From Dehalococcoidia bacterium (lineage in GTDB: Bacteria > Chloroflexota > Dehalococcoidia > Plut-88900): 64,000 nucleotides of DNA. Shown piece after piece: positions 1 to 64,000 of this stretch. A model generated the notes under the pieces. That model worked only from the letters and a program-made list of their open reading frames with translations, was not told the DNA's origin and made no database searches. Position 1 is the stretch's first letter. The number at the start of each line of letters is the position of its first letter. The translations under genes were made by a program, and so were the position numbers. The DNA lies in contig CBDBLV010000002.1 in the NCBI GenBank assembly GCA_965207225.1, forward strand, positions 320,001-384,000. The letters run 5' to 3'.

Positions 1-1272
1 GGTGAGTGGGTAATGGGCTTCAAGTACGACGACACCAAGACCCCCGAGGCCCGTATGCCCTCCCGCTGGGAGCTGGACGAGGTCAGCCGAGAGCACCCTG
101 TCATAGTCACGCACAGGGCCGGGCTCAAAAGCTCGGGCAACAGCATGGCACTGGACGAGTTCCAGGTCACCAGGGACTCTCGCGGCCCAATCTCCGGCCC
201 CTACGAAAAGGACCCGGAGTCGGGGGAGCCCAACGGCGTTATGTACGAGGCCGGCGAAGAACGCATACGCTTCTTCCTGCTTTCCCAGATCACCCCCGAA
301 GAGCGACGCCAGGGCCTCCGGACCATCACCCGGGAATACGTTGCCGCCGGCCTCACCAGTGTCCACGATGCCATGGTCACCCCCGACGAGGTCAGTGTAT
401 ACCAGGACGCGTGGCAGCACGACGAGCTTCTCGTTCGCGTCTACATGCTCGTACACGAAAACTACTTCGACTCGTTCAGAAAAGCTGGAATTCGCACCGG
501 TTACGGTGACGACAAGCTGAAATGGGGTGGAATCAAGCTGACCAACGACGGCGGAATAGCGACCCGAACCGCCTATCTGAGCGAGCCCTACATCGGGACC
601 AACGACCACGGCCTGATGCTCTTCGAGCAGGAAGAACTGGATGACAAAATTCACCGCATTCACGAGGCCGGATACCAGGCCTGCGTCCACTCCAACGGAG
701 ATGCCGCGATCGACATGACTCTCAAGGCCTTCGAACGGGCCCAGGGCGCCCACCCGAGGCAAGACACCCGCCACCGCATCGAACACTGTACCGTCGTCAA
801 CCCCGACATCCTGAAGCGGATCAAGGCCCTCGGAGTAGTCCCGACTCCCTTCGGCGCCTATGCCTATCAGCATGGCGAGAAGATGCACTTCTACGGCGAG
901 GAGCGGGCCCGCTGGATGTTCGCCCACCGCTCCTTCCTGGACCACGGCATAACCTGCACCGGCGCCTCGGATTTCACGGCCAGTCCTTTCGAGCCGCTTC
1001 TCGGCATCCAGTGCTGCGTGACCAGAACGGATATGGAGGGTCGGGTCTGGGGACCTAACCAGAAGACCACTATCGACGAGGCTCTTCGCATCTATACCCT
1101 CAACGGCGCTTACGCCTCCTTCGAAGAGGACATCAAGGGTTCCATCACCCCCGGCAAGCTCGCCGACCTCGTGGTCCTCTCCCAGGACCCGACCGCCGTC
1201 GACCCCTTCACAATCAAGGACATCCCCATAGAAATGACCATGGTCGGCGGAGAGACTGTTTACGAGGGATAA
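1..1272 (+). CDS. Amidohydrolase, YtcJ-like (amidohydrolase_3), 5'-truncated by the window edge
   Basis: Frame open from base 1 (GEWVMGFKYDDTK); motifs HSNGDAA, RHRIEH, GASD, KGSITPGKLADLVVL. Confidence 0.9.
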   Translation, partial: GEWVMGFKYDDTKTPEARMPSRWELDEVSREHPVIVTHRAGLKSSGNSMALDEFQVTRDSRGPISGPYEKDPESGEPNGVMYEAGEERIRFFLLSQITPEERRQGLRTITREYVAAGLTSVHDAMVTPDEVSVYQDAWQHDELLVRVYMLVHENYFDSFRKAGIRTGYGDDKLKWGGIKLTNDGGIATRTAYLSEPYIGTNDHGLMLFEQEELDDKIHRIHEAGYQACVHSNGDAAIDMTLKAFERAQGAHPRQDTRHRIEHCTVVNPDILKRIKALGVVPTPFGAYAYQHGEKMHFYGEERARWMFAHRSFLDHGITCTGASDFTASPFEPLLGIQCCVTRTDMEGRVWGPNQKTTIDEALRIYTLNGAYASFEEDIKGSITPGKLADLVVLSQDPTAVDPFTIKDIPIEMTMVGGETVYEG

Positions 1273-1297
1273 GTCGGAAAGTGGGAGGAACTGGACA

Positions 1298-2056
1298 ATG
1301 GCTGGCAAACTCCAGGACAAGATCTGCGTCATAACTGGTGGCAGCCTTGGAATCGGTAGCGGCACGGCCAGGGAGTGCGCCCGAGAAGGGGGTGCAATAG
1401 CCATCCTCGACATCCACGTCCCGGGCGGCGAGAGCACCATAGCCGCCATTCGCGAAGAGGGAGGCTCAGCTATCTTCATCAAGACTGACGTTTCCCAGGC
1501 GGACCAGGTGCAGGCAGCCGTAAAGCGAACACTGGACGAATATGGCCGCATCGACGTGCTGGTCAACGCCGCTGCCCTCCAGGTCCAGGCTCCCGTGCTC
1601 ACGGAAGTCACTGAGGAGGAGTGGGACACCGTTCTGGACATCAACCTGAAGGGGCCTTTCCTCTGCTCCAAATACGTTATCCCTGAGATGTTGAAGGCCG
1701 GGGGCGGAGCCATTGTGAACGTGTCATCGTCAGTGGTGCTCCGGGGCAGCGCCTTCTCACTCCCCTACGCTGTGGGCAAGGCGGGGTTGATCCAGCTCAC
1801 CAAGACTACCAATGCCCAGTTCTGTCGCCAGGGGATACGTGTGAACAGCGTGGTCCCGGGCCTCGTGGACACCCCCGGAGCCCAGGGAGTTGAAGGCAAA
1901 GCTGGCATATTTGACGAGGTTGCTGCCGGAATACCCGTGGGACGACCCGGCCAGCCTGAGGATATTGCCAAGCTCATCGTCTACCTGGCCTCGGATGACG
2001 CCTCCTACGCATCAGGCTCGGCGTTCGTAATCGATGGCGGCAGGAACGCACTATGA
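1298..2056 (+). CDS. SDR family NAD(P)-dependent oxidoreductase
   Basis: TGGSLGIG Rossmann motif, YAVGK catalytic YxxxK, GGAGG RBS upstream. Confidence 0.93.
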   Translation: MAGKLQDKICVITGGSLGIGSGTARECAREGGAIAILDIHVPGGESTIAAIREEGGSAIFIKTDVSQADQVQAAVKRTLDEYGRIDVLVNAAALQVQAPVLTEVTEEEWDTVLDINLKGPFLCSKYVIPEMLKAGGGAIVNVSSSVVLRGSAFSLPYAVGKAGLIQLTKTTNAQFCRQGIRVNSVVPGLVDTPGAQGVEGKAGIFDEVAAGIPVGRPGQPEDIAKLIVYLASDDASYASGSAFVIDGGRNAL

Positions 2057-2913
2057 GCAGTATTTACGTCCTCGGGGCCGGCACCCCGACCCCTACCCCT
2101 GACCGCTTCGGCTCTTCCTTCGTCGTGGAAATCAACGGCCAGCACATCATGTTCGACTGCGGCCCCGCCGCTACCCACAAGCTGGTGAAGGCCGGACTAT
2201 GGCCGACCCAGATAGACCACCTCTTCTTCACCCACCACCATTTCGATCACGACATCGATTACCCGTGCTTACTGCTGTGCCGCTGGGACCAGGGCGCGGG
2301 CCGTGACAACCAGCTCAAGGTCTTCGGCCCGACACTGACCGAGTCCATAACCGAGAAGATCATTGGTGAGAACGGTGCCTTTGCCCACGACTGGAAAGCC
2401 CGTGTCAATCATCCTGTTAGCCGGCAGGTCTACGTCAACCGCGGAGGAACCCTCCCGAGGAGGCCACCAAAGGTCGACGCCAGGGACGTGGGCCCCGGAA
2501 CGGTGTACACGGGCCCCGACTGGGAAGTCACCGCTGCGCCCGCTGAGCACGTCCAGCCCTGGCTCGACTCCCTGGCGTACCGGCTGGAGACGCCCTCCGG
2601 GAGCATCGTGTTTACTGGAGACACCCAGCCCTGTGATTCCGTGAGGGAGCTGGCAGCCAACGCCGACACTCTACTCTGCATGTGCTGGGACGACCAGGAC
2701 GTCATGAACGAAAACGGCGAGCACGTCGGGCAGTGCGGGACCACGGGTGCGGCAAAGATGGCGAGGGATGCGGGGGTGAAGAGGCTGGTCTTGGTCCACA
2801 TGGGCCCCGGACTTTCCGGCAACGAGGCCATGGCGAAGGCCGAGGCTGACGTGAGGGACATATTCCCCGGGGAAGTCATCTTCTCCGAAGAGCTGATGTC
2901 GATCCCCTTCTAG
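2053..2913 (+). CDS. MBL-fold metallo-hydrolase (RNase Z/arylsulfatase-like)
   Basis: LGAGTP, FDCG, THHHFDH, FTGDT, LVLVH motifs; ATGA overlap with SDR. Confidence 0.88.
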   Translation: MSSIYVLGAGTPTPTPDRFGSSFVVEINGQHIMFDCGPAATHKLVKAGLWPTQIDHLFFTHHHFDHDIDYPCLLLCRWDQGAGRDNQLKVFGPTLTESITEKIIGENGAFAHDWKARVNHPVSRQVYVNRGGTLPRRPPKVDARDVGPGTVYTGPDWEVTAAPAEHVQPWLDSLAYRLETPSGSIVFTGDTQPCDSVRELAANADTLLCMCWDDQDVMNENGEHVGQCGTTGAAKMARDAGVKRLVLVHMGPGLSGNEAMAKAEADVRDIFPGEVIFSEELMSIPF

Positions 2914-4199
2914 GCCGTCGGCGCAACTGCCTCCACCGCCACTCCCCGGATGTACATGCCTCTCGTCCTCTTCTCCAGGGCAGTCAAAACCACGAATGCG
3001 ATAAACCCACCGGCGGCCACCGACAGCACCCACTCGGGGCCGAAACGGTCACCCAGCGCTCCGTTGCCGAAGTTGGCGAAGGACATGATCCCTGCAGCAT
3101 GCAGGATGTAGATGCTCGTCACCCGACCCCTTATCCCGTCCGGTACCACCGATTGGATGAGTATCGACGACAGGATCATAAAGCCCGCCTGCGATGCGCC
3201 CATGAAGGCGGTGGCCAGCATGGCGAGAGGAAGGGTTGGGGCAAAGGCCAGTCCAAGGGGGCTGATCCCACTGACAATGCCGTTGATTAGCAGTAAGCGG
3301 CCCCTTCGGTGGGGTGTCGAGAGGGGGGCAATGACCAGCGAGATCAGGAGCGCCCCTATGCCGATCGTCACGTTCATCATGCTGACGCCGAAGGCATCTG
3401 TTTCGAGCTTGGTCTCGGAGATGACGGGGAGGAGGGACTCGAAGGACATGACGAGGGCACAGTGGAAAATGACCAGGGCAAAGACCCGAACCAAGACGGG
3501 GTGCCGGTAGGCGTAGATGAAACCCTCGGCCAGGTTGCGCAGGTGTCCTCTCGCCGATTCGATTACACCCGTGGACCGGGTGTCGATTCGCAGTACCAGC
3601 GTAATCGCTATGACGTACGCAATTCCGGCTATGACGAAGGCCCACCCGATGTCGAGCAGGGCCAGCACGGGCGCTATCGCTCCCGGCCCCAGGGCCCGTG
3701 TCCCGTGAAAGGCCGCATTCACGAGGGCGTAGGCGTTCACCAGATCTCTTCTCGGGACGAGGTTGGCTGTCAGGGATTCCAGGCCCGCCACCTGGGTTGC
3801 CATGGCGCTGCCGGTGACGAAGGCTATGACGACCAGATGCCAGATCTCGATGATGCCGAGGAGGGCGAGGACTGCGGTGGCGGCGTGGATGATGATCTGG
3901 AACCCCATGGCCCAGGCCAGCAGGTCCCGACGCACCATCCTGTCGGCGAGGAATCCGGCGAATACGGGCACCAGGACGTAGGGGATCATGGCGGCGAAGA
4001 TGACCAGCCCCGCCGAGGCGCTGGGGTTGTTCTCCGCCAGGTCGTAGGCGAGCCAGCCGCGGGCCACGATTACGGCCCAGGCCCCTCCGTCGGCGGCGAG
4101 GGCGGCGAACCAGAGGTGGCGAAAGTCTCGGTGGCTGAGGGCGGGAAGGAATCGGGTCTTGGCGACGTCTACCGCATTCCGGCCCGAGAGCGAACTCAT
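2910..4199 (-). CDS. MFS transporter
   Basis: About 12 hydrophobic segments, GFLADRMVRR motif A, RGRVTSIY; start placed at ATG 4199, 7 nt after a TATAAT. Confidence 0.9.
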   Translation of the reverse strand: MSSLSGRNAVDVAKTRFLPALSHRDFRHLWFAALAADGGAWAVIVARGWLAYDLAENNPSASAGLVIFAAMIPYVLVPVFAGFLADRMVRRDLLAWAMGFQIIIHAATAVLALLGIIEIWHLVVIAFVTGSAMATQVAGLESLTANLVPRRDLVNAYALVNAAFHGTRALGPGAIAPVLALLDIGWAFVIAGIAYVIAITLVLRIDTRSTGVIESARGHLRNLAEGFIYAYRHPVLVRVFALVIFHCALVMSFESLLPVISETKLETDAFGVSMMNVTIGIGALLISLVIAPLSTPHRRGRLLLINGIVSGISPLGLAFAPTLPLAMLATAFMGASQAGFMILSSILIQSVVPDGIRGRVTSIYILHAAGIMSFANFGNGALGDRFGPEWVLSVAAGGFIAFVVLTALEKRTRGMYIRGVAVEAVAPTA

Positions 4200-4206
4200 G
4201 GGCCGC

Positions 4207-4212
4207 ATTATA
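4207..4212 (-). promoter_or_regulatory. -10 box TATAAT, probably producing a leaderless MFS mRNA
   Basis: Minus strand reads TATAAT-gcggccc-ATG with no Shine-Dalgarno. Confidence 0.5.
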
Positions 4213-4248
4213 GACCTTTGGGGCGGGGCGGTGTGCCGGCGGCACCTA

Positions 4249-5010
4249 GATATTCAGTTGTGGGGTTTCGGTTTGGTCTGGTTTTGGAGGGGTCGGCGAT
4301 GGAAGACGCACCTGGTGAGCCGGTGGCCTCCACTCTGATGCGGTGATCCGGCTGTCGGGGGCCATGGAGGTCCGCCGTGGGCGGATTGCAGCCGGCCGCG
4401 CCCTAGCGCTCGATGTGTGCCCCGGTTGTCCGGGCAGACAAGCCGGGCCTTGACCCGCTCCCAGGCGCCCTTAGGGCGCAGCGGGGGCCAGTGATCGGGC
4501 GGGTGGCCCCCGGGAGTTTCTTATTACGTGGCGCACCCGCAGGTCTCGAGTGCCCCAGCGACCCCAGGTTGTGCTTGATTTGGTGGGGCGCAAGCTCGCC
4601 GACGGGCCAACCACCGGTAACTTGTCCGGAGCGGGGCTAGCCAGCCCGCCACCCCTATCTTGATATAGCGCAAGTTCGCTACAGACCAACCTCCGAGACG
4701 GTCTCTCGGCGGGGGGTGGCCGGTCTGCTTTGGCTTCTATCCAGGGCGTCTTTCCATCGCCTGACTACCAGGGAAGGGGGCACGGGACCCGTGAAGATGA
4801 GGAGATGGCGCTTTTCGCTTGTGCCGCAACCTTCCTGCCTCGCATGGGGGGCGATTGGCCGGTCGCCCCTACAAGAGAGGGGAGAGGTATTGGGATGGGC
4901 TAGGGCGTTGAGTCCCCCGATTTCTCGGGGGCGATGCCTTGGGTCGGGTCTCGGGGGCTTCCCTGGGTTTTTGGTTCCTCCTTAAATTACTGAATATCAG
5001 TTCGAACTAT
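4249..5010 (-). ncRNA. Candidate large structured non-coding RNA (~750 nt), family not recognised
   Basis: No ORF over 90 aa; 10-bp end helix 4249-4258/4989-4998; long helices 4292-4321/4732-4765 and 4768-4776/4958-4966; G-U pairs and a GAAA tetraloop only on the minus strand; promoter directly upstream. Confidence 0.55.
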
Positions 5011-5015
5011 GAAAC

Positions 5016-5043
5016 AGTTTAGCACGGGTGTAATAGAAGTCAA
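5016..5043 (-). promoter_or_regulatory. Sigma70-type promoter TTGACT-N16-TAAACT with TGn extension
   Basis: Minus strand TTGACT tctattacacccgtgc TAAACT; homologous to promoter at 47907-47934. Confidence 0.6.
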
Positions 5044-5730
5044 GGGCTTTTGGGCGCGGGTTTTGGGGGGAATACCCCCCAACCCCCCCGGGGGAACCCT
5101 CACCCCCTTTATCCCCCTCTCCCTTAGGGCCTATAAGGGAGAGGGGGAGGAAAAAACAGAGGGAAGCGCCTGCGCCATGGCGCAGGCGCTTCCCTCTAGT
5201 TTGGTACTGGGGAGAAAAGAAGGAAAGAAAAAACGGTCGAGATGGATGTGCAGCGTCAACGTCTGCCTTTAGTTCAGTACTGGGGAGGAGGGGATTCCGG
5301 GTCGGGGGTAGGGATGATGGGGGTGAGTGGGGTCAGGGTACCCACTAGGGGCACCCCTACAGGGAAGGAGAAGGGGCGGGAAGAGTGCCCTTCCCAACCC
5401 CTCCGGAAATAATATGAGTCCCGCCCACCCGCCCTGTTTTATTGACATATCAAAAATGCACTGCATTTTTGATATGTCTTTGCCAAGGGGGAAGACGGAA
5501 AGGGGTGAGAGTGGCAATGAGTAGGGTGCACTTAGGGAGGGGTGCTGGAGATCCCTCGCGGGGCCTCGGGATGACATAGAGGGGTGCGGTTTGGTGATGG
5601 AAGAATGCGAGAATCCGTAGATGCGTGGGCCACCCACCGCCCCAGGGCGACCCGCCGGTCGCCCCTACGGGGAACAGAACCAGGCTTGGTTCCGGGGATG
5701 GACCCCCGATCGAGGGAGGGAAACGCAGGT
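5030..5730. repeat. Composite palindromic-repeat mosaic, copy 1
   Basis: CCCTCACCCC..GGGAGAGGG hairpin 5097-5148; perfect 40-bp palindrome 5158-5197 with AGTTTGGTACTGG tail; GTAG-type REPs 5335-5360 and 5644-5668; AT-rich hairpin 5444-5478; GTCATCCC-type repeat 5547-5577. Confidence 0.85.
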
Positions 5731-5746
5731 GGGGCTGGAATCTCGT

Positions 5747-5775
5747 TTGAAGCGGTGTGGGATGGGGCTTATACT
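5747..5775 (+). promoter_or_regulatory. Sigma70-type promoter TTGAAG-N17-TATACT
   Basis: Near-consensus boxes with 17-nt spacer, ~40 nt upstream of the TTG at 5813. Confidence 0.5.
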
Positions 5776-5812
5776 CCGGGCTTGCCGGTCGGGGGCCGGG
5801 AGAGGGAATGAA

Positions 5813-6514
5813 TTGATAGACCTGATAGATATTTTGGAGTCGTTTAACCGGAAGGAGCGGTATTTTCTGCTAGTGCAAGCCTTGGGGCTCCAGACCGAAG
5901 AAGGTGGTGCCGGGTTTAAATTAGAAGCGAGTTTCCGGAAATTACTCAAGGAAAGACTGTCCTGTGGTAAAACGAGAATAGATATCCCTTCTAACGCCTA
6001 CGTTGCCATGGACTATCACCTAAACTGGATTGCTGCTGCTCTTGCCTTAGCGAGAGGAGAAGAAAACGTCCGAAATGAACTGTTTGAGCAAAGTCAAGAA
6101 GACATAGACTTCTTGATCGCATTTCAAGAGTCAGATGGCCCTTACCACCTTGTTTTCTTAGAGGCTAAGGGCTTTTCTAGCAATCCATCTGAGCTTTCCA
6201 CTAAGGCGCAATTGTTCAGTCACTTCACGAAAGGTCAATTGGAGTCCAAAGTCAATAGACTTAACAATATTTTCAAAGCTCACGCGGACAAACGACCCCG
6301 GGTTATCCCCCACTTTTGTCTGATGTCGGGATATAAGCAGAGAAATTTCGAATCTCTACCCTCTCTCGTGGGAACAAATGAAGAGCAAATTCGGGCTGCT
6401 TGGTTGAAACTAGAAGCGCCAAAAACAAGGCGTGTAGTGAGATTTCCTGAAGATGGGGTGCGGATTGACGAAGTCAAGCTAAAAGCCGTGAATAAGGAGC
6501 CTTCATTTGACTAA
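5813..6514 (+). CDS. Hypothetical protein, possible PD-(D/E)xK nuclease fold
   Basis: Lower GC than flanks; EDIDFLIAF...LVFLEAKG pattern; TTG start after GGGAGAGGG; the upstream ORF extension is repeat DNA. Confidence 0.6.
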   Translation: MIDLIDILESFNRKERYFLLVQALGLQTEEGGAGFKLEASFRKLLKERLSCGKTRIDIPSNAYVAMDYHLNWIAAALALARGEENVRNELFEQSQEDIDFLIAFQESDGPYHLVFLEAKGFSSNPSELSTKAQLFSHFTKGQLESKVNRLNNIFKAHADKRPRVIPHFCLMSGYKQRNFESLPSLVGTNEEQIRAAWLKLEAPKTRRVVRFPEDGVRIDEVKLKAVNKEPSFD

Positions 6515-7712
6515 CAACACCGCCGAAGCCGTAGTAATAGGCGCGGGGATTGTGGGAACCAGCATCACCCACTATCTCGCGGAGAAGGGGGTGAAGGCGA
6601 CGCTGGTTGAAAAGGATTCTGTCGCGGGAGGGGCCACGGGCAAGGCCACGGCGGTTGTCCGGATGCACTACACGAACCCGTGGGACTCGACGATGGCGAG
6701 GATCGGCGGGGAGGTGTATTCGAACTGGTCGGATTTGATCGGCGGGGAGAGTGGCTTTGTTAACTCAGGGTTCGTATTTATAGTCGGGGAGCAGGAGAAG
6801 GAGAAACTGCACAAGAACGTGGAGATTCTCCGGGAAGAGGCCGGCATCAACACCTGCGCCCTCGACCCCGACGCCCTCCAGGAGCTCCTCCCCAACTGGT
6901 ACGTAGGCGATGTAGGCGCCGCCGCCTACGAACCCGACAGCGGATATGGCGACCCCCACTCCGCCGCCACGGGGTTCGCTCACCGGGCCCAGGAGCTGGG
7001 AACAGAGGTCTCCCAGGGCGAGGAAGTCTTGCGAATTCTGGAAGAGGGTGGCCGGGTCACGGGCGTCGAGACCAGCAAGAGGACAATCTCGACTGACACC
7101 GTAGTCCTCGCGGGAGGGGCCTGGTCAAGGGAACTGGGTAAAACCGTAGGCATGGACCTGCCGATAAACGGAATGCTCCTCTCCGTTGGCGTGCTCAAAC
7201 GCCCCGAGGTACTCCACGGCCCCCACCCCGCCTGCATCGACGCCGCCAACGGAATTTACTTCAGGCCCGAGCCCGGCAACCTTACACTACTCGGATTCAG
7301 CAGCGTCGTTGACCGCCACGAGTCGCCGGAAGACCTTGATCCCGACAACTATGACGCCGAGCCCGACATGCGCTGGTCCCTGCGCACCAGCCGCAGGATC
7401 GCCTCCCGCATTCCCGCCATGGAAGACGCCACATGGGTCCGTTCATGGAGCGGCGTTGATGGCAACACACCGGATGGCCACCTCATCCTGGACCGAGCCC
7501 CGGGCGTCGAGGGCCTGTACCTCGCCGTAGGGATGAGCGGCACGGGATTCAAGGTCGGGCCGGCCGTGGGCAAGTGCATGTCTGAGCTTATTGTCGACGG
7601 TCGGGCCTCCAGCGCGGACATAACTCCATTCAGGCTCTCCCGCTTCGAAGAGGGCGAAACGCTGGTAGGAAAGCACGAATACAACTATTATCTCTTCAAG
7701 CAGGATGAATAA
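6507..7712 (+). CDS. FAD-dependent oxidoreductase (DAO/sarcosine oxidase beta-like)
   Basis: VIGAGIVG FAD motif, TPDGHLILD, GMSGTGFKVGP. Confidence 0.9.
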   Translation: MTNNTAEAVVIGAGIVGTSITHYLAEKGVKATLVEKDSVAGGATGKATAVVRMHYTNPWDSTMARIGGEVYSNWSDLIGGESGFVNSGFVFIVGEQEKEKLHKNVEILREEAGINTCALDPDALQELLPNWYVGDVGAAAYEPDSGYGDPHSAATGFAHRAQELGTEVSQGEEVLRILEEGGRVTGVETSKRTISTDTVVLAGGAWSRELGKTVGMDLPINGMLLSVGVLKRPEVLHGPHPACIDAANGIYFRPEPGNLTLLGFSSVVDRHESPEDLDPDNYDAEPDMRWSLRTSRRIASRIPAMEDATWVRSWSGVDGNTPDGHLILDRAPGVEGLYLAVGMSGTGFKVGPAVGKCMSELIVDGRASSADITPFRLSRFEEGETLVGKHEYNYYLFKQDE

Positions 7713-7718
7713 GGTTCA

Positions 7719-7753
7719 CCCTCACCCCGACCCTCTCCCTCGAGGGGAGAGGG
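7719..7753. repeat. CCCTCACCC..CCCTCTCCC-N-GGGAGAGGG palindromic repeat
   Basis: Same family as 5097-5148, 48077-48153 and 48443-48478. Confidence 0.75.
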
Positions 7754-7837
7754 GGTAGGACCCCACCCCTCGACCCCTCGGGAGGGTTGTGTAGGGGCCC
7801 AATCGTGGGAGAGAGGCCGACAAAGAGGAGAGACAAC

Positions 7838-8851
7838 GTGAAAGACAACAGATTCCTGACCGACTACGTCGGGATCCCGACCTTCTACAATGCCCCGACC
7901 ATCGGGCTGGATGACATTAAAGAGGGCATGGGTGTCGTCACCGGCGCCCCCATCGACCAGGGAATCCTGTTCATGAGGTCCGGGGCAAGGTTCGGGCCCA
8001 GGAGCATCCGGGAGGCTTCCCTGATGTACAGAGGTCTCCAGGACGTGGCCTCTGAAAACACCTCGGTCAACGTCGACACCCACGTCGCCCGACGCCTCAA
8101 GTCCGAGCTCAACCTGGGCGATCTCGGTGACCTGCCCGTCCATCCCCAGGACATCATGAAGACAACCGAGTGGGTAATCGACGGCATTGCGGAGATAGTC
8201 AAGCGAGGCGGAGTTCCCATCCTCCTCGGCGGCGACCACTACCTCGCATACCCGGGCTTCGAGGGTTTCGCCAAGGGCCTCATGGAGCGAGGAGAGAGAC
8301 CCAAGCTCGGTTACGTTCACATCGACACTCACACCGACTTCCGGGACCGCTACGGAGAGCTGGGCCGATATAACCACGGCACCTGCGCCCGACGCATCAG
8401 CGAGAACTCGGTCGTCTCCTATAAGAACATGTCGTGGGTCGGGCTGAACGGCACCATCATGGACGCCGACATCTACAAGATGTACAAAAAGCAGCAACTC
8501 AAGATGTCCACGGCCAACGACGTCCGTTCCCAGGGCATGGGGCACGTCCTTAGGTCGGCCATCGAGGAAGCGGCGGACGGGACGGACTCGGTCTACGTCA
8601 GCGTGGACATCGATGTTGTCGACGCGTCCCACGCCCCCGGGACAGGGGCCCCGGTATTCGAAGGCATTACGGCATCCGACCTCCTGGAAGCAATGTCCAT
8701 CATCAGCGAATACGACTGCGTGAAGGCCCTCGACCTCTGCGAGGTAGCCCCGCCCGTCGACCCCAACGGCAATACGGCCTACCTGGCAGCAAGCGGTCTC
8801 ATCGGCTTCCTGGGGGACTACCTGTTCGATGTGGTGGACCTGGACGGCTAG
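7838..8851 (+). CDS. Ureohydrolase (agmatinase/arginase family), paralog 1
   Basis: GARFGPRSIR, GGDH, HIDTHTD, NHGT, SVDIDVVD, EVAP; GTG start after GAGGAG. Confidence 0.92.
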   Translation: MKDNRFLTDYVGIPTFYNAPTIGLDDIKEGMGVVTGAPIDQGILFMRSGARFGPRSIREASLMYRGLQDVASENTSVNVDTHVARRLKSELNLGDLGDLPVHPQDIMKTTEWVIDGIAEIVKRGGVPILLGGDHYLAYPGFEGFAKGLMERGERPKLGYVHIDTHTDFRDRYGELGRYNHGTCARRISENSVVSYKNMSWVGLNGTIMDADIYKMYKKQQLKMSTANDVRSQGMGHVLRSAIEEAADGTDSVYVSVDIDVVDASHAPGTGAPVFEGITASDLLEAMSIISEYDCVKALDLCEVAPPVDPNGNTAYLAASGLIGFLGDYLFDVVDLDG

Positions 8852-8889
8852 CCTTCGCACTGGCGGAATACAAGCGAGGAGATACGACG

Positions 8890-9900
8890 ATGGATGCAGA
8901 ATTCCTGACCACCTACGTCGGGATCCCGACCTTCTTCAACGCCCCTCACATCGGCCTGGAGGATGTGAAAGAGGGCATGGCCGTCGTGGCCGGCGCTCCC
9001 ATCGATAACGGCATCCTGTTCCCCAGGCCTGGGGCGCGTTTCGGTCCCAGGAGCATCCGGGAGTCGACCCTGATGTACAGGGGCCTCCAGGACGTGGCCT
9101 CCGAAAACACCTCGGTCAATGTGGACACGCACATCGCCCGACGTCTGAAGTCGACGCTCAACCTGGGCGACATTGGCGACTTCCACGTCAACCCCCAGGA
9201 CATTATGCAGACCACCGACTCCGTGATAGAGGGCATCCAGGATATCGTGAAGCGAGGGGGAATCCCCATACTGCTCGGCGGCGACCACTATCTGGCATAC
9301 CCGGGTTTCGAGGGTTTCGCCCGAGGCCTGATGGAGCGCGGAGAAAGCCCGAGGCTCGGCTACGTCCACATAGACAGCCACACTGATTTCCGGGACGGAT
9401 ACGGTAACCTTGGAAGCTACAACCACGGCACTTGCGTCCGCAGGATCAGCGAAAACTCGGTGATTTCCTATGACAATATGAGTTGGGTCGGGCTTAACGG
9501 CAGCGTGATGGACGCCGATATCTACCGGGTGTATAAATCGCAGAAGCTGAAGATGTCCACGGCCAAGGACGTGCGGACGAATGGGATGGAACACGTCCTC
9601 AGACAGGCTATCGAAGCCGCCGCCGACGGGACGGATGCCGTTTACGTCAGCGTCGACATAGACGTTGTCTCAGCGGCCCACGCCCCGGGCACCGGCGTGC
9701 CCGTTTTTGAGGGCATCGAGGGTCGGGATTTGCTGGAGGCAATGTCCATCCTCAGCGAATACGATTGCATCAAGGCCCTTGACCTTTGTGAAGTCGCCCC
9801 GCCCCTCGACCCCATCGGCAACACTGCATACCTCGCGGCCAGCGGCCTCCTGGGCTTCCTCGGCAACTACCTGTTCGACGTTGTGAACCTGGACGACTAA
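8890..9900 (+). CDS. Ureohydrolase (agmatinase/arginase family), paralog 2
   Basis: Same motifs; roughly 80% identical to paralog 1 by eye. Confidence 0.92.
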   Translation: MDAEFLTTYVGIPTFFNAPHIGLEDVKEGMAVVAGAPIDNGILFPRPGARFGPRSIRESTLMYRGLQDVASENTSVNVDTHIARRLKSTLNLGDIGDFHVNPQDIMQTTDSVIEGIQDIVKRGGIPILLGGDHYLAYPGFEGFARGLMERGESPRLGYVHIDSHTDFRDGYGNLGSYNHGTCVRRISENSVISYDNMSWVGLNGSVMDADIYRVYKSQKLKMSTAKDVRTNGMEHVLRQAIEAAADGTDAVYVSVDIDVVSAAHAPGTGVPVFEGIEGRDLLEAMSILSEYDCIKALDLCEVAPPLDPIGNTAYLAASGLLGFLGNYLFDVVNLDD

Positions 9901-9916
9901 ACGGGACTGGACGGGA

Positions 9917-11476
9917 ATGTTTGACATCCTTATAACCGGGGGCCGGGTAATCGATGGCACGGGCCAGACCTGGTTCCGCGCCGACGTGGGGGTGACCGGG
10001 GACGAGGTGACGGTGATCAGGGGAGATGCGTCGGGGGTGGAGGCGGGGCGGGTTATCGACGCCTCAGGCTGCATCGTCTGCCCCGGCTTCATAGACATGC
10101 ACTCCCACTCCGACCTCTCCCTGCTCTCCGATCCCAAACACGAGGCCAAGCTGGCCCAGGGAGTCACCACCGACGCTCTCGGGCAGGACGGCCTCTCCTA
10201 TGCCCCGTCTTCGCCAGAGAAGTTGGAGCAGCTCCTCTGGTATCTCGCCGCCGTCAACGGCACCCCGCCCCCTGACATCCGGTGGGGCTCGGTCAAGGAT
10301 TTTCTTGACCTCTTTGATGAACGGGCAGCTTGCAACATCGTTTATTTCGTGCCTCACGCCGCCGTCCGAGTTGAGGCCATGGGCTGGGACAACCGACTCC
10401 CCACCGAGGACGAGCTAGCTCACATGCAAAGCCTCGTTGAGCAGGGGATGAAGGACGGCGCTTTCGGGTTCTCCACCGGTCTTACCTACGTGCCCGGCAC
10501 CTACAGCGACACCCATGAGCTGATAGAAGTCTGCAAGAGCCTCCGGGACTCGGGCGGGATGTACATCACACACTGCCGCTACTTCCTGGGAGACGGGCTC
10601 CTGGACCCCTTCCGAGAGGCTATAGACATCGGCGCCGAGGCAGGGGTCTCGGTCCAGATATCCCACTTCCACAGCCCGGTCGATGGCATGGGCGAAAGGA
10701 TGATCGGGCTGATTGACGAGGGGCGCAACCGGGGCGTCGACGTCACCTTCGACCAGTACCCCTACCCCGCCGCCAGCACCCTGCTACTATCCATGATCCC
10801 GGCCTGGGTACATGCCGGCGGCCCCTCCGCCTTCATGACCCGCATAAAGGACCCCCGAGTCCGCGAGGAGATGGCAGACGCCGTAAACCCCACCTGGGGT
10901 GGAGACATGAGCCAGTACATCTTCAGCCAGATCGGCTCCGACAAGAACAAGGAGTGGGAGGGCCGGTCGCTGGAGGATTTGGCTCGGGCGTGGGACAAGT
11001 CCATCGTCGATACCGTCTGCGACCTGCTGATAGAGGAAAACCTGGACGTGGCCTTCGTTGCCCGCACCGGCAACCCGGACAACATCCGCACCATCCTTCA
11101 GCACCCCGCGCAGATGGTCGGGAGCGATGGGCTCCTGACGGGCAACAAGCCAAACCCGCGCACCTACGGCACCTTCCCCTACCTGCTCGGGCAGCTGGCC
11201 CGGGACGAGGGCGTTATCTCCCTGGAAGAAGCGATACGCAAGATGTCCGCTATCCCGGCCCAGAAACTCGGCCTCTCCGACCGGGGCATCCTACGCAACG
11301 GCATGAAGGCCGACATCGTGGTCTTCAATCCCGACACTGTCCAGGCCACAGCTACTTTTGAGGAGCCCGAGCAGCTGCCCATCGGCATCTACTACGTCAT
11401 CGTCAACGGCAAACTCGTCATCGACCAGGGAGAGCACACGGGCGCACTGCCGGGTCGGGCGCTGCGGCATTCCTAG
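9917..11476 (+). CDS. N-acyl-D-amino-acid deacylase (D-aminoacylase family)
   Basis: PGFIDMHSHSD, GFSTGLTYVPG, DQYPY, GSDG, PRTYGTFP. Confidence 0.92.
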   Translation: MFDILITGGRVIDGTGQTWFRADVGVTGDEVTVIRGDASGVEAGRVIDASGCIVCPGFIDMHSHSDLSLLSDPKHEAKLAQGVTTDALGQDGLSYAPSSPEKLEQLLWYLAAVNGTPPPDIRWGSVKDFLDLFDERAACNIVYFVPHAAVRVEAMGWDNRLPTEDELAHMQSLVEQGMKDGAFGFSTGLTYVPGTYSDTHELIEVCKSLRDSGGMYITHCRYFLGDGLLDPFREAIDIGAEAGVSVQISHFHSPVDGMGERMIGLIDEGRNRGVDVTFDQYPYPAASTLLLSMIPAWVHAGGPSAFMTRIKDPRVREEMADAVNPTWGGDMSQYIFSQIGSDKNKEWEGRSLEDLARAWDKSIVDTVCDLLIEENLDVAFVARTGNPDNIRTILQHPAQMVGSDGLLTGNKPNPRTYGTFPYLLGQLARDEGVISLEEAIRKMSAIPAQKLGLSDRGILRNGMKADIVVFNPDTVQATATFEEPEQLPIGIYYVIVNGKLVIDQGEHTGALPGRALRHS

Positions 11477-11555
11477 TACGTCCGGTTGACGCTCCATAAC
11501 GCCGGATTTACCCTATCCCCGACGGAAGGTTGGCCGACCCAAAAGGGGGTCTCAC

Positions 11556-12527
11556 ATGGCGCAGCAGGTCTTCGATTTAGAGAAGTTCAACGAACAGGGT
11601 TACCTCGTGGCCCGGGACGTCCTGGACCCCGAGCAAGACCTCGCACCGGTCTTCACCGAATACGAGGAACTTCTGGACCGAATCTCCCGCATGTGGTACG
11701 ACCGGGGAGCAATCTCGGATACATTCGAAGGACTCCCGTTCAACGAACGACTGGTCAAGATCGCCGTAGCCACCCGCGGCAACTACTACCCCCACATCGA
11801 CATCTCCTTTACCCAGACCGATGTCGAAGACAAGATGCCCGTACACACCGGCCCCGCCGTCTTCAACGTCCTGCGCAGCCCCCGACTCCTCGACGCTGTC
11901 GAGCAGTTCATCGGACCCGAAATCTATTGCAACCCGGTCCAGCACGTCCGCATAAAACCCCCGGAGAGCGCCCTGCCGGAGGAGATGATCAGCGACTCCT
12001 CAGTCGGGTACACGGCATGGCACCAGGACCAGGGCGTCATCATCCCCGAAGCCGACGAATCGGATATCCTGACGGTCTGGCTCCCTGTCATAGAGGCCAC
12101 CGAGGAGAACGGCTGCATGGCCGTGGTGCCGGGAAGCCACAGGGCGGGGCTGGTGCCCCATTGTCCTGCAAAGCCGGAAGTCAGGCACGTCCACATCCTG
12201 GAAGAGCGCCTCGGCGGGGACGCGATACCCGTGCCCCTGAAGCCCGGCGACGTGCTGTTCATGCACAAGCTCACCATGCACTGCTCCCTGCCCAACAAGA
12301 GCAACGACATCCGCTGGAGCTTCGACCTCCGCTACAACCCGACAGGCCAGGCCACGGGTCGGCCCTGGTTCCCGGGCTTCGTGGCACGCAGCAAGGCCAA
12401 TCCCGACTCCGTTCTCACTAACCCCGAGGAATGGGCATCCCTGTGGGAGCGCGCCGGCGAAGTCCTGGCCAAGGGCCCAACCCCTGTCTACAATCGCTGG
12501 AAACCCGGCGATCCGCTCTGCGCCTGA
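11556..12527 (+). CDS. Phytanoyl-CoA dioxygenase family (Fe/2OG) protein
   Basis: WHQD, TVWLP, ENGC, PGSH, HCS..N, IRWSFDLRY. Confidence 0.9.
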   Translation: MAQQVFDLEKFNEQGYLVARDVLDPEQDLAPVFTEYEELLDRISRMWYDRGAISDTFEGLPFNERLVKIAVATRGNYYPHIDISFTQTDVEDKMPVHTGPAVFNVLRSPRLLDAVEQFIGPEIYCNPVQHVRIKPPESALPEEMISDSSVGYTAWHQDQGVIIPEADESDILTVWLPVIEATEENGCMAVVPGSHRAGLVPHCPAKPEVRHVHILEERLGGDAIPVPLKPGDVLFMHKLTMHCSLPNKSNDIRWSFDLRYNPTGQATGRPWFPGFVARSKANPDSVLTNPEEWASLWERAGEVLAKGPTPVYNRWKPGDPLCA

Positions 12528-12642
12528 TCCCCACCTCTAACATCCACATCATTCCCCCCCGATTCGGCGGCGCCGCCAATGCCCCGGGGATGCTGTACAC
12601 TATGAAACGCCAGTCTCGACACCAACCCGGAGGTCACCATTC

Positions 12643-13851
12643 ATGCGAGAAGTAGCCATTGTCAGCCCCGTTCGCACGCCCGTCGGGAGGTTTGGGGGAA
12701 CCCTCAGGGATATTCCCGCCGAGGACCTTGGGGCGCTGGTCATCAGAGAGACCGTATCCAGGTCGGGCATAGACCCCGAGAGAATCGACGAGGTGGTGCT
12801 GGGACACGGCTATTCCAGCGGCGAAAACCCGGCCATTGGTCGGCTGTGCGCCATGAAGGCCGACCTGCCCCTCCAGGTCACCGGCTACCAGCTGGACCGG
12901 CGCTGCTCCTCGGGGCTGCAGGCCATTCTGAACGCCGCAATGCTCGTCCAGACCGACAACGCAGACGTGGTCATTGCAGGCGGCACCGAGAGCATGAGCG
13001 GTGTCGAATACTACACCCTCGGCGCCCGGTGGGGCGGTCGTTTCGGCAACATGAACCTCTATGATCGCCTGATTAGAAGCCGCGAAGCCTCGACTCCGGA
13101 AGAGAGGTTCGGCTACATCAATGGCATGATCGAAACGGCGCAGAACGTTGCCAACTACTACGAAATCTCCAGGGAAGAGCAGGACGAATACTCCCTGCGC
13201 AGCCATCAGCGCGCCGTTGCCGCCTCCGAGGATGGCAAGTTCAAGGACGAGATTGTCCCTGTGCCCGTGCCCCAGCGGCGGGGGCCTCCCGTGATGTTCG
13301 AAGCCGACGAGGGCCCTCGCAAGGACTCCTCGATGGAGTCCCTGGCCAAGCTCCGGCCCCTGATGAAAGACGGTTCCGTAACTGCCGGCAACTCCAGCTC
13401 CCAGAACGATGCTGCATCGGTCTGTCTCGTAGTCGCTGCAGACAAGCTTGACGAACTGGGCCTCGAGCCTATGGCCTACCTGAAGGGATGGGCCTCAGCT
13501 GGGGTACACCCAGCCTACATGGGCGTCGGGCCTGTGCCCGCTGTCAACAAGCTTTTTGCCAAGACCGGCTACGGCTGGAAAGACATCGACCTTATCGAGC
13601 TTAACGAGGCCTTTGCATCCCAGGTCCTCTCCGTTATCCACCAGTGGCAGGCCCCGAGGGACGACATCCATAACATCCTCAACGTCAACGGATCCGGGAT
13701 CTCCCTGGGCCATCCCATTGCTGCCACCGGGGCCCGCATCCTCGCCACCATGCTCTACGAAATGAAGCGCCGGGACGCAAAGCTGGGCCTGGAGACCATG
13801 TGCGTGGGCGGCGGCCAGGGTGTAGCGGCCCTGTTTGAGCTGGCGGCGTAA
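12643..13851 (+). CDS. Acetyl-CoA C-acyltransferase (thiolase)
   Basis: RCSSGL, ELNEAFA, GHPIAATG, MCVGGGQG. Confidence 0.95.
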   Translation: MREVAIVSPVRTPVGRFGGTLRDIPAEDLGALVIRETVSRSGIDPERIDEVVLGHGYSSGENPAIGRLCAMKADLPLQVTGYQLDRRCSSGLQAILNAAMLVQTDNADVVIAGGTESMSGVEYYTLGARWGGRFGNMNLYDRLIRSREASTPEERFGYINGMIETAQNVANYYEISREEQDEYSLRSHQRAVAASEDGKFKDEIVPVPVPQRRGPPVMFEADEGPRKDSSMESLAKLRPLMKDGSVTAGNSSSQNDAASVCLVVAADKLDELGLEPMAYLKGWASAGVHPAYMGVGPVPAVNKLFAKTGYGWKDIDLIELNEAFASQVLSVIHQWQAPRDDIHNILNVNGSGISLGHPIAATGARILATMLYEMKRRDAKLGLETMCVGGGQGVAALFELAA

Positions 13852-13862
13852 AGGCTTTCCAT

Positions 13863-14822
13863 ATGCCTACATCGCTCTTCTCTGTTTATAGTCAACGGGA
13901 GAATCGAGTCACGGCTGCCCTTTTGGCTGTCCTGGAAAGACTAAGCCTGCCCAACATGGATCGCATTCTCCAAACGTTGCTTGGGAATGACGACTTCAAG
14001 CTGGTCAGATTCCAAAACCAGCCCTCAGGAAAAGAGTCGAGACCCGACGGCATCATAGCCACAAGTCCCTCTATCTGGATTGAAACCAAAACGAGCGAGA
14101 ACGCAGTTGATCCTAACCAAATCGCAAGGCACCTGAGCAGCCTTGAGGGTCAGCAACGATTGCTAGTGCTCACTCCGGATGATTCTCGACCTTCATCTGT
14201 TCATAAGGATGCCGCATGGTCGAACTTCATCGCACTGGCCGTAGCCATTCGCGAGATTCTAGATGACAAAGATGACCCCGTTTCCGAAAAGGAAGCGTTC
14301 TTGCTTAGAGAATTGATGAGACTGCTAGCAGAGCAAGGACTGGTTGTGTCCTCTGAAAAAAGAGTCCTAGTATTTCCCGCTCCCCGTGCCTGGCCGATGT
14401 ACCAGCAACTGAACGTATACAGAAGGTCCGTTGGCAGAACCTTTAGGAAATCAGCCTACCTCGGCTTCTATGCCAATGGGGAAATTAAGCCATTGGTGCC
14501 CAGAATCAAATTAGAAATCAAATCAATAAATCTCAGAAACCGTGATGAAATAGATGCACTAGATGAGGAGAGTAGAGGATATGCAGAGAAGCTGAAGGAG
14601 AATATAGACAACAAGGATTGGTGGGACGAATTTGGAAAGCCTTTCCACCTGATGTTTCTAAGTGGACCAGAGGACGAGGAAACGGTAAAGCTGCCAAACG
14701 CTGTGAAAAATGATAAGAAGGGCAGAGGCGGCAAACGGACGGCCTTCACTCAGAGCTTCACGTACGTTAACTTGGATAAGTTGAGGGTTGCGGGTACTAC
14801 TGGAGACCTTAGAAATGCCTAA
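13863..14822 (+). CDS. Hypothetical protein with N-terminal PD-(D/E)xK-like motif
   Basis: ENRVTA..., SRPDGII...WIETK, QIARH; lower GC than neighbours. Confidence 0.65.
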   Translation: MPTSLFSVYSQRENRVTAALLAVLERLSLPNMDRILQTLLGNDDFKLVRFQNQPSGKESRPDGIIATSPSIWIETKTSENAVDPNQIARHLSSLEGQQRLLVLTPDDSRPSSVHKDAAWSNFIALAVAIREILDDKDDPVSEKEAFLLRELMRLLAEQGLVVSSEKRVLVFPAPRAWPMYQQLNVYRRSVGRTFRKSAYLGFYANGEIKPLVPRIKLEIKSINLRNRDEIDALDEESRGYAEKLKENIDNKDWWDEFGKPFHLMFLSGPEDEETVKLPNAVKNDKKGRGGKRTAFTQSFTYVNLDKLRVAGTTGDLRNA

Positions 14823-14855
14823 TGTGCGTCGAGTTTGCAAAAGGACAGGATTGAG

Positions 14856-15536
14856 ATGAACGGCATCCACGACATGGGAGGTATGCACGGCTTCGGGCCC
14901 GTGCCCATTGAGGAAGACGAGCCCGTCTTCCATGCACCGTGGGAAGGTCGGGTCTACGCCATGGCCATTGCCGCGGGGAAAAAGCGGCTGACCGAGCCCG
15001 TAGGGCTTCGGGCCTACATCGAGGGACTGGACCCCGCCCGATACCTCGCCTCCTCCTACTATGAACGCTGGATGGGCGCCCTCGAAGACGCCCTCATAAG
15101 CAAGGGCATTACCACAAGAGAAGACCTTGACCGGCGCACGGCCCACTTCGCAGATGACCTCGGCTCCCAACCCGAACGCCGCGAAGACCCCGAGGAAGCC
15201 ACGAAGGTAGCCGCCTCCATCTACAGGCACCGCTCGCCCCAGAGGGAGACCGACCTGCCCCAGCGGTTCCAGCCTGGCGACAGGGTGCGGGCCCGCACCA
15301 TTAACCCCATAGGCCATACTCGTCTCCCTAGATACATCCGCGGCAGGTCGGGCGTCGTCGACAGGCTACACGGGGTCCACAGCTTTGATGATGCCAGGTC
15401 CCAGGGCCGGGGCCACGAGCCCCAGCACATCTACAGCGTCCGCTTCGAGGCCCGTGAGCTCTGGGGCAACGAGGCCCCCGAAACCGAATGCGTCTACATA
15501 GACATGTGGGACAGCTACCTGGACCCGGAGGACTAG
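14856..15536 (+). CDS. nthB: Nitrile hydratase subunit beta
   Basis: MNGIHDMGGMHGFGPV, YYERW, GHTRLPRYIRG, IDMWDSYL. Confidence 0.95.
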   Translation: MNGIHDMGGMHGFGPVPIEEDEPVFHAPWEGRVYAMAIAAGKKRLTEPVGLRAYIEGLDPARYLASSYYERWMGALEDALISKGITTREDLDRRTAHFADDLGSQPERREDPEEATKVAASIYRHRSPQRETDLPQRFQPGDRVRARTINPIGHTRLPRYIRGRSGVVDRLHGVHSFDDARSQGRGHEPQHIYSVRFEARELWGNEAPETECVYIDMWDSYLDPED

Positions 15537-15539
15537 CAG

Positions 15540-16163
15540 ATGAGCGACCATCACGACGACCACGAACACGAGGCCGAGTCCTACGCGTCCCTCCGTACCA
15601 GGGCCCTCGAGTCCCTCCTGGTCGAGAAAGGCTACATCACCACCGACGCCATTGATGCCCTAGTCAAGACCTACGAGGAAGACATCGGACCGATGAACGG
15701 CGCCAAGGTAGTGGCGCGGGCCTGGGTGGACCCCGACTACAAAGCCCGTCTGCTTGAGGACGGCACCAATGCCATCGCTGAGCTCGGCTTCCAGGGCGCC
15801 GAAGGCTCGGAGATCGTCGTCCTGGAGAATGTCCCCGGCGCGCACAATGTAGTCGTCTGCACCCTTTGCTCTTGCTATCCCTGGCCCGTGCTCGGTCTCC
15901 CTCCTAACTGGTACAAGTCTTTCGCCTACCGCTCCCGCATGGTCATCGAACCCCGTGAAGTGCTGAAGGAATTCGGCCTGGAAGTCGACGAATCAGTCGA
16001 AGTACGGGTCTGGGACAGCAACGCCGAGATCCGCTACATGGTCCTACCCGAGAGACCCGAAGGCACCGATGGCATGACCGAAGAGGATTTGTCGGGCCTC
16101 GTGACCCGGGACGCGATGGTCGGAGTGGCCAGGGCCCGACTTCCGGAGGCTGTGGGAAGCTGA
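15540..16163 (+). CDS. nthA: Nitrile hydratase subunit alpha, cobalt type
   Basis: VCTLCSCY metal motif (Thr/Tyr diagnostic of Co-type); His-rich N-terminus. Confidence 0.96.
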
Positions 16164-16167
16164 ACCT

Positions 16168-16503
16168 GTGGCCGATCTAACTGACAACCAGATCTCCTCC
16201 ATGCAGGGCCTCGAGGCCCTTCCCCGCAAGAACGGCGAGCTGGTATTCGAACAGCCGTGGGAAAGTCGGGCCTTCGGACTGGCCGTCGGCCTCAGCGAGG
16301 CCGGTGTCCTACACTGGCCCGAGTTCCGGGAAGCCCTGGTATCCGCCATCCAGGAGTCGGAACAGCATGGCGATGGCCGCTCCTATTACGAACAGTGGGC
16401 CTCGGCCCTTGAACGCCTGGCCCTGGAGAAGGGGCTGGTTACGGAAGAGGGATTGCAGGGTCGGGCGGGGTGGCTGGAAGAGGAGTCGAGGCACGGGCAT
16501 TAA
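16168..16503 (+). CDS. Nitrile hydratase accessory/activator protein (P14K/NhlE-like)
   Basis: LPRKNGELVFEQPWESRAFG, YYEQWASALE; follows nthA. Confidence 0.9.
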   Translation: MADLTDNQISSMQGLEALPRKNGELVFEQPWESRAFGLAVGLSEAGVLHWPEFREALVSAIQESEQHGDGRSYYEQWASALERLALEKGLVTEEGLQGRAGWLEEESRHGH

Positions 16504-16587
16504 CCCTCAGCCTTCCCATATCCCGTATAATCCTCCCAGCCCATTTGCTTGTCTGTACAACCGCTTGAGACAACGGAGGTAAACCAG

Positions 16588-17760
16588 ATGCTGTTCGGCA
16601 GCGTCTTCATGTTCCGGGACCCAGGCCTTTCCACCCCCTACGACCAGCTGGTCCGGGAGATGCGGGAGTATGTCCTGGCCATGGAGCAACTGGGCTTCGA
16701 CTACCTGTGGCTCGGGGAGCACCACCTGGGTCTCGAGGGCTTTGGCAACTCTCCCAACCCGCTCATGGTCGCCGCCGACATGGCCAGCCGTACCAGGAAT
16801 ATGCGCATCGGGTTTGCATGCCTGGTCCCGACCCTCTGGCACCCTCTCCGCCTCGCCGAAGATGTCGCCACCCTTGATCACCTGACCGAGGGCCGCATAG
16901 AGATCGGATTCGGCCGGGGCCCCTGGCCCCGGGACACCGTCCCCTACCACCCCAACGCTGACCCCCGGGACGAACCAAAGTCTCGCCAGCTCATGCGAGA
17001 AAACATCGAGATCCTGGTCAAGGCCTGGACTCAGGACGTTTTCTCCCATAATGGTGAGAACTGGACCTTCCCTCCGCCCGGCGTCCCGTGGAACACCCCC
17101 TACGCTCCACCCGATCCCCGGGCCACCGAGAACGGCATCATCACCAAGCTTTCCGTGTTCCCCAAGCCCTACCAGAAGCCTCACCCTCCATTGTGGGGTA
17201 CGGTGTCGTCCCCCAACTCCCTGAAGCAGACGGCTGAGCTTGGGTTCAACGCCGTTACCTGGAGGCCGTCGGTGCTTCAAATTAGGGAGTGGTGCGAGAT
17301 CTATGCCGCTACCCGTTCGGAGAGAGAGGGTCGAGAGTTTGGGCTGGGGGAGGGGTGGGCGGTACAGCGCAACACCTACGTCGCCGACTCCATGGAAGAA
17401 GCCAAAAATGACGCGGAAGATGCCTTTCTCCGGGCCCACGGTTTCGTCAGCAGCTTCCACACCGACGTTACCCAGTCCCTCCGCTTCTACATGAATCCCG
17501 GTGAAAAACCCACTCCCGACATGAATCTCGACTGGGACTTCCTAAACGAGCGACAGTTCCTGGCCGGCCCGCCCGACCACGTCGCCGAAAAGGTGCACAA
17601 GCTCCAAGAAGTCTGCGGCATCAATCACCTATTGACCAACTTCCCGGGCGGAGGCGGAATCCCCCACAACAAGGTGATGCGCTCGCTGGAGCTTTTCGGC
17701 ACGAAAGTCATGCCGCAGTTCAGGAAAGAGGCCATGAGCGCGCCTGTCGCTGCGGGATAA
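16588..17760 (+). CDS. LLM class flavin-dependent oxidoreductase
   Basis: LWLGEHH, HPLRLAEDVATLDHL, PKPYQKPHPP; ATG after GGAGG. Confidence 0.9.
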   Translation: MLFGSVFMFRDPGLSTPYDQLVREMREYVLAMEQLGFDYLWLGEHHLGLEGFGNSPNPLMVAADMASRTRNMRIGFACLVPTLWHPLRLAEDVATLDHLTEGRIEIGFGRGPWPRDTVPYHPNADPRDEPKSRQLMRENIEILVKAWTQDVFSHNGENWTFPPPGVPWNTPYAPPDPRATENGIITKLSVFPKPYQKPHPPLWGTVSSPNSLKQTAELGFNAVTWRPSVLQIREWCEIYAATRSEREGREFGLGEGWAVQRNTYVADSMEEAKNDAEDAFLRAHGFVSSFHTDVTQSLRFYMNPGEKPTPDMNLDWDFLNERQFLAGPPDHVAEKVHKLQEVCGINHLLTNFPGGGGIPHNKVMRSLELFGTKVMPQFRKEAMSAPVAAG

Positions 17761-17802
17761 CGACTGCCCTCCATACATCCTTGAAACTGGAAGAGGTTTG
17801 CC

Positions 17803-19572
17803 TTGCTGCCCAGAAGAAGCAAAGTAGAGCATACGCGTCCCACGTCCCTCACTGTGGACACCAATGTCCCCGTCCCCATGAGGGACGGCACGATTCTCAG
17901 GGCGGAAGTGTACCGGCCCAGCGGCCCCGGCAAGTGGCCCGTCCTCCTGAGTCGTATCCCCTACGGCAAGCACAACCCTCGCTACCGCACCCTGCACCTG
18001 GACCTGGTCAGGGCCGCCGCCCGAGGTTACGTGATGGTCGTCCAGGACGTGCGCGGTAGACACGCCTCCGAGGGTGAATGGTACCCCTTCCGCTACGACG
18101 GCCAAGATGGATTCGACACCGTGGAATGGTGTGCATCCCAATCTTGGAGCGACGGCAACGTCGGGATGTTCGGGATGTCCTACCATGGCGCTTCGCAATG
18201 GCTGGCGGCAGTGGAGGCCCCACCCTCCCTTAAAGGCATAGTCCCGGGCCTCACTTCCGCTGATCTGTACGATAGTTGGACATACCTTGGCGGGGCCTTT
18301 GGCTTATGGTGGACGGGCCATTGGTCGGCAGGTTTCGTGCTGGACAACATCGCCGACACCCCGGACCATCTCAAGGGCGCCGTCGCCGAGACCCGCAAGT
18401 GGGCCCGAGAACCCCTCGCCCTCGCCAGTCACCTCCCGATCAGCGACATGCCCGGCCTCAGAGAAGTCGCCGACTACTATTACGATTGGATGGACCACCC
18501 CACCTACGACGACTACTGGAAGAATATCGGTGCGTGGGACAGGCTATCCAATGTCGAAGTGCCGGTTCTGAGTGTCGGGGGATACTACGACAGCTTCATC
18601 CGCGGCACAGTTCGCTCTTACCGCTGGTTGAGAGAAAATGCTGCCAACACCGCCACCCGAGACCAGCAGCACATAGTCCTTGGCCCTTGGATTCACAGCC
18701 ACCTGCTGCCTCCCAACTCAGGACAGCGCTATTTCGGGGGTGGGGCGTCGGGGCCGGGGATCGACTACCAGGGCATGGTCCTGGCCTGGTACGACCACTG
18801 GCTCAAGGGCGAGGACAATGGCATTGAGTCCGACCCATGCGCCTACTATTTCACCATGGGCGACAACCAATGGCAGGAAGCCGAGTCCTGGCCTCCCCCT
18901 GCTGTGGAAACACCCTTCTTCCTCCGTAGCGCAGGCAGAGCCAACAGCCGACACGGAGACGGTGTCCTAAGCCTGGACCCGCCTGGGGAGTCGGAGCCTC
19001 CCGACTCCTACCTCCACAACCCCCTGAATCCCGTGCCCACCGTCGGGGGGCCGTACGTCCGGGGCATACCCGGATTCGTCGATGCCGGCTCCATAGAACA
19101 GACTCCCGCCGAGACCCGTGAAGATGTCCTCGTCTATACCTCTGCGCCGGCAGACAAACGGTTGGAGGTCACGGGGCACCTGAACTTGGTGCTTTGGGCG
19201 GCATCCTCGGCCCGGGACACCGACTGGTCAGTCACCGTCAGCGTTGTTGAACCCAATGGCGCGTCCTACAACTTCTGCGAAGGAATCCTCCGCGCTTCCT
19301 GCCGCGAGTCACTGGAGTCACCCTCGCTAATCGAACCCGACCAGCCCTACCAGTACACCATAGACCTCGGCCCGACCTCCATAGCCTTCCAACCAGGTCA
19401 GTCCATCAGGCTTCGCATCGCCAGTTCCAACTTCCCCGCCTTCGCCAGAAATCTCGGGACGGGGGGGCCTGTCAACCGGGAGTCGAGGGAAGACGCTGTC
19501 GTAGCCCTGCAAACCATACTTCACGACGCCGCCCACCCATCCAGGCTCGTTCTACCCGTCGTGGAATCCTAG
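17803..19572 (+). CDS. CocE/NonD family serine hydrolase
   Basis: VPMRDG, QDVRGR, GMSYHG nucleophile motif, GPWIH. Confidence 0.92.
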   Translation: MLPRRSKVEHTRPTSLTVDTNVPVPMRDGTILRAEVYRPSGPGKWPVLLSRIPYGKHNPRYRTLHLDLVRAAARGYVMVVQDVRGRHASEGEWYPFRYDGQDGFDTVEWCASQSWSDGNVGMFGMSYHGASQWLAAVEAPPSLKGIVPGLTSADLYDSWTYLGGAFGLWWTGHWSAGFVLDNIADTPDHLKGAVAETRKWAREPLALASHLPISDMPGLREVADYYYDWMDHPTYDDYWKNIGAWDRLSNVEVPVLSVGGYYDSFIRGTVRSYRWLRENAANTATRDQQHIVLGPWIHSHLLPPNSGQRYFGGGASGPGIDYQGMVLAWYDHWLKGEDNGIESDPCAYYFTMGDNQWQEAESWPPPAVETPFFLRSAGRANSRHGDGVLSLDPPGESEPPDSYLHNPLNPVPTVGGPYVRGIPGFVDAGSIEQTPAETREDVLVYTSAPADKRLEVTGHLNLVLWAASSARDTDWSVTVSVVEPNGASYNFCEGILRASCRESLESPSLIEPDQPYQYTIDLGPTSIAFQPGQSIRLRIASSNFPAFARNLGTGGPVNRESREDAVVALQTILHDAAHPSRLVLPVVES

Positions 19573-19590
19573 ACTGGGAGGACTTCTCCA

Positions 19591-20625
19591 ATGAAAGCCG
19601 ACTTCAGCGTAGGAATGGGCCGAAATCTCGCCATGTCGGAGGTGGCATCCCATTCCAAACTTGCCGAGGACTGTGGTTTCTCTCATCTGACCATGATCGA
19701 CTCCCAGAACCTCTCCCGGGACGTCTACTCCATGATGACACTTGCCGCCCTCAACACCAGGCGGATTATGATCGGCCATGGAGTGACCAACCCCTTCACC
19801 CGACACCCCTCCGTCACTGCCACTGCTTCGGCCACCATCAACGAGGTGTCGGGTGGCAGGGCGTTCGTAGGCATAGGCGCCGGGTTCAGTTCCGTGATCA
19901 CCATGGGCATGAAGGCCCGCACCATGCAGGAGTTCCGGGACACCGTTCAGTTCATCAAGGACTACACCGCCGGCAAAGAGGTCGACTACCGCGGCTCGAA
20001 GATGCACTCCGAATGGATACGCACTCCTGTCCCCGTCTACATGGCCTCCATAGGTCTGCGATCGCTCAGGATGGCCGGTGAGTTGGCCGATGGCGTGATG
20101 CTGGGCGGCGTGCACCCCGTGATGATGAAGTGGAACCTGGAGCAGATCGCCCGAGGCGCGGAGTCCGTGGGTCGGGACCCTACCGAAATCGACGTCTGGG
20201 CTCGCACCGAGATTCTCGTCGCCGACTCCAAGGAGCAAGCCCGACGCGAGGTCGCCTCCTATGCCATGAGCTGGGCATGCAGCTTCTACGGCTCCCTCTT
20301 CCGGCGCAAAGCCCCCGAGATCGAAGATCTGCGCCAACGTATCGAGGCCGACGAGCCCGGACTGATTGACGAGTTCAGGATAGCCTATGAGGCCTTTGAC
20401 CCCTACCAGCACGAGAAGACCGATGCCGATCACGCAAAGCTCGCCTCCCAGCGCCTCATCGACTTCTTCCTGATGTCCGGCACCCCCGACGACATTGGTG
20501 AGCAGATCTCAGGAGTCCTGCCCTTGGGCGTCGACAACATCTCCACCGTCCTCTTCACCATCATCGACAAGAAGGACATGATGCGCCGCATCAGCCGCGA
20601 AATCATGCCCATGTTCCGGAGCTAG
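19591..20625 (+). CDS. LLM class (probably F420-dependent) oxidoreductase
   Basis: GVTNPFTRHP, SGGRAFVGIGAG, AGELADG. Confidence 0.88.
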   Translation: MKADFSVGMGRNLAMSEVASHSKLAEDCGFSHLTMIDSQNLSRDVYSMMTLAALNTRRIMIGHGVTNPFTRHPSVTATASATINEVSGGRAFVGIGAGFSSVITMGMKARTMQEFRDTVQFIKDYTAGKEVDYRGSKMHSEWIRTPVPVYMASIGLRSLRMAGELADGVMLGGVHPVMMKWNLEQIARGAESVGRDPTEIDVWARTEILVADSKEQARREVASYAMSWACSFYGSLFRRKAPEIEDLRQRIEADEPGLIDEFRIAYEAFDPYQHEKTDADHAKLASQRLIDFFLMSGTPDDIGEQISGVLPLGVDNISTVLFTIIDKKDMMRRISREIMPMFRS

Positions 20626-20683
20626 CCGGAAAATGTCCCCCCAAAGGGTGGGACATTCCGTTCGCTCTGGGTCCCCTCCTACT

Positions 20684-20868
20684 CCATCCCGAGGCCCCGC
20701 GAGGGATCTCAACCGCCCGCCCACCAACCGACACCAAGCCTAGCGGCGAACCTCTTGAACACGGAGGAGCGGAGGGTTCCTGTCTCCTCTTCTTCGCTGG
20801 GCGGGACTGGACCCTTCCGCCCACCCCCGCCCAGCGTGTTGGCTTCCGGATCGGGGACCGGAATGACG
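20684..20868. repeat. Two GTCAT/CGTC-type palindromic repeats
   Basis: CATCCCGAGGCCCCGCGAGGGATCTC (inverse of 5547-5577) and TGGCTTCCGGATCGGGGACCGGAATGACG. Confidence 0.7.
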
Positions 20869-21215
20869 GGAAAGGGGCAGGAGAGCCGTGGCGTACCCGG
20901 GTGGTACAGCCATCAAATCTATTTATCTATGTATCACGCATACACGTTATGTGTATAAAGATGTCTAGTATTACATGCTTGATATGTGTTATAAAAGGTG
21001 TAGAGCCAGACTTTATGTGAAGTTTCAGTTGTGTAGCTAAAAATCCTTAATTGCTCCACTCCCCTACTACTCATATATCAGTATGTGTCAGTGCCCCACG
21101 GGCCCGGTGAGTTTCATCAACGCAACGTGTGAGCAAGAGACGTGAATGTCGCAAGTTGCTGATGCTTTGTTGGGGTCTGCCGCAGCGGGAGCGAACGGCT
21201 TAACGGCACCTCTGA

Positions 21216-24200
21216 TTGTGGGAGGTGCAGGTCATAGTTAAATGGGTTGTCGCTGCGGCGTGGCTGGCGACAATTTTGGCTATATGCATTGCTGTGCTGG
21301 CAGGAACGATGTTCGGAGAAGTCCTGTCAGCAACCGTCGTAACCAGATCCAATGATCCGATACTCACCTCCTTAACGGTCAGTGCGGGCACACTCTCGCC
21401 CGAATTCAGCAGCACCCAGGTGGACTATACGGTATCGGACGTGCCGTACGGGGCCCGGGTATTGACCATCACCGCCGTTCCTGAGTCCAACGCAATTGTC
21501 ACATACTGGCACTATCCCGACGGTTCAATAGCCGAGTTGGTCGACGAGGACACGATGACCGAGGGGTTCCAGGTGTCCTTGGATGTCGGCCAAAAGATAG
21601 TGGAAGTCAGCGTCACCAAGGGATCTCGCTACAGGGACTATAGATTGGAAATCACGCGGCTGAAACCGACGGTGAGCATTCGAGCCGTAAGTGAGACGCC
21701 AGTATACGAGGGTGAAACCTTAGAGTTCGAGATAAGGAGATCCGCTGCTGCGAAAGACCCATTGGCCGTTCGGGTGTTGGCGAGAGAGGTGGAGGTGGAG
21801 GTCGGGGCCGGGCACGCCGATGTCCTGGCCGACGAAGTAGATGGCAGGTCGCCTGAGTATTACATCGAGGGCGGAAATTCAACTGCGACCATTGAGATGG
21901 AGACTAGCGGAGACTCGGCCTGGGAAGGTCACTCCAAGATCGAGATGAGCATAGTAGCTGATGAGCTCTACACCATAAAGGCATCTGCGGGCAGCGCCGC
22001 CATAGTGGTGCAGGACGATGAATTCCCGGCATCCACCAGCATCCTGACAGTCAGTCCTAATCCAGTAGGAGAGGGCGCGGGAAGCGCCACCGCTTCGGTA
22101 ACCGTTACGACTACGGAAGACAGGAAGCCTCATGGGGAGGCATCTGTCGCAGTGGCGACATCGGATGGTACGGCAGAGGCCGGCAGTGATTACACGGGCG
22201 TGGACACCTCTGTCACATTCACAGAGGCAGATTTCTCGTCGGTGACGGTCGATGAGAACACCATGTACCGTGCGACAAAAACCGTTGACGTCACCATAAC
22301 GCAGGACACGGATGATGAGACTGACGAGACGTTCAATATCATCGCCAGCACAGAAATGGGGTCTCCGATAAGCGTTGAGGCAGATGATTCGACGGTATCC
22401 GTCACCATCACGGACGACGATGAACCGCCGACTCGGGCGCCGACTCTTACCAGCCTTAGTGTAAGCGCAGGGACTCTCACACCTGCTTTTTCACCCGACA
22501 TCCGGTCCTACGCCGTACCTGACGGCAGATATGAAAATGACCGGTTAACTATTGCTGCCGTTGGGGAGTCGGGGAGCTCTATTGAATTTCTCGATTCTTC
22601 GGATGGCGTCCTTGGAGACCTGGATGACATGGCCATTGGCCACCAGGTGTATCTAACCGTCGGGGTCACGGTGGTGAAAATAAGGGTCTCCAAGGGTGAC
22701 GATGCTCAAGACTATTCCCTGTCCATCACAAGGGCGAAGCCCATTGTGAGCGTCCGGGCCCTGACCGTCGAGCCAGCGATAGAAGGCGACGAGATAGAGT
22801 TTGAGGTGACGCGTTCATCGGCGGCCGGGGATGTCGTGGCAGTAAAGTTCACACTGGATGAGGTTGGCGCCAGCATGGGTGTCGACCCGGGGAACATTCT
22901 GCCCGACTCTCAGGAAGGCACTACACACTCTGTCACCATCTCGGCTAACGAAACTACGGCCACGGTCGAGGTCACGACTGTTGCGGACCACGTCTGGGAG
23001 GACCATTCGAGGGTCGAAATCAAGTTGGTTGAGGACGATTCTTACACTGTTCACCCGACCAACGGCACAACTTCGATACTGGTACAGGATGATGAGTTCG
23101 TGGCCTCGGTGGCGGCGCTCAGCGCGGCTCCCAATCCGGTGGGGGAGGGGGATGGGAAGGCCGTGGCCACAGTTACGGTTACTACCATGGGGGACAAGTT
23201 GCCTCACGGTCTGGTCACGATTCCCGTGACCACTTCTGATGGAACAGCCACGGCAGGTTCGGACTTCACCGCATTAGAAACGAACCTTACATTTGCGGAG
23301 GGAGATTTCTCGGGGGTGGAGGTGGATGAGGAAGCAAGGTTTCGGGCTTCGAAGTCGGTAGACGTTCTTATCATGGAGGACACGCTGGACGAGGAGGACG
23401 AGACGTTCGCCGTGGTCCTCGGGACACCCTCCGATACCCTGATCACTTCGGAGGAGGATTCCAAGTCGGTAACGGTAACGATTACCGATGACGATCTTCC
23501 GGCACTGGCAGCCTTGTCCGTGGGCCAGGGTACCCTTACGCCTTCATTCTCCCCCGGCCAAAATGCGTACACCGTTCCGGATGTCGGGTATGGGACTCAC
23601 CTGGCAACGATAAACGTGATGGTGGAGTCGGGGGCTGAGGTATCGTTCCTGGATTCTTCAGACAATAACTATGGCGATCTTGATGACATGGCGGAGGGCC
23701 ACCAGGTATATCTGAACATCGGCAGTACGACTATCAAGATCAGGGCGGAGAAGGGCGACGATATGCAGGACTACACGCTGGTCTTCACAAGGGCCAAGCC
23801 AACGGTGAGCATTCGCGCAGTTACTGTCGGTACCGCCACAGAGGATGACACCTTGAAATTCGAGGTGAGCAGGTCTGAAGCGGCAGGTGACGTCCTGGAG
23901 TTGAGGGTAGGGATGGATGAGGTCGATGTTGTCGAGGGCGAGGGACACGGGGATATGCTGCCGGACTCGGTTGAGGGAACTTCTCCATTGCGCACCATTG
24001 AAGTCGACCAAACTTCTCTGGTCTTCATGGTGGAAACGGTTGGGGATGTCGTATGGGAAAAGCATTCCAGCATTGAGATGTCCATCAAGCCCGAATCGTG
24101 GTACGACATTGACAGCGATAAGGGTACAGCTTCGATAGTTGTGCGGGACGACGATTTTCCTGAATCCACTGCGGGCTTGGCCGTATCCCCGAATCCGGTC

Positions 24201-26084
24201 GGGGAGGGGACGGGAAACATCACAGCAACGGTGAGTGTGACTACAGATGACGCCAGGATGCCACATGGCCAAGTGTCGATACCCATTTCTACATCAGACG
24301 GCACAGCAACGGCCGGCGAGGACTATACCTTGGTGGCAAGTAGCCTCATATTTAAAGAGGCGGATTTTGAGGAGGTGGAGGAAGACGGCGACACCTTGTA
24401 CCGGGCTTCCAGGTCTTTAGGGATAACAATACTAACTGACGATATGGATGAGGATGAGGAGACGTTCAATGTGGAGTTGGGCACGGCGAACAGGAGCACA
24501 GTAGACATTGAGCCAGAGACAAAAAGCGTTACCGTAACGATCAAAGATCAGAACAGCAAACCGGTGGTGACTGTTTCCACGACACCCTCGACGCCTGTGG
24601 TGTCTGGCCGAAGCACTATCAACCTGGATTGCACATCCACCGACTCCGACAACGACACTTTGACCTACGCATGGACAACTGATCCTGCCAACGTTGGAAT
24701 TTTCGGCGATGCTACTGTTGAGGATACGACGTGGACGGCGCCCGCGCCCCTTTCTGCAGAGCAGTCGGTAACTCTGATGTTGACAGTCACTGATGACGGA
24801 ACGCCTACGGGAGTGACGACGGCCGAGGTGACGGTCACAGTGGAGGCCAACCAACCCCCGGGAGTGGAAATCACGTCAGTGGGGGGAGTTGTGAATGGAG
24901 GGGAGGCCGTGATGCTGGGGGCGAGGGCGTCGGACCCGGAGGCGGGGGGACTGCAATACAAGTGGTCGGGGGGAGGGAGGTTTGAGGACACATCGGCAAA
25001 GGACACTACGTGGACTGCTCCATCTGCGACCAACGCGGTGCAAACGTTCACCCTAACGCTTACCGCCACGGATGAACTTGATCTTAAGGCTACGGACAGT
25101 GTGGAAGTAACCGTACCGGCGGTTAACGAGAAGCCGACTTTCCCGGATACGGAGGATGGTGAGCGAAGTGTGGATGAGGGTACGGACATCGGGGCGAGGG
25201 TGGGGGATCCTATGGCGGCGATAGATGGAGAGAACGATACCCTAGTCTACTCATTGCAAGGTATGGATGCGGCGTCATTTGATATTGATCAGACAGGTCA
25301 GATAACAGTGGCTGATGGAACGAAGCTGGACTACGAAGTGAAGAGCAGCTATGCAGTGGAGGTCGCGGTATCGGACGGTCGGGACGAAGAGGGAGAGATC
25401 GATGATGCCATTGACATCACCCTTCCGGTCACGATAAGGGTCAGGGACGTGGAGGAGGTTGGGGCAGTGGGCTTCTCTGCGCAGGGATTGAGGGTCGGGG
25501 AGGAGGTGCGGGTGGGGGTTCGGGACCCGGACAACTACGAGACGTCGAATACCGCAGGCTTAGTAGACGATGCAGATGTCGCTTCGTGGGTCTGGGAACG
25601 TTCAGAGAGCGTTGACGGGCCGTGGGCGGCAATCAGTGATGCCCAAGCAGCATCTTATGTACCGACAGTAGAGGACAAGGACAATTATCTGAGGGTTACG
25701 GCAAGCTACACCGACCGTCGGGGCCCGGACAAGAGCGCCACTGGGGTGTCGGGGCGGGTGGGGGCGGGGGAGAATAGCCTGCCAGTGGTCTACGTATCGC
25801 CGGACTTGGCAATCATAAATGGGTGCGGCATCTTGACTCTCTCGGGCAGGGCAAGCGATCCCGATGGCGACACTCTTTCTTTTTCCTGGACGGCGCTGCC
25901 AGATGTCGGGCACTTTGTGGACGGGAGCAAGGAAAGCACAGTGTGGTCGGCGCCAGACCCCGGACAATCGACCTTGACAGTAGTGTTGACCCTGACCGTT
26001 TCGGACGGGCAAGGAGGAACGGCCACGGATAGCGTGATTGTGACCGTTAGCGGTGGCATGGCAAAAGCTGGAGCAGGTGGGTAA
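21216..26084 (+). CDS. Large acidic secreted/surface protein with cadherin-like beta-sandwich, Calx-beta, PKD/Ig-like and cadherin domains
   Basis: Hydrophobic N-terminus; three repeats of LTSLxVSxGTLxPxFS followed by TSDGTAxAGxDY/F; LDYE cadherin motif; ASDPDGD PKD-like motif. Confidence 0.85.
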   Translation: MWEVQVIVKWVVAAAWLATILAICIAVLAGTMFGEVLSATVVTRSNDPILTSLTVSAGTLSPEFSSTQVDYTVSDVPYGARVLTITAVPESNAIVTYWHYPDGSIAELVDEDTMTEGFQVSLDVGQKIVEVSVTKGSRYRDYRLEITRLKPTVSIRAVSETPVYEGETLEFEIRRSAAAKDPLAVRVLAREVEVEVGAGHADVLADEVDGRSPEYYIEGGNSTATIEMETSGDSAWEGHSKIEMSIVADELYTIKASAGSAAIVVQDDEFPASTSILTVSPNPVGEGAGSATASVTVTTTEDRKPHGEASVAVATSDGTAEAGSDYTGVDTSVTFTEADFSSVTVDENTMYRATKTVDVTITQDTDDETDETFNIIASTEMGSPISVEADDSTVSVTITDDDEPPTRAPTLTSLSVSAGTLTPAFSPDIRSYAVPDGRYENDRLTIAAVGESGSSIEFLDSSDGVLGDLDDMAIGHQVYLTVGVTVVKIRVSKGDDAQDYSLSITRAKPIVSVRALTVEPAIEGDEIEFEVTRSSAAGDVVAVKFTLDEVGASMGVDPGNILPDSQEGTTHSVTISANETTATVEVTTVADHVWEDHSRVEIKLVEDDSYTVHPTNGTTSILVQDDEFVASVAALSAAPNPVGEGDGKAVATVTVTTMGDKLPHGLVTIPVTTSDGTATAGSDFTALETNLTFAEGDFSGVEVDEEARFRASKSVDVLIMEDTLDEEDETFAVVLGTPSDTLITSEEDSKSVTVTITDDDLPALAALSVGQGTLTPSFSPGQNAYTVPDVGYGTHLATINVMVESGAEVSFLDSSDNNYGDLDDMAEGHQVYLNIGSTTIKIRAEKGDDMQDYTLVFTRAKPTVSIRAVTVGTATEDDTLKFEVSRSEAAGDVLELRVGMDEVDVVEGEGHGDMLPDSVEGTSPLRTIEVDQTSLVFMVETVGDVVWEKHSSIEMSIKPESWYDIDSDKGTASIVVRDDDFPESTAGLAVSPNPVGEGTGNITATVSVTTDDARMPHGQVSIPISTSDGTATAGEDYTLVASSLIFKEADFEEVEEDGDTLYRASRSLGITILTDDMDEDEETFNVELGTANRSTVDIEPETKSVTVTIKDQNSKPVVTVSTTPSTPVVSGRSTINLDCTSTDSDNDTLTYAWTTDPANVGIFGDATVEDTTWTAPAPLSAEQSVTLMLTVTDDGTPTGVTTAEVTVTVEANQPPGVEITSVGGVVNGGEAVMLGARASDPEAGGLQYKWSGGGRFEDTSAKDTTWTAPSATNAVQTFTLTLTATDELDLKATDSVEVTVPAVNEKPTFPDTEDGERSVDEGTDIGARVGDPMAAIDGENDTLVYSLQGMDAASFDIDQTGQITVADGTKLDYEVKSSYAVEVAVSDGRDEEGEIDDAIDITLPVTIRVRDVEEVGAVGFSAQGLRVGEEVRVGVRDPDNYETSNTAGLVDDADVASWVWERSESVDGPWAAISDAQAASYVPTVEDKDNYLRVTASYTDRRGPDKSATGVSGRVGAGENSLPVVYVSPDLAIINGCGILTLSGRASDPDGDTLSFSWTALPDVGHFVDGSKESTVWSAPDPGQSTLTVVLTLTVSDGQGGTATDSVIVTVSGGMAKAGAGG

Positions 26085-26093
26085 CAGCTATGG

Positions 26094-27326
26094 TCACTTA
26101 GCCTCAAAGGTGCGGGCCGGCTCCGAATTCACACTGATCGAATAGGATTGACCGGCACCCAAGTCCGAGCCGAGGGGAACAACTGTCTCGACGGAGCGGT
26201 ACTCCGTTGTGCAGACGATGGAGGGGTCAGAGATTTCGCGGTGGGTGATTATTACGTGGAAATCGCCTTCATTGTTCCGGCGTAGCTCGTAGCCGTTGAA
26301 CCGGGAGCAGCCGCTTCCGGTGGGCAGGCCCGACACGATGCGCAATTGGCGCTGGACAGGGTCGGTTTCCAATATCTCCAGATCCCAGCTTTCAATCAGC
26401 GATTCAACAATGTGAGTGTAGCCGAGGTCGGGGGAAGGGATGGAGAATGCCGTGACTACACGGTCGTTAACTATCACGCGGTAGGACTGTCCGGGCTGGA
26501 TTTCATCGCCAAGGTGGAGGACGGTGTCCAGCTCTACAACCTGCTCGTGGCAGGGGATTGCCCATGCGGTGGGCGGAGGCTGCATCAAGGTGACGCTAAC
26601 GAGGATGTCGTTGCCGTCCATTTCAAAGGACTGGTTGCCGGGACGGGCGCAGCCTTCGATGGTGGACTGGTAGTAGTTGACCCTTAGGTAGTTCTCGGGC
26701 TCGTTGGGGATGAGATTGGCAGATACGACACTCACAGGGACTTCCACCCACTGTCGCCAGTCGGGGTTGGATTCGTCGATCAGGTCGGGAGGGGGCTGCA
26801 CGAGGACCAACACCATGTCGACTCGGGTGGGGTTGCCTCCCGTTATCACGTCATGCGCTATGTCATTGATGAAAGCGAGCCGATCATCTGACTCTATTAT
26901 CTTGGCGGTGATGCCGTAGGTGTTTCGGGGGTTGATGTCTTCACGGTTGTATTTGACTTCATAGTCAATGGGGACCTGGCCGGGTGAGGAGGTGGTCTGT
27001 CGGGCGATCAGGACTGACGACGCATCCTGCAAGGAGACGTCCCGCAGCTCGACTACCAGGACTGCGTCCGAGGTAAGCTCCAAGTTTTCTCTGTAGGTAA
27101 CGGTCCCCTTGACGGAAGCGTTTGGCCTGCGCCCGGACACTATTTCGTTGCCGGATGCGGGGGTGGGAGTGGGGCCGTCAACTGATGGTATTGTGGCCGG
27201 AGCACCGGTGGGCGGAGGCGGTGCAAAGGTGGGTGTCGGGACGGACTGCTGGCAAGCAACAATCGGCAATAAGAGCAACCAGGCTGCCACACTGAGAAAC
27301 AGCAAACTGCTCAATTTCTTCTTCAT
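26094..27326 (-). CDS. YbaY-family lipoprotein with extra C-terminal repeated domain
   Basis: Lipobox IVAC, Pro/Thr linker, VKGTVTYRE..LVVELRDVSLQDA..GQVPI. Confidence 0.8.
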   Translation of the reverse strand: MKKKLSSLLFLSVAAWLLLLPIVACQQSVPTPTFAPPPPTGAPATIPSVDGPTPTPASGNEIVSGRRPNASVKGTVTYRENLELTSDAVLVVELRDVSLQDASSVLIARQTTSSPGQVPIDYEVKYNREDINPRNTYGITAKIIESDDRLAFINDIAHDVITGGNPTRVDMVLVLVQPPPDLIDESNPDWRQWVEVPVSVVSANLIPNEPENYLRVNYYQSTIEGCARPGNQSFEMDGNDILVSVTLMQPPPTAWAIPCHEQVVELDTVLHLGDEIQPGQSYRVIVNDRVVTAFSIPSPDLGYTHIVESLIESWDLEILETDPVQRQLRIVSGLPTGSGCSRFNGYELRRNNEGDFHVIITHREISDPSIVCTTEYRSVETVVPLGSDLGAGQSYSISVNSEPARTFEAK

Positions 27327-27458
27327 GTTACAACCTTCCAAACGGTGCTATTATCTCGGGCCTGCATCCGTAAGACGCAGAACAAGCCGGATTTGTTCCC
27401 GACATACATTCCACACTTACCGGCCTGTTTGGTGGCGGGCACTGATTGCGCCCAGCCA

Positions 27459-27977
27459 TCAGTGAGGTCGGGGTTCGGAGAGGGGAGGGGGGCCGTAGGG
27501 ACGAGGGACAGGGGGGCCGGTGAAGGTGACGACTACGCAGGGCATGTTATCGAGGACCTTGCGAGCGAACCAGAAGGGTCCCCACCAGGGAAGCCGCAAC
27601 TTGCGGTTGAGCTTGATAGCGCCGAGGGCAAAGGCGAATCGGCGGCGGGGGAAGCCGGGTCTTTCGGCCCAGCGGTCTATGAAATTGAAGATGTAAGGGA
27701 GCCGTTCGTTGGTCTTCCAGAGAACCTGAGCTTGGCCGGGGATGTCGAACCAGGGCTCGAATTCGACGGTGTGCAGGGTGACATTCGGGTTGGCAGCCAT
27801 GTTGGCCACCCAGTCCCGACGCCCGGGATAGCCCGACAGCACGACTTCTTTGTCGCCGTTCCAGTAGTAGGTGGTCTCGACGGTCCGAAGGCCGCCGGAC
27901 TTGCGCCGGGTCATGGTGAACCGGATTACGAAGCTGTTCTTCAGGATGTGGGTAAGAGGTGGGGGAAGGAGGGGCAT
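27459..27977 (-). CDS. Deazaflavin (F420H2)-dependent nitroreductase-like protein
   Basis: TRRKSGGLR and RDWVANMAANPNVTL resemble the DDN family. Confidence 0.65.
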   Translation of the reverse strand: MPLLPPPLTHILKNSFVIRFTMTRRKSGGLRTVETTYYWNGDKEVVLSGYPGRRDWVANMAANPNVTLHTVEFEPWFDIPGQAQVLWKTNERLPYIFNFIDRWAERPGFPRRRFAFALGAIKLNRKLRLPWWGPFWFARKVLDNMPCVVVTFTGPPVPRPYGPPPLSEPRPH

Positions 27978-27980
27978 GGG

Positions 27981-28208
27981 TTACCGGGGAGTGGGGAGGT
28001 CACGGCCTGTCGTTGCAGGGGGCAATGGCCTGCCATCGGCCCTGTATAGTTCAATGGCTTCTTCGACTATCTGACTGAGCTCTGCCATGACTTGCTGTTT
28101 GTCGTTTCCGTGACAACCGCCGTAAATCAATCCGGGAACACTTCCAACGTAACAGTTGTCGACGTCAGACCATTCAACCACTTTCTCGTATCTGTCGTTG
28201 TGATTCAC
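27981..28208 (-). CDS. HicB-family antitoxin (short form)
   Basis: YEKVVEWSDVDNCYVGSVPGL..GCHG..AIELYRADGRPLP. Confidence 0.8.
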   Translation of the reverse strand: MNHNDRYEKVVEWSDVDNCYVGSVPGLIYGGCHGNDKQQVMAELSQIVEEAIELYRADGRPLPPATTGRDLPTPR

Positions 28209-28308
28209 TTACGAATCTCCTAGATGTCGGTGGTTACAAGACGACGGCCGAGTAGTTAATTCATGTGCAATGATCGGGACTGCCGAAAGCAGGGAGGAGG
28301 TGAGAGGT

Positions 28309-28382
28309 TGGCTGGGGAACCAGGATTCGAACCTGGGCTTACGGATCCAGAGTCCGCTGTCCTACCACTAGACGATTCCCCA
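28309..28382 (-). tRNA. tRNA-Gln(CTG)
   Basis: Minus strand TGGGGAATCGTCTAGTGGTAGGACAGCGGACT-CTG-GATCCG...GGTTCGAATCC...CCAGCCA with encoded CCA. Confidence 0.96.
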
Positions 28383-28433
28383 GTGTGCCTTCATATTAAC
28401 AAACTCTTGCGGGCAAGTCTAAGGGGATGAGAG

Positions 28434-29918
28434 CTAACCGGTGGCCTCGGTTACGGATGACAGCAGATCCGTGGCGTCCTGGATGCGCTTCATACACCGC
28501 TCCTTGCCCAGGACGGACATGGTGTCGAAGAGGGGAGGGGCAGCGGTGCGGCCGGTGACGGCGACTCGGAGAGCCCCGAAGAGCTGGCCTGTCTTGATGC
28601 CGAGGTCGGGGGCGAGGGGGCGGAGGAGGGCTTCAAGGGAGTCGGGATCCCAAGAGTCCAGACTAACGAGGTTGGTCATTGCAGCCTTGAGAGCGGCAAT
28701 GGTGGCATCCCGGTCCATCTTCTTGGGGACCAGGGCGGCAGGGTCATGGGAAATCTCGTTTCCAAAGAAGAAATCGGCGATATCCGGAAGCTCTTCGAGG
28801 GTCTTGATCCGCTCCTGAAGCAAGGGAAGGACGCGTTCGGCGTAGGCCATGTCCAAGGGTCGAGGGACGGATGGGGGGAGTTTGGACTCAAGGATGGGCA
28901 GGGCCTCTTCAACGAAATGGCCTGCGGGCATGTCCCGGAGGTAGACACCGTTCATCCAGCTGAGCTTCGTGATGTCAAAGATTGCGCCGGTCTTTCCGAC
29001 CCGCTCAAGGGTGAAATGTTCGACCAGCTCCTTCCGGGCGAAGAGCTCTGTGTGGTCGTCGAGGGACCAGCCCATGAGGGCCAGGTAGTTGACCATGGCG
29101 TCGGGGACGAACCCGAGTCCCCGGTAGTCCAAGAGGGCAGCGGCGCCGTGACGCTTGCTGAGCTTGGAGCGGTCGGGGCCAAGGATGATGGGGAGGTGGC
29201 CGTACTGGGGAGGGGTCATGCCGAGGGCCTGGTATAGGAGGAGGTGGCGGGGGGTGCTGGAAAGCCACTCCTCGGCGCGCAGGACGTGGGAGATTTTCAT
29301 GAGGTGGTCGTCGACCACGTTGGCCATGTGGTATGTGGGGAATTTGTCGGTCTTGATAAGGACGAAATCACCGAGGATATCCGAGTCAAAAGAGACTTTC
29401 TCGCGAATGCGGTCGTTGAAGGTGATGGTGCGTCCGGTCGGGACCCGGAACCTGACGACGGGGACATCTGCGTCTCCGTTGGCCCTAGCCTCGTTTTCGG
29501 ATACCTCCCTGCAACGGCCGTTGTAGACGGGCATCTGTTTAAGCCTAGACTGCTCATCCCTGGCGGCCTTGAGGCGCTCCGCGGAGCAGTAGCAGTGGTA
29601 GGCAGCACCGCTATCGAGCAGCATGCCGGCATAGTGGTCGTAAATGTCCAGGCGTTCCGACTGGAGGTATGGGCCGAAATCACCCCCGACCTCGGGGCCT
29701 TCGTCCCAGTCGATATCCAGCCAGCGCAGGCTTTCAAGGATAGCCTGGATTGCCCCCTCCTGGGTGCGGGCTTGGTCAGTATCCTCGATGCGGACGATCA
29801 GGCTGCCGCCGTTATGCCGGGCAAAGAGCCAGTTGAAGAGGGCGGTGCGGATATTGCCGACGTGGGGTATGCCGGTCGGGCTTGGGGCGTATCTAACCCT
29901 TACGTTCTTGTCATGCAT
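28434..29918 (-). CDS. gltX: Glutamate--tRNA ligase
   Basis: RYAPSPTG, HVGN (HIGH-type), RIEDTD, KLSKR. Confidence 0.97.
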   Translation of the reverse strand: MHDKNVRVRYAPSPTGIPHVGNIRTALFNWLFARHNGGSLIVRIEDTDQARTQEGAIQAILESLRWLDIDWDEGPEVGGDFGPYLQSERLDIYDHYAGMLLDSGAAYHCYCSAERLKAARDEQSRLKQMPVYNGRCREVSENEARANGDADVPVVRFRVPTGRTITFNDRIREKVSFDSDILGDFVLIKTDKFPTYHMANVVDDHLMKISHVLRAEEWLSSTPRHLLLYQALGMTPPQYGHLPIILGPDRSKLSKRHGAAALLDYRGLGFVPDAMVNYLALMGWSLDDHTELFARKELVEHFTLERVGKTGAIFDITKLSWMNGVYLRDMPAGHFVEEALPILESKLPPSVPRPLDMAYAERVLPLLQERIKTLEELPDIADFFFGNEISHDPAALVPKKMDRDATIAALKAAMTNLVSLDSWDPDSLEALLRPLAPDLGIKTGQLFGALRVAVTGRTAAPPLFDTMSVLGKERCMKRIQDATDLLSSVTEATG

Positions 29919-29933
29919 GGTCGGTCGGGAACC

Positions 29934-30848
29934 TTAGCGGTTGGTATAGCTTAACGAATCGAGGAAGTTGGACAAGTCCCGGGGCAGGGGAGAGCTCAAC
30001 TCCATCTCCTTACCGGAGAATGGGTGGCTGAATTCAAGGGAGGCGGCGTGGAGGAAGTGGCGTATTAGCTCCGGATGTCGTTTGCCGTATGCGGCGTCGC
30101 CGACTACGGCGTGGCCGATGGCGGCCATGTGGACTCTGATCTGGTGAGTGCGACCCGTGTGCGGAGTGACTCTCAACAGGGTGAAGCAGTCATAGGAAGC
30201 GACGGTCTTGTATCGGGTTTCGGCATCCCTGCCTCCCTGGACGACAGCCATTTCTTTGCGTCGGGTGAAGTGCCTGCCCACGGGGGCCTGGATGACACCC
30301 TCGGGTGGGGAAACCGTACCTTGCACGAGGGCGATATAGGTCTTGGTGATGGTGCGTTTCTTGAACTGGGCGGAGAGGCCTCGATGGGCGGCCTCAGTCT
30401 TAGCCACAAGCAGGAGGCCGGAGGTGTCTTTATCTAGGCGGTGAACGATACCGGGTCTTGACGGGTCTCCGACTCCCACGAGGTCGGGCAGGTAAGAGAG
30501 GAGTGCGTTGGCGAGGGTCCCGGTCTGGTGGCCTGGGGCAGGGTGGGTGGTGAGGCCGGCGGGCTTGTCTACAGCCATGAGGTATTCGTCCTCATAAATG
30601 ATGCATAGAGGGATGGGGTCGGGGGAGGGAGACGGGAACGGGTCGGGGGTGGGGTCCATGTGGAGGGTGTCGGTTGGTTTCAGCCTGTGGCTGGCTTTGG
30701 CGATCTGCCCGTTGACTCGGACCCTTCCCTCGGCGATCAGATGTTGGATGGCAGAACGAGAGAGGTCTGGATAGAGGGCAGCGAGATGCCTGTCCAGTCG
30801 CTCTTTGGAAAGCCGGGGGTCGGTGCTGGGGTCACGGGGGAGAGCCAT
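29934..30848 (-). CDS. RluA-family pseudouridine synthase (RluD-like)
   Basis: S4 domain ERLD, HRLDKDTSG, TGRTHQIRVH; ATG at 30848 overlaps lspA end. Confidence 0.92.
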   Translation of the reverse strand: MALPRDPSTDPRLSKERLDRHLAALYPDLSRSAIQHLIAEGRVRVNGQIAKASHRLKPTDTLHMDPTPDPFPSPSPDPIPLCIIYEDEYLMAVDKPAGLTTHPAPGHQTGTLANALLSYLPDLVGVGDPSRPGIVHRLDKDTSGLLLVAKTEAAHRGLSAQFKKRTITKTYIALVQGTVSPPEGVIQAPVGRHFTRRKEMAVVQGGRDAETRYKTVASYDCFTLLRVTPHTGRTHQIRVHMAAIGHAVVGDAAYGKRHPELIRHFLHAASLEFSHPFSGKEMELSSPLPRDLSNFLDSLSYTNR

Positions 30849-31338
30849 CTGCAGCTTTGTCCTTGGAGTCCCGGCTGAATAGCAGGGCTGCGGCGAGGAG
30901 GAGGAACCCGATGGTGATGGAGGAGTCGGCGACGTTAAACACGGGCCAGAATCGGAAGTCCACGAAGTCGACCACGTAGCCGTAGGATATGCGGTCGATG
31001 AGGTTTCCGATGGCGCCTGCAAGCTGCATAGTCAAGCTGATGGCGAGGAGGTTGCTTGCCCTGCCTTCCCGCAGCAGCACGAAGGCAATGACGATCACGC
31101 CGACCGCTGCCGCTATAGTCAGAACAAGGGTCTGGTTAGGGAACAGGCCAAAGGCGCTGCCCGTGTTCCGCACGTAGGTGAGGCGAACCGGGGCGTCCGC
31201 GGGGATGGACTCGCCGACGCTCATGGTGGCGCGTATGACGGCCTTGGTTATCTGGTCGAAGGCGAGTATGAAGGCCCAGTAGGCGAAAAGGAAGAGGGTG
31301 CGGCGCTGTTTGAGCGCGTTGGCGAGTCGGGCTTTCAT
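30832..31338 (-). CDS. lspA: Signal peptidase II
   Basis: DQITK, NTGSAFG, GNLIDR, VVDF, FNVADS. Confidence 0.95.
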   Translation of the reverse strand: MKARLANALKQRRTLFLFAYWAFILAFDQITKAVIRATMSVGESIPADAPVRLTYVRNTGSAFGLFPNQTLVLTIAAAVGVIVIAFVLLREGRASNLLAISLTMQLAGAIGNLIDRISYGYVVDFVDFRFWPVFNVADSSITIGFLLLAAALLFSRDSKDKAADGSPP

Positions 31339-31416
31339 GGCTAGTACCGAGCGGGTAAATGTTATCACGGGGGACGCCCGAACCCCTTGCCGCGAAAAAA
31401 CGGCCCGTGCCTGGAA

Positions 31417-32076
31417 CTAACGGGGTTGGGGGGTGGGTGGAGTTAGAGAAAACTGCTTCAGGAAGAAATCTCCGGCTACGTCTGCCATTTCGCTCAGTTT
31501 GCGAAGCCAGAAATGGTCTTCGCCGGTAACGATGTGGCGCTCGTCCTCCGGGACGGAGGCTATCAGTCTTTCGGCGGGAAGGAAGGCATCGGAGTCTCCG
31601 CAGATGACGAGCTTGGGTCCGGGAATCGACCGCCAACGCTTGCCTGTAACACTGGAGACCACAGGAGAAACGGCAACGAGAGGTGTCGGGCAGGGGGACT
31701 GGGCGGCGAGTCGGATGACCATCTCCGCGCCGAAGGAGTAGCCAGCTAGGGCGAGACCGTCGGGATCAACGCCATCGACTCCGGAGAGGAAAGAGACAGC
31801 GGCCTTCAGGTCCTCGAGTTCGCCACGGCCATCGTCGTAGGAACCTTCGCTGCGGCCTACGCCACGGAAGTTGAACCTGAGGGTCGGGACTTCGAGCCCG
31901 GACAGCTTTTGTGCGAGGGTCACGACCACCCCGTTGTGCATGTCGCCGCCGTACTGGGGGTGGGGATGGGCTATGACAATCGCGGGTCGGGGGCCGGATT
32001 GAGCCTCGGCAGGCAGAGTGAGGATGCCTTCAAGGGTCAAGGGGCCGGAAGGGAAGGTGACATTCTTTCTGTTCAT
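31417..32076 (-). CDS. Alpha/beta hydrolase
   Basis: HPHPQYGGDM, RFNFRGVG, GYSFG, DHF. Confidence 0.9.
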   Translation of the reverse strand: MNRKNVTFPSGPLTLEGILTLPAEAQSGPRPAIVIAHPHPQYGGDMHNGVVVTLAQKLSGLEVPTLRFNFRGVGRSEGSYDDGRGELEDLKAAVSFLSGVDGVDPDGLALAGYSFGAEMVIRLAAQSPCPTPLVAVSPVVSSVTGKRWRSIPGPKLVICGDSDAFLPAERLIASVPEDERHIVTGEDHFWLRKLSEMADVAGDFFLKQFSLTPPTPQPR

Positions 32077-32181
32077 GTTGTCTCTCGTCGTGCGCGGGTT
32101 GGAGACATGATATGAGCCGAGGTAGCAGGGCTCAACCCGCGATGCTAGAATGGGTTATCTGTTGCGGAGGTCCATCCCCTT

Positions 32182-33213
32182 ATGAGAATTGTCGATCTTC
32201 GGAGCGACACGGTCACACAACCCACCCCCGAGATGCGAGAGGCAATAGCCAACGCCAGCCTCGGGGATGACGTATTCGGAGAGGACCCGACGGTCAACCG
32301 CCTGGAGGCGATAGCTGCGGAAAAGCTGGGCAAGGAAGCGGCGGTGCTGGTGTCCAGCGGCACCCAGGGCAACCTGACGGCGATCCTTTCTCACTGCCAG
32401 CGGGGAGACGAGGTCATACTGGGGAACAAGTCCCACAGTTACCTGTATGAGGCGGGAGGGGTATCGGCGTTCGGGGGGGTGCACGTCAGGACTGTACCGA
32501 CAGCAGAAGATGGAAGCCTGGATGCGCTGGACATAGAGGGCTCTATCCGGCCGGAAAACCAGCACTTCCCGCACACGGCGCTGGTCTGCATGGAGAACAC
32601 CCACAATTTGACCGGGGGAAGGCCGCTGGGACTTGAGAAGATTGGCCTAGTCGCCAAGGTCGCTGAGGCGCACGAACTCCCGATGCACCTGGACGGGGCC
32701 CGGCTGTTCAATGCGTCGGTGGCCCTGGGCATGGAGGCAAGGAAGCTTACGGAGCCATTCGACTCAGTGACTTTCTGCCTGTCGAAGGGGCTTTCTTGCC
32801 CTGTGGGGTCGGTGCTGTGCGGGTCGGAGGAGTTCATCTACAAGGCCCGACGGATTCGAAAGGCGCTGGGCGGGAGCATGAGGCAGGCGGGGATCATTGC
32901 GGCGGCGGGGATAGTGGCGCTGGATACGATGATCGAGAGGATGGCGGAGGACCACGCCAATGCTCGGGCGATAGCGGAGGGGCTAGCAGAGATCCCGGGC
33001 TTGCACCTGGACCTGGAGCGGGTGCAGACCAACATGATAATGGTAGACGTAGAAAAGGAGTTCCCCAACGGTGGCGTGACCGCCGCCCTCGAGGAGAAGG
33101 GCGTACTGGCACTGGACAGAGGCGGGGGCAACCTGCGGCTGGTGACCCATTACGGTATAGACGAAGCGGACGTGAACCAGACGGTAGAGGCGTTCCGTTC
33201 GATAACGAACTGA
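32182..33213 (+). CDS. ltaE: Low-specificity L-threonine aldolase
   Basis: [39 protein letters not shown]. Confidence 0.94.
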
Positions 33214-33221
33214 GACCTGAC

Positions 33222-34178
33222 ATGGTAAAGCTTGGGATAATGCTGGAGGGCCAGGAAGACCTCACCTGGGAGAAATGGCACGACTGGGTGGACCGGTGCG
33301 AGGGGCTGGGATTTGAGTCGCTGTGGAGGTCCGACCACCTGCAGCCCCTGGTCCTCGGGGCGGACAAGGAGGCGCTGGAGGCCTGGGTCTCTTTCACGAC
33401 CTTAGCCACGCGTACCGAACGGATTAGATTCGGGGCAATGGTGACGCCGATGACATTCCGGCACCCGAGCGTCCTCGCCAAGATGGCGGCATCCATAGAC
33501 CAGTTATCGGGAGGCAGGCTAGAAATGGGGCTGGGGGCAGGGTGGTGCGTGCCAGAGCACACGGCCTTCGGGATACCCTTCTACGACTGGAAGACGCGGT
33601 ACGGGATGCTGGAAGAGGGCATAGAGGTGATAAAGGCCCTGTGGACGGAGGACAACGCCACATTCAAGGGCCAGCATTTCACGCTCGAAGGCGCTACTTC
33701 CTATCCCAAGCCGACGCAATCCCCCCACCCGCCCTTTGTGATAGGTGGGAACGGAGAGAAGCGGACGATACCGATAGCGGGGAAATACGCCCAGGAGTGG
33801 AATGGGATAAACCTCACGGTTGAGGGGTTTGTGGCGAAGCGGGAGTTGCTATACCGATCATGTCAGGAGGCAGGCCGGGACACGGGTGAGATAACAACTT
33901 CCCTGGCGGCGACGGGGATCATTGGGCGGGACGACGGAGAGTATGCGCGTCGGTTGGGTATGGTCGCTGGGATGCTTCAGTCGAGGAAGGACGTTGGCGA
34001 CGCGAGCCCCGAGGAGCTAATGGACAAGGGGTTCATAGTCGGGACTCCGGAGCGGGTGGTGGAGCAGATACAAGCCTATGGCGAGGCGGGGGCGTCTCGG
34101 GTGATGTTCCAGCTCTACGACTACGATGATACGGACTTGCTGGACGTGATAGCGGAGAAGGTGTTGCCGCGGGTCTGA
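33222..34178 (+). CDS. LLM class F420-dependent oxidoreductase
   Basis: LWRSDH, FRHPSVLAKMAASIDQLSGGRLEMGLGAGW; true start ATG 33222. Confidence 0.9.
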   Translation: MVKLGIMLEGQEDLTWEKWHDWVDRCEGLGFESLWRSDHLQPLVLGADKEALEAWVSFTTLATRTERIRFGAMVTPMTFRHPSVLAKMAASIDQLSGGRLEMGLGAGWCVPEHTAFGIPFYDWKTRYGMLEEGIEVIKALWTEDNATFKGQHFTLEGATSYPKPTQSPHPPFVIGGNGEKRTIPIAGKYAQEWNGINLTVEGFVAKRELLYRSCQEAGRDTGEITTSLAATGIIGRDDGEYARRLGMVAGMLQSRKDVGDASPEELMDKGFIVGTPERVVEQIQAYGEAGASRVMFQLYDYDDTDLLDVIAEKVLPRV

Positions 34179-34213
34179 TGAGGGACTGGGCTTGCCAGCC
34201 GGGCCTGTGTTTC

Positions 34214-35602
34214 CTACCCACCCTCTCCGCCCCTGGATTCCCGACTCCTCGGGAATGACGGATTAGGAGGGGCGGTTGGGGGGTGGTGGTCTTTCATTCT
34301 CTTCGCGATCTCTACCTCGAAGCCCTGGCCTGACGGTTCGAAATACTTGCGGCCCTTGAGCTCTTCCGGGAGATGCTCCTGTTCCACGAAATGGCCCGCA
34401 TAGTCGTGGGCGTACTTGTAGCCTTTGCCGTAACCGGAAGCTTTCATGAGGCCGGTGGTGGCGTTTCTCAGGTGGAGGGGCACGGGGAGGTGGTGGGTGC
34501 TCTCCACATCTTCTCTTGCCTTCAGGTAGGCTGCGTAGGAGGAGTTGCTCTTGGGGGCTGTGGCGAGGTAGACGGCAGCCTCTGCCATGGGGATGAAGCC
34601 CTCGGGCATGCCGACGAAGTGGACGGCCTGCTGGGCGGCGACTGCTACGACAAGGGCCTGTGGGTCGGCGAGACCCACGTCTTCGGCGGCGAGGATTACC
34701 ATGCGGCGGACGATGAAGAGGGGGTCTTCGCCTGCCTCGATCATGCGGGACATCCAGTAGAGAGCAGCGTCGGGATCCGAACCCCGGAGGGACTTGATGA
34801 AGGCGGAAATGGTGTCGTAGTGCTGGTCGCCGCTCTTATCGTATCTGGGCGAGCGGCGCTGGAGTGCATCGTCAATGGCATCCACATCGATATTGAGGTT
34901 GCCGGTGGCAGAGGCTACGGAGGCGGCTAACTCCAGGGTGTTGAGAGCTATGCGGGCGTCGTTGCCGGACAGGTCTACGAGGCGGTCGAGGGCGTCGGGT
35001 TCGAGGGTGATGTTGTCTCGGCCGAGGCCTCGCTTTTCGTCGGTCAGGGCCCGTTGGACTATGGTGCGGACCTGGGACTCGTCCAGGGGCTTCAGGGTAA
35101 ATACCCGGCACCGGGACAGGAGCGGGGCTATGACTTCGAAGGAAGGGTTTTCGGTGGTGGCGCCGATGAGGGTTACCGTTCCATCCTCTACGTGAGGAAG
35201 GACTACATCCTGCTGGGCCTTGTTGAAGCGGTGGATTTCGTCGATGAATAAGATGGTGTTGCGGCGATACATGCCGCGGAGTTCTTTGGCATCCTTGATT
35301 ACCTGTCTAAGTTCTGCCACCCCTGACCCGACCGCGCTGACCTGCCGGAAGCTGGCCTGGGTTCGGGAGGCGATGAGCCGGGCGAGGGTGGTCTTGCCGC
35401 TACCGGGCGGACCCCACAGGACAATAGAGGGAAGGCGGTCGGCCTCGATGCTGGCGCGCAGGGCCCGACCCTTGCCGATGAGGTGCTCCTGACCAACATA
35501 CTCGTCGAAGGTGACGGGCCTCATGCGGGCGGCGAGAGGGGCGTCGCGGGCGAGTTGGGCCTCGGTGGAGGCGTCGAACAAATCCTTTCTCTGACCGACC
35601 AT
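34214..35602 (-). CDS. rarA: Replication-associated recombination protein A (RarA/MgsA)
   Basis: PLAARMRP, GPPGSGKTT, DEIHRFNKAQQD, SAFIKSLRGSD, YKYAHD. Confidence 0.95.
   Translation of the reverse strand: MVGQRKDLFDASTEAQLARDAPLAARMRPVTFDEYVGQEHLIGKGRALRASIEADRLPSIVLWGPPGSGKTTLARLIASRTQASFRQVSAVGSGVAELRQVIKDAKELRGMYRRNTILFIDEIHRFNKAQQDVVLPHVEDGTVTLIGATTENPSFEVIAPLLSRCRVFTLKPLDESQVRTIVQRALTDEKRGLGRDNITLEPDALDRLVDLSGNDARIALNTLELAASVASATGNLNIDVDAIDDALQRRSPRYDKSGDQHYDTISAFIKSLRGSDPDAALYWMSRMIEAGEDPLFIVRRMVILAAEDVGLADPQALVVAVAAQQAVHFVGMPEGFIPMAEAAVYLATAPKSNSSYAAYLKAREDVESTHHLPVPLHLRNATTGLMKASGYGKGYKYAHDYAGHFVEQEHLPEELKGRKYFEPSGQGFEVEIAKRMKDHHPPTAPPNPSFPRSRESRGGEGG
34234..34260. repeat. CGTC-type palindromic repeat inside the rarA 3' end
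   Basis: TGGATTCCCGACTCCTCGGGAATGACG, near-identical to 46665-46693. Confidence 0.75.
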
Positions 35603-35621
35603 TACCCCGACCACCTCGCAT

Positions 35622-36011
35622 TCAATGCGCCAAGGTTACCAAAGTGACCCCCCATCCACCCTCTTCCAACTGGGCGCCACGGAAGGAGTCTACGTGGGGA
35701 TGATTCTCGACCCACTCCAGGACGGCGGTGCGGACTTTGCCCTGGCCCTTTCCATGCACGATACGGACGTGATGCAACCCCGAGACAAAAGCCGTGTCGA
35801 GGTACTTGTCCAGCTTGATAAGGGCCTCCTCCACCCGCATGTGTCGAAGGTGGACCTCCAGGGGAGGCGGATCCAGGGTCCCGACCAGGAAGGCCGAACC
35901 GCCACAGGTCTGGCACTGACTTTGTCTTTGGCCCCAGCCCACGGCCTCTACCCTGGACGCCTTGCAGGTAAGGCAGCGGTAGGTCTCGGTCAATTTCAGG
36001 GTGGGGCTCAT
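35622..36011 (-). CDS. Stand-alone Smr domain protein with N-terminal Zn ribbon
   Basis: CLTC..CQTC then HLRHMRVEEA..LDKYLD..RIVHGKGQG..GGWGVT. Confidence 0.85.
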   Translation of the reverse strand: MSPTLKLTETYRCLTCKASRVEAVGWGQRQSQCQTCGGSAFLVGTLDPPPLEVHLRHMRVEEALIKLDKYLDTAFVSGLHHVRIVHGKGQGKVRTAVLEWVENHPHVDSFRGAQLEEGGWGVTLVTLAH

Positions 36012-36014
36012 GGG

Positions 36015-37403
36015 CTAGTCTGGGGAGCTTGAGAGGGCCCGGGTCACGGAATCCAGCAAGGCGGGTTCCTGGTCTGGGAGGACGGTGCGGGGATCGAGGA
36101 GGAGGGCATCGTCTTCGATGCGGCCGATGACGGGTGTTGGGGAGGTGCGGAGGGCCTGGGCGAGGGAGTCTACAGGGCTATCATCAGAGGCGAGTAGCTG
36201 CAAGGCCCAGGAGGGAAGGGTGTCGCCAGGGAGGCTGCCTCCGCCTATAGTGGAACGGGTCTCGACTACGTTGGACCCTCGACCAACCTGCCCTTGCCAG
36301 GATTGCGCTCGACTCTTGATGGTCGTAGAGGGTATGGAAATCATCTGCCAAACCGGGACTTTGTCCAAGTGCTCTTCCTTGAGGTAGTGGAGAAGAGTGG
36401 CGGTAAGGGCGGCCATGGTCATCTTGTCGATGCGGGCGGCGCGGGCGAGGGGGTGACGGGAGAGTTGAGAGACAAGGTCGTTTCGACCGGCAATTATTCC
36501 TGCCTGGGGGCCACCGAGAAGTTTGTCGCCGGAGAAGGCGACGAGGTCTGCGCCTGCTGAGATGCTGTCCTGGGGTGTCGGCTCTTCGGAGAGGCCGAAT
36601 TGCCGGGTGTCGACCAAGCAGCCGCTGCCGACATCGTGGACTAGAGGGATGCCGGATTCCCGGGCGAGGGCGGAGAGGTCACGGGTGTCGGGGGCTTCAG
36701 TGAAGCCGATGACCTTGAAGTTGCTGGTGTGGACCTTGAGGAGGAGGGCGGTGTTTTCGGTGATGGCCTTCCGGTAGTCTGATAGGTAGGTGCGGTTGGT
36801 GGTGCCGATCTCGACGAGTCGGGCGCCGCTGGCTTTCATGATGTCAGGGACGCGGACGCCGCCGCCGATCTCGACGGCTTCGCCGCGGCTGACGATAACG
36901 TCTTTGCCAAGGGCGAGGACGCTGAGTACCAGATGGAGGGCGGCGGCGTTGTTGTTGACGGCGAGGGCAGATTCGGCGCCGGTGAGTCGGGTGACGAGGG
37001 ACTTGAGGGTAGCGTCCCGGCCCCCGCGCTGGCCCTTTTGGAGGTCGACTTCGAGGTCGGAATAGCCGGCGGCTGCCTGCATTGCGGCTCGGGCAGCCTC
37101 TTCGCTCAGGGGCGCCCGACCAAGGTTGGTATGGATGATCACGCCCGTGGCGTTAATCACCTGCCGGGGGGAGGGCTGCCAGAGGGCCTTGGCCCTGCCC
37201 TCAATCTCGGCAACGAGGGCCTGGAGGGAGGGTACGGGTCGGCCAGAGGAGATGCCTTCCCTTGCGGCTTGCAATGAGTCTCGGGCGAGGGTGACGAGGG
37301 CGCCGTGGGAGTAGGTTTGGGCAAGGGCCCGGGACTCCCTAGCGGCGAGGATTTTGTCGACGCTCGGGAGGGCCCGAAACTTGTTGTTGTCCGTGGCTAC
37401 CAT
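36015..37403 (-). CDS. selA: L-seryl-tRNA(Sec) selenium transferase
   Basis: INATGVIIHTNLGRA, VNNNAAA, EIGTTNRT, FSGDKLLGGPQAG. Confidence 0.96.
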   Translation of the reverse strand: MVATDNNKFRALPSVDKILAARESRALAQTYSHGALVTLARDSLQAAREGISSGRPVPSLQALVAEIEGRAKALWQPSPRQVINATGVIIHTNLGRAPLSEEAARAAMQAAAGYSDLEVDLQKGQRGGRDATLKSLVTRLTGAESALAVNNNAAALHLVLSVLALGKDVIVSRGEAVEIGGGVRVPDIMKASGARLVEIGTTNRTYLSDYRKAITENTALLLKVHTSNFKVIGFTEAPDTRDLSALARESGIPLVHDVGSGCLVDTRQFGLSEEPTPQDSISAGADLVAFSGDKLLGGPQAGIIAGRNDLVSQLSRHPLARAARIDKMTMAALTATLLHYLKEEHLDKVPVWQMISIPSTTIKSRAQSWQGQVGRGSNVVETRSTIGGGSLPGDTLPSWALQLLASDDSPVDSLAQALRTSPTPVIGRIEDDALLLDPRTVLPDQEPALLDSVTRALSSSPD

Positions 37404-37445
37404 AGTGACTCCGTGGGGCGATTTTAGCACGGGGGGATTGAAGAA

Positions 37446-40189
37446 TTAGTTTCTACGGTCTGTAACCGAAGGTTCTCGTGCCAACTCACGGCGGATGGTT
37501 GCAATCCAGTCCGGGTCCAAACCTAAGGCCTGGACAACGGCGTCGTCGATTTGGTGCCGCACGGGGTCTTCGTGAATGTTGGGGAAGGGTTGGAGGGGTT
37601 GGCCTTGCAGCCAGTCAAACCATCCGTTCATCAGGTTCAGTTCGGCTTCTCCCAAGGCGGTGAAGTCGGGGATAGGGAGGGAGCGGAGGGTATCGAGGGA
37701 GAAGGAGGGGTATGAAGGCTTACGGTTATCCCGACCACCCAGCATAGTTAACAATCCTGGAGTGGAGTTTAGATATATGCAAATGGCCTTAGCCAATGCC
37801 GGATCATGTGGACGGCAAGGCGTCCAAATTGAACCAACTGCACGTTCCGCTAACATTACAGCTGCTACCCGTGCCAAAGGTAACCAGAGCCGATGTGGTA
37901 GAAGAAGATTACTGCGCTGCTCCCAATACTTGTCGGCGAGTTTTATCTTGGACGGTTTGGGCTCTATGTATAGGTCGGTCCCAGCCCGCATGGATTGAGT
38001 GATTTCCGTCTTGTGATGCCAGAGGGCGCGGCGAGCGGATGCTGTGGGCATTTCTGATTTGGTATAGGCGTCGCGGATGCGTTGACCTGCCGGGCCAACC
38101 TTGGCCAAGGACTCTAGGGTTGTACTTGACACCGAGAACGGGCTCTCCTCGGTAAGAGTCCTATAGGAGTCTACAAGGAAAGGAGAGAGGAAATTGACAG
38201 CGAACCAGTCACCGCGCTCAATTCGGTCAGCGTTAACGCGCTGAATTGTGAAGTCATGAGATGCCTTAGCATCGCTCTTGGTCACCTGGTCAATTCTGGC
38301 GGCGGTATCCAAGGCGTCGACGGGGGAAGCCGGATTACGGGCGAGGTTGATGACGCGGGTCGGGGGTTTGGGCTTCTTTTTATCCCACCTGCGACACACC
38401 AAAAGCACCTCTCCGATGCTGGTGTTCTCCGAGAAATAAATGCGTTCAGGATCATGGGAACTTACAATAACGTCTACATGGAACCGCTTTGCGAGATATC
38501 GGCGTAACGCCGAGTTTCCCGGCGCGGTGGGGACCACCGATGGCATGATTAAGGCAAGAGTGCCCGAGCCTGATTTGAGCAGTTTGTTTGCCAAGACCGT
38601 AAACGGGCCACCAGATGAGTGCAGACGTGCGGCTGCGCGTTCAGGGCCTGCCGCTTCCCTAAGAAACCAAGGAATTTCAAGGTTGTCTCCCAAGATTTCC
38701 TTTTCACGGTCTTTGATGGTCATCTCTTCATCGGGACTAAACTGGTCATGCCGAAGGCTATCGCGAGTAAATGGAGGATTCATTATTACAAGATCCATGG
38801 GAGGGGGCAGATCAGATACTTCCTGCTCTGCATCCACCTGTTGAGTGGCAGTATTCCGGTCCCAAAGCGGTATTGGACCCTCCAGAAGTTCAAGGGAACC
38901 AAGGAAGGGATGTCCATCGAATACCCCTAGCTTAGCGCGATGAATATTCATGCGAGAGAACGAAGTCTTGGGTGACAGCATACCCAGCGTCGTGGCGGCC
39001 ATGTGTGTAGCAGTTACATTGACGTCGTAACCCCAGAGAACGTCTTCTACAAGGCTCAGGCCCAGAGCCTCTTCGTCTTCCGGGTCACCGCGTCCAGCGG
39101 CGTTGCGAAGATCACGTATGCGTTCAGCGGCAGCCATCAGCAAGGTGCCAGTTCCGCAGGCGGGGTCGCAGATACGAAGATTAGCCACAGCATTGGGATC
39201 TGACCAGTCTAAGTCATTTTCTCTCAATGCTAGAGAAGCCAGAAGCACTGCGGCAGCGGTGGAAGTATAGAAGGAGCCATCGTATCGCGCTGTATCTAGG
39301 ACACGGTGAAAAATACGGCCAAGCAAGTCATGTCTTAGGCCTGTTACAAGTTCAGATACTTGGGTAACAACGATCGCCAGTTGCGCAAACTTTGGGCAGT
39401 ATCCAAATCAATGGACAATGCGTCCAGGGCTGCTCGTCCAGTCTCGAATACCGGGCGATAGTCGACGGCCAAGATTGCCAGCCATGCTTCTCGGAAGGCA
39501 CTGATTGGGGCTGGCTGCAAGGCACACTCACTAACGGTGGCCGGAGGCCAAGGGCCTTGGTAGCTGGGAGGGGGATCCACAGGGAGATGCTCTTGAACAC
39601 GTTGGTGGAACAACATCGCCGTTGCTACAACCAACATTCCGCGCTTGGCCGCCACAAGATATCGATCTTTCTGTTCTCCCCTGCCCGACTTAGTGGGTGG
39701 GAGATCGAGAGCACGAGCGACACCGCGCCTCACCATTATCTTCAGTCTTTGAACCATTGCGTCCAAGCTATCAGATAGGGTTCGGGCCGCCAAGTCTGCT
39801 CCACTCAGGGAGTTGGGCGCCTGCTGGACAGCTCGTGCGAGTTGCTCTATTCCACCTTCTGCCCAGCCACGGACCGGTTCTCCCGGCTTCAAGCGCAGCG
39901 TCCATGTAAGGGTTGCATCGGGTAGATTAGATTGTGTGACATCTTCCGGATAACAGACGGCAAAGACTACGGTGGTCAAACCTTGCCGGAGACGGGCGTC
40001 AGCGTCCTTAATGGCCTGAGCTTTGCGATGAAATCCAGTCTCAGCTTCCAAAACGACGCGGAGGCCATCGACATCTGAGACCACATCCATCTTCTTTCGC
40101 GCAGTCCTTCGCTCAAAGTCAGCAGGAACTCCGCGTTCGGTCAGAAGTCGGGCTAAAGCCTCGTTAGTAAACTCTTCGTCTTTTTTCAC
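37446..40189 (-). pseudogene. Fused restriction endonuclease / N6-adenine methyltransferase (type IIG-like), split by a 1-nt frameshift near 39380
   Basis: 5' ORF has D..EAE nuclease-like motif; 3' ORF has DPACGTG and NPPF; the 3' frame is open upstream of its listed start (LAIVVTQVSELVTGLRHDLLGRIF) and overlaps the 5' frame. Confidence 0.75.
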
Positions 40190-40344
40190 TGGTACAACCT
40201 TGCTAAATCCAAGGTCTCAGTATAGCTTTCGCATCGGGGTAATCTCAATCCTCAATCGTCTCGCTTAATAAATGGGTTTGAAGGCTGGTACAATCGGCGG
40301 AACGGGGGGCGCAGGACGCACTGTTGTGGAAAGGAGCGAGTCAA

Positions 40345-41481
40345 ATGGCAGACTACATGGTTATTTCCGCGGATTCTCATGCGAATGAACCTGTCGAGCT
40401 GTATGAGCGTCTGCCGGAGGAGTACCGGGCCCGAGCCCCTCGGGAGGTGATGGAGGACGGCCACCGATACCTGAGGATCGAGGGGGCGGGCGACTTGCCA
40501 TTGGATGCGCCCAATCCGCTGACTGAAGAAGACATGCGCCGGTTCTTCCGGGACGCGGAAGAGGGGCAGGAGCTTATCGCCAGCAACCCTAACGACCTGG
40601 CCGGGGGGATAGACATTCCGGTCAGATTGTCGGACCTGGAGGAGGATGGGGTGTCGGGGGAGGTGATCTACCCGCAAGGGATCTTCAAGGCGTTTGCGTC
40701 ACCGGACCCGAGGTTTCAGAGGGCCATGACCAGCCTGTACAACGACTGGTACCACGAGATATTCGGTGAGCATTCGGACAAGTTTGTGACGTCGGCGCTG
40801 CTGCCGATGGTTGATATCGGGATGGCGATAGAGGAGGCGAAGCGGGTGGCGGGGCTGGGGGGACGTTCATTCTCGGTGCCCATCAGCATGCCGTTGCTGC
40901 CATACAACTTCCCGGACTACGACCCGTTCTGGGACCTGGCCGAGGAGACCGGCGTGCCCGTGGCCTTTCACGTATTCACCAAGGGCCCGAGCGACCAGCC
41001 CCGCACCGGCAGAATAGCCGGCGGTCCAGGGGAAGACCTGTTCACCGAGATCATAGACATGGCCCACGCCATGAACCCTCTGACGCTTCTGGTGGCATCG
41101 GGGGCGCTGGAGAAGCATCCGGAGATGAAGTTCGTACTGGTGGAGGGAGGGGTGGGGTGGCTGGCCTGGGTGCTGCAGACACTGGACGAGATGCAGATAA
41201 AGCGGCACATGTGGGCCCAGCCCAAGCTGAACATGAAGCCCAGCGAGTATTTCCATCGGCAGGGCTTCGCTACCTTTGGGGACGACCAGGTTGGGCTGAT
41301 GACCAGGTACGTGATCGGGGTGGAGAACCTGATGTGGGGCAGCGACTACCCCCACGACGAAGGCACTTTCCCCCACTCCCGAGAAGTGATCGAGCGCACA
41401 TTCAAGGACGTGCCGGAGGACGAGAAGCGGAAGATAGTGGGTGAAAATGCGGCGAGGCTTTACGGGTTCTCGGTGAACTAG
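40345..41481 (+). CDS. Amidohydrolase family 2 protein, paralog 1
   Basis: ISADSH, EVIYP, VEGGVGW, MWGSDYPHDEGTFP. Confidence 0.9.
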   Translation: MADYMVISADSHANEPVELYERLPEEYRARAPREVMEDGHRYLRIEGAGDLPLDAPNPLTEEDMRRFFRDAEEGQELIASNPNDLAGGIDIPVRLSDLEEDGVSGEVIYPQGIFKAFASPDPRFQRAMTSLYNDWYHEIFGEHSDKFVTSALLPMVDIGMAIEEAKRVAGLGGRSFSVPISMPLLPYNFPDYDPFWDLAEETGVPVAFHVFTKGPSDQPRTGRIAGGPGEDLFTEIIDMAHAMNPLTLLVASGALEKHPEMKFVLVEGGVGWLAWVLQTLDEMQIKRHMWAQPKLNMKPSEYFHRQGFATFGDDQVGLMTRYVIGVENLMWGSDYPHDEGTFPHSREVIERTFKDVPEDEKRKIVGENAARLYGFSVN

Positions 41482-41504
41482 GGGCCCGGACGTCAGGAGG
41501 AGAT

Positions 41505-42638
41505 ATGTCGGACTACAAGGTCATATCAGCGGACTCACACAGCAACGAACCGGCGGAGATATATGAGAGATTGCCGGTCGAGTATCGGGCTCGAGCACCT
41601 CACGAGGAGACCATAAACGGTGAGAGGTTCCTGGTCTACGAAGGCCAGGCCCCGATGCCCGTGCAAGCTCCCAACCCGCTGAACGAAGACGACATGAACC
41701 GGTACTGGCGGGACGGAGAAGACCTCGGGAGGCAGCAGCACCGGGAGGGCGGAATGGACATCCAGGTGCGATTGGACGACCTGGAGAAGGATGGAGTCAG
41801 CGCCGAGGTGATCTATCCCCAGGCAGTTTTCAAGATGTTCTCCTCCCCTGACGCGGGATACCAGAAGGCCCTGGCGGAGCTGTACAACGACTATCATCAC
41901 GAGGTGTTCGGCGATCACTACGACACCTTCGCCGTGACCGCCGAGATTCCCATGCTGAACATCGAGGATGCGATTGGGGAGTCGAAGCGGGTGGCGAAGA
42001 TGGGATACAAGAGCCTGTCGCTGCCGTGCGAGATGCCGACCAAGCCCTACAATCACCCGGACTACGAGCCCTTCTGGGATACGGCGGAGGAGCTGGGTAT
42101 GCCCCTGGCCTTCCACGTGTTCACCTCGGGGCCGGACCCGGCGGCTGAGGCAGCGCGAGACCAGTACGAGCGGGCCACGGGGGTGGGGGAGGACCATCTC
42201 GGGAGCATAACGGGAATGGCGGCGGCCATGGGCCCGACCATCATGCTGATCGCGTCTAACGTGCTGGGTCGGCACCCGAAGATGAATTTCGTCCTGGTAG
42301 AGTCGGGGGTGGGGTGGCTGGCGTGGGTGCTCCAGTGCCTGGACGAGCTACACGAAAAAAGGCACATGTGGGCTGTGCCTCACCTTGAGCTCCCGCCCAG
42401 CGAGTACTTCAAACGGCAAGGGTACGCGACGTTCGGGGATGATCTGGCAGGGTTGTTGACACGACAGATTACGGGGTCGGACTGCCTGATGTGGGGCAGC
42501 GATTACCCCCACGACGAAGGGACGTTCCCCCACTCCCGAGAGGTGATAGAGCGGATATTCAAGGATATACCGGAAGAAGAGAAGATGAAGATAGTGGGCG
42601 GTAACGCAGCGAAGTTGTACGGGTTCTCGCTATCCTGA
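41505..42638 (+). CDS. Amidohydrolase family 2 protein, paralog 2
   Basis: Same motifs; colinear with paralog 1. Confidence 0.9.
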   Translation: MSDYKVISADSHSNEPAEIYERLPVEYRARAPHEETINGERFLVYEGQAPMPVQAPNPLNEDDMNRYWRDGEDLGRQQHREGGMDIQVRLDDLEKDGVSAEVIYPQAVFKMFSSPDAGYQKALAELYNDYHHEVFGDHYDTFAVTAEIPMLNIEDAIGESKRVAKMGYKSLSLPCEMPTKPYNHPDYEPFWDTAEELGMPLAFHVFTSGPDPAAEAARDQYERATGVGEDHLGSITGMAAAMGPTIMLIASNVLGRHPKMNFVLVESGVGWLAWVLQCLDELHEKRHMWAVPHLELPPSEYFKRQGYATFGDDLAGLLTRQITGSDCLMWGSDYPHDEGTFPHSREVIERIFKDIPEEEKMKIVGGNAAKLYGFSLS

Positions 42639-42688
42639 CCAATCATTGAAAAGGGCCACGAAACCAAGAGATAGAGAGGCATTCGAGT

Positions 42689-43105
42689 ATGCAGCCATCG
42701 GAACAGATCGAGGAATTTCTGAAGAAGGTGCAGGTGGGCGTCCTGTCGACCGTAGATTCGAAGGGGAGACCTCACTCAATCCCCATGTGGTGCCTGTACG
42801 AAGACGGCGAGTTCGTGATGAGCACGGGCATCGGGTCACAGAAGCACAAGAACGTACAGAACAACGAGAACGTGATGCTGGTGTTCGACCAGAGAGAGAC
42901 CCCGTATTACGCGGTGATGGTGAGAGGGATAGCGAGGGTAGAGACAGCACATAACACGGAGATCATCCAACGAATCGCACGCGCGTACCTGGGACAGGAA
43001 GGGGCCGACAGCTACCTGTCGGGGCGGGACTATGGCACGGAATCGGCGACGATACGGGTGACGCCTACCAGGTTCATCGAATACCACGGTCTGAGCGGCA
43101 GATAA
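42689..43105 (+). CDS. Pyridoxamine 5'-phosphate oxidase-like (PPOX, probably F420-binding) protein
   Basis: LSTVDSKGRPHSIPMW, QKHKNVQNNENV, YAVMVRG. Confidence 0.82.
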   Translation: MQPSEQIEEFLKKVQVGVLSTVDSKGRPHSIPMWCLYEDGEFVMSTGIGSQKHKNVQNNENVMLVFDQRETPYYAVMVRGIARVETAHNTEIIQRIARAYLGQEGADSYLSGRDYGTESATIRVTPTRFIEYHGLSGR

Positions 43106-43145
43106 AGCACCCGACCGAGTCCTCAGAAAACCGGGAGGCGTCCAG

Positions 43146-44759
43146 ATGGACCTAGTATTCCTCGGCGGAAACGTGATGACCATGGACCGGGCCGCGACGC
43201 GGGCCGAGGCCCTCGCGGTCAGGGATGGGAAGATAGCAGCGGTCGGGGCGACGGCGGAGGTCTCGGGCATGGTGTCGGAGGGGACGGAGATAATACCGCT
43301 CGCGGGGCGGATGCTGATCCCGGGATTCGTCGACCCGCACAATCATTTCTCGGCGACGGTGTTCGACCCGGTGTCGGTAGACTGCTGGACGCCTCCTCAC
43401 GGAAGCATCACGGGAATCAAGGATGCGATAGCCCGGGCGGCGGGGGCTGCGCTGCCGGGCCAGTGGATTTTCGGGTGGGGGTTCGATGGCGACTACGTCA
43501 GTGAGGGGCGAAACCTGACGAGTCGGGACCTTGATGATGCGGCACCCGACAACCCCGTCTGCATCATGGACGGGTCTCATCACAGCTGCTATGCCAACTC
43601 GATGGCGATGGAGTTGGGTGGGATAGATGCCAACATGCCCGACCCTCGGGGTGGCGAGATTCTGAAGGATGGACAGGGAAGGCCGTCGGGGGAGCTGTGG
43701 GAGCGAGCGATGGACCCTGTCCACTCACTGTGCCTGAAAGACCACGTGGACCGTCACGGGGAGAGAGGGGCCGAGTTCGTGTATCGGAACTCGATGAAGC
43801 ACCTGTCGGTGGGGATTACGTCGGTCGGGGAGGCGCTGGTCACGCCCGACGCGGCCCGCCTTTACAAGACGGCCGATGAACAGGGCAAGATTCCCATAGC
43901 TCTCCGGCAGCAGTTGGGCGGACTTACCTTCTTCAAAGCGCCCGAGGAGGCGTCCAGGGGCGAGTTGGGGATAGAGGACACGTCGGACAGGCTGCGGGGC
44001 GGAACGTTGAAGATGTTCATGGACCCGGTGTTTCCAGATGCAGCGAACTTCAAATGCCACGATAACGGAGAGATGGAGCGAGTCGGGACGATCTACTACT
44101 CGCAGGAGGAGGCAGACGAACTGGTGGTTTCGGCGCACAAGCTGGGGATGCAGGTAATCATCCACTGTCTCGGGCCCTGGGCAATCGAGCAGGCGTTGAA
44201 CTCATTCGAGCGGGCGCTCAGGGAGAAACCGGTCTCCGATCCGCGCTTTCGGATCGAGCACTTCACCATGCCGACCCGGGAGCAGATAGAGAGAGCCAAA
44301 GCCCTGGACGTGATAGCCTCGGTGCAGCCTCCATTTATCTACACGTGGGCCGACAGGCAGGCCGTCCGCGCCAAGGAGCTGGGCCGGACGTTCGGGATTG
44401 AGCCGTACCGAAGCATGATAGATGCCGGGCTGACGGTGGCGGGAGGGTCGGACAACCCGTGTGCGCCCCTGGACCCGCTTATCGGGATACGGGCTGCGGT
44501 GAATAGAGTGGCTCGCAAGACAGGTGAAGCCGTATCGACCGAGGAAGCCGTAACGCCGATGGAAGCGCTGCGGATGTACACGATAAACGGGGCAGTGGCG
44601 CTGAGGAGGGAGTCAGAGGTGGGGTCTCTGGAGGTGGGAAAACGGGCCGACATGGTGGTGCTGGGGCACGACCCCACGCAGGCGAACCCGGACTTCATTA
44701 CGGACATAGCCGTGGAACGCACCTACGTTGACGGCAAGTGTCTTTACAGCAGGTACTAG
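43146..44759 (+). CDS. Amidohydrolase, YtcJ-like (amidohydrolase_3)
   Basis: PGFVDPHNH, HCLG, RIEH, GGSDNP, GSLEVGKRAD. Confidence 0.9.
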   Translation: MDLVFLGGNVMTMDRAATRAEALAVRDGKIAAVGATAEVSGMVSEGTEIIPLAGRMLIPGFVDPHNHFSATVFDPVSVDCWTPPHGSITGIKDAIARAAGAALPGQWIFGWGFDGDYVSEGRNLTSRDLDDAAPDNPVCIMDGSHHSCYANSMAMELGGIDANMPDPRGGEILKDGQGRPSGELWERAMDPVHSLCLKDHVDRHGERGAEFVYRNSMKHLSVGITSVGEALVTPDAARLYKTADEQGKIPIALRQQLGGLTFFKAPEEASRGELGIEDTSDRLRGGTLKMFMDPVFPDAANFKCHDNGEMERVGTIYYSQEEADELVVSAHKLGMQVIIHCLGPWAIEQALNSFERALREKPVSDPRFRIEHFTMPTREQIERAKALDVIASVQPPFIYTWADRQAVRAKELGRTFGIEPYRSMIDAGLTVAGGSDNPCAPLDPLIGIRAAVNRVARKTGEAVSTEEAVTPMEALRMYTINGAVALRRESEVGSLEVGKRADMVVLGHDPTQANPDFITDIAVERTYVDGKCLYSRY

Positions 44760-44774
44760 AGCAGGCTGGGAAGC

Positions 44775-46352
44775 ATGACTGAAAAGACGGAGTACGACAT
44801 CATAATCGTCGGGGGTGGGCACAATGGGTTAACCGCGGCCGCGTACCTGGCCGAGGCCGGAATCAACGTGCTGGTGCTGGAACGGCGGGACGTGGTGGGT
44901 GGGGCGGCGGTGACCGAGGAGTTGATACCCGGGTTCCGGTTCTCCACGGCCTCGATGTTCCTGGGGATGATGCAGCCGAAAGTCGTTGAAGAACTGAAGC
45001 TGAGGGACTACGGGTACGAACCGTACAGCGTCGATCCGCCTTACACATTCCTGTTCCCGGACAACTCTTATCTTTGCGCCTGGAACGATCCGGACCTGTT
45101 GAGGCAAGAGATCGACAAATTCTCATCGAAGGATGCGGACGCGTTCTTCGAGCAGCAGCGGTTCATGCAGCGGTACATGGAGTATATTCGGCCGTATTTC
45201 CTGAGGAAGCCCCCGACGGTGTCCGAACTGGCTGCCCGGTTCAAGACTCCCGAGGAAGAAGAGGCCTACCGGACCATCATGTATGGGTCGGCGGGGCAGA
45301 TTGCGCTGGACAATTTCGAGTCGGACGCGGTGAGGGTGATGGCCACGGGGCTGGCGGCTTCGGGGAACGACATCTCCCTGTTCAGCAAAGGGAATATGTT
45401 CAAGGCTATGTGGGCGAACATGGCCGAAGCCACAGGGGTGCAGGGGGTATGGGGATTCAGCCGGGGCGGCATGGGGGCAATCACACAGGCGATAGCGGCG
45501 TCGGCGGAGGAGAGGGGGGCGACGATCAGGACGGGTGCGGAGATAGAGGAGATATTGGTAGAGGAGAGTCGGGCGACGGGTGTCGTGCTGACAACGGGAG
45601 AAGTGATCCGGGCGCGGGCGGTGGCCTCGAACGCGGACCCAAAGAGGACTTTCCTGAAGCTGGTACCGGGAGAGAATATCCAGCCCAGCATCAAGCGCGA
45701 CGTGCAGAACCTGAGAATGAGGGGGAGCCTGGCCAAGGTGTTCATCGCACTGAATCAGAGGCCCGAGTGGAAGTGCTTCGAAGGGGAGGATGTCGGGACT
45801 CGGGACCAGGGGTTCATGGGGCTGGTACCTTCGATCGAATTCGTAGAGGAGTCCCGGGTGCAGGCGCTGAAGGGCGAAATGCCGGACAAGATATGGACGT
45901 TCCTGCACGTGCAGTCCCTGACGGACGACTCGCTGGCTCCACCAGGAAAGCACGCCATGACGTGCTACTTCCAGCATGTTCCCTACGAGCTGGCGGAGGG
46001 AAGCTGGGACGATGAGGCTACCAAGCGGGACCTTGCCGACCGGTGCCTGAACCACCTGAGGGACTACATGACCAACCTGGACGACATCATGATCGATTAC
46101 GTGGCGTTCGGGCCCCGGGACATAGAGGACCGGTTCTACCTGACCGAGGCCACGATGCACCACGGGGACATCACGCCCGACCAGATGTTTTCTCTCCGTC
46201 CGTTTGCGGGGTATTCGGACTACCGGACGCCGGTGAAGAACCTGTACCTGTGCGGGTCTGGGGCGTTTCCGGGTGGATCGGTGTCGGGGGCGCCGGGGCA
46301 CAATGCGGCGCAGGAGATCATCAAGGACTGGAGGGAGGGGTTGATAGGGTAG
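44775..46352 (+). CDS. Phytoene desaturase-like NAD(P)/FAD-dependent oxidoreductase
   Basis: VGGGHNGL, GGMGAIT, YRTPVKNLYLCGSGAFPGGSVSGAPGHNAA. Confidence 0.9.
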   Translation: MTEKTEYDIIIVGGGHNGLTAAAYLAEAGINVLVLERRDVVGGAAVTEELIPGFRFSTASMFLGMMQPKVVEELKLRDYGYEPYSVDPPYTFLFPDNSYLCAWNDPDLLRQEIDKFSSKDADAFFEQQRFMQRYMEYIRPYFLRKPPTVSELAARFKTPEEEEAYRTIMYGSAGQIALDNFESDAVRVMATGLAASGNDISLFSKGNMFKAMWANMAEATGVQGVWGFSRGGMGAITQAIAASAEERGATIRTGAEIEEILVEESRATGVVLTTGEVIRARAVASNADPKRTFLKLVPGENIQPSIKRDVQNLRMRGSLAKVFIALNQRPEWKCFEGEDVGTRDQGFMGLVPSIEFVEESRVQALKGEMPDKIWTFLHVQSLTDDSLAPPGKHAMTCYFQHVPYELAEGSWDDEATKRDLADRCLNHLRDYMTNLDDIMIDYVAFGPRDIEDRFYLTEATMHHGDITPDQMFSLRPFAGYSDYRTPVKNLYLCGSGAFPGGSVSGAPGHNAAQEIIKDWREGLIG

Positions 46353-46359
46353 GGGGGAG

Positions 46360-46760
46360 GGGGACGACCCGCCTGTAATCTCTACGAAGCCCCGCCGCCG
46401 TCCTAGACGCCCACGAGGGACGCCCCTACGGGGGAGCGTCCATACCTAGGTGAGTTGGGAGACCTGCACCTCCCCTCCCCAGATTCCTCACTGCCGTTCG
46501 GAATGACATGGGCGGCGTTCGGGATGACGGAGGGGCTCAGGGAGGGGGGCGGCCTCGGGCGATGCGGGGTTGGGGAGGTGGGGGTGGTGATGGATGGGCG
46601 GGATGCGGGCCGACCGCCGCTCGCGCTTCGAGGGCCTCAGCACGAGCGGCCCCACCGCCGGAGATGGATTCCCGATCGGGGTCGGGAATGACGGAGATGG
46701 GGGAGGGGAGGGTATCGATGTGGGTGGCGTCCAGGGTACCCACAAGGGGCACCCCTACGG
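46360..46760. repeat. Cluster of GTAG-, CGTC- and TTCGA..CTCAG-type palindromic repeats
   Basis: CCCCTAC-ending hairpins 46405-46429 and 46733-46758; GGAATGAC hairpins 46481-46508 and 46665-46693; GCTTCGAGGGCCTCAGCACGAGCGG at ~46625. Confidence 0.8.
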
Positions 46761-47892
46761 GGGAGGGGAGGGTGTCGGCGTCTTCATCGTCATCAGGGTC
46801 TGGGTCATAGTCGTCGTCTTCGTCGTCGGGATTGTCATCATCGGGGTCATAGTCGTCGTCTTCGTCATCGGGGTCTGGGTCCTCGTCTTCGGTGTCGAGG
46901 CCTTTGAGTAAGTCGGGGTTGAGGTAGGCTTCGGCGATGAACTTCTGCATGGCCTCGCTCTCCGCGAGCCTTTGGTTTTCTTCCTGGGGCCAGGGCTCGT
47001 CGGGGTCGATGAGGCCGTAGCGCCAGCGATCCTTCAGGGGGAGGAGCATTCTCCAGGGCCACCATTTGTCTCCGGGCCGGGCCATGCGGACGAGCACGAG
47101 GTCGCGGAAGTCGAGGTCGCCTCTGTCTACGTTGTCCTGGAAGACTTTCTTGATGAGGTTGTCTATTTGCTCTTCGTCGGTGAGCTGCTTGGGGGCCTTG
47201 GCCTGGGCGGTGTAGGCCCGGATGATGAGCCGGAGGCATCGGTTGATCTGGGTGTAGTCGAGGGGGCGCGTGCTCAAGAGGCGGTTGGTCAGGGAACGGA
47301 GGAGGGCGATTTCGCCTTCGATGTCCGGGCTGTCGAGGGACAGCCGGGGCAGGGAAGGGGAAGTGTGGGACAGGGAGCGGCGTCGGTTGGGGCGTCGGCC
47401 CCTGGGCCTTCTACCGCGCCCGACGGGGCGGGAAGTCTTCCGCGGCCTGGAGCCGCGGGCATCCGTGTCCTGGTAGGTAGCCTGGGCACGGGGACTCTTC
47501 CGCGGTGCAGCACCGCAGGCATCCGCTTCTACGCCCGGTGAGGCGGAGCGGGGGTTCTTCCGCGGCCCGGTGCCGCAGGCATCCGCTTCTACGCCCGGTG
47601 AGGCGGAGCGGGGACTCTTCCGCGGCTCAGCACCGCAGGCATCCGCTTCTACGCCCGGTGAGGCGGAGCGGGGACTCTTCCGCGGAGCAGTGCCGCAGGC
47701 ATCCGTGCCCTGGCAGGCAGCCTGGGTACGGGGATTCTTCCGCGGTCTGCGGCCGCGGGCATCCGCGAGGGGGTCGGGCTTGAGGAGACCAACCGCCTCT
47801 TGAGCAGGCGCCCCTTTTTGGGGGCGTCGGGGGCCCGGTTTGGCGGGCCCGCTGTTTGACAAGGTCTTGTTGTGAGTTTTGGGTGTAGACAT
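46537..47892 (-). CDS. Hypothetical protein: basic repeat-rich N-terminus, helical core (DIEGEIALLR), acidic tract, repeat-derived tail
   Basis: 451-aa ORF after a strong promoter; the central ~150 aa look globular. Confidence 0.6.
   Translation of the reverse strand: MSTPKTHNKTLSNSGPAKPGPRRPQKGAPAQEAVGLLKPDPLADARGRRPRKNPRTQAACQGTDACGTAPRKSPRSASPGVEADACGAEPRKSPRSASPGVEADACGTGPRKNPRSASPGVEADACGAAPRKSPRAQATYQDTDARGSRPRKTSRPVGRGRRPRGRRPNRRRSLSHTSPSLPRLSLDSPDIEGEIALLRSLTNRLLSTRPLDYTQINRCLRLIIRAYTAQAKAPKQLTDEEQIDNLIKKVFQDNVDRGDLDFRDLVLVRMARPGDKWWPWRMLLPLKDRWRYGLIDPDEPWPQEENQRLAESEAMQKFIAEAYLNPDLLKGLDTEDEDPDPDDEDDDYDPDDDNPDDEDDDYDPDPDDDEDADTLPSPVGVPLVGTLDATHIDTLPSPISVIPDPDRESISGGGAARAEALEARAAVGPHPAHPSPPPPPQPRIARGRPPP
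47429..47766. repeat. 60-bp tandem array of six CTTCCGCGG-N7-CCGCRGGCATCCG units
   Basis: Exact 60-nt period visible in consecutive lines 47401-47761. Confidence 0.92.
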
Positions 47893-47906
47893 TAGGTCTG
47901 AACGTT

Positions 47907-47934
47907 AGTATAGAACGTATATGGTAGATGTCAA
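47907..47934 (-). promoter_or_regulatory. Sigma70-type promoter TTGACA-N16-TATACT
   Basis: Near-consensus, 14 nt upstream of ATG 47892; homologous to 5016-5043. Confidence 0.65.
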
Positions 47935-48706
47935 GAGGCTTTGGGAGCATTTTGGGGGGATTTTCTCCCCGGTTCCCTGGGGGAACTCTCACCCCCTCCC
48001 GGTTGCCCCGGGAGCAATATGAGTCCCGCCGGTGTTAGGTTGCGGGAGCAAATCGGCGCTGCACTTTCACGGGGAACCCTCACCCCCTTGGTCCCCCTCT
48101 CCCCCGTATCGGGGTACGGGGCAGGCTCTTAGGGCCTGTAAGGGAGAGGGGGAGAGAAGAACAGAGGCCCAGGTGCGTGCGCTGCACGCACCTGGGCCTC
48201 TAGTTCAGTACTGGAGGGAGGGGGATGCTCCTCCCCGACCCCAGGGATTAATATGAGTCCCACCCGCCCGCCCTGTTTTATTGACACATCAAAAATGCGG
48301 TGCATTTTTGATGTGTCTTTACCAGGGGGGGATGCCAGGGATAGGTGTGCGCGGTTAGGCAGGGGGTGGAGGACTTGGGACAGGATCTAACCCTCTGCCC
48401 TCGAGAAGGCTTTGAATAGCTGGTCTCTTGGCGCTCGTATCACCCTCACCCTAGCCCTCTCCCATCGAGGGAGAGGGGACTGGACACCGTCCCGCACTCC
48501 CTTGGATGCCCGATTGGAGGCGGGGATGGCGGAAGGGGGTGGGGGAGAGGGGGAGAAAAAACAGAGGGATGCACCTGCGCCAGGGCGCAGGTGCATCCCT
48601 CTAGTTTGGTACTGGAGGGAAGGGGATGGAGAGGGGTGTGAGCGGCTATGAACGAGGTGGGTTCAGGGAGGGGGTTGGAGATTCATCGCGGGGCATGGGG
48701 ATGACA
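47920..48706. repeat. Composite palindromic-repeat mosaic, copy 2
   Basis: Same modules as 5030-5730: 48077-48153, 48163-48214, 48250-48324, 48443-48478, 48563-48615, 48677-48706. Confidence 0.85.
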
Positions 48707-48707
48707 C

Positions 48708-48740
48708 TAAAGGGGTTGCCGCTAAGCGGCAACCCCTTTA
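48708..48740. terminator. Intrinsic terminator-like hairpin, possibly bidirectional
   Basis: TAAAGGGGTTGCCGC-TAA-GCGGCAACCCCTTTA downstream of 48798-48992. Confidence 0.65.
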
Positions 48741-48797
48741 ATTTGGACCGTCGGGTTCGGGCGGCAGGACGTTGACCATGCTTCCAGGCAATCGGGA

Positions 48798-48992
48798 CTA
48801 TGCCGCGGGCCTGAAGTTCTGCATTGCGGTCGGCCTGCCGTGAGCTTTGAGGGTGCGGCGGGAGGTCAAGGCGGCGACCTCGGCCTCGTTAAGGTCCCTA
48901 CTGCACTGGAAACAGGTGATGTAGGAACCGAACAGATCCGTGTCTGAGAACAGATCGCCGCCGCACCAGGGGCAACCCTTTAGCCAGAACAT
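48798..48992 (-). CDS. Small zinc-ribbon protein
   Basis: CPWCGGDL...CFQC; GGAGAAGG RBS upstream. Confidence 0.75.
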   Translation of the reverse strand: MFWLKGCPWCGGDLFSDTDLFGSYITCFQCSRDLNEAEVAALTSRRTLKAHGRPTAMQNFRPAA

Positions 48993-49211
48993 TTTACCTT
49001 CTCCTACTGAACCGGCCTATTGGACACGCTTTCCCGAGGCCCGTCGGGGCCCGGGAGAATCAGATTTCCTACGCTTTCTATAACGAAGAGAAGGGCGTTT
49101 GGTTCCCTGTGCGCGGGGAGGAGTTTTGGAAATGTCGGGAGGAGGGGTGCGGGAGGGCTCAGGTTGACTAGAATTGGGTGGTTGAATTAGTATCGAAATG
49201 AGGCCACTCGG

Positions 49212-49288
49212 GGCGCATTCGTCTAGCGGCCTAGGACACCGCCCTCTCAAGGCGGAGATCACGGGTTCGAATCCCGTATGCGCTACCA
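49212..49288 (+). tRNA. tRNA-Glu(CTC)
   Basis: GGCGCAT acceptor stem, CCGCC-CT-CTC-AA-GGCGG anticodon arm, GGTTCGAATCC, encoded CCA. Confidence 0.96.
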
Positions 49289-49429
49289 GTCTTTCCTACG
49301 TTTAACTGTATCGTCCACTAATGCCACTTGTAGTTATCACTACTAGTATCTCTATCGTTAAGCTGAATCCTATCGCGAGCGCTACCTCCACCGTAGACAC
49401 GCTTCAGTTTCCACGAAGAGAGCTGACAA

Positions 49430-49783
49430 ATGGTTGAGACCATCACCACGGGGGTCTTGATAGGTGTCATTGCTGCTTTGGTTCTGGGGTTTATCGGATT
49501 CGTCTACAGATACCTCCTCCTCAAGTTGTTCTGGAGGATTTTTGCCCAATTTAAGCGGCACTGCTTCGCGCGGAAACAACGCAAGATTAGGGAACAAAGC
49601 GAGAGGGAGGCGTACCAGAATCAGTGGGTGATTGTGGTCGATGGCCACATGCACATCAATCGGCATCGGGGTTGTGTAACCGAAGGCGAAGAATGTAGGC
49701 CCGCCGACCCTGAAACGATGATACCGCTAGGCGCGTGTAGTGTATGTGGTGGGGATGTTCGGGATCCGATCAAGTCCGGATAA
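49430..49783 (+). CDS. Small hypothetical membrane protein with Cys/His C-terminus
   Basis: One N-terminal TM segment; HRGC..C..CSVC. Confidence 0.5.
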   Translation: MVETITTGVLIGVIAALVLGFIGFVYRYLLLKLFWRIFAQFKRHCFARKQRKIREQSEREAYQNQWVIVVDGHMHINRHRGCVTEGEECRPADPETMIPLGACSVCGGDVRDPIKSG

Positions 49784-49835
49784 CTTCCCAAATAGACCAC
49801 AAAAGGTTTCGATTCGAGCCTGACGAAAATACAAG

Positions 49836-50570
49836 GTGAGATTTCTTAGAAACACGCTCGTTAGGGGGACGGTCGCACTGTGCCTTCTTGTGGGTATCGG
49901 GATAGCGGGGTACATGGTGATAGAGGGGTGGTCGCTGCTGGACGCTGCGTACATGACCATCCTGACGTTCACCACGGTGGGCTACGAGGAGGTGCATCCC
50001 CTGTCTACGGGCGGGCGCATTTTTACCATTTTCCTGATGATCGTGGGTGTCGGGGTGATGCTGTACATCCTGACCAGCGTGGTAAATGCGGCGGTGGCGC
50101 ACGAGATTGTGGGCCTGTTGGTCCGAAGGCGAAGATTCAGGAGGCGTATGTCGAAACTAAAGGGACACTACATTATCTGTGGTTACGGGCGAGTCGGGGC
50201 GGCGGTGGCATCGACGCTCCAGGAGAGCTCGACGCTCCTTATCGTGATTGACAAGAGCGCGGAGGCGCTGGCCGAGGCCGAGGAACAGGGCCTCCTGTGC
50301 CTGCAGGGGGATGCGACAAAGGACGCCGATTTGCTGACGGCGCGGGTTACCGAGGCGGCGGGGCTGCTGGCGACTGCTGGAGAGGACAGCGAGAACGTCT
50401 ACATATCCCTGACGGCCCGGGGCCTGAATCCCGATCTTCGCATCGTGGCACGGGCGTCGTACCCGGAGGCGGAGGAGAAGCTGCGTCGGGCGGGGGCGGA
50501 CGAGATTGTCTCACCACCAACTCTTGGGGGGAGGCAGATGGCACTTTCGGCCATCGAGGCTGCCCGCTAA
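49836..50570 (+). CDS. Potassium channel protein (2TM + TrkA-N/RCK)
   Basis: TTVGY selectivity filter, CGYGRVG, GDAT, KLRRAGAD. Confidence 0.92.
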   Translation: MRFLRNTLVRGTVALCLLVGIGIAGYMVIEGWSLLDAAYMTILTFTTVGYEEVHPLSTGGRIFTIFLMIVGVGVMLYILTSVVNAAVAHEIVGLLVRRRRFRRRMSKLKGHYIICGYGRVGAAVASTLQESSTLLIVIDKSAEALAEAEEQGLLCLQGDATKDADLLTARVTEAAGLLATAGEDSENVYISLTARGLNPDLRIVARASYPEAEEKLRRAGADEIVSPPTLGGRQMALSAIEAAR

Positions 50571-50644
50571 CGTTCCGTACTTACAGGGGACACCCGGCTG
50601 ACCATAGCGACCAAAGCGCGGGATACGGGGCCTGGACCAAGCTC

Positions 50645-51646
50645 CTAGTCCACGCGCGTGAGGACGTCTTCCCAGACCTGCTGCAGGTATTCGCGTCGGG
50701 CGGAGAGTCCGTCGGGGAGGTTGAGGAAGGTGAAGGCCATGTAACCCGAGCGGGAGTTGTCCCGCTGCTCGGCGATGAATTCTGCACACTCCTCGGGGTT
50801 GCCGACGACGGCCCACTCTTCCAGGTTGCGCAGCTTGTCGAGGCCGAGGTCTACTGCAAGCTTCTCCTGCATGCCCCAGCCGCCGTACAGCTTTGCGGTA
50901 TTCTCGGCGGATTCTCGGGCCTGCCTTATGGCGGTTTCGCGGTCTGCCGCTACGCTGATGCAACGGTGTCCGGCATAGAAACCGTCGGCACTCGGACCAG
51001 ACTGTTCCAGTTCGTCCCAGTAGATTTTGGCGAGGGATTGGTGGTCGGCCCAGCTGACGTAGGGCCCGACGAGGCAAGCGTCGGCGATGCGGGCGGCCCG
51101 GGCGGCGGCCCTCGGGCCCTGGCATGCGAGCCAGATGGGGGGGTGGGGGGTCTGGACGGGGGTAATGCCGACCTGGGCCCCCGTGGCCCTGAAGTAGCGG
51201 CCCCGGTAGGTGACTTCTTCGCCGGACCAGAGAAGCTTCATCAGTTCAATGGACTCGGTGAGCCGGCCAACTCTCTCCTTGCGGTTGGACCCGACGATCT
51301 CCAGTTCCTTCTCCCGGTACCCGAGGCCCAGGCCCAGGATGAATCGTCCATTGCTGATATGGTCCAGGGCTGTCGTCTGCTCGGCGATGTCTACGGGGTT
51401 GTGGAGGGGCATGAGGAGTACACCGGTAATCAGCTTTATGGAGGACGTGGCCGCGGCAAACCTGCCGAGGAGGGGCATGGGGTGGACCCAGCGGCTGGGG
51501 TGGGAGACCCAGTGCTCGGGGGCGTAGCCTCCCCAGAAACCTAACTGTTCTCCGTAGGCGAGCAGCTCTGCAGTCTCTTCGATCTGGTCGTGGACGGGAA
51601 TTACGGGGTCGGCCATGAAGTTACGGAGGTTCAGACCAAATTCCAT
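50645..51646 (-). CDS. LLM class flavin-dependent oxidoreductase
   Basis: PEH, HNPVDIAEQ..LDHISNGRFILGLGLGY, PVQTPHPPIW. Confidence 0.9.
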   Translation of the reverse strand: MEFGLNLRNFMADPVIPVHDQIEETAELLAYGEQLGFWGGYAPEHWVSHPSRWVHPMPLLGRFAAATSSIKLITGVLLMPLHNPVDIAEQTTALDHISNGRFILGLGLGYREKELEIVGSNRKERVGRLTESIELMKLLWSGEEVTYRGRYFRATGAQVGITPVQTPHPPIWLACQGPRAAARAARIADACLVGPYVSWADHQSLAKIYWDELEQSGPSADGFYAGHRCISVAADRETAIRQARESAENTAKLYGGWGMQEKLAVDLGLDKLRNLEEWAVVGNPEECAEFIAEQRDNSRSGYMAFTFLNLPDGLSARREYLQQVWEDVLTRVD

Positions 51647-51672
51647 GCTGTCACCTTATGCTCTGTGGGGCG

Positions 51673-52299
51673 TTAGGGAGCTTCGCGTAAGAAGGGGTTC
51701 CACTGGGCCTCGGCGCCGATGCTGGAGTGGGGCCCGTGGCCCGGGAGTACGACGGTGTCGTCGGGGAGGGGGATAAGCTTGGTCTTGATGCTGTCGATGA
51801 GCTGCCCCCAGTTCCCACCTTCGAAGTCGGTGCGGCCGACGCTACCGCGGAAGAGGGTGTCGCCGGTGAATACGAGCCCGTGGCCGAAGTAGGAAATGCC
51901 TCCGGGGGTGTGGCCGTGGGTCTCGATGACGGAGAAGGAGAGGTCGCCGATCTCGACGGTGTCGCCCTCTTCGAGGAAGAGGTCGGGTTCGGGGGGGTTG
52001 CGGAAGCCGGGGATGATGGATGCGGAGTCGGGGGGCCTTTCGATCATATATGCGTCGTTCTGATGTATAGCAAACGTGGCGTTGGTGGCGTCCGCCATGT
52101 CGGCCACTGCGCCGATGTGGTCTTCGTGGCCGTGGGTGGTCAGGAGGTATTTGACGGTGAGGCCCGAGTCCTCGACGGCGCTCATGATGGCCTGCCACTC
52201 GGCGCCGGCGTCGATGATGGCGGCTTCACGGGTCTCGTCGGAGCCGATGATGTAGGTGTTTTCCTGGTAAGGGCCGACTACGACGACTCGGAGAATCAT
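51673..52299 (-). CDS. MBL-fold metallo-hydrolase (glyoxalase II-like)
   Basis: THGHEDH, HGHTPG, FTGDTLF, LPGHGP. Confidence 0.92.
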   Translation of the reverse strand: MILRVVVVGPYQENTYIIGSDETREAAIIDAGAEWQAIMSAVEDSGLTVKYLLTTHGHEDHIGAVADMADATNATFAIHQNDAYMIERPPDSASIIPGFRNPPEPDLFLEEGDTVEIGDLSFSVIETHGHTPGGISYFGHGLVFTGDTLFRGSVGRTDFEGGNWGQLIDSIKTKLIPLPDDTVVLPGHGPHSSIGAEAQWNPFLREAP

Positions 52300-52546
52300 T
52301 GGGGGGTGGGGCTCCCTTTATGCGAGATTGGGTCAATCTAACGGGTGGGACGGGGGGAGTCAACAGGCATCATTCCCTGATGTCAAGACTGCCTCAGGAG
52401 GATACAATATTGGGGCAAGATGTATCAAAAAAGATTTGAGGTCGCTTTATTTGTACATCGCACTATGAAATGCTTATAATTTCAATAGTGAACCAAACCT
52501 GATATAAGTTATAAATTCCATGAATTTATACAAAACGATATCAAAA

Positions 52547-52882
52547 ATGACCAAGCCAAACTTTCAATTTGCTCTTGTTGAGGAAAAGAAGATTATCGAA
52601 TATCTTCTGTCAAGCGAACATGATATCGGAAAGGATAAGGCGTTCGTGTTTTTGAGACGTGGTTTTAACCCTAACACCTGGGAGGATTTCGCGCAGGCCT
52701 TGAAAAAACAGGCTCGAAACCATGATATTAGCGAGGAAATTGAAACTCGCCACGGAGTGCGATACAATGTTGATGGTGCTCTTGAAACGCCAGATGGCAC
52801 GAATCCGAGGATCAGGACAGTCTGGCAAGTTGATCATGGCACAGATTATCCCAGGCTAATCACAGCATATCCTGTAGACTAA
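52547..52882 (+). CDS. DUF6883-like protein
   Basis: KIIEYLL..H..GKDKA..F, TPDG..RTVW, PRLITAYP; AT-rich; start uncertain (52520 or 52547). Confidence 0.7.
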   Translation: MTKPNFQFALVEEKKIIEYLLSSEHDIGKDKAFVFLRRGFNPNTWEDFAQALKKQARNHDISEEIETRHGVRYNVDGALETPDGTNPRIRTVWQVDHGTDYPRLITAYPVD

Positions 52883-52889
52883 CAAAATA

Positions 52890-53132
52890 GTGTTTAGAGA
52901 ACACGAACGGGTAGTACTAACCGCTTCCATCTGCGGCGACCATGGCGAACAGCTAAGGCCCGGAGACGTAGGTGTCGTCATACATGTTCATCCCGGGGCC
53001 GAAGCCTACGTTGTGGAGTTCATGTCTCTTGATGCTTGTACGGTGGCCATCGCCACTGTTCTGCCGTCTGAGGCCAGAGCCATCACTAGCCGAGACCTTC
53101 TTCACGCCCGCACGGTAGAAACTGCCGTTTAA
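52890..53132 (+). CDS. DUF4926-like protein
   Basis: EHERVVLT..LRPGDVGVVIHVH..AYVVEF. Confidence 0.75.
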   Translation: MFREHERVVLTASICGDHGEQLRPGDVGVVIHVHPGAEAYVVEFMSLDACTVAIATVLPSEARAITSRDLLHARTVETAV

Positions 53133-53298
53133 CCCTCTCGCCGGTCATTCACGTTAAGAACCACCGCCCCCGGCACCTTTCCCACAGACCCTAGACCAGA
53201 TCGCTCGGTGAGCGCAGCCGTAATTGTGCGGGTTTTCACTTGCGGGCTTCCTCGGCGCTGTGCTATATTCGGGCCAGCTTTTTCCGGGGAGGGTACGG

Positions 53299-53670
53299 GT
53301 GCTGGCCGACTATGGCTATATAGGTCTCTTCCTTCTCCTAGCTACCTTTATCCCTATCTCCATGATCCTGATGCCGTGGGCCCTGTCCCTGGTAAGGATC
53401 AGGCCGAAGAACCCCACCGAAGTCAAGCTCGACACGTACGAGTCGGGGATGCGGCCGGTTGGAGGGTCCTGGGTACGGTTCAACTTCCGCTACTATTTCA
53501 TTGCGCTGCTGTTCGTCATATTCGACGTGGAGGTGATATTCCTGTTCCCATGGGCCGTACACCTGGACCAGCTGAAGCTGTTCGGGTTGATAGAGATGGG
53601 CATATTCATCCTGATTCTTCTCATCGGCTACTTCTATGCGTGGCGTAAAAGAGCCCTGGAGTGGAGCTAA
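53299..53670 (+). CDS. nuoA: NADH-quinone oxidoreductase subunit A
   Basis: [20 protein letters not shown]. Confidence 0.95.
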
Positions 53671-53674
53671 CGAC

Positions 53675-54289
53675 ATGCTAGAGAAGAAGAGCAACCTTCC
53701 AATCCTGGGGACATCCATAGACGTGCAGGCCCTGGACCTGGCTGAAGGCCAGGAGGTTACGGACCTGAAGGCAGCTTCCCAGTTCCCCAACCCTGATCCG
53801 GTTATCGAAGTCCCCGCCGACCTGAAACGGAGCATTCTAGTCACGAGCGTCGACTATATCCTGAACTGGGGGCGTCGGAATGCTGTGTGGCCGCTGACAT
53901 TCGGGCTGGCCTGCTGCTCCTTCGAGATGATCGGGGCGGCGATGTCTCGATACGACATTGCGAGGTTCGGGGCGGAGGCGTTCCGGGCCACTCCTCGGCA
54001 GGCCGACCTGATGATCGTTGCTGGAACGCTCACGTGGAAGATGGCGGTGCCCGTAAAACGCATCTACGAGCAGATGGCCGATCCCAAGTGGGTCATTTCG
54101 ATGGGGGTGTGTGCGACTTCCGGCGGGCCGTATTACGAGTCTTATTCCGTGGTGCCGGGGGTGAACCGGATAGTTCCGGTGGACGTGTATGTCCCGGGCT
54201 GCCCCCCCAGGCCCGACGCCCTGTTATACGGCCTGATGCAGCTGCAGGAAAAGATCAAGAAATACAGCATAGCCAAGACGAAGAGCTAA
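53675..54289 (+). CDS. nuoB: NADH-quinone oxidoreductase subunit B
   Basis: [23 protein letters not shown]. Confidence 0.96.
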
Positions 54290-54295
54290 CCTCAA

Positions 54296-54742
54296 GTGAC
54301 CACCCAGCTTAACGTCAAGGACCTAGGCCGGCAGATAAGGGAGCGATTTCCCGATGCCGTCGCGGATGACGGCGGCGAGGCGCTGGTAGTAGCAGCCGAC
54401 TCGTTGGCGGAAGTGGCTCGGCACTGCTTCGAGACGCCTGAGTTGGCATTCGATTTCCTGGTCGGGGTCACGGGGGTAGACTACATAGACCACTTTGAGA
54501 TGGTCTATCACCTGGTCTCGATCAAGCACAACCACGCAGTGGTACTGAAGACGAAGACGTACAGCAGGGAGTCGCCGTCGGTGCCGTCGGTGACGGGCGT
54601 CTGGGAGGGGGCGGTGCTGCAGGAGCGGGAGGTCTACGACCTGATGGGCATAGCGTTCGAAGGGCACCCGGATCTAAAGCGGATCCTGCTGTGGGAGGGG
54701 TTCCCGGGACATCCGCACCGGAAGGACTTCACGACTGCATAG
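54296..54742 (+). CDS. nuoC: NADH-quinone oxidoreductase subunit C
   Basis: EREVYDLMGIAFEGHPDLKRIL, GHPHRKDF. Confidence 0.95.
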   Translation: MTTQLNVKDLGRQIRERFPDAVADDGGEALVVAADSLAEVARHCFETPELAFDFLVGVTGVDYIDHFEMVYHLVSIKHNHAVVLKTKTYSRESPSVPSVTGVWEGAVLQEREVYDLMGIAFEGHPDLKRILLWEGFPGHPHRKDFTTA

Positions 54743-54800
54743 CAATCTCGACCGGATCAATAGGCTGCAATCAAGAAACAGCGAATGAACAGGTGACAAG

Positions 54801-55904
54801 GTGACGCTTAAGACCGAAGAGGTGATGGTCAACATCGGGCCGCAGCACCCGAGCACGCACGGCGTGTTCAGGATGCGGGTCACGTTTGACGGCGAGGTGG
54901 TAACGGACCTGGAGCCGGTCTTCGGGTACCTGCATCGCGGCACCGAAAAGCTGGCCGAAGAGCGCACCTACACGCAGATCATCACGCTCACGGACAGGCT
55001 GGACTACCTGGCGTCGATGTCCAACAACCTGGCCTACGTGCTGGCGGCGGAGAAGCTGGCGGGCATCGATCCTCCGGAACGAGCGATGTATATCCGGGTG
55101 ATCATGGCGGAGCTGATGCGCATCGCCAGCCACTGCATGGCACTGGGGTTCTTCATAAACGACCTGGGGGCGCTGGCGACGCCCCTCATGTACATGTTCA
55201 GGGAGCGGGAGAAGATCCTTGACCTGTTCGAGATGGTGTGCGGGGCCCGAATCACCTACTCCTACATGCGCATCGGCGGGGTGAGCGGAGACCTGCCTCC
55301 CGAGTTCACGCCTGCCCTGACCAAGTTCATCAACGAGATGCCGGGCTACATCGACGAGTACGAGGCCCTGCTGCGGGAGAACGAGATCATCATTTCCCGC
55401 ACCAAGGACATGGCTATCCTCCCACCCGAGACCGCAATCAACGCCTCGGTATCGGGGCCGATGCTAAGGGCCTCGGGGGTTAACTGGGACCTTCGGAAGG
55501 CCGACCCATACGAGGTGTACGACAGGTTTGAATTCGACGTGCCGGTCGGGCCTACGGGGGACACCTACGACCGTTTCCTGGTGAGGCTGGAGGAGATGCG
55601 GGAGAGCGTCCGAATCGTCAAGCAGGCCATGGAGCAGATACCGGAGGGGCCTTTCAGGGCGAAGGCTCCGGCGCTGATCAGACCACCTAAGGGCGAGGCT
55701 TATGCCCACGTGGAAGCGCCGAAGGGAGAGCTCGGGTTTTACCTGGTGAGCGACGGGGCGATATCTCCCTATCGCTGCAAGATACGGGCGCCGTCCTTCA
55801 TAAATCTGACGGTGTTGCGGGAGCTATCCATCGGGTGGAAGCTGGCTGACCTTATCGTCATCCTGGGAAGCGTGGACATCAACATGGGTGAGGTGGACAG
55901 GTAG
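54801..55904 (+). CDS. nuoD: NADH-quinone oxidoreductase subunit D
   Basis: [26 protein letters not shown]. Confidence 0.96.
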
Positions 55905-57112
55905 TGGACTGGTTCTACGAACTCTGGAGAGAGCTGGGCGAAGTCTTCCGCGGGTGGATCGAAGCGATCTTCCCGGACTCGGCCGAGGGATGGATCACTT
56001 ACCTCGTGCTCGGGTTCCTGAGCGCTTTCGTGCTCATCAACCTGCCTATGGTGCTGGTGCCACTGCTGATCTACGTCGAGCGGCGGCTGCTGGGGAGGTT
56101 CCAGAACAGGGTCGGGCCGAACAGGGTCGGACCATTCGGGATACTCCAGCCGATTGCCGACGGGATAAAGATCATGACCAAGGAAGACATCATTCCTCGG
56201 GGGGCGGACAAGCTTGTCTTCACCCTGGCCCCGGTGGCCGTGATGGCCCCGGCATTGCTGATGTTCACGGTGATTCCGTTCGGGGGCGAAACGTACCTCA
56301 CCAATCTGAACGTAGGAATACTGTTCATTGTCGCGGTCACGGCCGTGGAGACCATTGGGGTATTCATGGCGGGCTGGGCATCCAACAACAAGTACGCGCT
56401 ATTTGGGGCGATGAGGGCCGTGGCCCAACTGGTGAGCTACGAAATTCCGCTGGTGATCTCCATCATGGGGGTCGTGCTGATCGCGGGATCGATGACGTTG
56501 ACCGACATAGTGGGCGTGCAGAGCAGCTGGCCGCTCATCCTGTTCCAGCCGCTGGGGTTCATTATCTTCTTCGCGGCGGTATCGGCGGAGCTCAACAGGT
56601 CTCCATTCGACCTGACGGAAGCGGAGTCGGAGATCATTGCAGGCATTCATACCGAGTACAGCGGTGTGAAGTTCGTCATGTTCCTCACTGCGGAAGGAAT
56701 CGCGCTGGTAGGTTACTCGGCAGTGATTGCGACGCTGTACCTGAGCGGCTGGGAAGGCCCCGGGCTTCCGGGATACCTGTGGCTGCTGGTCAAGATATTC
56801 TTCATATTCGGGATATTCGTGTGGACCCGGGCCACGCTGCCCAGGCTCAGGGTGGATCAGGTGATGACCTTTGCCTGGAAGTTCCTGTTCCCGCTATCGC
56901 TACTGAACGCAGCTATCACGGCTGTACAGGTGGTCGTGTGGTCGGACGGGCTGCCGCCGTGGCTGATACCCGTGAACTTTGCGATAGCGATAGGGCTGAT
57001 AGCGGGCCTGCACAAGTTTGTGGGCTTCCAGGGCGAGACGCGAGAGGTAGTGCCGGGCGGCGCCGAGAGGCTCACGGTGGTGTCGAGGCCCGTTGCGGGA
57101 GGTAGCGAGTAA
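55904..57112 (+). CDS. nuoH: NADH-quinone oxidoreductase subunit H
   Basis: GPNRVGPFG, AELNRSPFDL, EYSG. Confidence 0.95.
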   Translation: MDWFYELWRELGEVFRGWIEAIFPDSAEGWITYLVLGFLSAFVLINLPMVLVPLLIYVERRLLGRFQNRVGPNRVGPFGILQPIADGIKIMTKEDIIPRGADKLVFTLAPVAVMAPALLMFTVIPFGGETYLTNLNVGILFIVAVTAVETIGVFMAGWASNNKYALFGAMRAVAQLVSYEIPLVISIMGVVLIAGSMTLTDIVGVQSSWPLILFQPLGFIIFFAAVSAELNRSPFDLTEAESEIIAGIHTEYSGVKFVMFLTAEGIALVGYSAVIATLYLSGWEGPGLPGYLWLLVKIFFIFGIFVWTRATLPRLRVDQVMTFAWKFLFPLSLLNAAITAVQVVVWSDGLPPWLIPVNFAIAIGLIAGLHKFVGFQGETREVVPGGAERLTVVSRPVAGGSE

Positions 57113-57669
57113 TGTACGGACTGGGAATTGCCAAAGGGATGTTCGTCACGCTGAAGCACCTGTTCAGGAAGCCGTTCACCGTCCAGTACCCCGACGAGCA
57201 GGTGACGCGGGGAACACGTTTCCGCGGATACGAGTTCACATGGTACGAAGACCGGTGCACGGGCTGCGCATCCTGCGCGAAATATTGCCCACTGGGGACT
57301 ATCAAGATTGTTACGCATCCGGAAGGGGACAGGAAGCAGGGCCTGGACTACGCCATCGACGTGTTTGACATCGACACGGGGCGGTGCATGTTCTGCGGGC
57401 TCTGCGTGGAGGCTTGCCCCTACGACGCGCTGTTCATGGGGTCGGGGTTCGAGAGGGCGGTGTATAGCCGGACGGACATGGTGGTACACGTCGACGACCT
57501 GAGAACTCGGGAGAAGAGGCCCAGCGCCTTCTTCCGGCCCAACCTGGACGGGACCCGGTACCTGCCGGAGTACTCGTTGCCGTCGGACGATGCGGGCAGG
57601 CCGTGGAAGGGTCGTTGGGCCGATGAAGGAGAGCCGAGTCCACAATCTCCCGGGAGTGCAGACAGGTAG
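57112..57669 (+). CDS. nuoI: NADH-quinone oxidoreductase subunit I
   Basis: Two CxxCxxCxxxCP motifs. Confidence 0.95.
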   Translation: MYGLGIAKGMFVTLKHLFRKPFTVQYPDEQVTRGTRFRGYEFTWYEDRCTGCASCAKYCPLGTIKIVTHPEGDRKQGLDYAIDVFDIDTGRCMFCGLCVEACPYDALFMGSGFERAVYSRTDMVVHVDDLRTREKRPSAFFRPNLDGTRYLPEYSLPSDDAGRPWKGRWADEGEPSPQSPGSADR

Positions 57670-57672
57670 CGC

Positions 57673-58179
57673 ATGGACGTCGGGATTGCGATAGGTTTCT
57701 GGATACTGGCCTCGCTGGCGGTTATTTCATCCGCGGCGGTGGTGCTGTTGAGAGACCTGTTCAGGGCATCCCTTTTTCTTGTGCTCTCCTTCCTGTCGGT
57801 GGCGGGAATCTACATCGTTCTGCAGGCGGACTTCCTGGCGGTTGCCCAGGTGCTGATCTACGTAGGAGCTATATCTATCCTGCTGATATTCGCCATCATG
57901 CTCACCCGGGACACGCAGCGAGGGAACCCATCGAACAACTTGTCGGTGCCCGGGGCCTTTCTGGCGGGGGTCGTGTTCTCAGCGATTATTGTTGCGATAT
58001 TTACGACGGACTGGCCGCTCTCCTCGGAGCCTCCACCGGACTCCACGACGGAACTGCTGGCCGAGGTGCTGTTCAACAAGTTCGTATTGCCCTTCGAGGT
58101 GGCGTCGGTGCTGCTGTTGTCCGCCATGATCGGGGCCATAGTCATTGCTCGGCAGAGGGGGCCTGGCGGAAGTGATTAA
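57673..58179 (+). CDS. nuoJ: NADH-quinone oxidoreductase subunit J
   Basis: QVLIYVGAI, PFEVASVLLL. Confidence 0.94.
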   Translation: MDVGIAIGFWILASLAVISSAAVVLLRDLFRASLFLVLSFLSVAGIYIVLQADFLAVAQVLIYVGAISILLIFAIMLTRDTQRGNPSNNLSVPGAFLAGVVFSAIIVAIFTTDWPLSSEPPPDSTTELLAEVLFNKFVLPFEVASVLLLSAMIGAIVIARQRGPGGSD

Positions 58180-58480
58180 CCTCGAACATTTCCTGGTCCT
58201 GGCGGCCATCATGTTCTGCATAGGCCTATGGGGCGCGCTGTCCAAGCGGAACATCGTCGCCATCCTGATGTGCATTGAGATCATGTTCAACGGGGTGAAC
58301 GTGGCATTCATCGCTTTCACGAGGTACAACTCCCCGACGCTTTTGACGGGCCACGTTTTCGCAATCTTCGTCATAGCGGTAGCAGCAGCGGAGGTGGCGT
58401 TGGGGCTGGCCATAGTCGTCGCCGTATTCCGCAGCCGCCAGACCGTAGAGGTCGGTGACGTTAGCACCATGAAGGGCTGA
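58172..58480 (+). CDS. nuoK: NADH-quinone oxidoreductase subunit K
   Basis: LMCIEIMFN, AVAAAEVALGLAI. Confidence 0.94.
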   Translation: MINLEHFLVLAAIMFCIGLWGALSKRNIVAILMCIEIMFNGVNVAFIAFTRYNSPTLLTGHVFAIFVIAVAAAEVALGLAIVVAVFRSRQTVEVGDVSTMKG

Positions 58481-58493
58481 CCGGAAGAGACAC

Positions 58494-58691
58494 ATGAGTT
58501 GGATTGAATTCAAACGCGTACCCACCCTCATGGTCGCCGAGATGTGGAAAGATCTGTTCGAGGGTGAAGGGCTCCCGACCCGCATCCTGCCGGAGGGCGA
58601 CATCCTCTCCTGGTCGGAGGGGGTGCCGTTCATAGTCTACGTTCCCAAGGGCCGAGAGCACGTTGCCGACGAGATACTCAGGAAGATATAG
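58494..58691 (+). CDS. Small soluble protein (DUF2007-like) inside the nuo operon
   Basis: 65 aa filling the nuoK-nuoL gap exactly; AEMWKDLFEGEGLP..VYVP..ADEIL. Confidence 0.75.
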   Translation: MSWIEFKRVPTLMVAEMWKDLFEGEGLPTRILPEGDILSWSEGVPFIVYVPKGREHVADEILRKI

Positions 58692-60611
58692 ATGATCCCT
58701 GAAGCGGCAAGCTGGCTAATCCTCTTCCTGCCCCTTATCTCGTTCCTCCTGATCGTGTTCGTAGTGAGGCAGGTCTTCGGGTCCGCCACGATGCTCGCGG
58801 GCTACACGGCCGTTCTTGCCATTGGCGCATCCTTCGTACTGTCCATCTGGGCGCTGGCGTCGGTGATAGATGCGCCGGGGCACCTGCAGGACTACCCGAG
58901 CCACACCTGGCTGGACATCGGGCCGCTGGAGATCAGGGTCGGGATCCTGATGGACTCCCTGACGGCGATCATGCTGATCGTGGTGTCGGGGGTGAGCCTG
59001 ATGGTGCAGCTGTACTCGCTGGGGTACATGAAGCACGACGCCTCTGTGGCGCGGTTCTTCGCGTATATGTCGCTGTTCACCTTCTCGATGCTCGGGCTGG
59101 TGATGGCTGACAACCTGATACTGCTCTACGTCTTCTGGGAACTGGTCGGGTTGTCGTCCTACCTGCTCATCGGCTTCTGGCACGACAGGCCGACTGCCGC
59201 CGCCGCGGCAAAGAAGGCCTTTATCGTCACCCGCTTCGGAGACCTGGGATTCCTGATTGCGATCCTGGGGGTGTACTTCACGGTCGGGTCCCAGGGGTTC
59301 GATATCCAGTACCTGAACGAAGTGGCGGGTGTGGACGTTACGGGTATAGCTCTCACCCTGATTGCGCTGGGGATATTTGCAGGTGCGGTGGGGAAGTCGG
59401 GGCAGTTCCCACTACACACATGGCTCCCCGACGCCATGGAAGGCCCGACGCCCGTCAGCGCTCTCATACACGCCGCCACGATGGTAGCTGCAGGGGTGTT
59501 CCTGGTTGCCCGTATGTTCCCCGTATTCGAGGCTTCAACGGCAGCAATGAACACGGTGGCCTATGTCGGGGCAGGGACTGCTTTGTTTGCGGCTACGATG
59601 GGCCTGGTGATGACGGACATCAAACGGGTCCTGGCCTATTCCACGGTGAGCCAGCTGGGGTTCATGATGTTTGCATTGGGAGTCGGGGCTCCGGCGGCGG
59701 CGATGTTCCACCTGTTCACCCATGCCTTTTTCAAGGCTCTGCTGTTCCTGGGGGCGGGCAGCGTGAACCACGCCACGGGCACCTACGACATCCGGCGCAT
59801 GGGCGGGCTGGCGAAGTCGATGCCCTGGACCTTCGCCACTTTCACCATAGGAGGGCTGGCGATTGCGGGGATACCTCCGTTCTCGGGGTTCTGGAGCAAG
59901 GACGAGATCCTGGCAGCAGCATGGCACTACGAAAAAGGGGTGTACGTCCTCGGAATAATCGCGGCGTTCCTGACCTCCGTGTACATATTCCGGCTTATTT
60001 TCATCACGTTCCTGGGCAGTTACCGCGGTGGTGAAAAACCGCAGTACGGCGAACACGTACCGGACCATCCCCACGAGTCCCCTGCAATCATGGTGCTTCC
60101 GATGGTTATCCTGGCAGCCGGGGCCTTTGCCTCCGGGCTGGCTAACCTGCCGGAGTTCTCTTTCGTAGGGGTGCCGAAGAGCTGGATGTCGGACCTGCTC
60201 ACGGGCCACGGGGAGCCGTTCCCCACAGGGATTGCGGCTTCGTCCTCAATCATCGCTGCAGTGGGAATAGTAATAGCCTACGCCGTGTACGTGCGGGGCA
60301 TCGTGAAGCCCGAGGCGATAGCCAACGCCTTCAAACCCGTGCATCAACTGCTAGTGCGCAGGTACTACATGGACGACATCTACGAGACCGGCGTAGTTAA
60401 GAAGCTGGGAATGGGTATCGTGGCCCGTGGCGGGGACATTTTCGACCGGAACGTAGTCGACCGGATAGTGAACTGGGTCGGTGAAATCGGGAGGCAATTC
60501 GGGGGAGGAATCGCCAAGCTACAAACAGGGCAGGTGCAGGTCTACGGGGTCGGCATCTTCATAGGCCTGATCGTAATCATGGCCGTATTCTGGTTCGCCA
60601 CCGGGTTATAG
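58692..60611 (+). CDS. nuoL: NADH-quinone oxidoreductase subunit L
   Basis: GKSGQFPLHTWLPDAMEGPTPVSALIHAATMV. Confidence 0.96.
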   Translation: MIPEAASWLILFLPLISFLLIVFVVRQVFGSATMLAGYTAVLAIGASFVLSIWALASVIDAPGHLQDYPSHTWLDIGPLEIRVGILMDSLTAIMLIVVSGVSLMVQLYSLGYMKHDASVARFFAYMSLFTFSMLGLVMADNLILLYVFWELVGLSSYLLIGFWHDRPTAAAAAKKAFIVTRFGDLGFLIAILGVYFTVGSQGFDIQYLNEVAGVDVTGIALTLIALGIFAGAVGKSGQFPLHTWLPDAMEGPTPVSALIHAATMVAAGVFLVARMFPVFEASTAAMNTVAYVGAGTALFAATMGLVMTDIKRVLAYSTVSQLGFMMFALGVGAPAAAMFHLFTHAFFKALLFLGAGSVNHATGTYDIRRMGGLAKSMPWTFATFTIGGLAIAGIPPFSGFWSKDEILAAAWHYEKGVYVLGIIAAFLTSVYIFRLIFITFLGSYRGGEKPQYGEHVPDHPHESPAIMVLPMVILAAGAFASGLANLPEFSFVGVPKSWMSDLLTGHGEPFPTGIAASSSIIAAVGIVIAYAVYVRGIVKPEAIANAFKPVHQLLVRRYYMDDIYETGVVKKLGMGIVARGGDIFDRNVVDRIVNWVGEIGRQFGGGIAKLQTGQVQVYGVGIFIGLIVIMAVFWFATGL

Positions 60612-60615
60612 GAAT

Positions 60616-62088
60616 TTGTTCACGGGCATACTCAGCTTAATCGTCTTCCTTCCCCTGGCCGGGGTGCTGCTGATTTTACTGTTGCCTCGGGAGCAGGGGG
60701 GACGGAGCAGGCACATAGCGCTGGTCGTAACCCTGGCCACCCTCGCGCTGACCATTGCCACGGCCGTCCGCTTCGACACATCTATCAGCGAGCCGCAGTT
60801 CGTCGAGCAGTACCAATGGATCCCGTTCATCAACGTGGAATACTTCTTTGGCGTGGACGGGCTGTCCATGCCGATGGTCGTGCTCACGGCCCTGCTGACC
60901 GTAGCGGCCATATTCGCATCCTGGCGCATAACGCATCGGGTGAAGGAGTACTTCATCTGGATGCTGGTGCTGGAAACGGGAGTGATGGGGGTATTCACGT
61001 CGCTGGACCTGGTGCAGTTCTTCCTGTTCTGGGAAGTGGAACTGGTGCCGATGTATCTGCTCATCTCCATCTGGGGAAGCGGCAGGCGCGAGTACTCGGC
61101 GATGAAGTTCCTGATCTACACGGTGGGGGCGAGCGCCCTGATGCTGGTCGGGATCCTGGCGGTCGGGTTTGCGGCGGGTTCGTTCAACATGATAGAGCTG
61201 GCGGAGTCGGGGGCCGACTGGATACCGAACCTGTTTATCTCGGCGGAGCTGGTCTTCCTCCTGATTATGGCCGCGTTCGCCGTGAAGCTGCCCATCTGGC
61301 CCTTCCACACGTGGCTACCCGATGCCCACACGGACGCCCCGACCGCGGTATCCGTGATGCTGGCGGGCGTGCTGCTGAAGATGGGCGGCTACGGAATCCT
61401 GCGCATCTCCATAAGCCTATTCCCCGAAGTCACCGACAAGCTGGCGATATGGCTCGCGGCCCTGGGGGTGGTCAACATCCTCTACGGGGCCTTCGTAACG
61501 TTCCAGCAAAGCGACCTGAAACGGCTGGTCGCGTTCAGCAGCGTGAGCCACATGGGATTCGTGCTGCTGGGCATAGCCTCGCTGGGAGAAGTCGGGTTAA
61601 CGGGCGCGGCGTTGCAGATGTTCACCCACGGGACGATCACGGGCTTGCTCTTCTTCACGGTTGGCCTCGTCTACGACCGCGTGCACACCCGACACATCCC
61701 GGACCTCGGGGGGCTGGCGAACCGGATGCCGTTCATTGCTGCGGCGTTCCTCATTGGCGGGCTGGCATCCCTCGGGCTGCCGGCGACCTCGGGCTTCGTG
61801 GCGGAACTGACTATATTCCTGGGAGCCTTCGAAGAGTGGAGGGTGGCGACGGTGCTGGGGGTCATCGGGATCTTCCTGTCGGCGGGGTACATCCTGTGGA
61901 CCCTGCAACGCACCATGTACGGGACCCCGACGACCCGATTCCAGCACGTGGGAGATGCCGGGGTTGCAGACGTGGCCGGGGCGTCGCTGCTGATTGCCCC
62001 AATATTGATAGTCGGGGTCTACCCGTCTTTCATAACCGACATGCTAAGGGAAGGAGTAGCGCCGATCAGCGCCCTTTACGGCGGTTAG
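60616..62088 (+). CDS. nuoM: NADH-quinone oxidoreductase subunit M
   Basis: PFHTWLPDAHTDAPT, LLKMGGYG. Confidence 0.96.
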   Translation: MFTGILSLIVFLPLAGVLLILLLPREQGGRSRHIALVVTLATLALTIATAVRFDTSISEPQFVEQYQWIPFINVEYFFGVDGLSMPMVVLTALLTVAAIFASWRITHRVKEYFIWMLVLETGVMGVFTSLDLVQFFLFWEVELVPMYLLISIWGSGRREYSAMKFLIYTVGASALMLVGILAVGFAAGSFNMIELAESGADWIPNLFISAELVFLLIMAAFAVKLPIWPFHTWLPDAHTDAPTAVSVMLAGVLLKMGGYGILRISISLFPEVTDKLAIWLAALGVVNILYGAFVTFQQSDLKRLVAFSSVSHMGFVLLGIASLGEVGLTGAALQMFTHGTITGLLFFTVGLVYDRVHTRHIPDLGGLANRMPFIAAAFLIGGLASLGLPATSGFVAELTIFLGAFEEWRVATVLGVIGIFLSAGYILWTLQRTMYGTPTTRFQHVGDAGVADVAGASLLIAPILIVGVYPSFITDMLREGVAPISALYGG

Positions 62089-62103
62089 TCTGAGCAAAGG
62101 CTG

Positions 62104-63573
62104 ATGTATCCCGACGACCTATATTTGCTAATGCCCGAGCTGGTCCTGGGCGGTTCCGCGGGCATCATCATTCTCCTGGACCTTGTTCTGAGGAAGAAGG
62201 ATGTACTGGCGCCCTTAAGCCTGTTGGGGATAGGAGCGTCGGCGGCGTTAACGCTGGTGCTGTGGCTGAAGGTAGACGGGGTCGAGAACAATGCGCTGAC
62301 GGGATTCAACGGGTACCTGATAGTCGATCACTTCGCACTGTTCTTCAAGTTCCTGATTCTTGGCGCCACGGGGCTGGTTATAGTTGCCTCTCACAACGTG
62401 TCTGCAGCCATACGAGCTTTCCGCGCCGAGTATTTTGCCCTGTTGATGATGGCCTCGGGCGGGCTGATGCTGCTGGCTGCATCAACCGAACTGGTCTCAA
62501 TCTACGTGTCTCTGGAGCTCAGCGCACTGGCCACCGTGGCCCTGATAGCCCTCGCCAAGGACAACCGCTCCACCGAAGCATCGCTGAAGTTCCTGGTGCT
62601 GAGCGCCATAAGCTCGGGGATCATGCTGTTCGGGTTTGCACTGATACTCGGGCTCACGGGCAGCACCAAGCTGCTGGACATAGCGGCCCGGATCACCACC
62701 TTCAGCGAGCTCATAGAGCAACCTGCATTGCTCCTAGGCGTGATATTCATCGTAGCAGGATTCGGGTTCAAGATATCCTCAGTGCCGTTCCAGATGTGGG
62801 TGCCCGACGTCTACGAAGGGTCCCCGACACCGGTGGCGGCCTATCTGTCGGTGGCCAGCAAGGCGGCTGGGTTTGCCGTGCTTGTCCGGATATTCTTCCT
62901 GGCCTTCGGGTCGGTGACCGATGAGTGGGCCTTCCTTTTCGCAATCCTGGCTGCGGTCTCGATGTTCATCGGCAACCTCGTGGCGATTGCCCAGAACAAC
63001 ATAAAGAGGATGCTGGGATACAGCACCATCGCGCACGCGGGGTTCATCATGGTCGGGCTGGCAGCCGTGGGAAGGGAGGGCGAAGCTCTGGGGCCGGGGG
63101 TCGAGAGCCTGATTTTCTACCTGGTCGCATACGCCGCGACGAACCTCGCAGCGTTCTTTGGTGTGATTGCGATATCCGGGGCGATAAAGAGCGAGCTTAT
63201 CCGGGACTATGCGGGGCTGGGGCGTCGGAATCCGGTGCTGGCCCTCGGGATGGCCATATCCATGGTCTCGCTCATGGGGATCCCTCCCACTGCAGGATTC
63301 TGGGCCAAGCTGAACGTCTTCAGGGCCGCCATGGAGACCGACCTGGTCTGGCTGGCGATAGTCGGGATGATCAACAGCGTGATATCCGCCTACTTCTACC
63401 TGCGGGTGATAAAGGCGATGTACCTGTCACCCTACCCGAGGGAAGAGGCCGTGCAGACTAGCCTGCCAGTGAACGGAGCCATGGCCCTCTCGGTGCTGGG
63501 GGTGCTGTTCATGGGCGTCGTGCCCAACTACGTGATGGACCTGGTCGGGACGGCGGTTACCACGCTGGCTTGA
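62104..63573 (+). CDS. nuoN: NADH-quinone oxidoreductase subunit N
   Basis: FKISSVPFQMWVPDVYEGSPT, KRMLGYS. Confidence 0.96.
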   Translation: MYPDDLYLLMPELVLGGSAGIIILLDLVLRKKDVLAPLSLLGIGASAALTLVLWLKVDGVENNALTGFNGYLIVDHFALFFKFLILGATGLVIVASHNVSAAIRAFRAEYFALLMMASGGLMLLAASTELVSIYVSLELSALATVALIALAKDNRSTEASLKFLVLSAISSGIMLFGFALILGLTGSTKLLDIAARITTFSELIEQPALLLGVIFIVAGFGFKISSVPFQMWVPDVYEGSPTPVAAYLSVASKAAGFAVLVRIFFLAFGSVTDEWAFLFAILAAVSMFIGNLVAIAQNNIKRMLGYSTIAHAGFIMVGLAAVGREGEALGPGVESLIFYLVAYAATNLAAFFGVIAISGAIKSELIRDYAGLGRRNPVLALGMAISMVSLMGIPPTAGFWAKLNVFRAAMETDLVWLAIVGMINSVISAYFYLRVIKAMYLSPYPREEAVQTSLPVNGAMALSVLGVLFMGVVPNYVMDLVGTAVTTLA

Positions 63574-63609
63574 TGGCCCCGCTCTAATGGGGCCCAACGC
63601 CCCTGAACG

Positions 63610-64000
63610 CTATCGCTGGTATGTTATCCCGGCCCTGTAGGTCCGTAGACCTGTATGACGCGCCATGACATCAAAGTCGATGTCTCTATGAAGTATCGGG
63701 ATGTCCTCGCTAATAGCCACGGAGGCGATGAGGCAGTCGATTAGCTTTCGCACGGTTTCGCCCTGGCGGCGGCAGTGACGGTAGAGGGAAGCGGCTTCTT
63801 CATAGTGGGTCGGGCGGGTGGGAAGCAGGACGGCTCGAGCGAGGAGTCGACGCAGGTCGCGCAAGTGGAATTCGTTACGAGCCCCGGCCAGGACCTCCAT
63901 GCGGACAGCGTCGCAAGTAGCGATTTCGCCTGTCAGCAATTCGTCAACGAGGAGGCAGACCGGAGAGCCCGTATCCCGGAGAAACTCGACCCAGGCCGAG
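63610..64000 (-). CDS. PIN-domain (VapC-like) toxin, 5'-truncated by the window edge
   Basis: SAWVEFLR, EVLAGA, IDCLIA, HRDIDFD. Confidence 0.88.
   Translation of the reverse strand, partial: SAWVEFLRDTGSPVCLLVDELLTGEIATCDAVRMEVLAGARNEFHLRDLRRLLARAVLLPTRPTHYEEAASLYRHCRRQGETVRKLIDCLIASVAISEDIPILHRDIDFDVMARHTGLRTYRAGITYQR

What the first reader, a model, noticed from the sequence alone, without database searches (positions are those of the whole stretch)
4249..5010. Candidate novel ~750-nt structured RNA with its own promoter and paired ends
Seen in sequence: no credible ORF; a TTGACT-N16-TAAACT promoter starts a minus-strand transcript near 5009. Its 5' GATATTCAGT (4989-4998) is perfectly complementary to the 3' end (4249-4258), and GGAGG/CCTCC (4977-4981/4286-4290) pair next. 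Two closed domains follow: I, 4768-4776/4958-4966 extended by 4783-4791/4945-4953, containing CCCCCGA-GAAA-TCGGGGG (4914-4931); II, a ~28-bp bulged helix 4292-4321/4732-4765 enclosing many hairpins (4348-4395, 4420-4448, 4455-4484, 4676-4681 region, 4693-4709). Helices CAGACCGGCC/GGTTGGTCTG and CCGGTGGTT/GGCCACCGG (4609-4617/4320-4328) each need two G-U pairs, which exist only on the minus strand and would be A-C on the plus strand. Inference: a large ncRNA in the size class of OLE/ROOL/GOLLD. I recognise no RNase P, tmRNA, SRP, 6S or intron signatures.
Basis: partly seen in the sequence, partly recalled or inferred. Interest (0 to 1): 0.85.

Follow-up and report, generated by a model that had tools for sequence, protein, structure and literature searches.

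The report
Multicopy self-promoted structured RNA repeat
This stretch is one of more than forty scattered copies of a gene-less, strongly folding element that carries its own promoter and was found only in one genus of Dehalococcoidia bacteria, so it is a new repeat family and not a unique giant RNA gene.

Summary
No Rfam family matches. The locus is not unique, however. The genome holds 41 copies by profile search (48 by a looser motif scan), each 350-1270 nt long. All 8 congeneric genomes also carry many copies. A covariance model found none in 145 other Dehalococcoidia genomes. Every copy has the same plan: its own sigma-70-type promoter (three sequence classes), a roughly 27-nt leader, an invariant AAGGAGG element, domain I closed by helix P1, a near-invariant helix P2 (GGCGAUGGAA/UUCCAUCGCC) around a swappable domain II (at least 25 sequence types), and a C/A-rich tail. 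Copies are present or absent at orthologous sites and are recombinant mosaics. I saw no terminal inverted repeats, no target duplications and no partner transposase. The "paired ends" occur in 1 of 155 copies. Contigs from RNA libraries contain the element. My best reading is a lineage-specific dispersed family of self-promoted non-coding RNA units of unknown role. A selfish DNA repeat is the main rival. Covariation support is modest and does not decide the strand.

The parts
5157..5198 (-). Upstream intrinsic-terminator-like hairpin (19-bp stem followed by a T run). It belongs to a separate high-copy small repeat and lies just upstream of the element.
   Evidence: terminator scan. One search shows many genome-wide matches to window 5154-5215.
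5016..5043 (-). The element's own sigma-70-type promoter, TTGACT-N16-TAAACT (class A).
   Evidence: A TTGAC -35 box with a -10-like hexamer at the same distance is present in 41 of 41 G000 copies by eye and in 142 of 155 copies by pattern. There are three sequence classes (12 A, 18 B, 11 C in G000, read).
4984..5009 (-). Class-specific leader of about 26 nt. The transcript start near 5009 is inferred.
   Evidence: Leaders differ between promoter classes. Loose ends of RNA-library contigs read into a leader upstream of the AAGGAGG element (table 7).
4977..4983 (-). Invariant Shine-Dalgarno-like AAGGAGG with no start codon behind it.
   Evidence: Exact in 147 of 155 copies. The sequence is, and no ORF starts there.
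4768..4966 (-). Domain I, closed by helix P1 (4966-4958 with 4776-4768). It holds optional inserted hairpins, for example 4931-4914 and the GTAGGGGCGACCGG...CGCCCC hairpin, and the conserved CCAUCUCCUCA stretch.
   Evidence: P1 over 88 distinct copies is 92.5% paired, and 4 of its 8 pairs show a change on both sides. The GGGAAG:CUUCCC to GGGGAA:UUCCCC variant is seen.
4741..4761 (-). 5' strand of helix P2 (GGCGAUGGAAAGACGCCCUGG).
   Evidence: The outer 9-10 bp are nearly invariant in all copies and in a second family. There are 9-15 uninterrupted pairs in most of the 155 copies.
4316..4740 (-). Domain II of 'type c'. It is a swappable module with two (three in some copies) similar sub-units, each a long G-U-rich hairpin followed by a small GCGARCUURCGC hairpin and AUAUCAAG.
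   Evidence: Only 5 G000 copies share this type. There are 33 copies in 8 of the 9 genomes and at least 25 sequence clusters of domain II overall. Contigs from RNA libraries cover 4290-4763.
4295..4315 (-). 3' strand of helix P2 (CCAGGUGCGUCUUCCAUCGCC).
   Evidence: helix 7: 99% of cells paired.
4251..4294 (-). Unstructured C/A-rich tail ending in the conserved CCCCACAACUGAAUA. This is the sharp 3' limit of the repeat.
   Evidence: Tail composition over 155 copies is A 44%, C 39%, G 11%, U 7%, and the end motif was found in 139 of 155.

Best explanation
The region is one copy of a genus-restricted, dispersed repeat family. The repeated unit is a complete transcription unit for a non-coding, highly structured RNA.

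Each unit carries its own strong sigma-70-type promoter. The RNA begins with a short leader and an invariant single-stranded AAGGAGG element. It then folds into domain I (closed by helix P1) and a long, sequence-invariant helix P2 that closes an exchangeable domain II. It ends in an unstructured C/A-rich tail.

Copies are gained and lost at intergenic sites just upstream of host promoters. Recombination between copies reshuffles their promoter class, domain I inserts and domain II.

Shown: the architecture, the copy number, the restriction to one genus among the genomes searched, promoter conservation across diverged classes, the presence/absence mosaic, and the presence of the sequence in RNA libraries.

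Inferred: the sense RNA is the selected product. The 5' AAGGAGG binds 30S subunits and shields the RNA from the 5' exonuclease RNase J, and it may titrate ribosomes. The C-rich, G-poor tail acts as a Rho loading site that ends most transcripts before the downstream gene. The cellular role of the RNA is unknown.
For: Multicopy. The query gave 80 BLAST matches in its own genome. Two-round nhmmer resolved these into 41 loci of 361-820 nt, and a looser motif scan gave 48.

Genus-restricted among the genomes searched. BLAST matched 8 of 8 congeners, 0 of 3 other genera of the family, and 1 weak hit among 29 other families. Covariance model R1 matched 5 of 5 congeners sampled and 0 of 145 other Dehalococcoidia genomes. 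The exact 28-mer in 185,579 species genomes occurred only in 'Dehalococcoidia bacterium' MAG records: 80 of the 86 matching stretches are listed, on eight records, one of which (DAOUKX010000158.1) I did not place in any genus.

Promoter function is kept while its sequence diverges. In G000, 41 of 41 copies have a TTGAC -35 box and a -10-like hexamer, in three different classes with different leaders. Over all copies, 142 of 155 match the pattern. The same domain II type occurs behind all three promoter classes.

The scaffold is conserved around variable cargo. AAGGAGG is exact in 147 of 155 copies, P2 has 9-15 uninterrupted pairs, and domain II falls into at least 25 clusters, none of them inverted.

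Structure. The window copy has z = -5.79. Twelve representatives of 12 domain II clusters have a mean sense z of -5.05 against -1.88 for the antisense strand, and the sense value is lower in 12 of 12. In the type-c alignment, 97.9% of cells are paired. There are 86 cells with a change on both sides against 31 in shuffles (0 of 500 shuffles reach this), and 11 such pairs against 3-6 when partners are slid. P1 shows 8 pairs with a change on both sides against 4.1 in shuffles (1 of 500).

RNA. Contigs of two metatranscriptomic libraries from one study cover 4290-4763 and 4946-4982. Their loose ends run on into a sister-copy leader and a sister-copy tail.

Orientation. The first downstream ORF of at least 200 aa is co-directional in 31 of 40 loci, using crude ORF calls.

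No coding capacity.

The host has Rho and RNase J. Ribosomes bound at a strong SD block RNase J1 in B. subtilis (PMC5737220; abstract seen in the listing).
Against: The strand is not settled by covariation. RNAalifold on the reverse complement of the same alignment gives 113 pairs, 13 of them with two Watson-Crick types. The sense strand gives 123 and 11. Over the union of both pair sets, sense G-U cells (514) and A-C cells (594) are about equal.

The z-score asymmetry may partly reflect composition, because shuffles of the G-rich antisense strand fold well.

Most pairs never vary or vary on one side only.

RNA-library contigs show neither strand nor ends, and they may include DNA.

Only 9 of 155 copies are followed within 110 nt by the terminator-type repeat, so most copies have no recognisable terminator.

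Domain I contains small hairpin repeats that also occur elsewhere in the genome. That is typical of mosaic selfish repeats.

Presence/absence polymorphism between close species fits a mobile element as well as it fits a gene family.

No function, target or protein partner was found. CsrA and Hfq are absent.
Confidence: 0.55

Rival explanations
1. A selfish, non-autonomous mobile DNA repeat that is MITE-like or a mosaic of nested palindromic repeats. On this reading the secondary structure is a by-product of inverted repeats, the transcripts are incidental, and copies look conserved because they arose recently.
For: High copy number with 75-93% identity between copies. Copies are present or absent at three orthologous loci: MFS filled in 4 of 9 genomes, nusA in 4 of 9, leuS in 8 of 9. 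The build is mosaic, with small hairpin modules that also occur elsewhere. P2 is a perfect 10-15-bp inverted repeat around variable cargo. Covariation is equally good on both strands. The family is confined to one genus among the genomes searched.
Against: There are no terminal inverted repeats: a leader-tail run of 8 bp or more occurs in 1 of 155 copies. No target duplication was visible at the three compared loci, and the junctions are replaced or blurred. The genome has no Y1 transposase and no TnpB. All four RT genes belong to group II introns and lie away from the copies. No recurrent neighbouring protein was found. Three diverged promoter classes all keep the -35 and -10 boxes and their spacing, which points to selection for transcription. 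No domain II is inverted.
Confidence: 0.25
2. A movable promoter-plus-leader cassette that acts in cis. It would drive or modulate the co-directional downstream host gene, with P2 as an RNase III processing site. This is how Correia elements work in Neisseria.
For: The downstream gene is co-directional in 31 of 40 loci. Copies end 40-180 nt before start codons of housekeeping genes such as uvrA, glnS, rpoB, nusA, leuS and gyrB (names read from N-terminal sequences, not tested). They abut the -35 box of the host promoter at nusA and leuS. Most copies lack a terminator. Correia elements provide promoters and RNase III sites (PMC2649163; abstract seen in the listing).
Against: The downstream genes keep their own promoters, which are also present in genomes without the element. 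An example is the TATAAT 7 nt before the MFS ATG in all 9 genomes. The downstream genes are unrelated in function. 9 of 40 copies face the other way or have no co-directional gene. Some copies are followed directly by a strong terminator repeat. A 350-1270-nt structured leader without an SD before a leaderless gene is unlikely to help translation (inference).
Confidence: 0.12
3. A unique large ornate ncRNA gene comparable to OLE, ROOL or GOLLD.
For: The size, the strong fold and the private promoter. No ORF.
Against: The genome holds 41-48 copies, and every congener holds dozens. There is no Rfam match. None was found outside one genus among the genomes searched. The middle domain is exchangeable.
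Confidence: 0.02
4. An mRNA for a small protein or a type I toxin. The strong SD and the 5'-3' fold-back would resemble hok mRNA.
For: A perfect AAGGAGG near the 5' end. In this copy the ends pair and the SD pairs with CCUCC.
Against: No ATG, GTG or TTG lies within reach of the SD. No ORF is conserved, and the copies differ by indels that are not multiples of three. The fold-back occurs in 1 of 155 copies.
Confidence: 0.02

Closest known systems
Correia repeat enclosed elements (CREE/NEMIS) of Neisseria
   Same: Dispersed intergenic repeats that carry promoter activity, form an RNA hairpin that RNase III can bind, and sit next to host genes (PMC2649163; abstract seen in the listing).
   Different: Correia elements are about 100-155 bp (recalled). 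They are defined by terminal inverted repeats and make promoters at their ends. The present units are 350-1270 nt, have no terminal inverted repeats (1 of 155), carry a complete upstream promoter in every copy and have a swappable middle domain. There is no sequence relation.
BOX elements of Streptococcus pneumoniae (boxA-boxB-boxC modules)
   Same: A modular build from exchangeable sub-units, high copy number, an intergenic position, predicted stable RNA structure and transcription (PMC3049150; start of abstract seen in the listing; the modular details are recalled).
   Different: BOX elements are much shorter and have no promoter of their own as a rule (recalled). The two have different sequences, occur in different phyla and share no scaffold.
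HEARO / omega RNAs of IscB-TnpB elements
   Same: Large structured ncRNAs that occur in many copies per genome, some without the ORF (recalled; Weinberg et al. 2010, PMC2864571, seen only as a listing).
   Different: No Rfam HEARO match. The genome has no TnpB-type or Y1 transposase gene. IscB itself was not searched.
OLE, GOLLD and ROOL large ncRNAs
   Same: The size class (hundreds of nt), many helices and an unknown or only partly known function.
   Different: Those are one or a few genes per genome, conserved across genera with strong covariation (recalled). Here there are dozens of copies, found in one genus only among the genomes searched, with weak covariation and no match to the Rfam models.
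5' Shine-Dalgarno-type RNA stabilisers of Bacillus (hbs, cryIIIA)
   Same: A strong SD near the 5' end, used without (or before) translation, that lets a bound ribosome block the 5' exonuclease RNase J1 (PMC5737220; abstract seen in the listing). The host here has RNase J.
   Different: This is only a mechanistic analogy for one motif. It was not tested here, and in 110 of 155 copies an internal UCUCCU could mask the motif.

Membership tests
Rfam large ncRNAs (OLE, GOLLD, ROOL, HEARO, raiA and all other Rfam 15 families) | A match to the family covariance model at its gathering score. | tested here: not met
   The window at gathering score gives only two tRNAs elsewhere. At E<=10 over 4100-5700 there is nothing inside 4249-5010. 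Forty further loci, 39 of them holding G000 copies and one a G006 copy, give only tRNAs and a 5S rRNA in the flanks.
Rfam large ncRNAs (OLE, GOLLD, ROOL) | One or a few genes per genome, conserved across genera. | tested here: not met
   41-48 copies. Found in one genus only among the genomes searched.
Group II intron (including ORF-less derivatives) | A domain V/VI catalytic core detectable with RF00029; an intron-encoded RT nearby or related. | tested here: not met
   No RF00029 hit in the element. As a positive control, RF00029 scores 62.2 bits beside a real intron RT in the same genome. Model R1 finds nothing at the four RT loci.
MITE | Terminal inverted repeats at the element ends. | tested here: not met
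   A leader-tail complementary run of 8 bp or more occurs in 1 of 155 copies. Mean runs are 3.8-4.6 bp against 3.1-4.0 with shuffled tails.
MITE | Target-site duplication flanking each copy. | tested here: inconclusive
   None was seen when filled and empty orthologous sites were compared at the MFS, nusA and leuS loci. The junctions are not clean. Only three loci were compared, and by eye.
MITE | Many dispersed copies with insertion polymorphism. | tested here: met
MITE | A related autonomous element with a transposase that shares the ends. | tested here: inconclusive
   No recurrent neighbouring ORF family. No Y1 transposase or TnpB. Other transposase families were not searched.
IS200/IS605-type derivatives (PATE, omega-RNA carriers) | A Y1 transposase or TnpB in the genome. 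| tested here: not met
   PF01797 and PF07282 give 0 matches in a genome that is 92.3% complete. IscB itself was not searched.
Retron | An ncRNA next to a retron-type RT. | tested here: not met
   All four RT ORFs have intron maturase and HNH domains or sit beside an RF00029 hit. None lies at an element copy.
Type I toxin mRNA (hok-like) | A small toxin ORF behind the SD; conserved 5'-3' fold-back. | tested here: not met
   No start codon behind AAGGAGG. No conserved ORF. Fold-back in 1 of 155 copies.
Free-standing ncRNA gene | Its own promoter. | tested here: met
   41 of 41 and 142 of 155.
Free-standing ncRNA gene | A defined 3' end or terminator. | tested here: inconclusive
   The sequence limit at the tail end motif is sharp (139 of 155). 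However, a terminator-type repeat follows only 9 of 155 copies. Rho-dependent ending is inferred from the composition of the tail.
Free-standing ncRNA gene | A transcript detected on the predicted strand. | tested here: inconclusive
   Contigs of two RNA libraries hold the sequence. Strand, ends and DNA carry-over cannot be judged from contigs.

The most novel reading that the evidence does not exclude
One genus of Dehalococcoidia maintains a superfamily of 40 or more independently promoted, modular large ncRNA genes per genome, together with a second family that shares helix P2. Each would combine a conserved scaffold (an exposed AAGGAGG, P1 and the invariant P2) with one of at least 25 interchangeable domain II modules. 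The RNAs would then act in trans. They might work as 30S/anti-SD-binding RNAs with module-specific partners, or they might spread through their own transcripts, as a bacterial counterpart of a SINE-like RNA gene family.
Probability: 0.2. Interest if true: 0.85.

Novelty: new variant of a known kind. Interest (0 to 1): 0.55.

Why it matters
If the sense RNAs are real and abundant, this is an unusually large and numerous family of bacterial non-coding RNAs. It has dozens of genes, makes up about 0.7% of a 4-Mb genome, and combines a fixed scaffold with exchangeable domains. That would offer a natural system for studying how structured RNA modules are shuffled.

If the element is instead selfish DNA, it is a repeat type without the usual hallmarks. 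It has no terminal inverted repeats, no target duplications and no partner transposase, yet every copy brings a strong promoter next to housekeeping genes. That bears on the annotation and transcription maps of these uncultured bacteria.

In either case the family should be masked or modelled in ncRNA screens. Taken alone, any single copy looks like a novel giant RNA.

Tried and rejected
Rfam. Gathering score on the window, E<=10 on 4100-5700 and gathering score on 40 further loci holding copies gave nothing in the element. The weak hits at 5050-5210 (ylbH and miRNA models) fall on the upstream hairpin repeats and are far below gathering score.

Strand test. Counting G-U against A-C cells on RNAalifold structures of both strands did not separate the strands.

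Inverton idea. P2 could act as inverted repeats for a DNA invertase, but there are 0 minus-strand matches of at least 150 nt among 155 domain II sequences.

IS200/IS605, TnpB and retroelement partners. No Y1 transposase and no TnpB. The four RTs are group II intron proteins unlinked to copies.

Protein-sponge ideas. No CsrA and no Hfq in a genome that is 92.3% complete.

Recurrent neighbour genes. The clusters found are short ORFs that look like read-throughs of the repeats (my reading, not checked) plus a few small paralogue groups. None is a candidate partner, and the downstream genes are unrelated.

Cover by RNA-library contigs. The MFS gene next to the element has little or no cover in runs X15 and X20, while the DNA run of the same study covers both.

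Habitat. Runs labelled 'sponge metagenome' hold about a fifth or less of the sampled words.

The weak BLAST hit in G038 (E = 5.9e-4) was not examined.

Literature. Four searches for a description of such an element in Dehalococcoidia, Chloroflexi or sponge-associated bacteria, or of multicopy large bacterial ncRNAs, returned nothing relevant. Papers outside the held library, and all supplements, were not seen.

Full report
THE OBSERVATION.

I read window 3900-5400 on the minus strand. The region lies in a gap of about 1.4 kb between two ORFs. One is an MFS transporter gene at 2910-4208 on the minus strand (Pfam MFS_3/MFS_1). The other is an unannotatable ORF at 5621-6514 on the plus strand, with no Pfam or PADLOC hit.

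- The promoter scan finds one sigma-70-like site in 4100-5300. It is TTGACT at 5043-5038, a 16-nt spacer, then TAAACT at 5021-5016 on the minus strand. Shuffles give 0.2 expected sites.
- The 762-nt minus-strand RNA folds to -338.1 kcal/mol against -295.9 +/- 7.3 for 20 dinucleotide shuffles, z = -5.79. The plus strand gives z = -3.32.
- The only minus-strand ORFs inside are 72, 49 and 41 aa.
- No Rfam family matches at gathering score or at E<=10 inside the region.

The observation therefore stands.

IT IS NOT A UNIQUE LOCUS.

BLAST of the 762 nt against the window's own genome (G000; 4.03 Mb, 5 contigs) gave 80 matches. Two rounds of nhmmer with the 5' part, the middle and the 3' part gave 53, 8 and 31 hits respectively. 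These resolve into 41 loci of 361-820 nt. A looser motif scan later gave 48.

Only five copies share the window's middle part. The others have different middles between the same 5' and 3' parts.

ANATOMY OF THE FAMILY.

In RNA sense each copy has seven parts.

1. Promoter. All 41 G000 copies have a TTGAC -35 box and a -10-like hexamer at the right distance. They fall into three sequence classes with different spacers, -10 boxes and leaders. Read by eye, these are 12 class A (as in the window), 18 class B and 11 class C. Over 155 unique copies from nine genomes, 142 fit a TTGACN-N15-19-TWHNHT pattern.
2. Leader. A class-specific leader of about 27 nt.
3. SD-like element. AAGGAGG is exact in 147 of 155 copies and is followed by AACCAAAAACC, with no start codon.
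4. Domain I. It is closed by P1 (CAGGGAAG with CUUCCCUG) and has an inner GACCC/GGGUC hairpin. Optional inserted hairpins bring the distance from leader start to P2 from about 96 to over 330 nt.
5. Helix P2. The outer 10 bp, GGCGAUGGAA/UUCCAUCGCC, are almost invariant. The inner continuation differs by type but stays complementary (GGUCC/GGACC against GACGC/GCGUC).
6. Domain II. It is 198-1041 nt long including P2 and falls into at least 25 sequence clusters, with no inverted member.
7. Tail. It is 42-61 nt long with A 44%, C 39%, G 11% and U 7%. It ends in CCCCACAAC(U/C)GAA(U/C/G)A in 139 of 155 copies. This is the sharp 3' limit at window position 4251.

A second family of 6-7 copies has a different 5' part but the same P2.

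The window's 'type c' domain II contains two (three in some copies) similar sub-units: a long G-U-rich hairpin, a small GCGARCUURCGC hairpin and AUAUCAAG.

- P1, P2 and the promoter are family features.
- The terminal pairing is not. A leader-tail run of 8 bp or more occurs in 1 of 155 copies, the window copy.
- CCUCC at the start of the tail occurs in 50 of 155 copies.
- An internal UCUCCU in domain I that could pair with the AAGGAGG occurs in 110 of 155 copies. RNAalifold pairs it with the AAGGAGG.

DISTRIBUTION.

- BLAST found the family in 8 of 8 genomes of the same genus. It found none in the 3 other genera of the family (80-94% complete). It found one weak hit (E = 5.9e-4, not examined) among 29 other families of the class.
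- A covariance model of the short 5' core (alignment A2 of 8 copies; R1 has 121 positions and 19 pairs) matched G000 and 5 of 5 congeners sampled. It matched 0 of 145 other Dehalococcoidia genomes, which span 110 genera in all, and 108 of the 151 genomes scanned are at least 90% complete. Matches per genome are capped at 23 scored candidates, so copy numbers elsewhere are lower bounds.
- The exact 28-mer beginning at the AAGGAGG occurs in 86 stretches among 185,579 species genomes. The 80 listed lie on records titled 'MAG: Dehalococcoidia bacterium'. The eighth, DAOUKX010000158.1 (isolate S8_365), I did not place in any genus.

The family was therefore found in one genus only among the genomes searched.

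GAIN, LOSS AND RESHUFFLING.

I fetched the orthologous genes downstream of three copies from all nine genomes.

- MFS (this window). The element is present in G000, G002, G003 and G006. It is absent in G008, G007, G005, G001 and G004. In those five genomes only about 110 nt separate the MFS gene from the divergent FAD-oxidoreductase gene (window 6507-7712; Pfam DAO). G000 has 2.3 kb there instead: the element, small repeats and ORF 5621-6514.
- nusA. Present in G000, G008, G005 and G007, absent in five genomes.
- leuS. Present in eight genomes, absent in G001.

Copies at the same site differ in promoter class, domain I inserts and domain II type, even between the closest genomes. At nusA, G000 and G008 have flanks that are 96% identical, class C against class B promoters, and an identical 3' half. 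In G000 the type-c domain II sits behind promoters of all three classes. This is a recombining mosaic.

I saw no target duplication at the junctions. The sequence between the flanks is replaced rather than duplicated. Only three loci were inspected, and by eye.

At nusA and leuS the inserted block reaches right up to the -35 box of the host promoter. The host promoters also exist in the empty genomes.

The first downstream ORF of at least 200 aa is co-directional in 31 of 40 loci. These are crude ORF calls, and some opposite-strand ORFs look spurious. The downstream genes are unrelated housekeeping genes. Their names (uvrA, glnS, rpoB, nusA, leuS, gyrB and others) are my reading of N-terminal sequences, not tested.

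STRUCTURE AND STRAND.

Thirty-three type-c copies from eight of the nine genomes were aligned (A1).

- RNAalifold gives 123 pairs, 11 of them with compensatory changes.
- Counting on that structure, 97.9% of cells are paired. There are 86 cells with a change on both sides against 31.3 in shuffles (0 of 500 reach this). There are 11 such pairs against 8.0 in shuffles (13 of 500), and 3-6 when partners are slid.
- For the 5' core, 92 matches (88 distinct rows) aligned to R1 give 90.7% paired cells and 8 pairs with a change on both sides against 4.1 (1 of 500). P1 alone is 92.5% paired. That alignment is fitted to the model, which favours the structure.

Support is real but modest, as expected for a young family.

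The strand question is not settled by covariation. RNAalifold on the reverse complement predicts 113 pairs, 13 with two Watson-Crick types. Over the union of both pair sets, sense G-U cells number 514 and A-C cells 594.

A different measure does favour the promoter strand. For 12 representatives of 12 domain II clusters, the sense z-score is lower than the antisense z-score in 12 of 12, with means of -5.05 against -1.88 (14 dinucleotide shuffles each). The copies share the scaffold, so they are not independent. The G-rich antisense strand also has well-folding shuffles, so part of this asymmetry may be compositional.

EXPRESSION.

Of 22 listed public runs that hold part of the sequence, two are metatranscriptomic libraries from one study. 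I laid them together with a DNA run of the same study and the best DNA holder.

RNA-library contigs cover 4290-4763, for example a 429-nt contig over 4341-4763 with 17 differing letters, and also 4946-4982. Their loose ends continue into a class-B-like leader just upstream of the AAGGAGG and into the AAAACCCAAC tail variant. They therefore also derive from sister copies.

Contigs give no strand, ends or level, and RNA libraries can contain DNA.

SEARCHES FOR A PARTNER OR A KNOWN CLASS.

- No recurrent neighbouring protein.
- No Y1 transposase (PF01797) or TnpB (PF07282) in the genome.
- PF00078 finds four RT ORFs. Two have RT, intron maturase and HNH domains. The other two are identical to each other, and one lies beside an RF00029 hit of 62.2 bits. 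That hit also serves as a positive control showing that the element is not a group II intron. R1 finds nothing at these loci.
- CsrA and Hfq are absent.
- Rho and RNase J are present.

INTERPRETATION.

The best-supported reading (about 0.55) is a lineage-specific dispersed family whose unit is a self-contained transcription unit for a structured non-coding RNA. The strongest argument is that promoter function is conserved across three diverged promoter and leader classes, and across the second family, while the scaffold (AAGGAGG, P1, P2, tail) is kept around freely exchanged cargo.

How it works is inferred, not shown:

- The 5' AAGGAGG would bind 30S subunits and protect the RNA from RNase J, as strong SD elements do in Bacillus (PMC5737220, abstract only). 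It may titrate ribosomes.
- The C-rich, G-poor unstructured tail fits what I recall of Rho loading sites.
- The long P2 helix is a plausible RNase III substrate.

The main rival (about 0.25) is a selfish DNA repeat with incidental transcription. A cis-acting promoter/leader cassette in the manner of Correia elements (PMC2649163, abstract only) is a further rival (about 0.12). These readings are not mutually exclusive.

COMPARISON AND NOVELTY.

The element works most like the transcribed interspersed repeats of other bacteria: Correia elements and the modular BOX elements (PMC3049150, start of abstract only). In copy number and size it resembles HEARO-type mobile ncRNAs (recalled).

It fails the defining tests of each class I could test:

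- no Rfam model match;
- no terminal inverted repeats;
- no visible target duplication;
- no partner transposase or RT.

Four literature searches found no description of it. The held library is incomplete, and supplements were closed.

I therefore rate it a new variant of a known kind, namely dispersed, transcribed, structured intergenic repeats. There is a minority chance that it is a truly new kind of multigene RNA family.

LIMITS.

- All RNA evidence comes from assembled contigs of one study.
- Covariation is weak.
- Junction analysis covers three loci.
- Copy counts outside G000 come from fetched pieces, not whole genomes.

Noticed in passing
window 5154-5215 (also 5062-5150): Two small high-copy repeats lie upstream of the element. 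One is a 19-bp-stem hairpin followed by a T run that scores as an intrinsic terminator (5198-5157, minus strand). The other is a G-rich hairpin (GGGAGAGGGGGAUAAAGGGGGUGAGGGUUCCCC...). One search lists well over a hundred matches to window 5050-5225 across the genome. The terminator repeat also follows some element copies directly.
   Followed up: partly
window 5392-5671: This stretch is also repeated. It occurs twice in locus L002 (G000 C1) and once in L009 (G008) at 79-86% identity.
   Followed up: no
window 5621-6514 (+): A 297-aa ORF with no Pfam or PADLOC match. It lies inside the 2.3 kb that G000 has between the MFS and FAD-oxidoreductase genes, where five congeners have only about 110 nt. 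A D...E.K-like motif suggested a nuclease fold to me. I did not test this.
   Followed up: partly
G000 C3:167338-167671, C3:255817-256144, C5:1005090-1005533, C5:1189898-1190341, C5:1330728-1331061, C5:1737129-1737462: A second repeat family of 6-7 copies. It has its own promoter-like sequence and a different 5' part carrying AAGGAG followed by ATG, but the same GGCGATGGAAGG...CCTTCCATCGCC helix around a domain of 340-450 nt. Whether the open frame behind its ATG is real was not tested.
   Followed up: partly
G000 C1:66970-70074: One element copy is interrupted by about 2.6 kb carrying two opposite-strand ORFs of 264 and 526 aa. This is probably an insertion sequence. It was not characterised.
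   Followed up: no
loci L030, L033, L039, L061, L064 and others, just after the tail: In 31 of 155 copies the tail is followed within 70 nt by a shared module of about 45 nt (AAAACCCGGYG...CCGAACGAGTACACC). The module ends at the -35 box of the downstream gene's promoter and is absent from the empty orthologous sites. It may be a terminator hairpin or a regulator site.
   Followed up: partly
L047 965-1082 (-) (G000 C4, downstream of copy C4:598806): A stand-alone 5S rRNA gene lies about 420 nt downstream of an element copy and is co-directional with it. tRNA genes lie near several other copies.
   Followed up: no
window 4208-4220 and orthologues: The MFS gene has TATAAT 7 nt before its ATG in all nine genomes. 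This suggests a leaderless mRNA.
   Followed up: no
G000 C2:158087-158773, C5:1548409-1549095, C5:1553608-1554405, C5:1671488-1672288: Four group II intron reverse-transcriptase genes, two of them identical.
   Followed up: partly
window 28312-28382 (-) and 49212-49285 (+): Two tRNA genes. These are the only Rfam matches at gathering score in the window.
   Followed up: no
one search run list: Several DNA runs labelled 'sponge metagenome' hold a fifth or less of the sampled words of this stretch.
   Followed up: no
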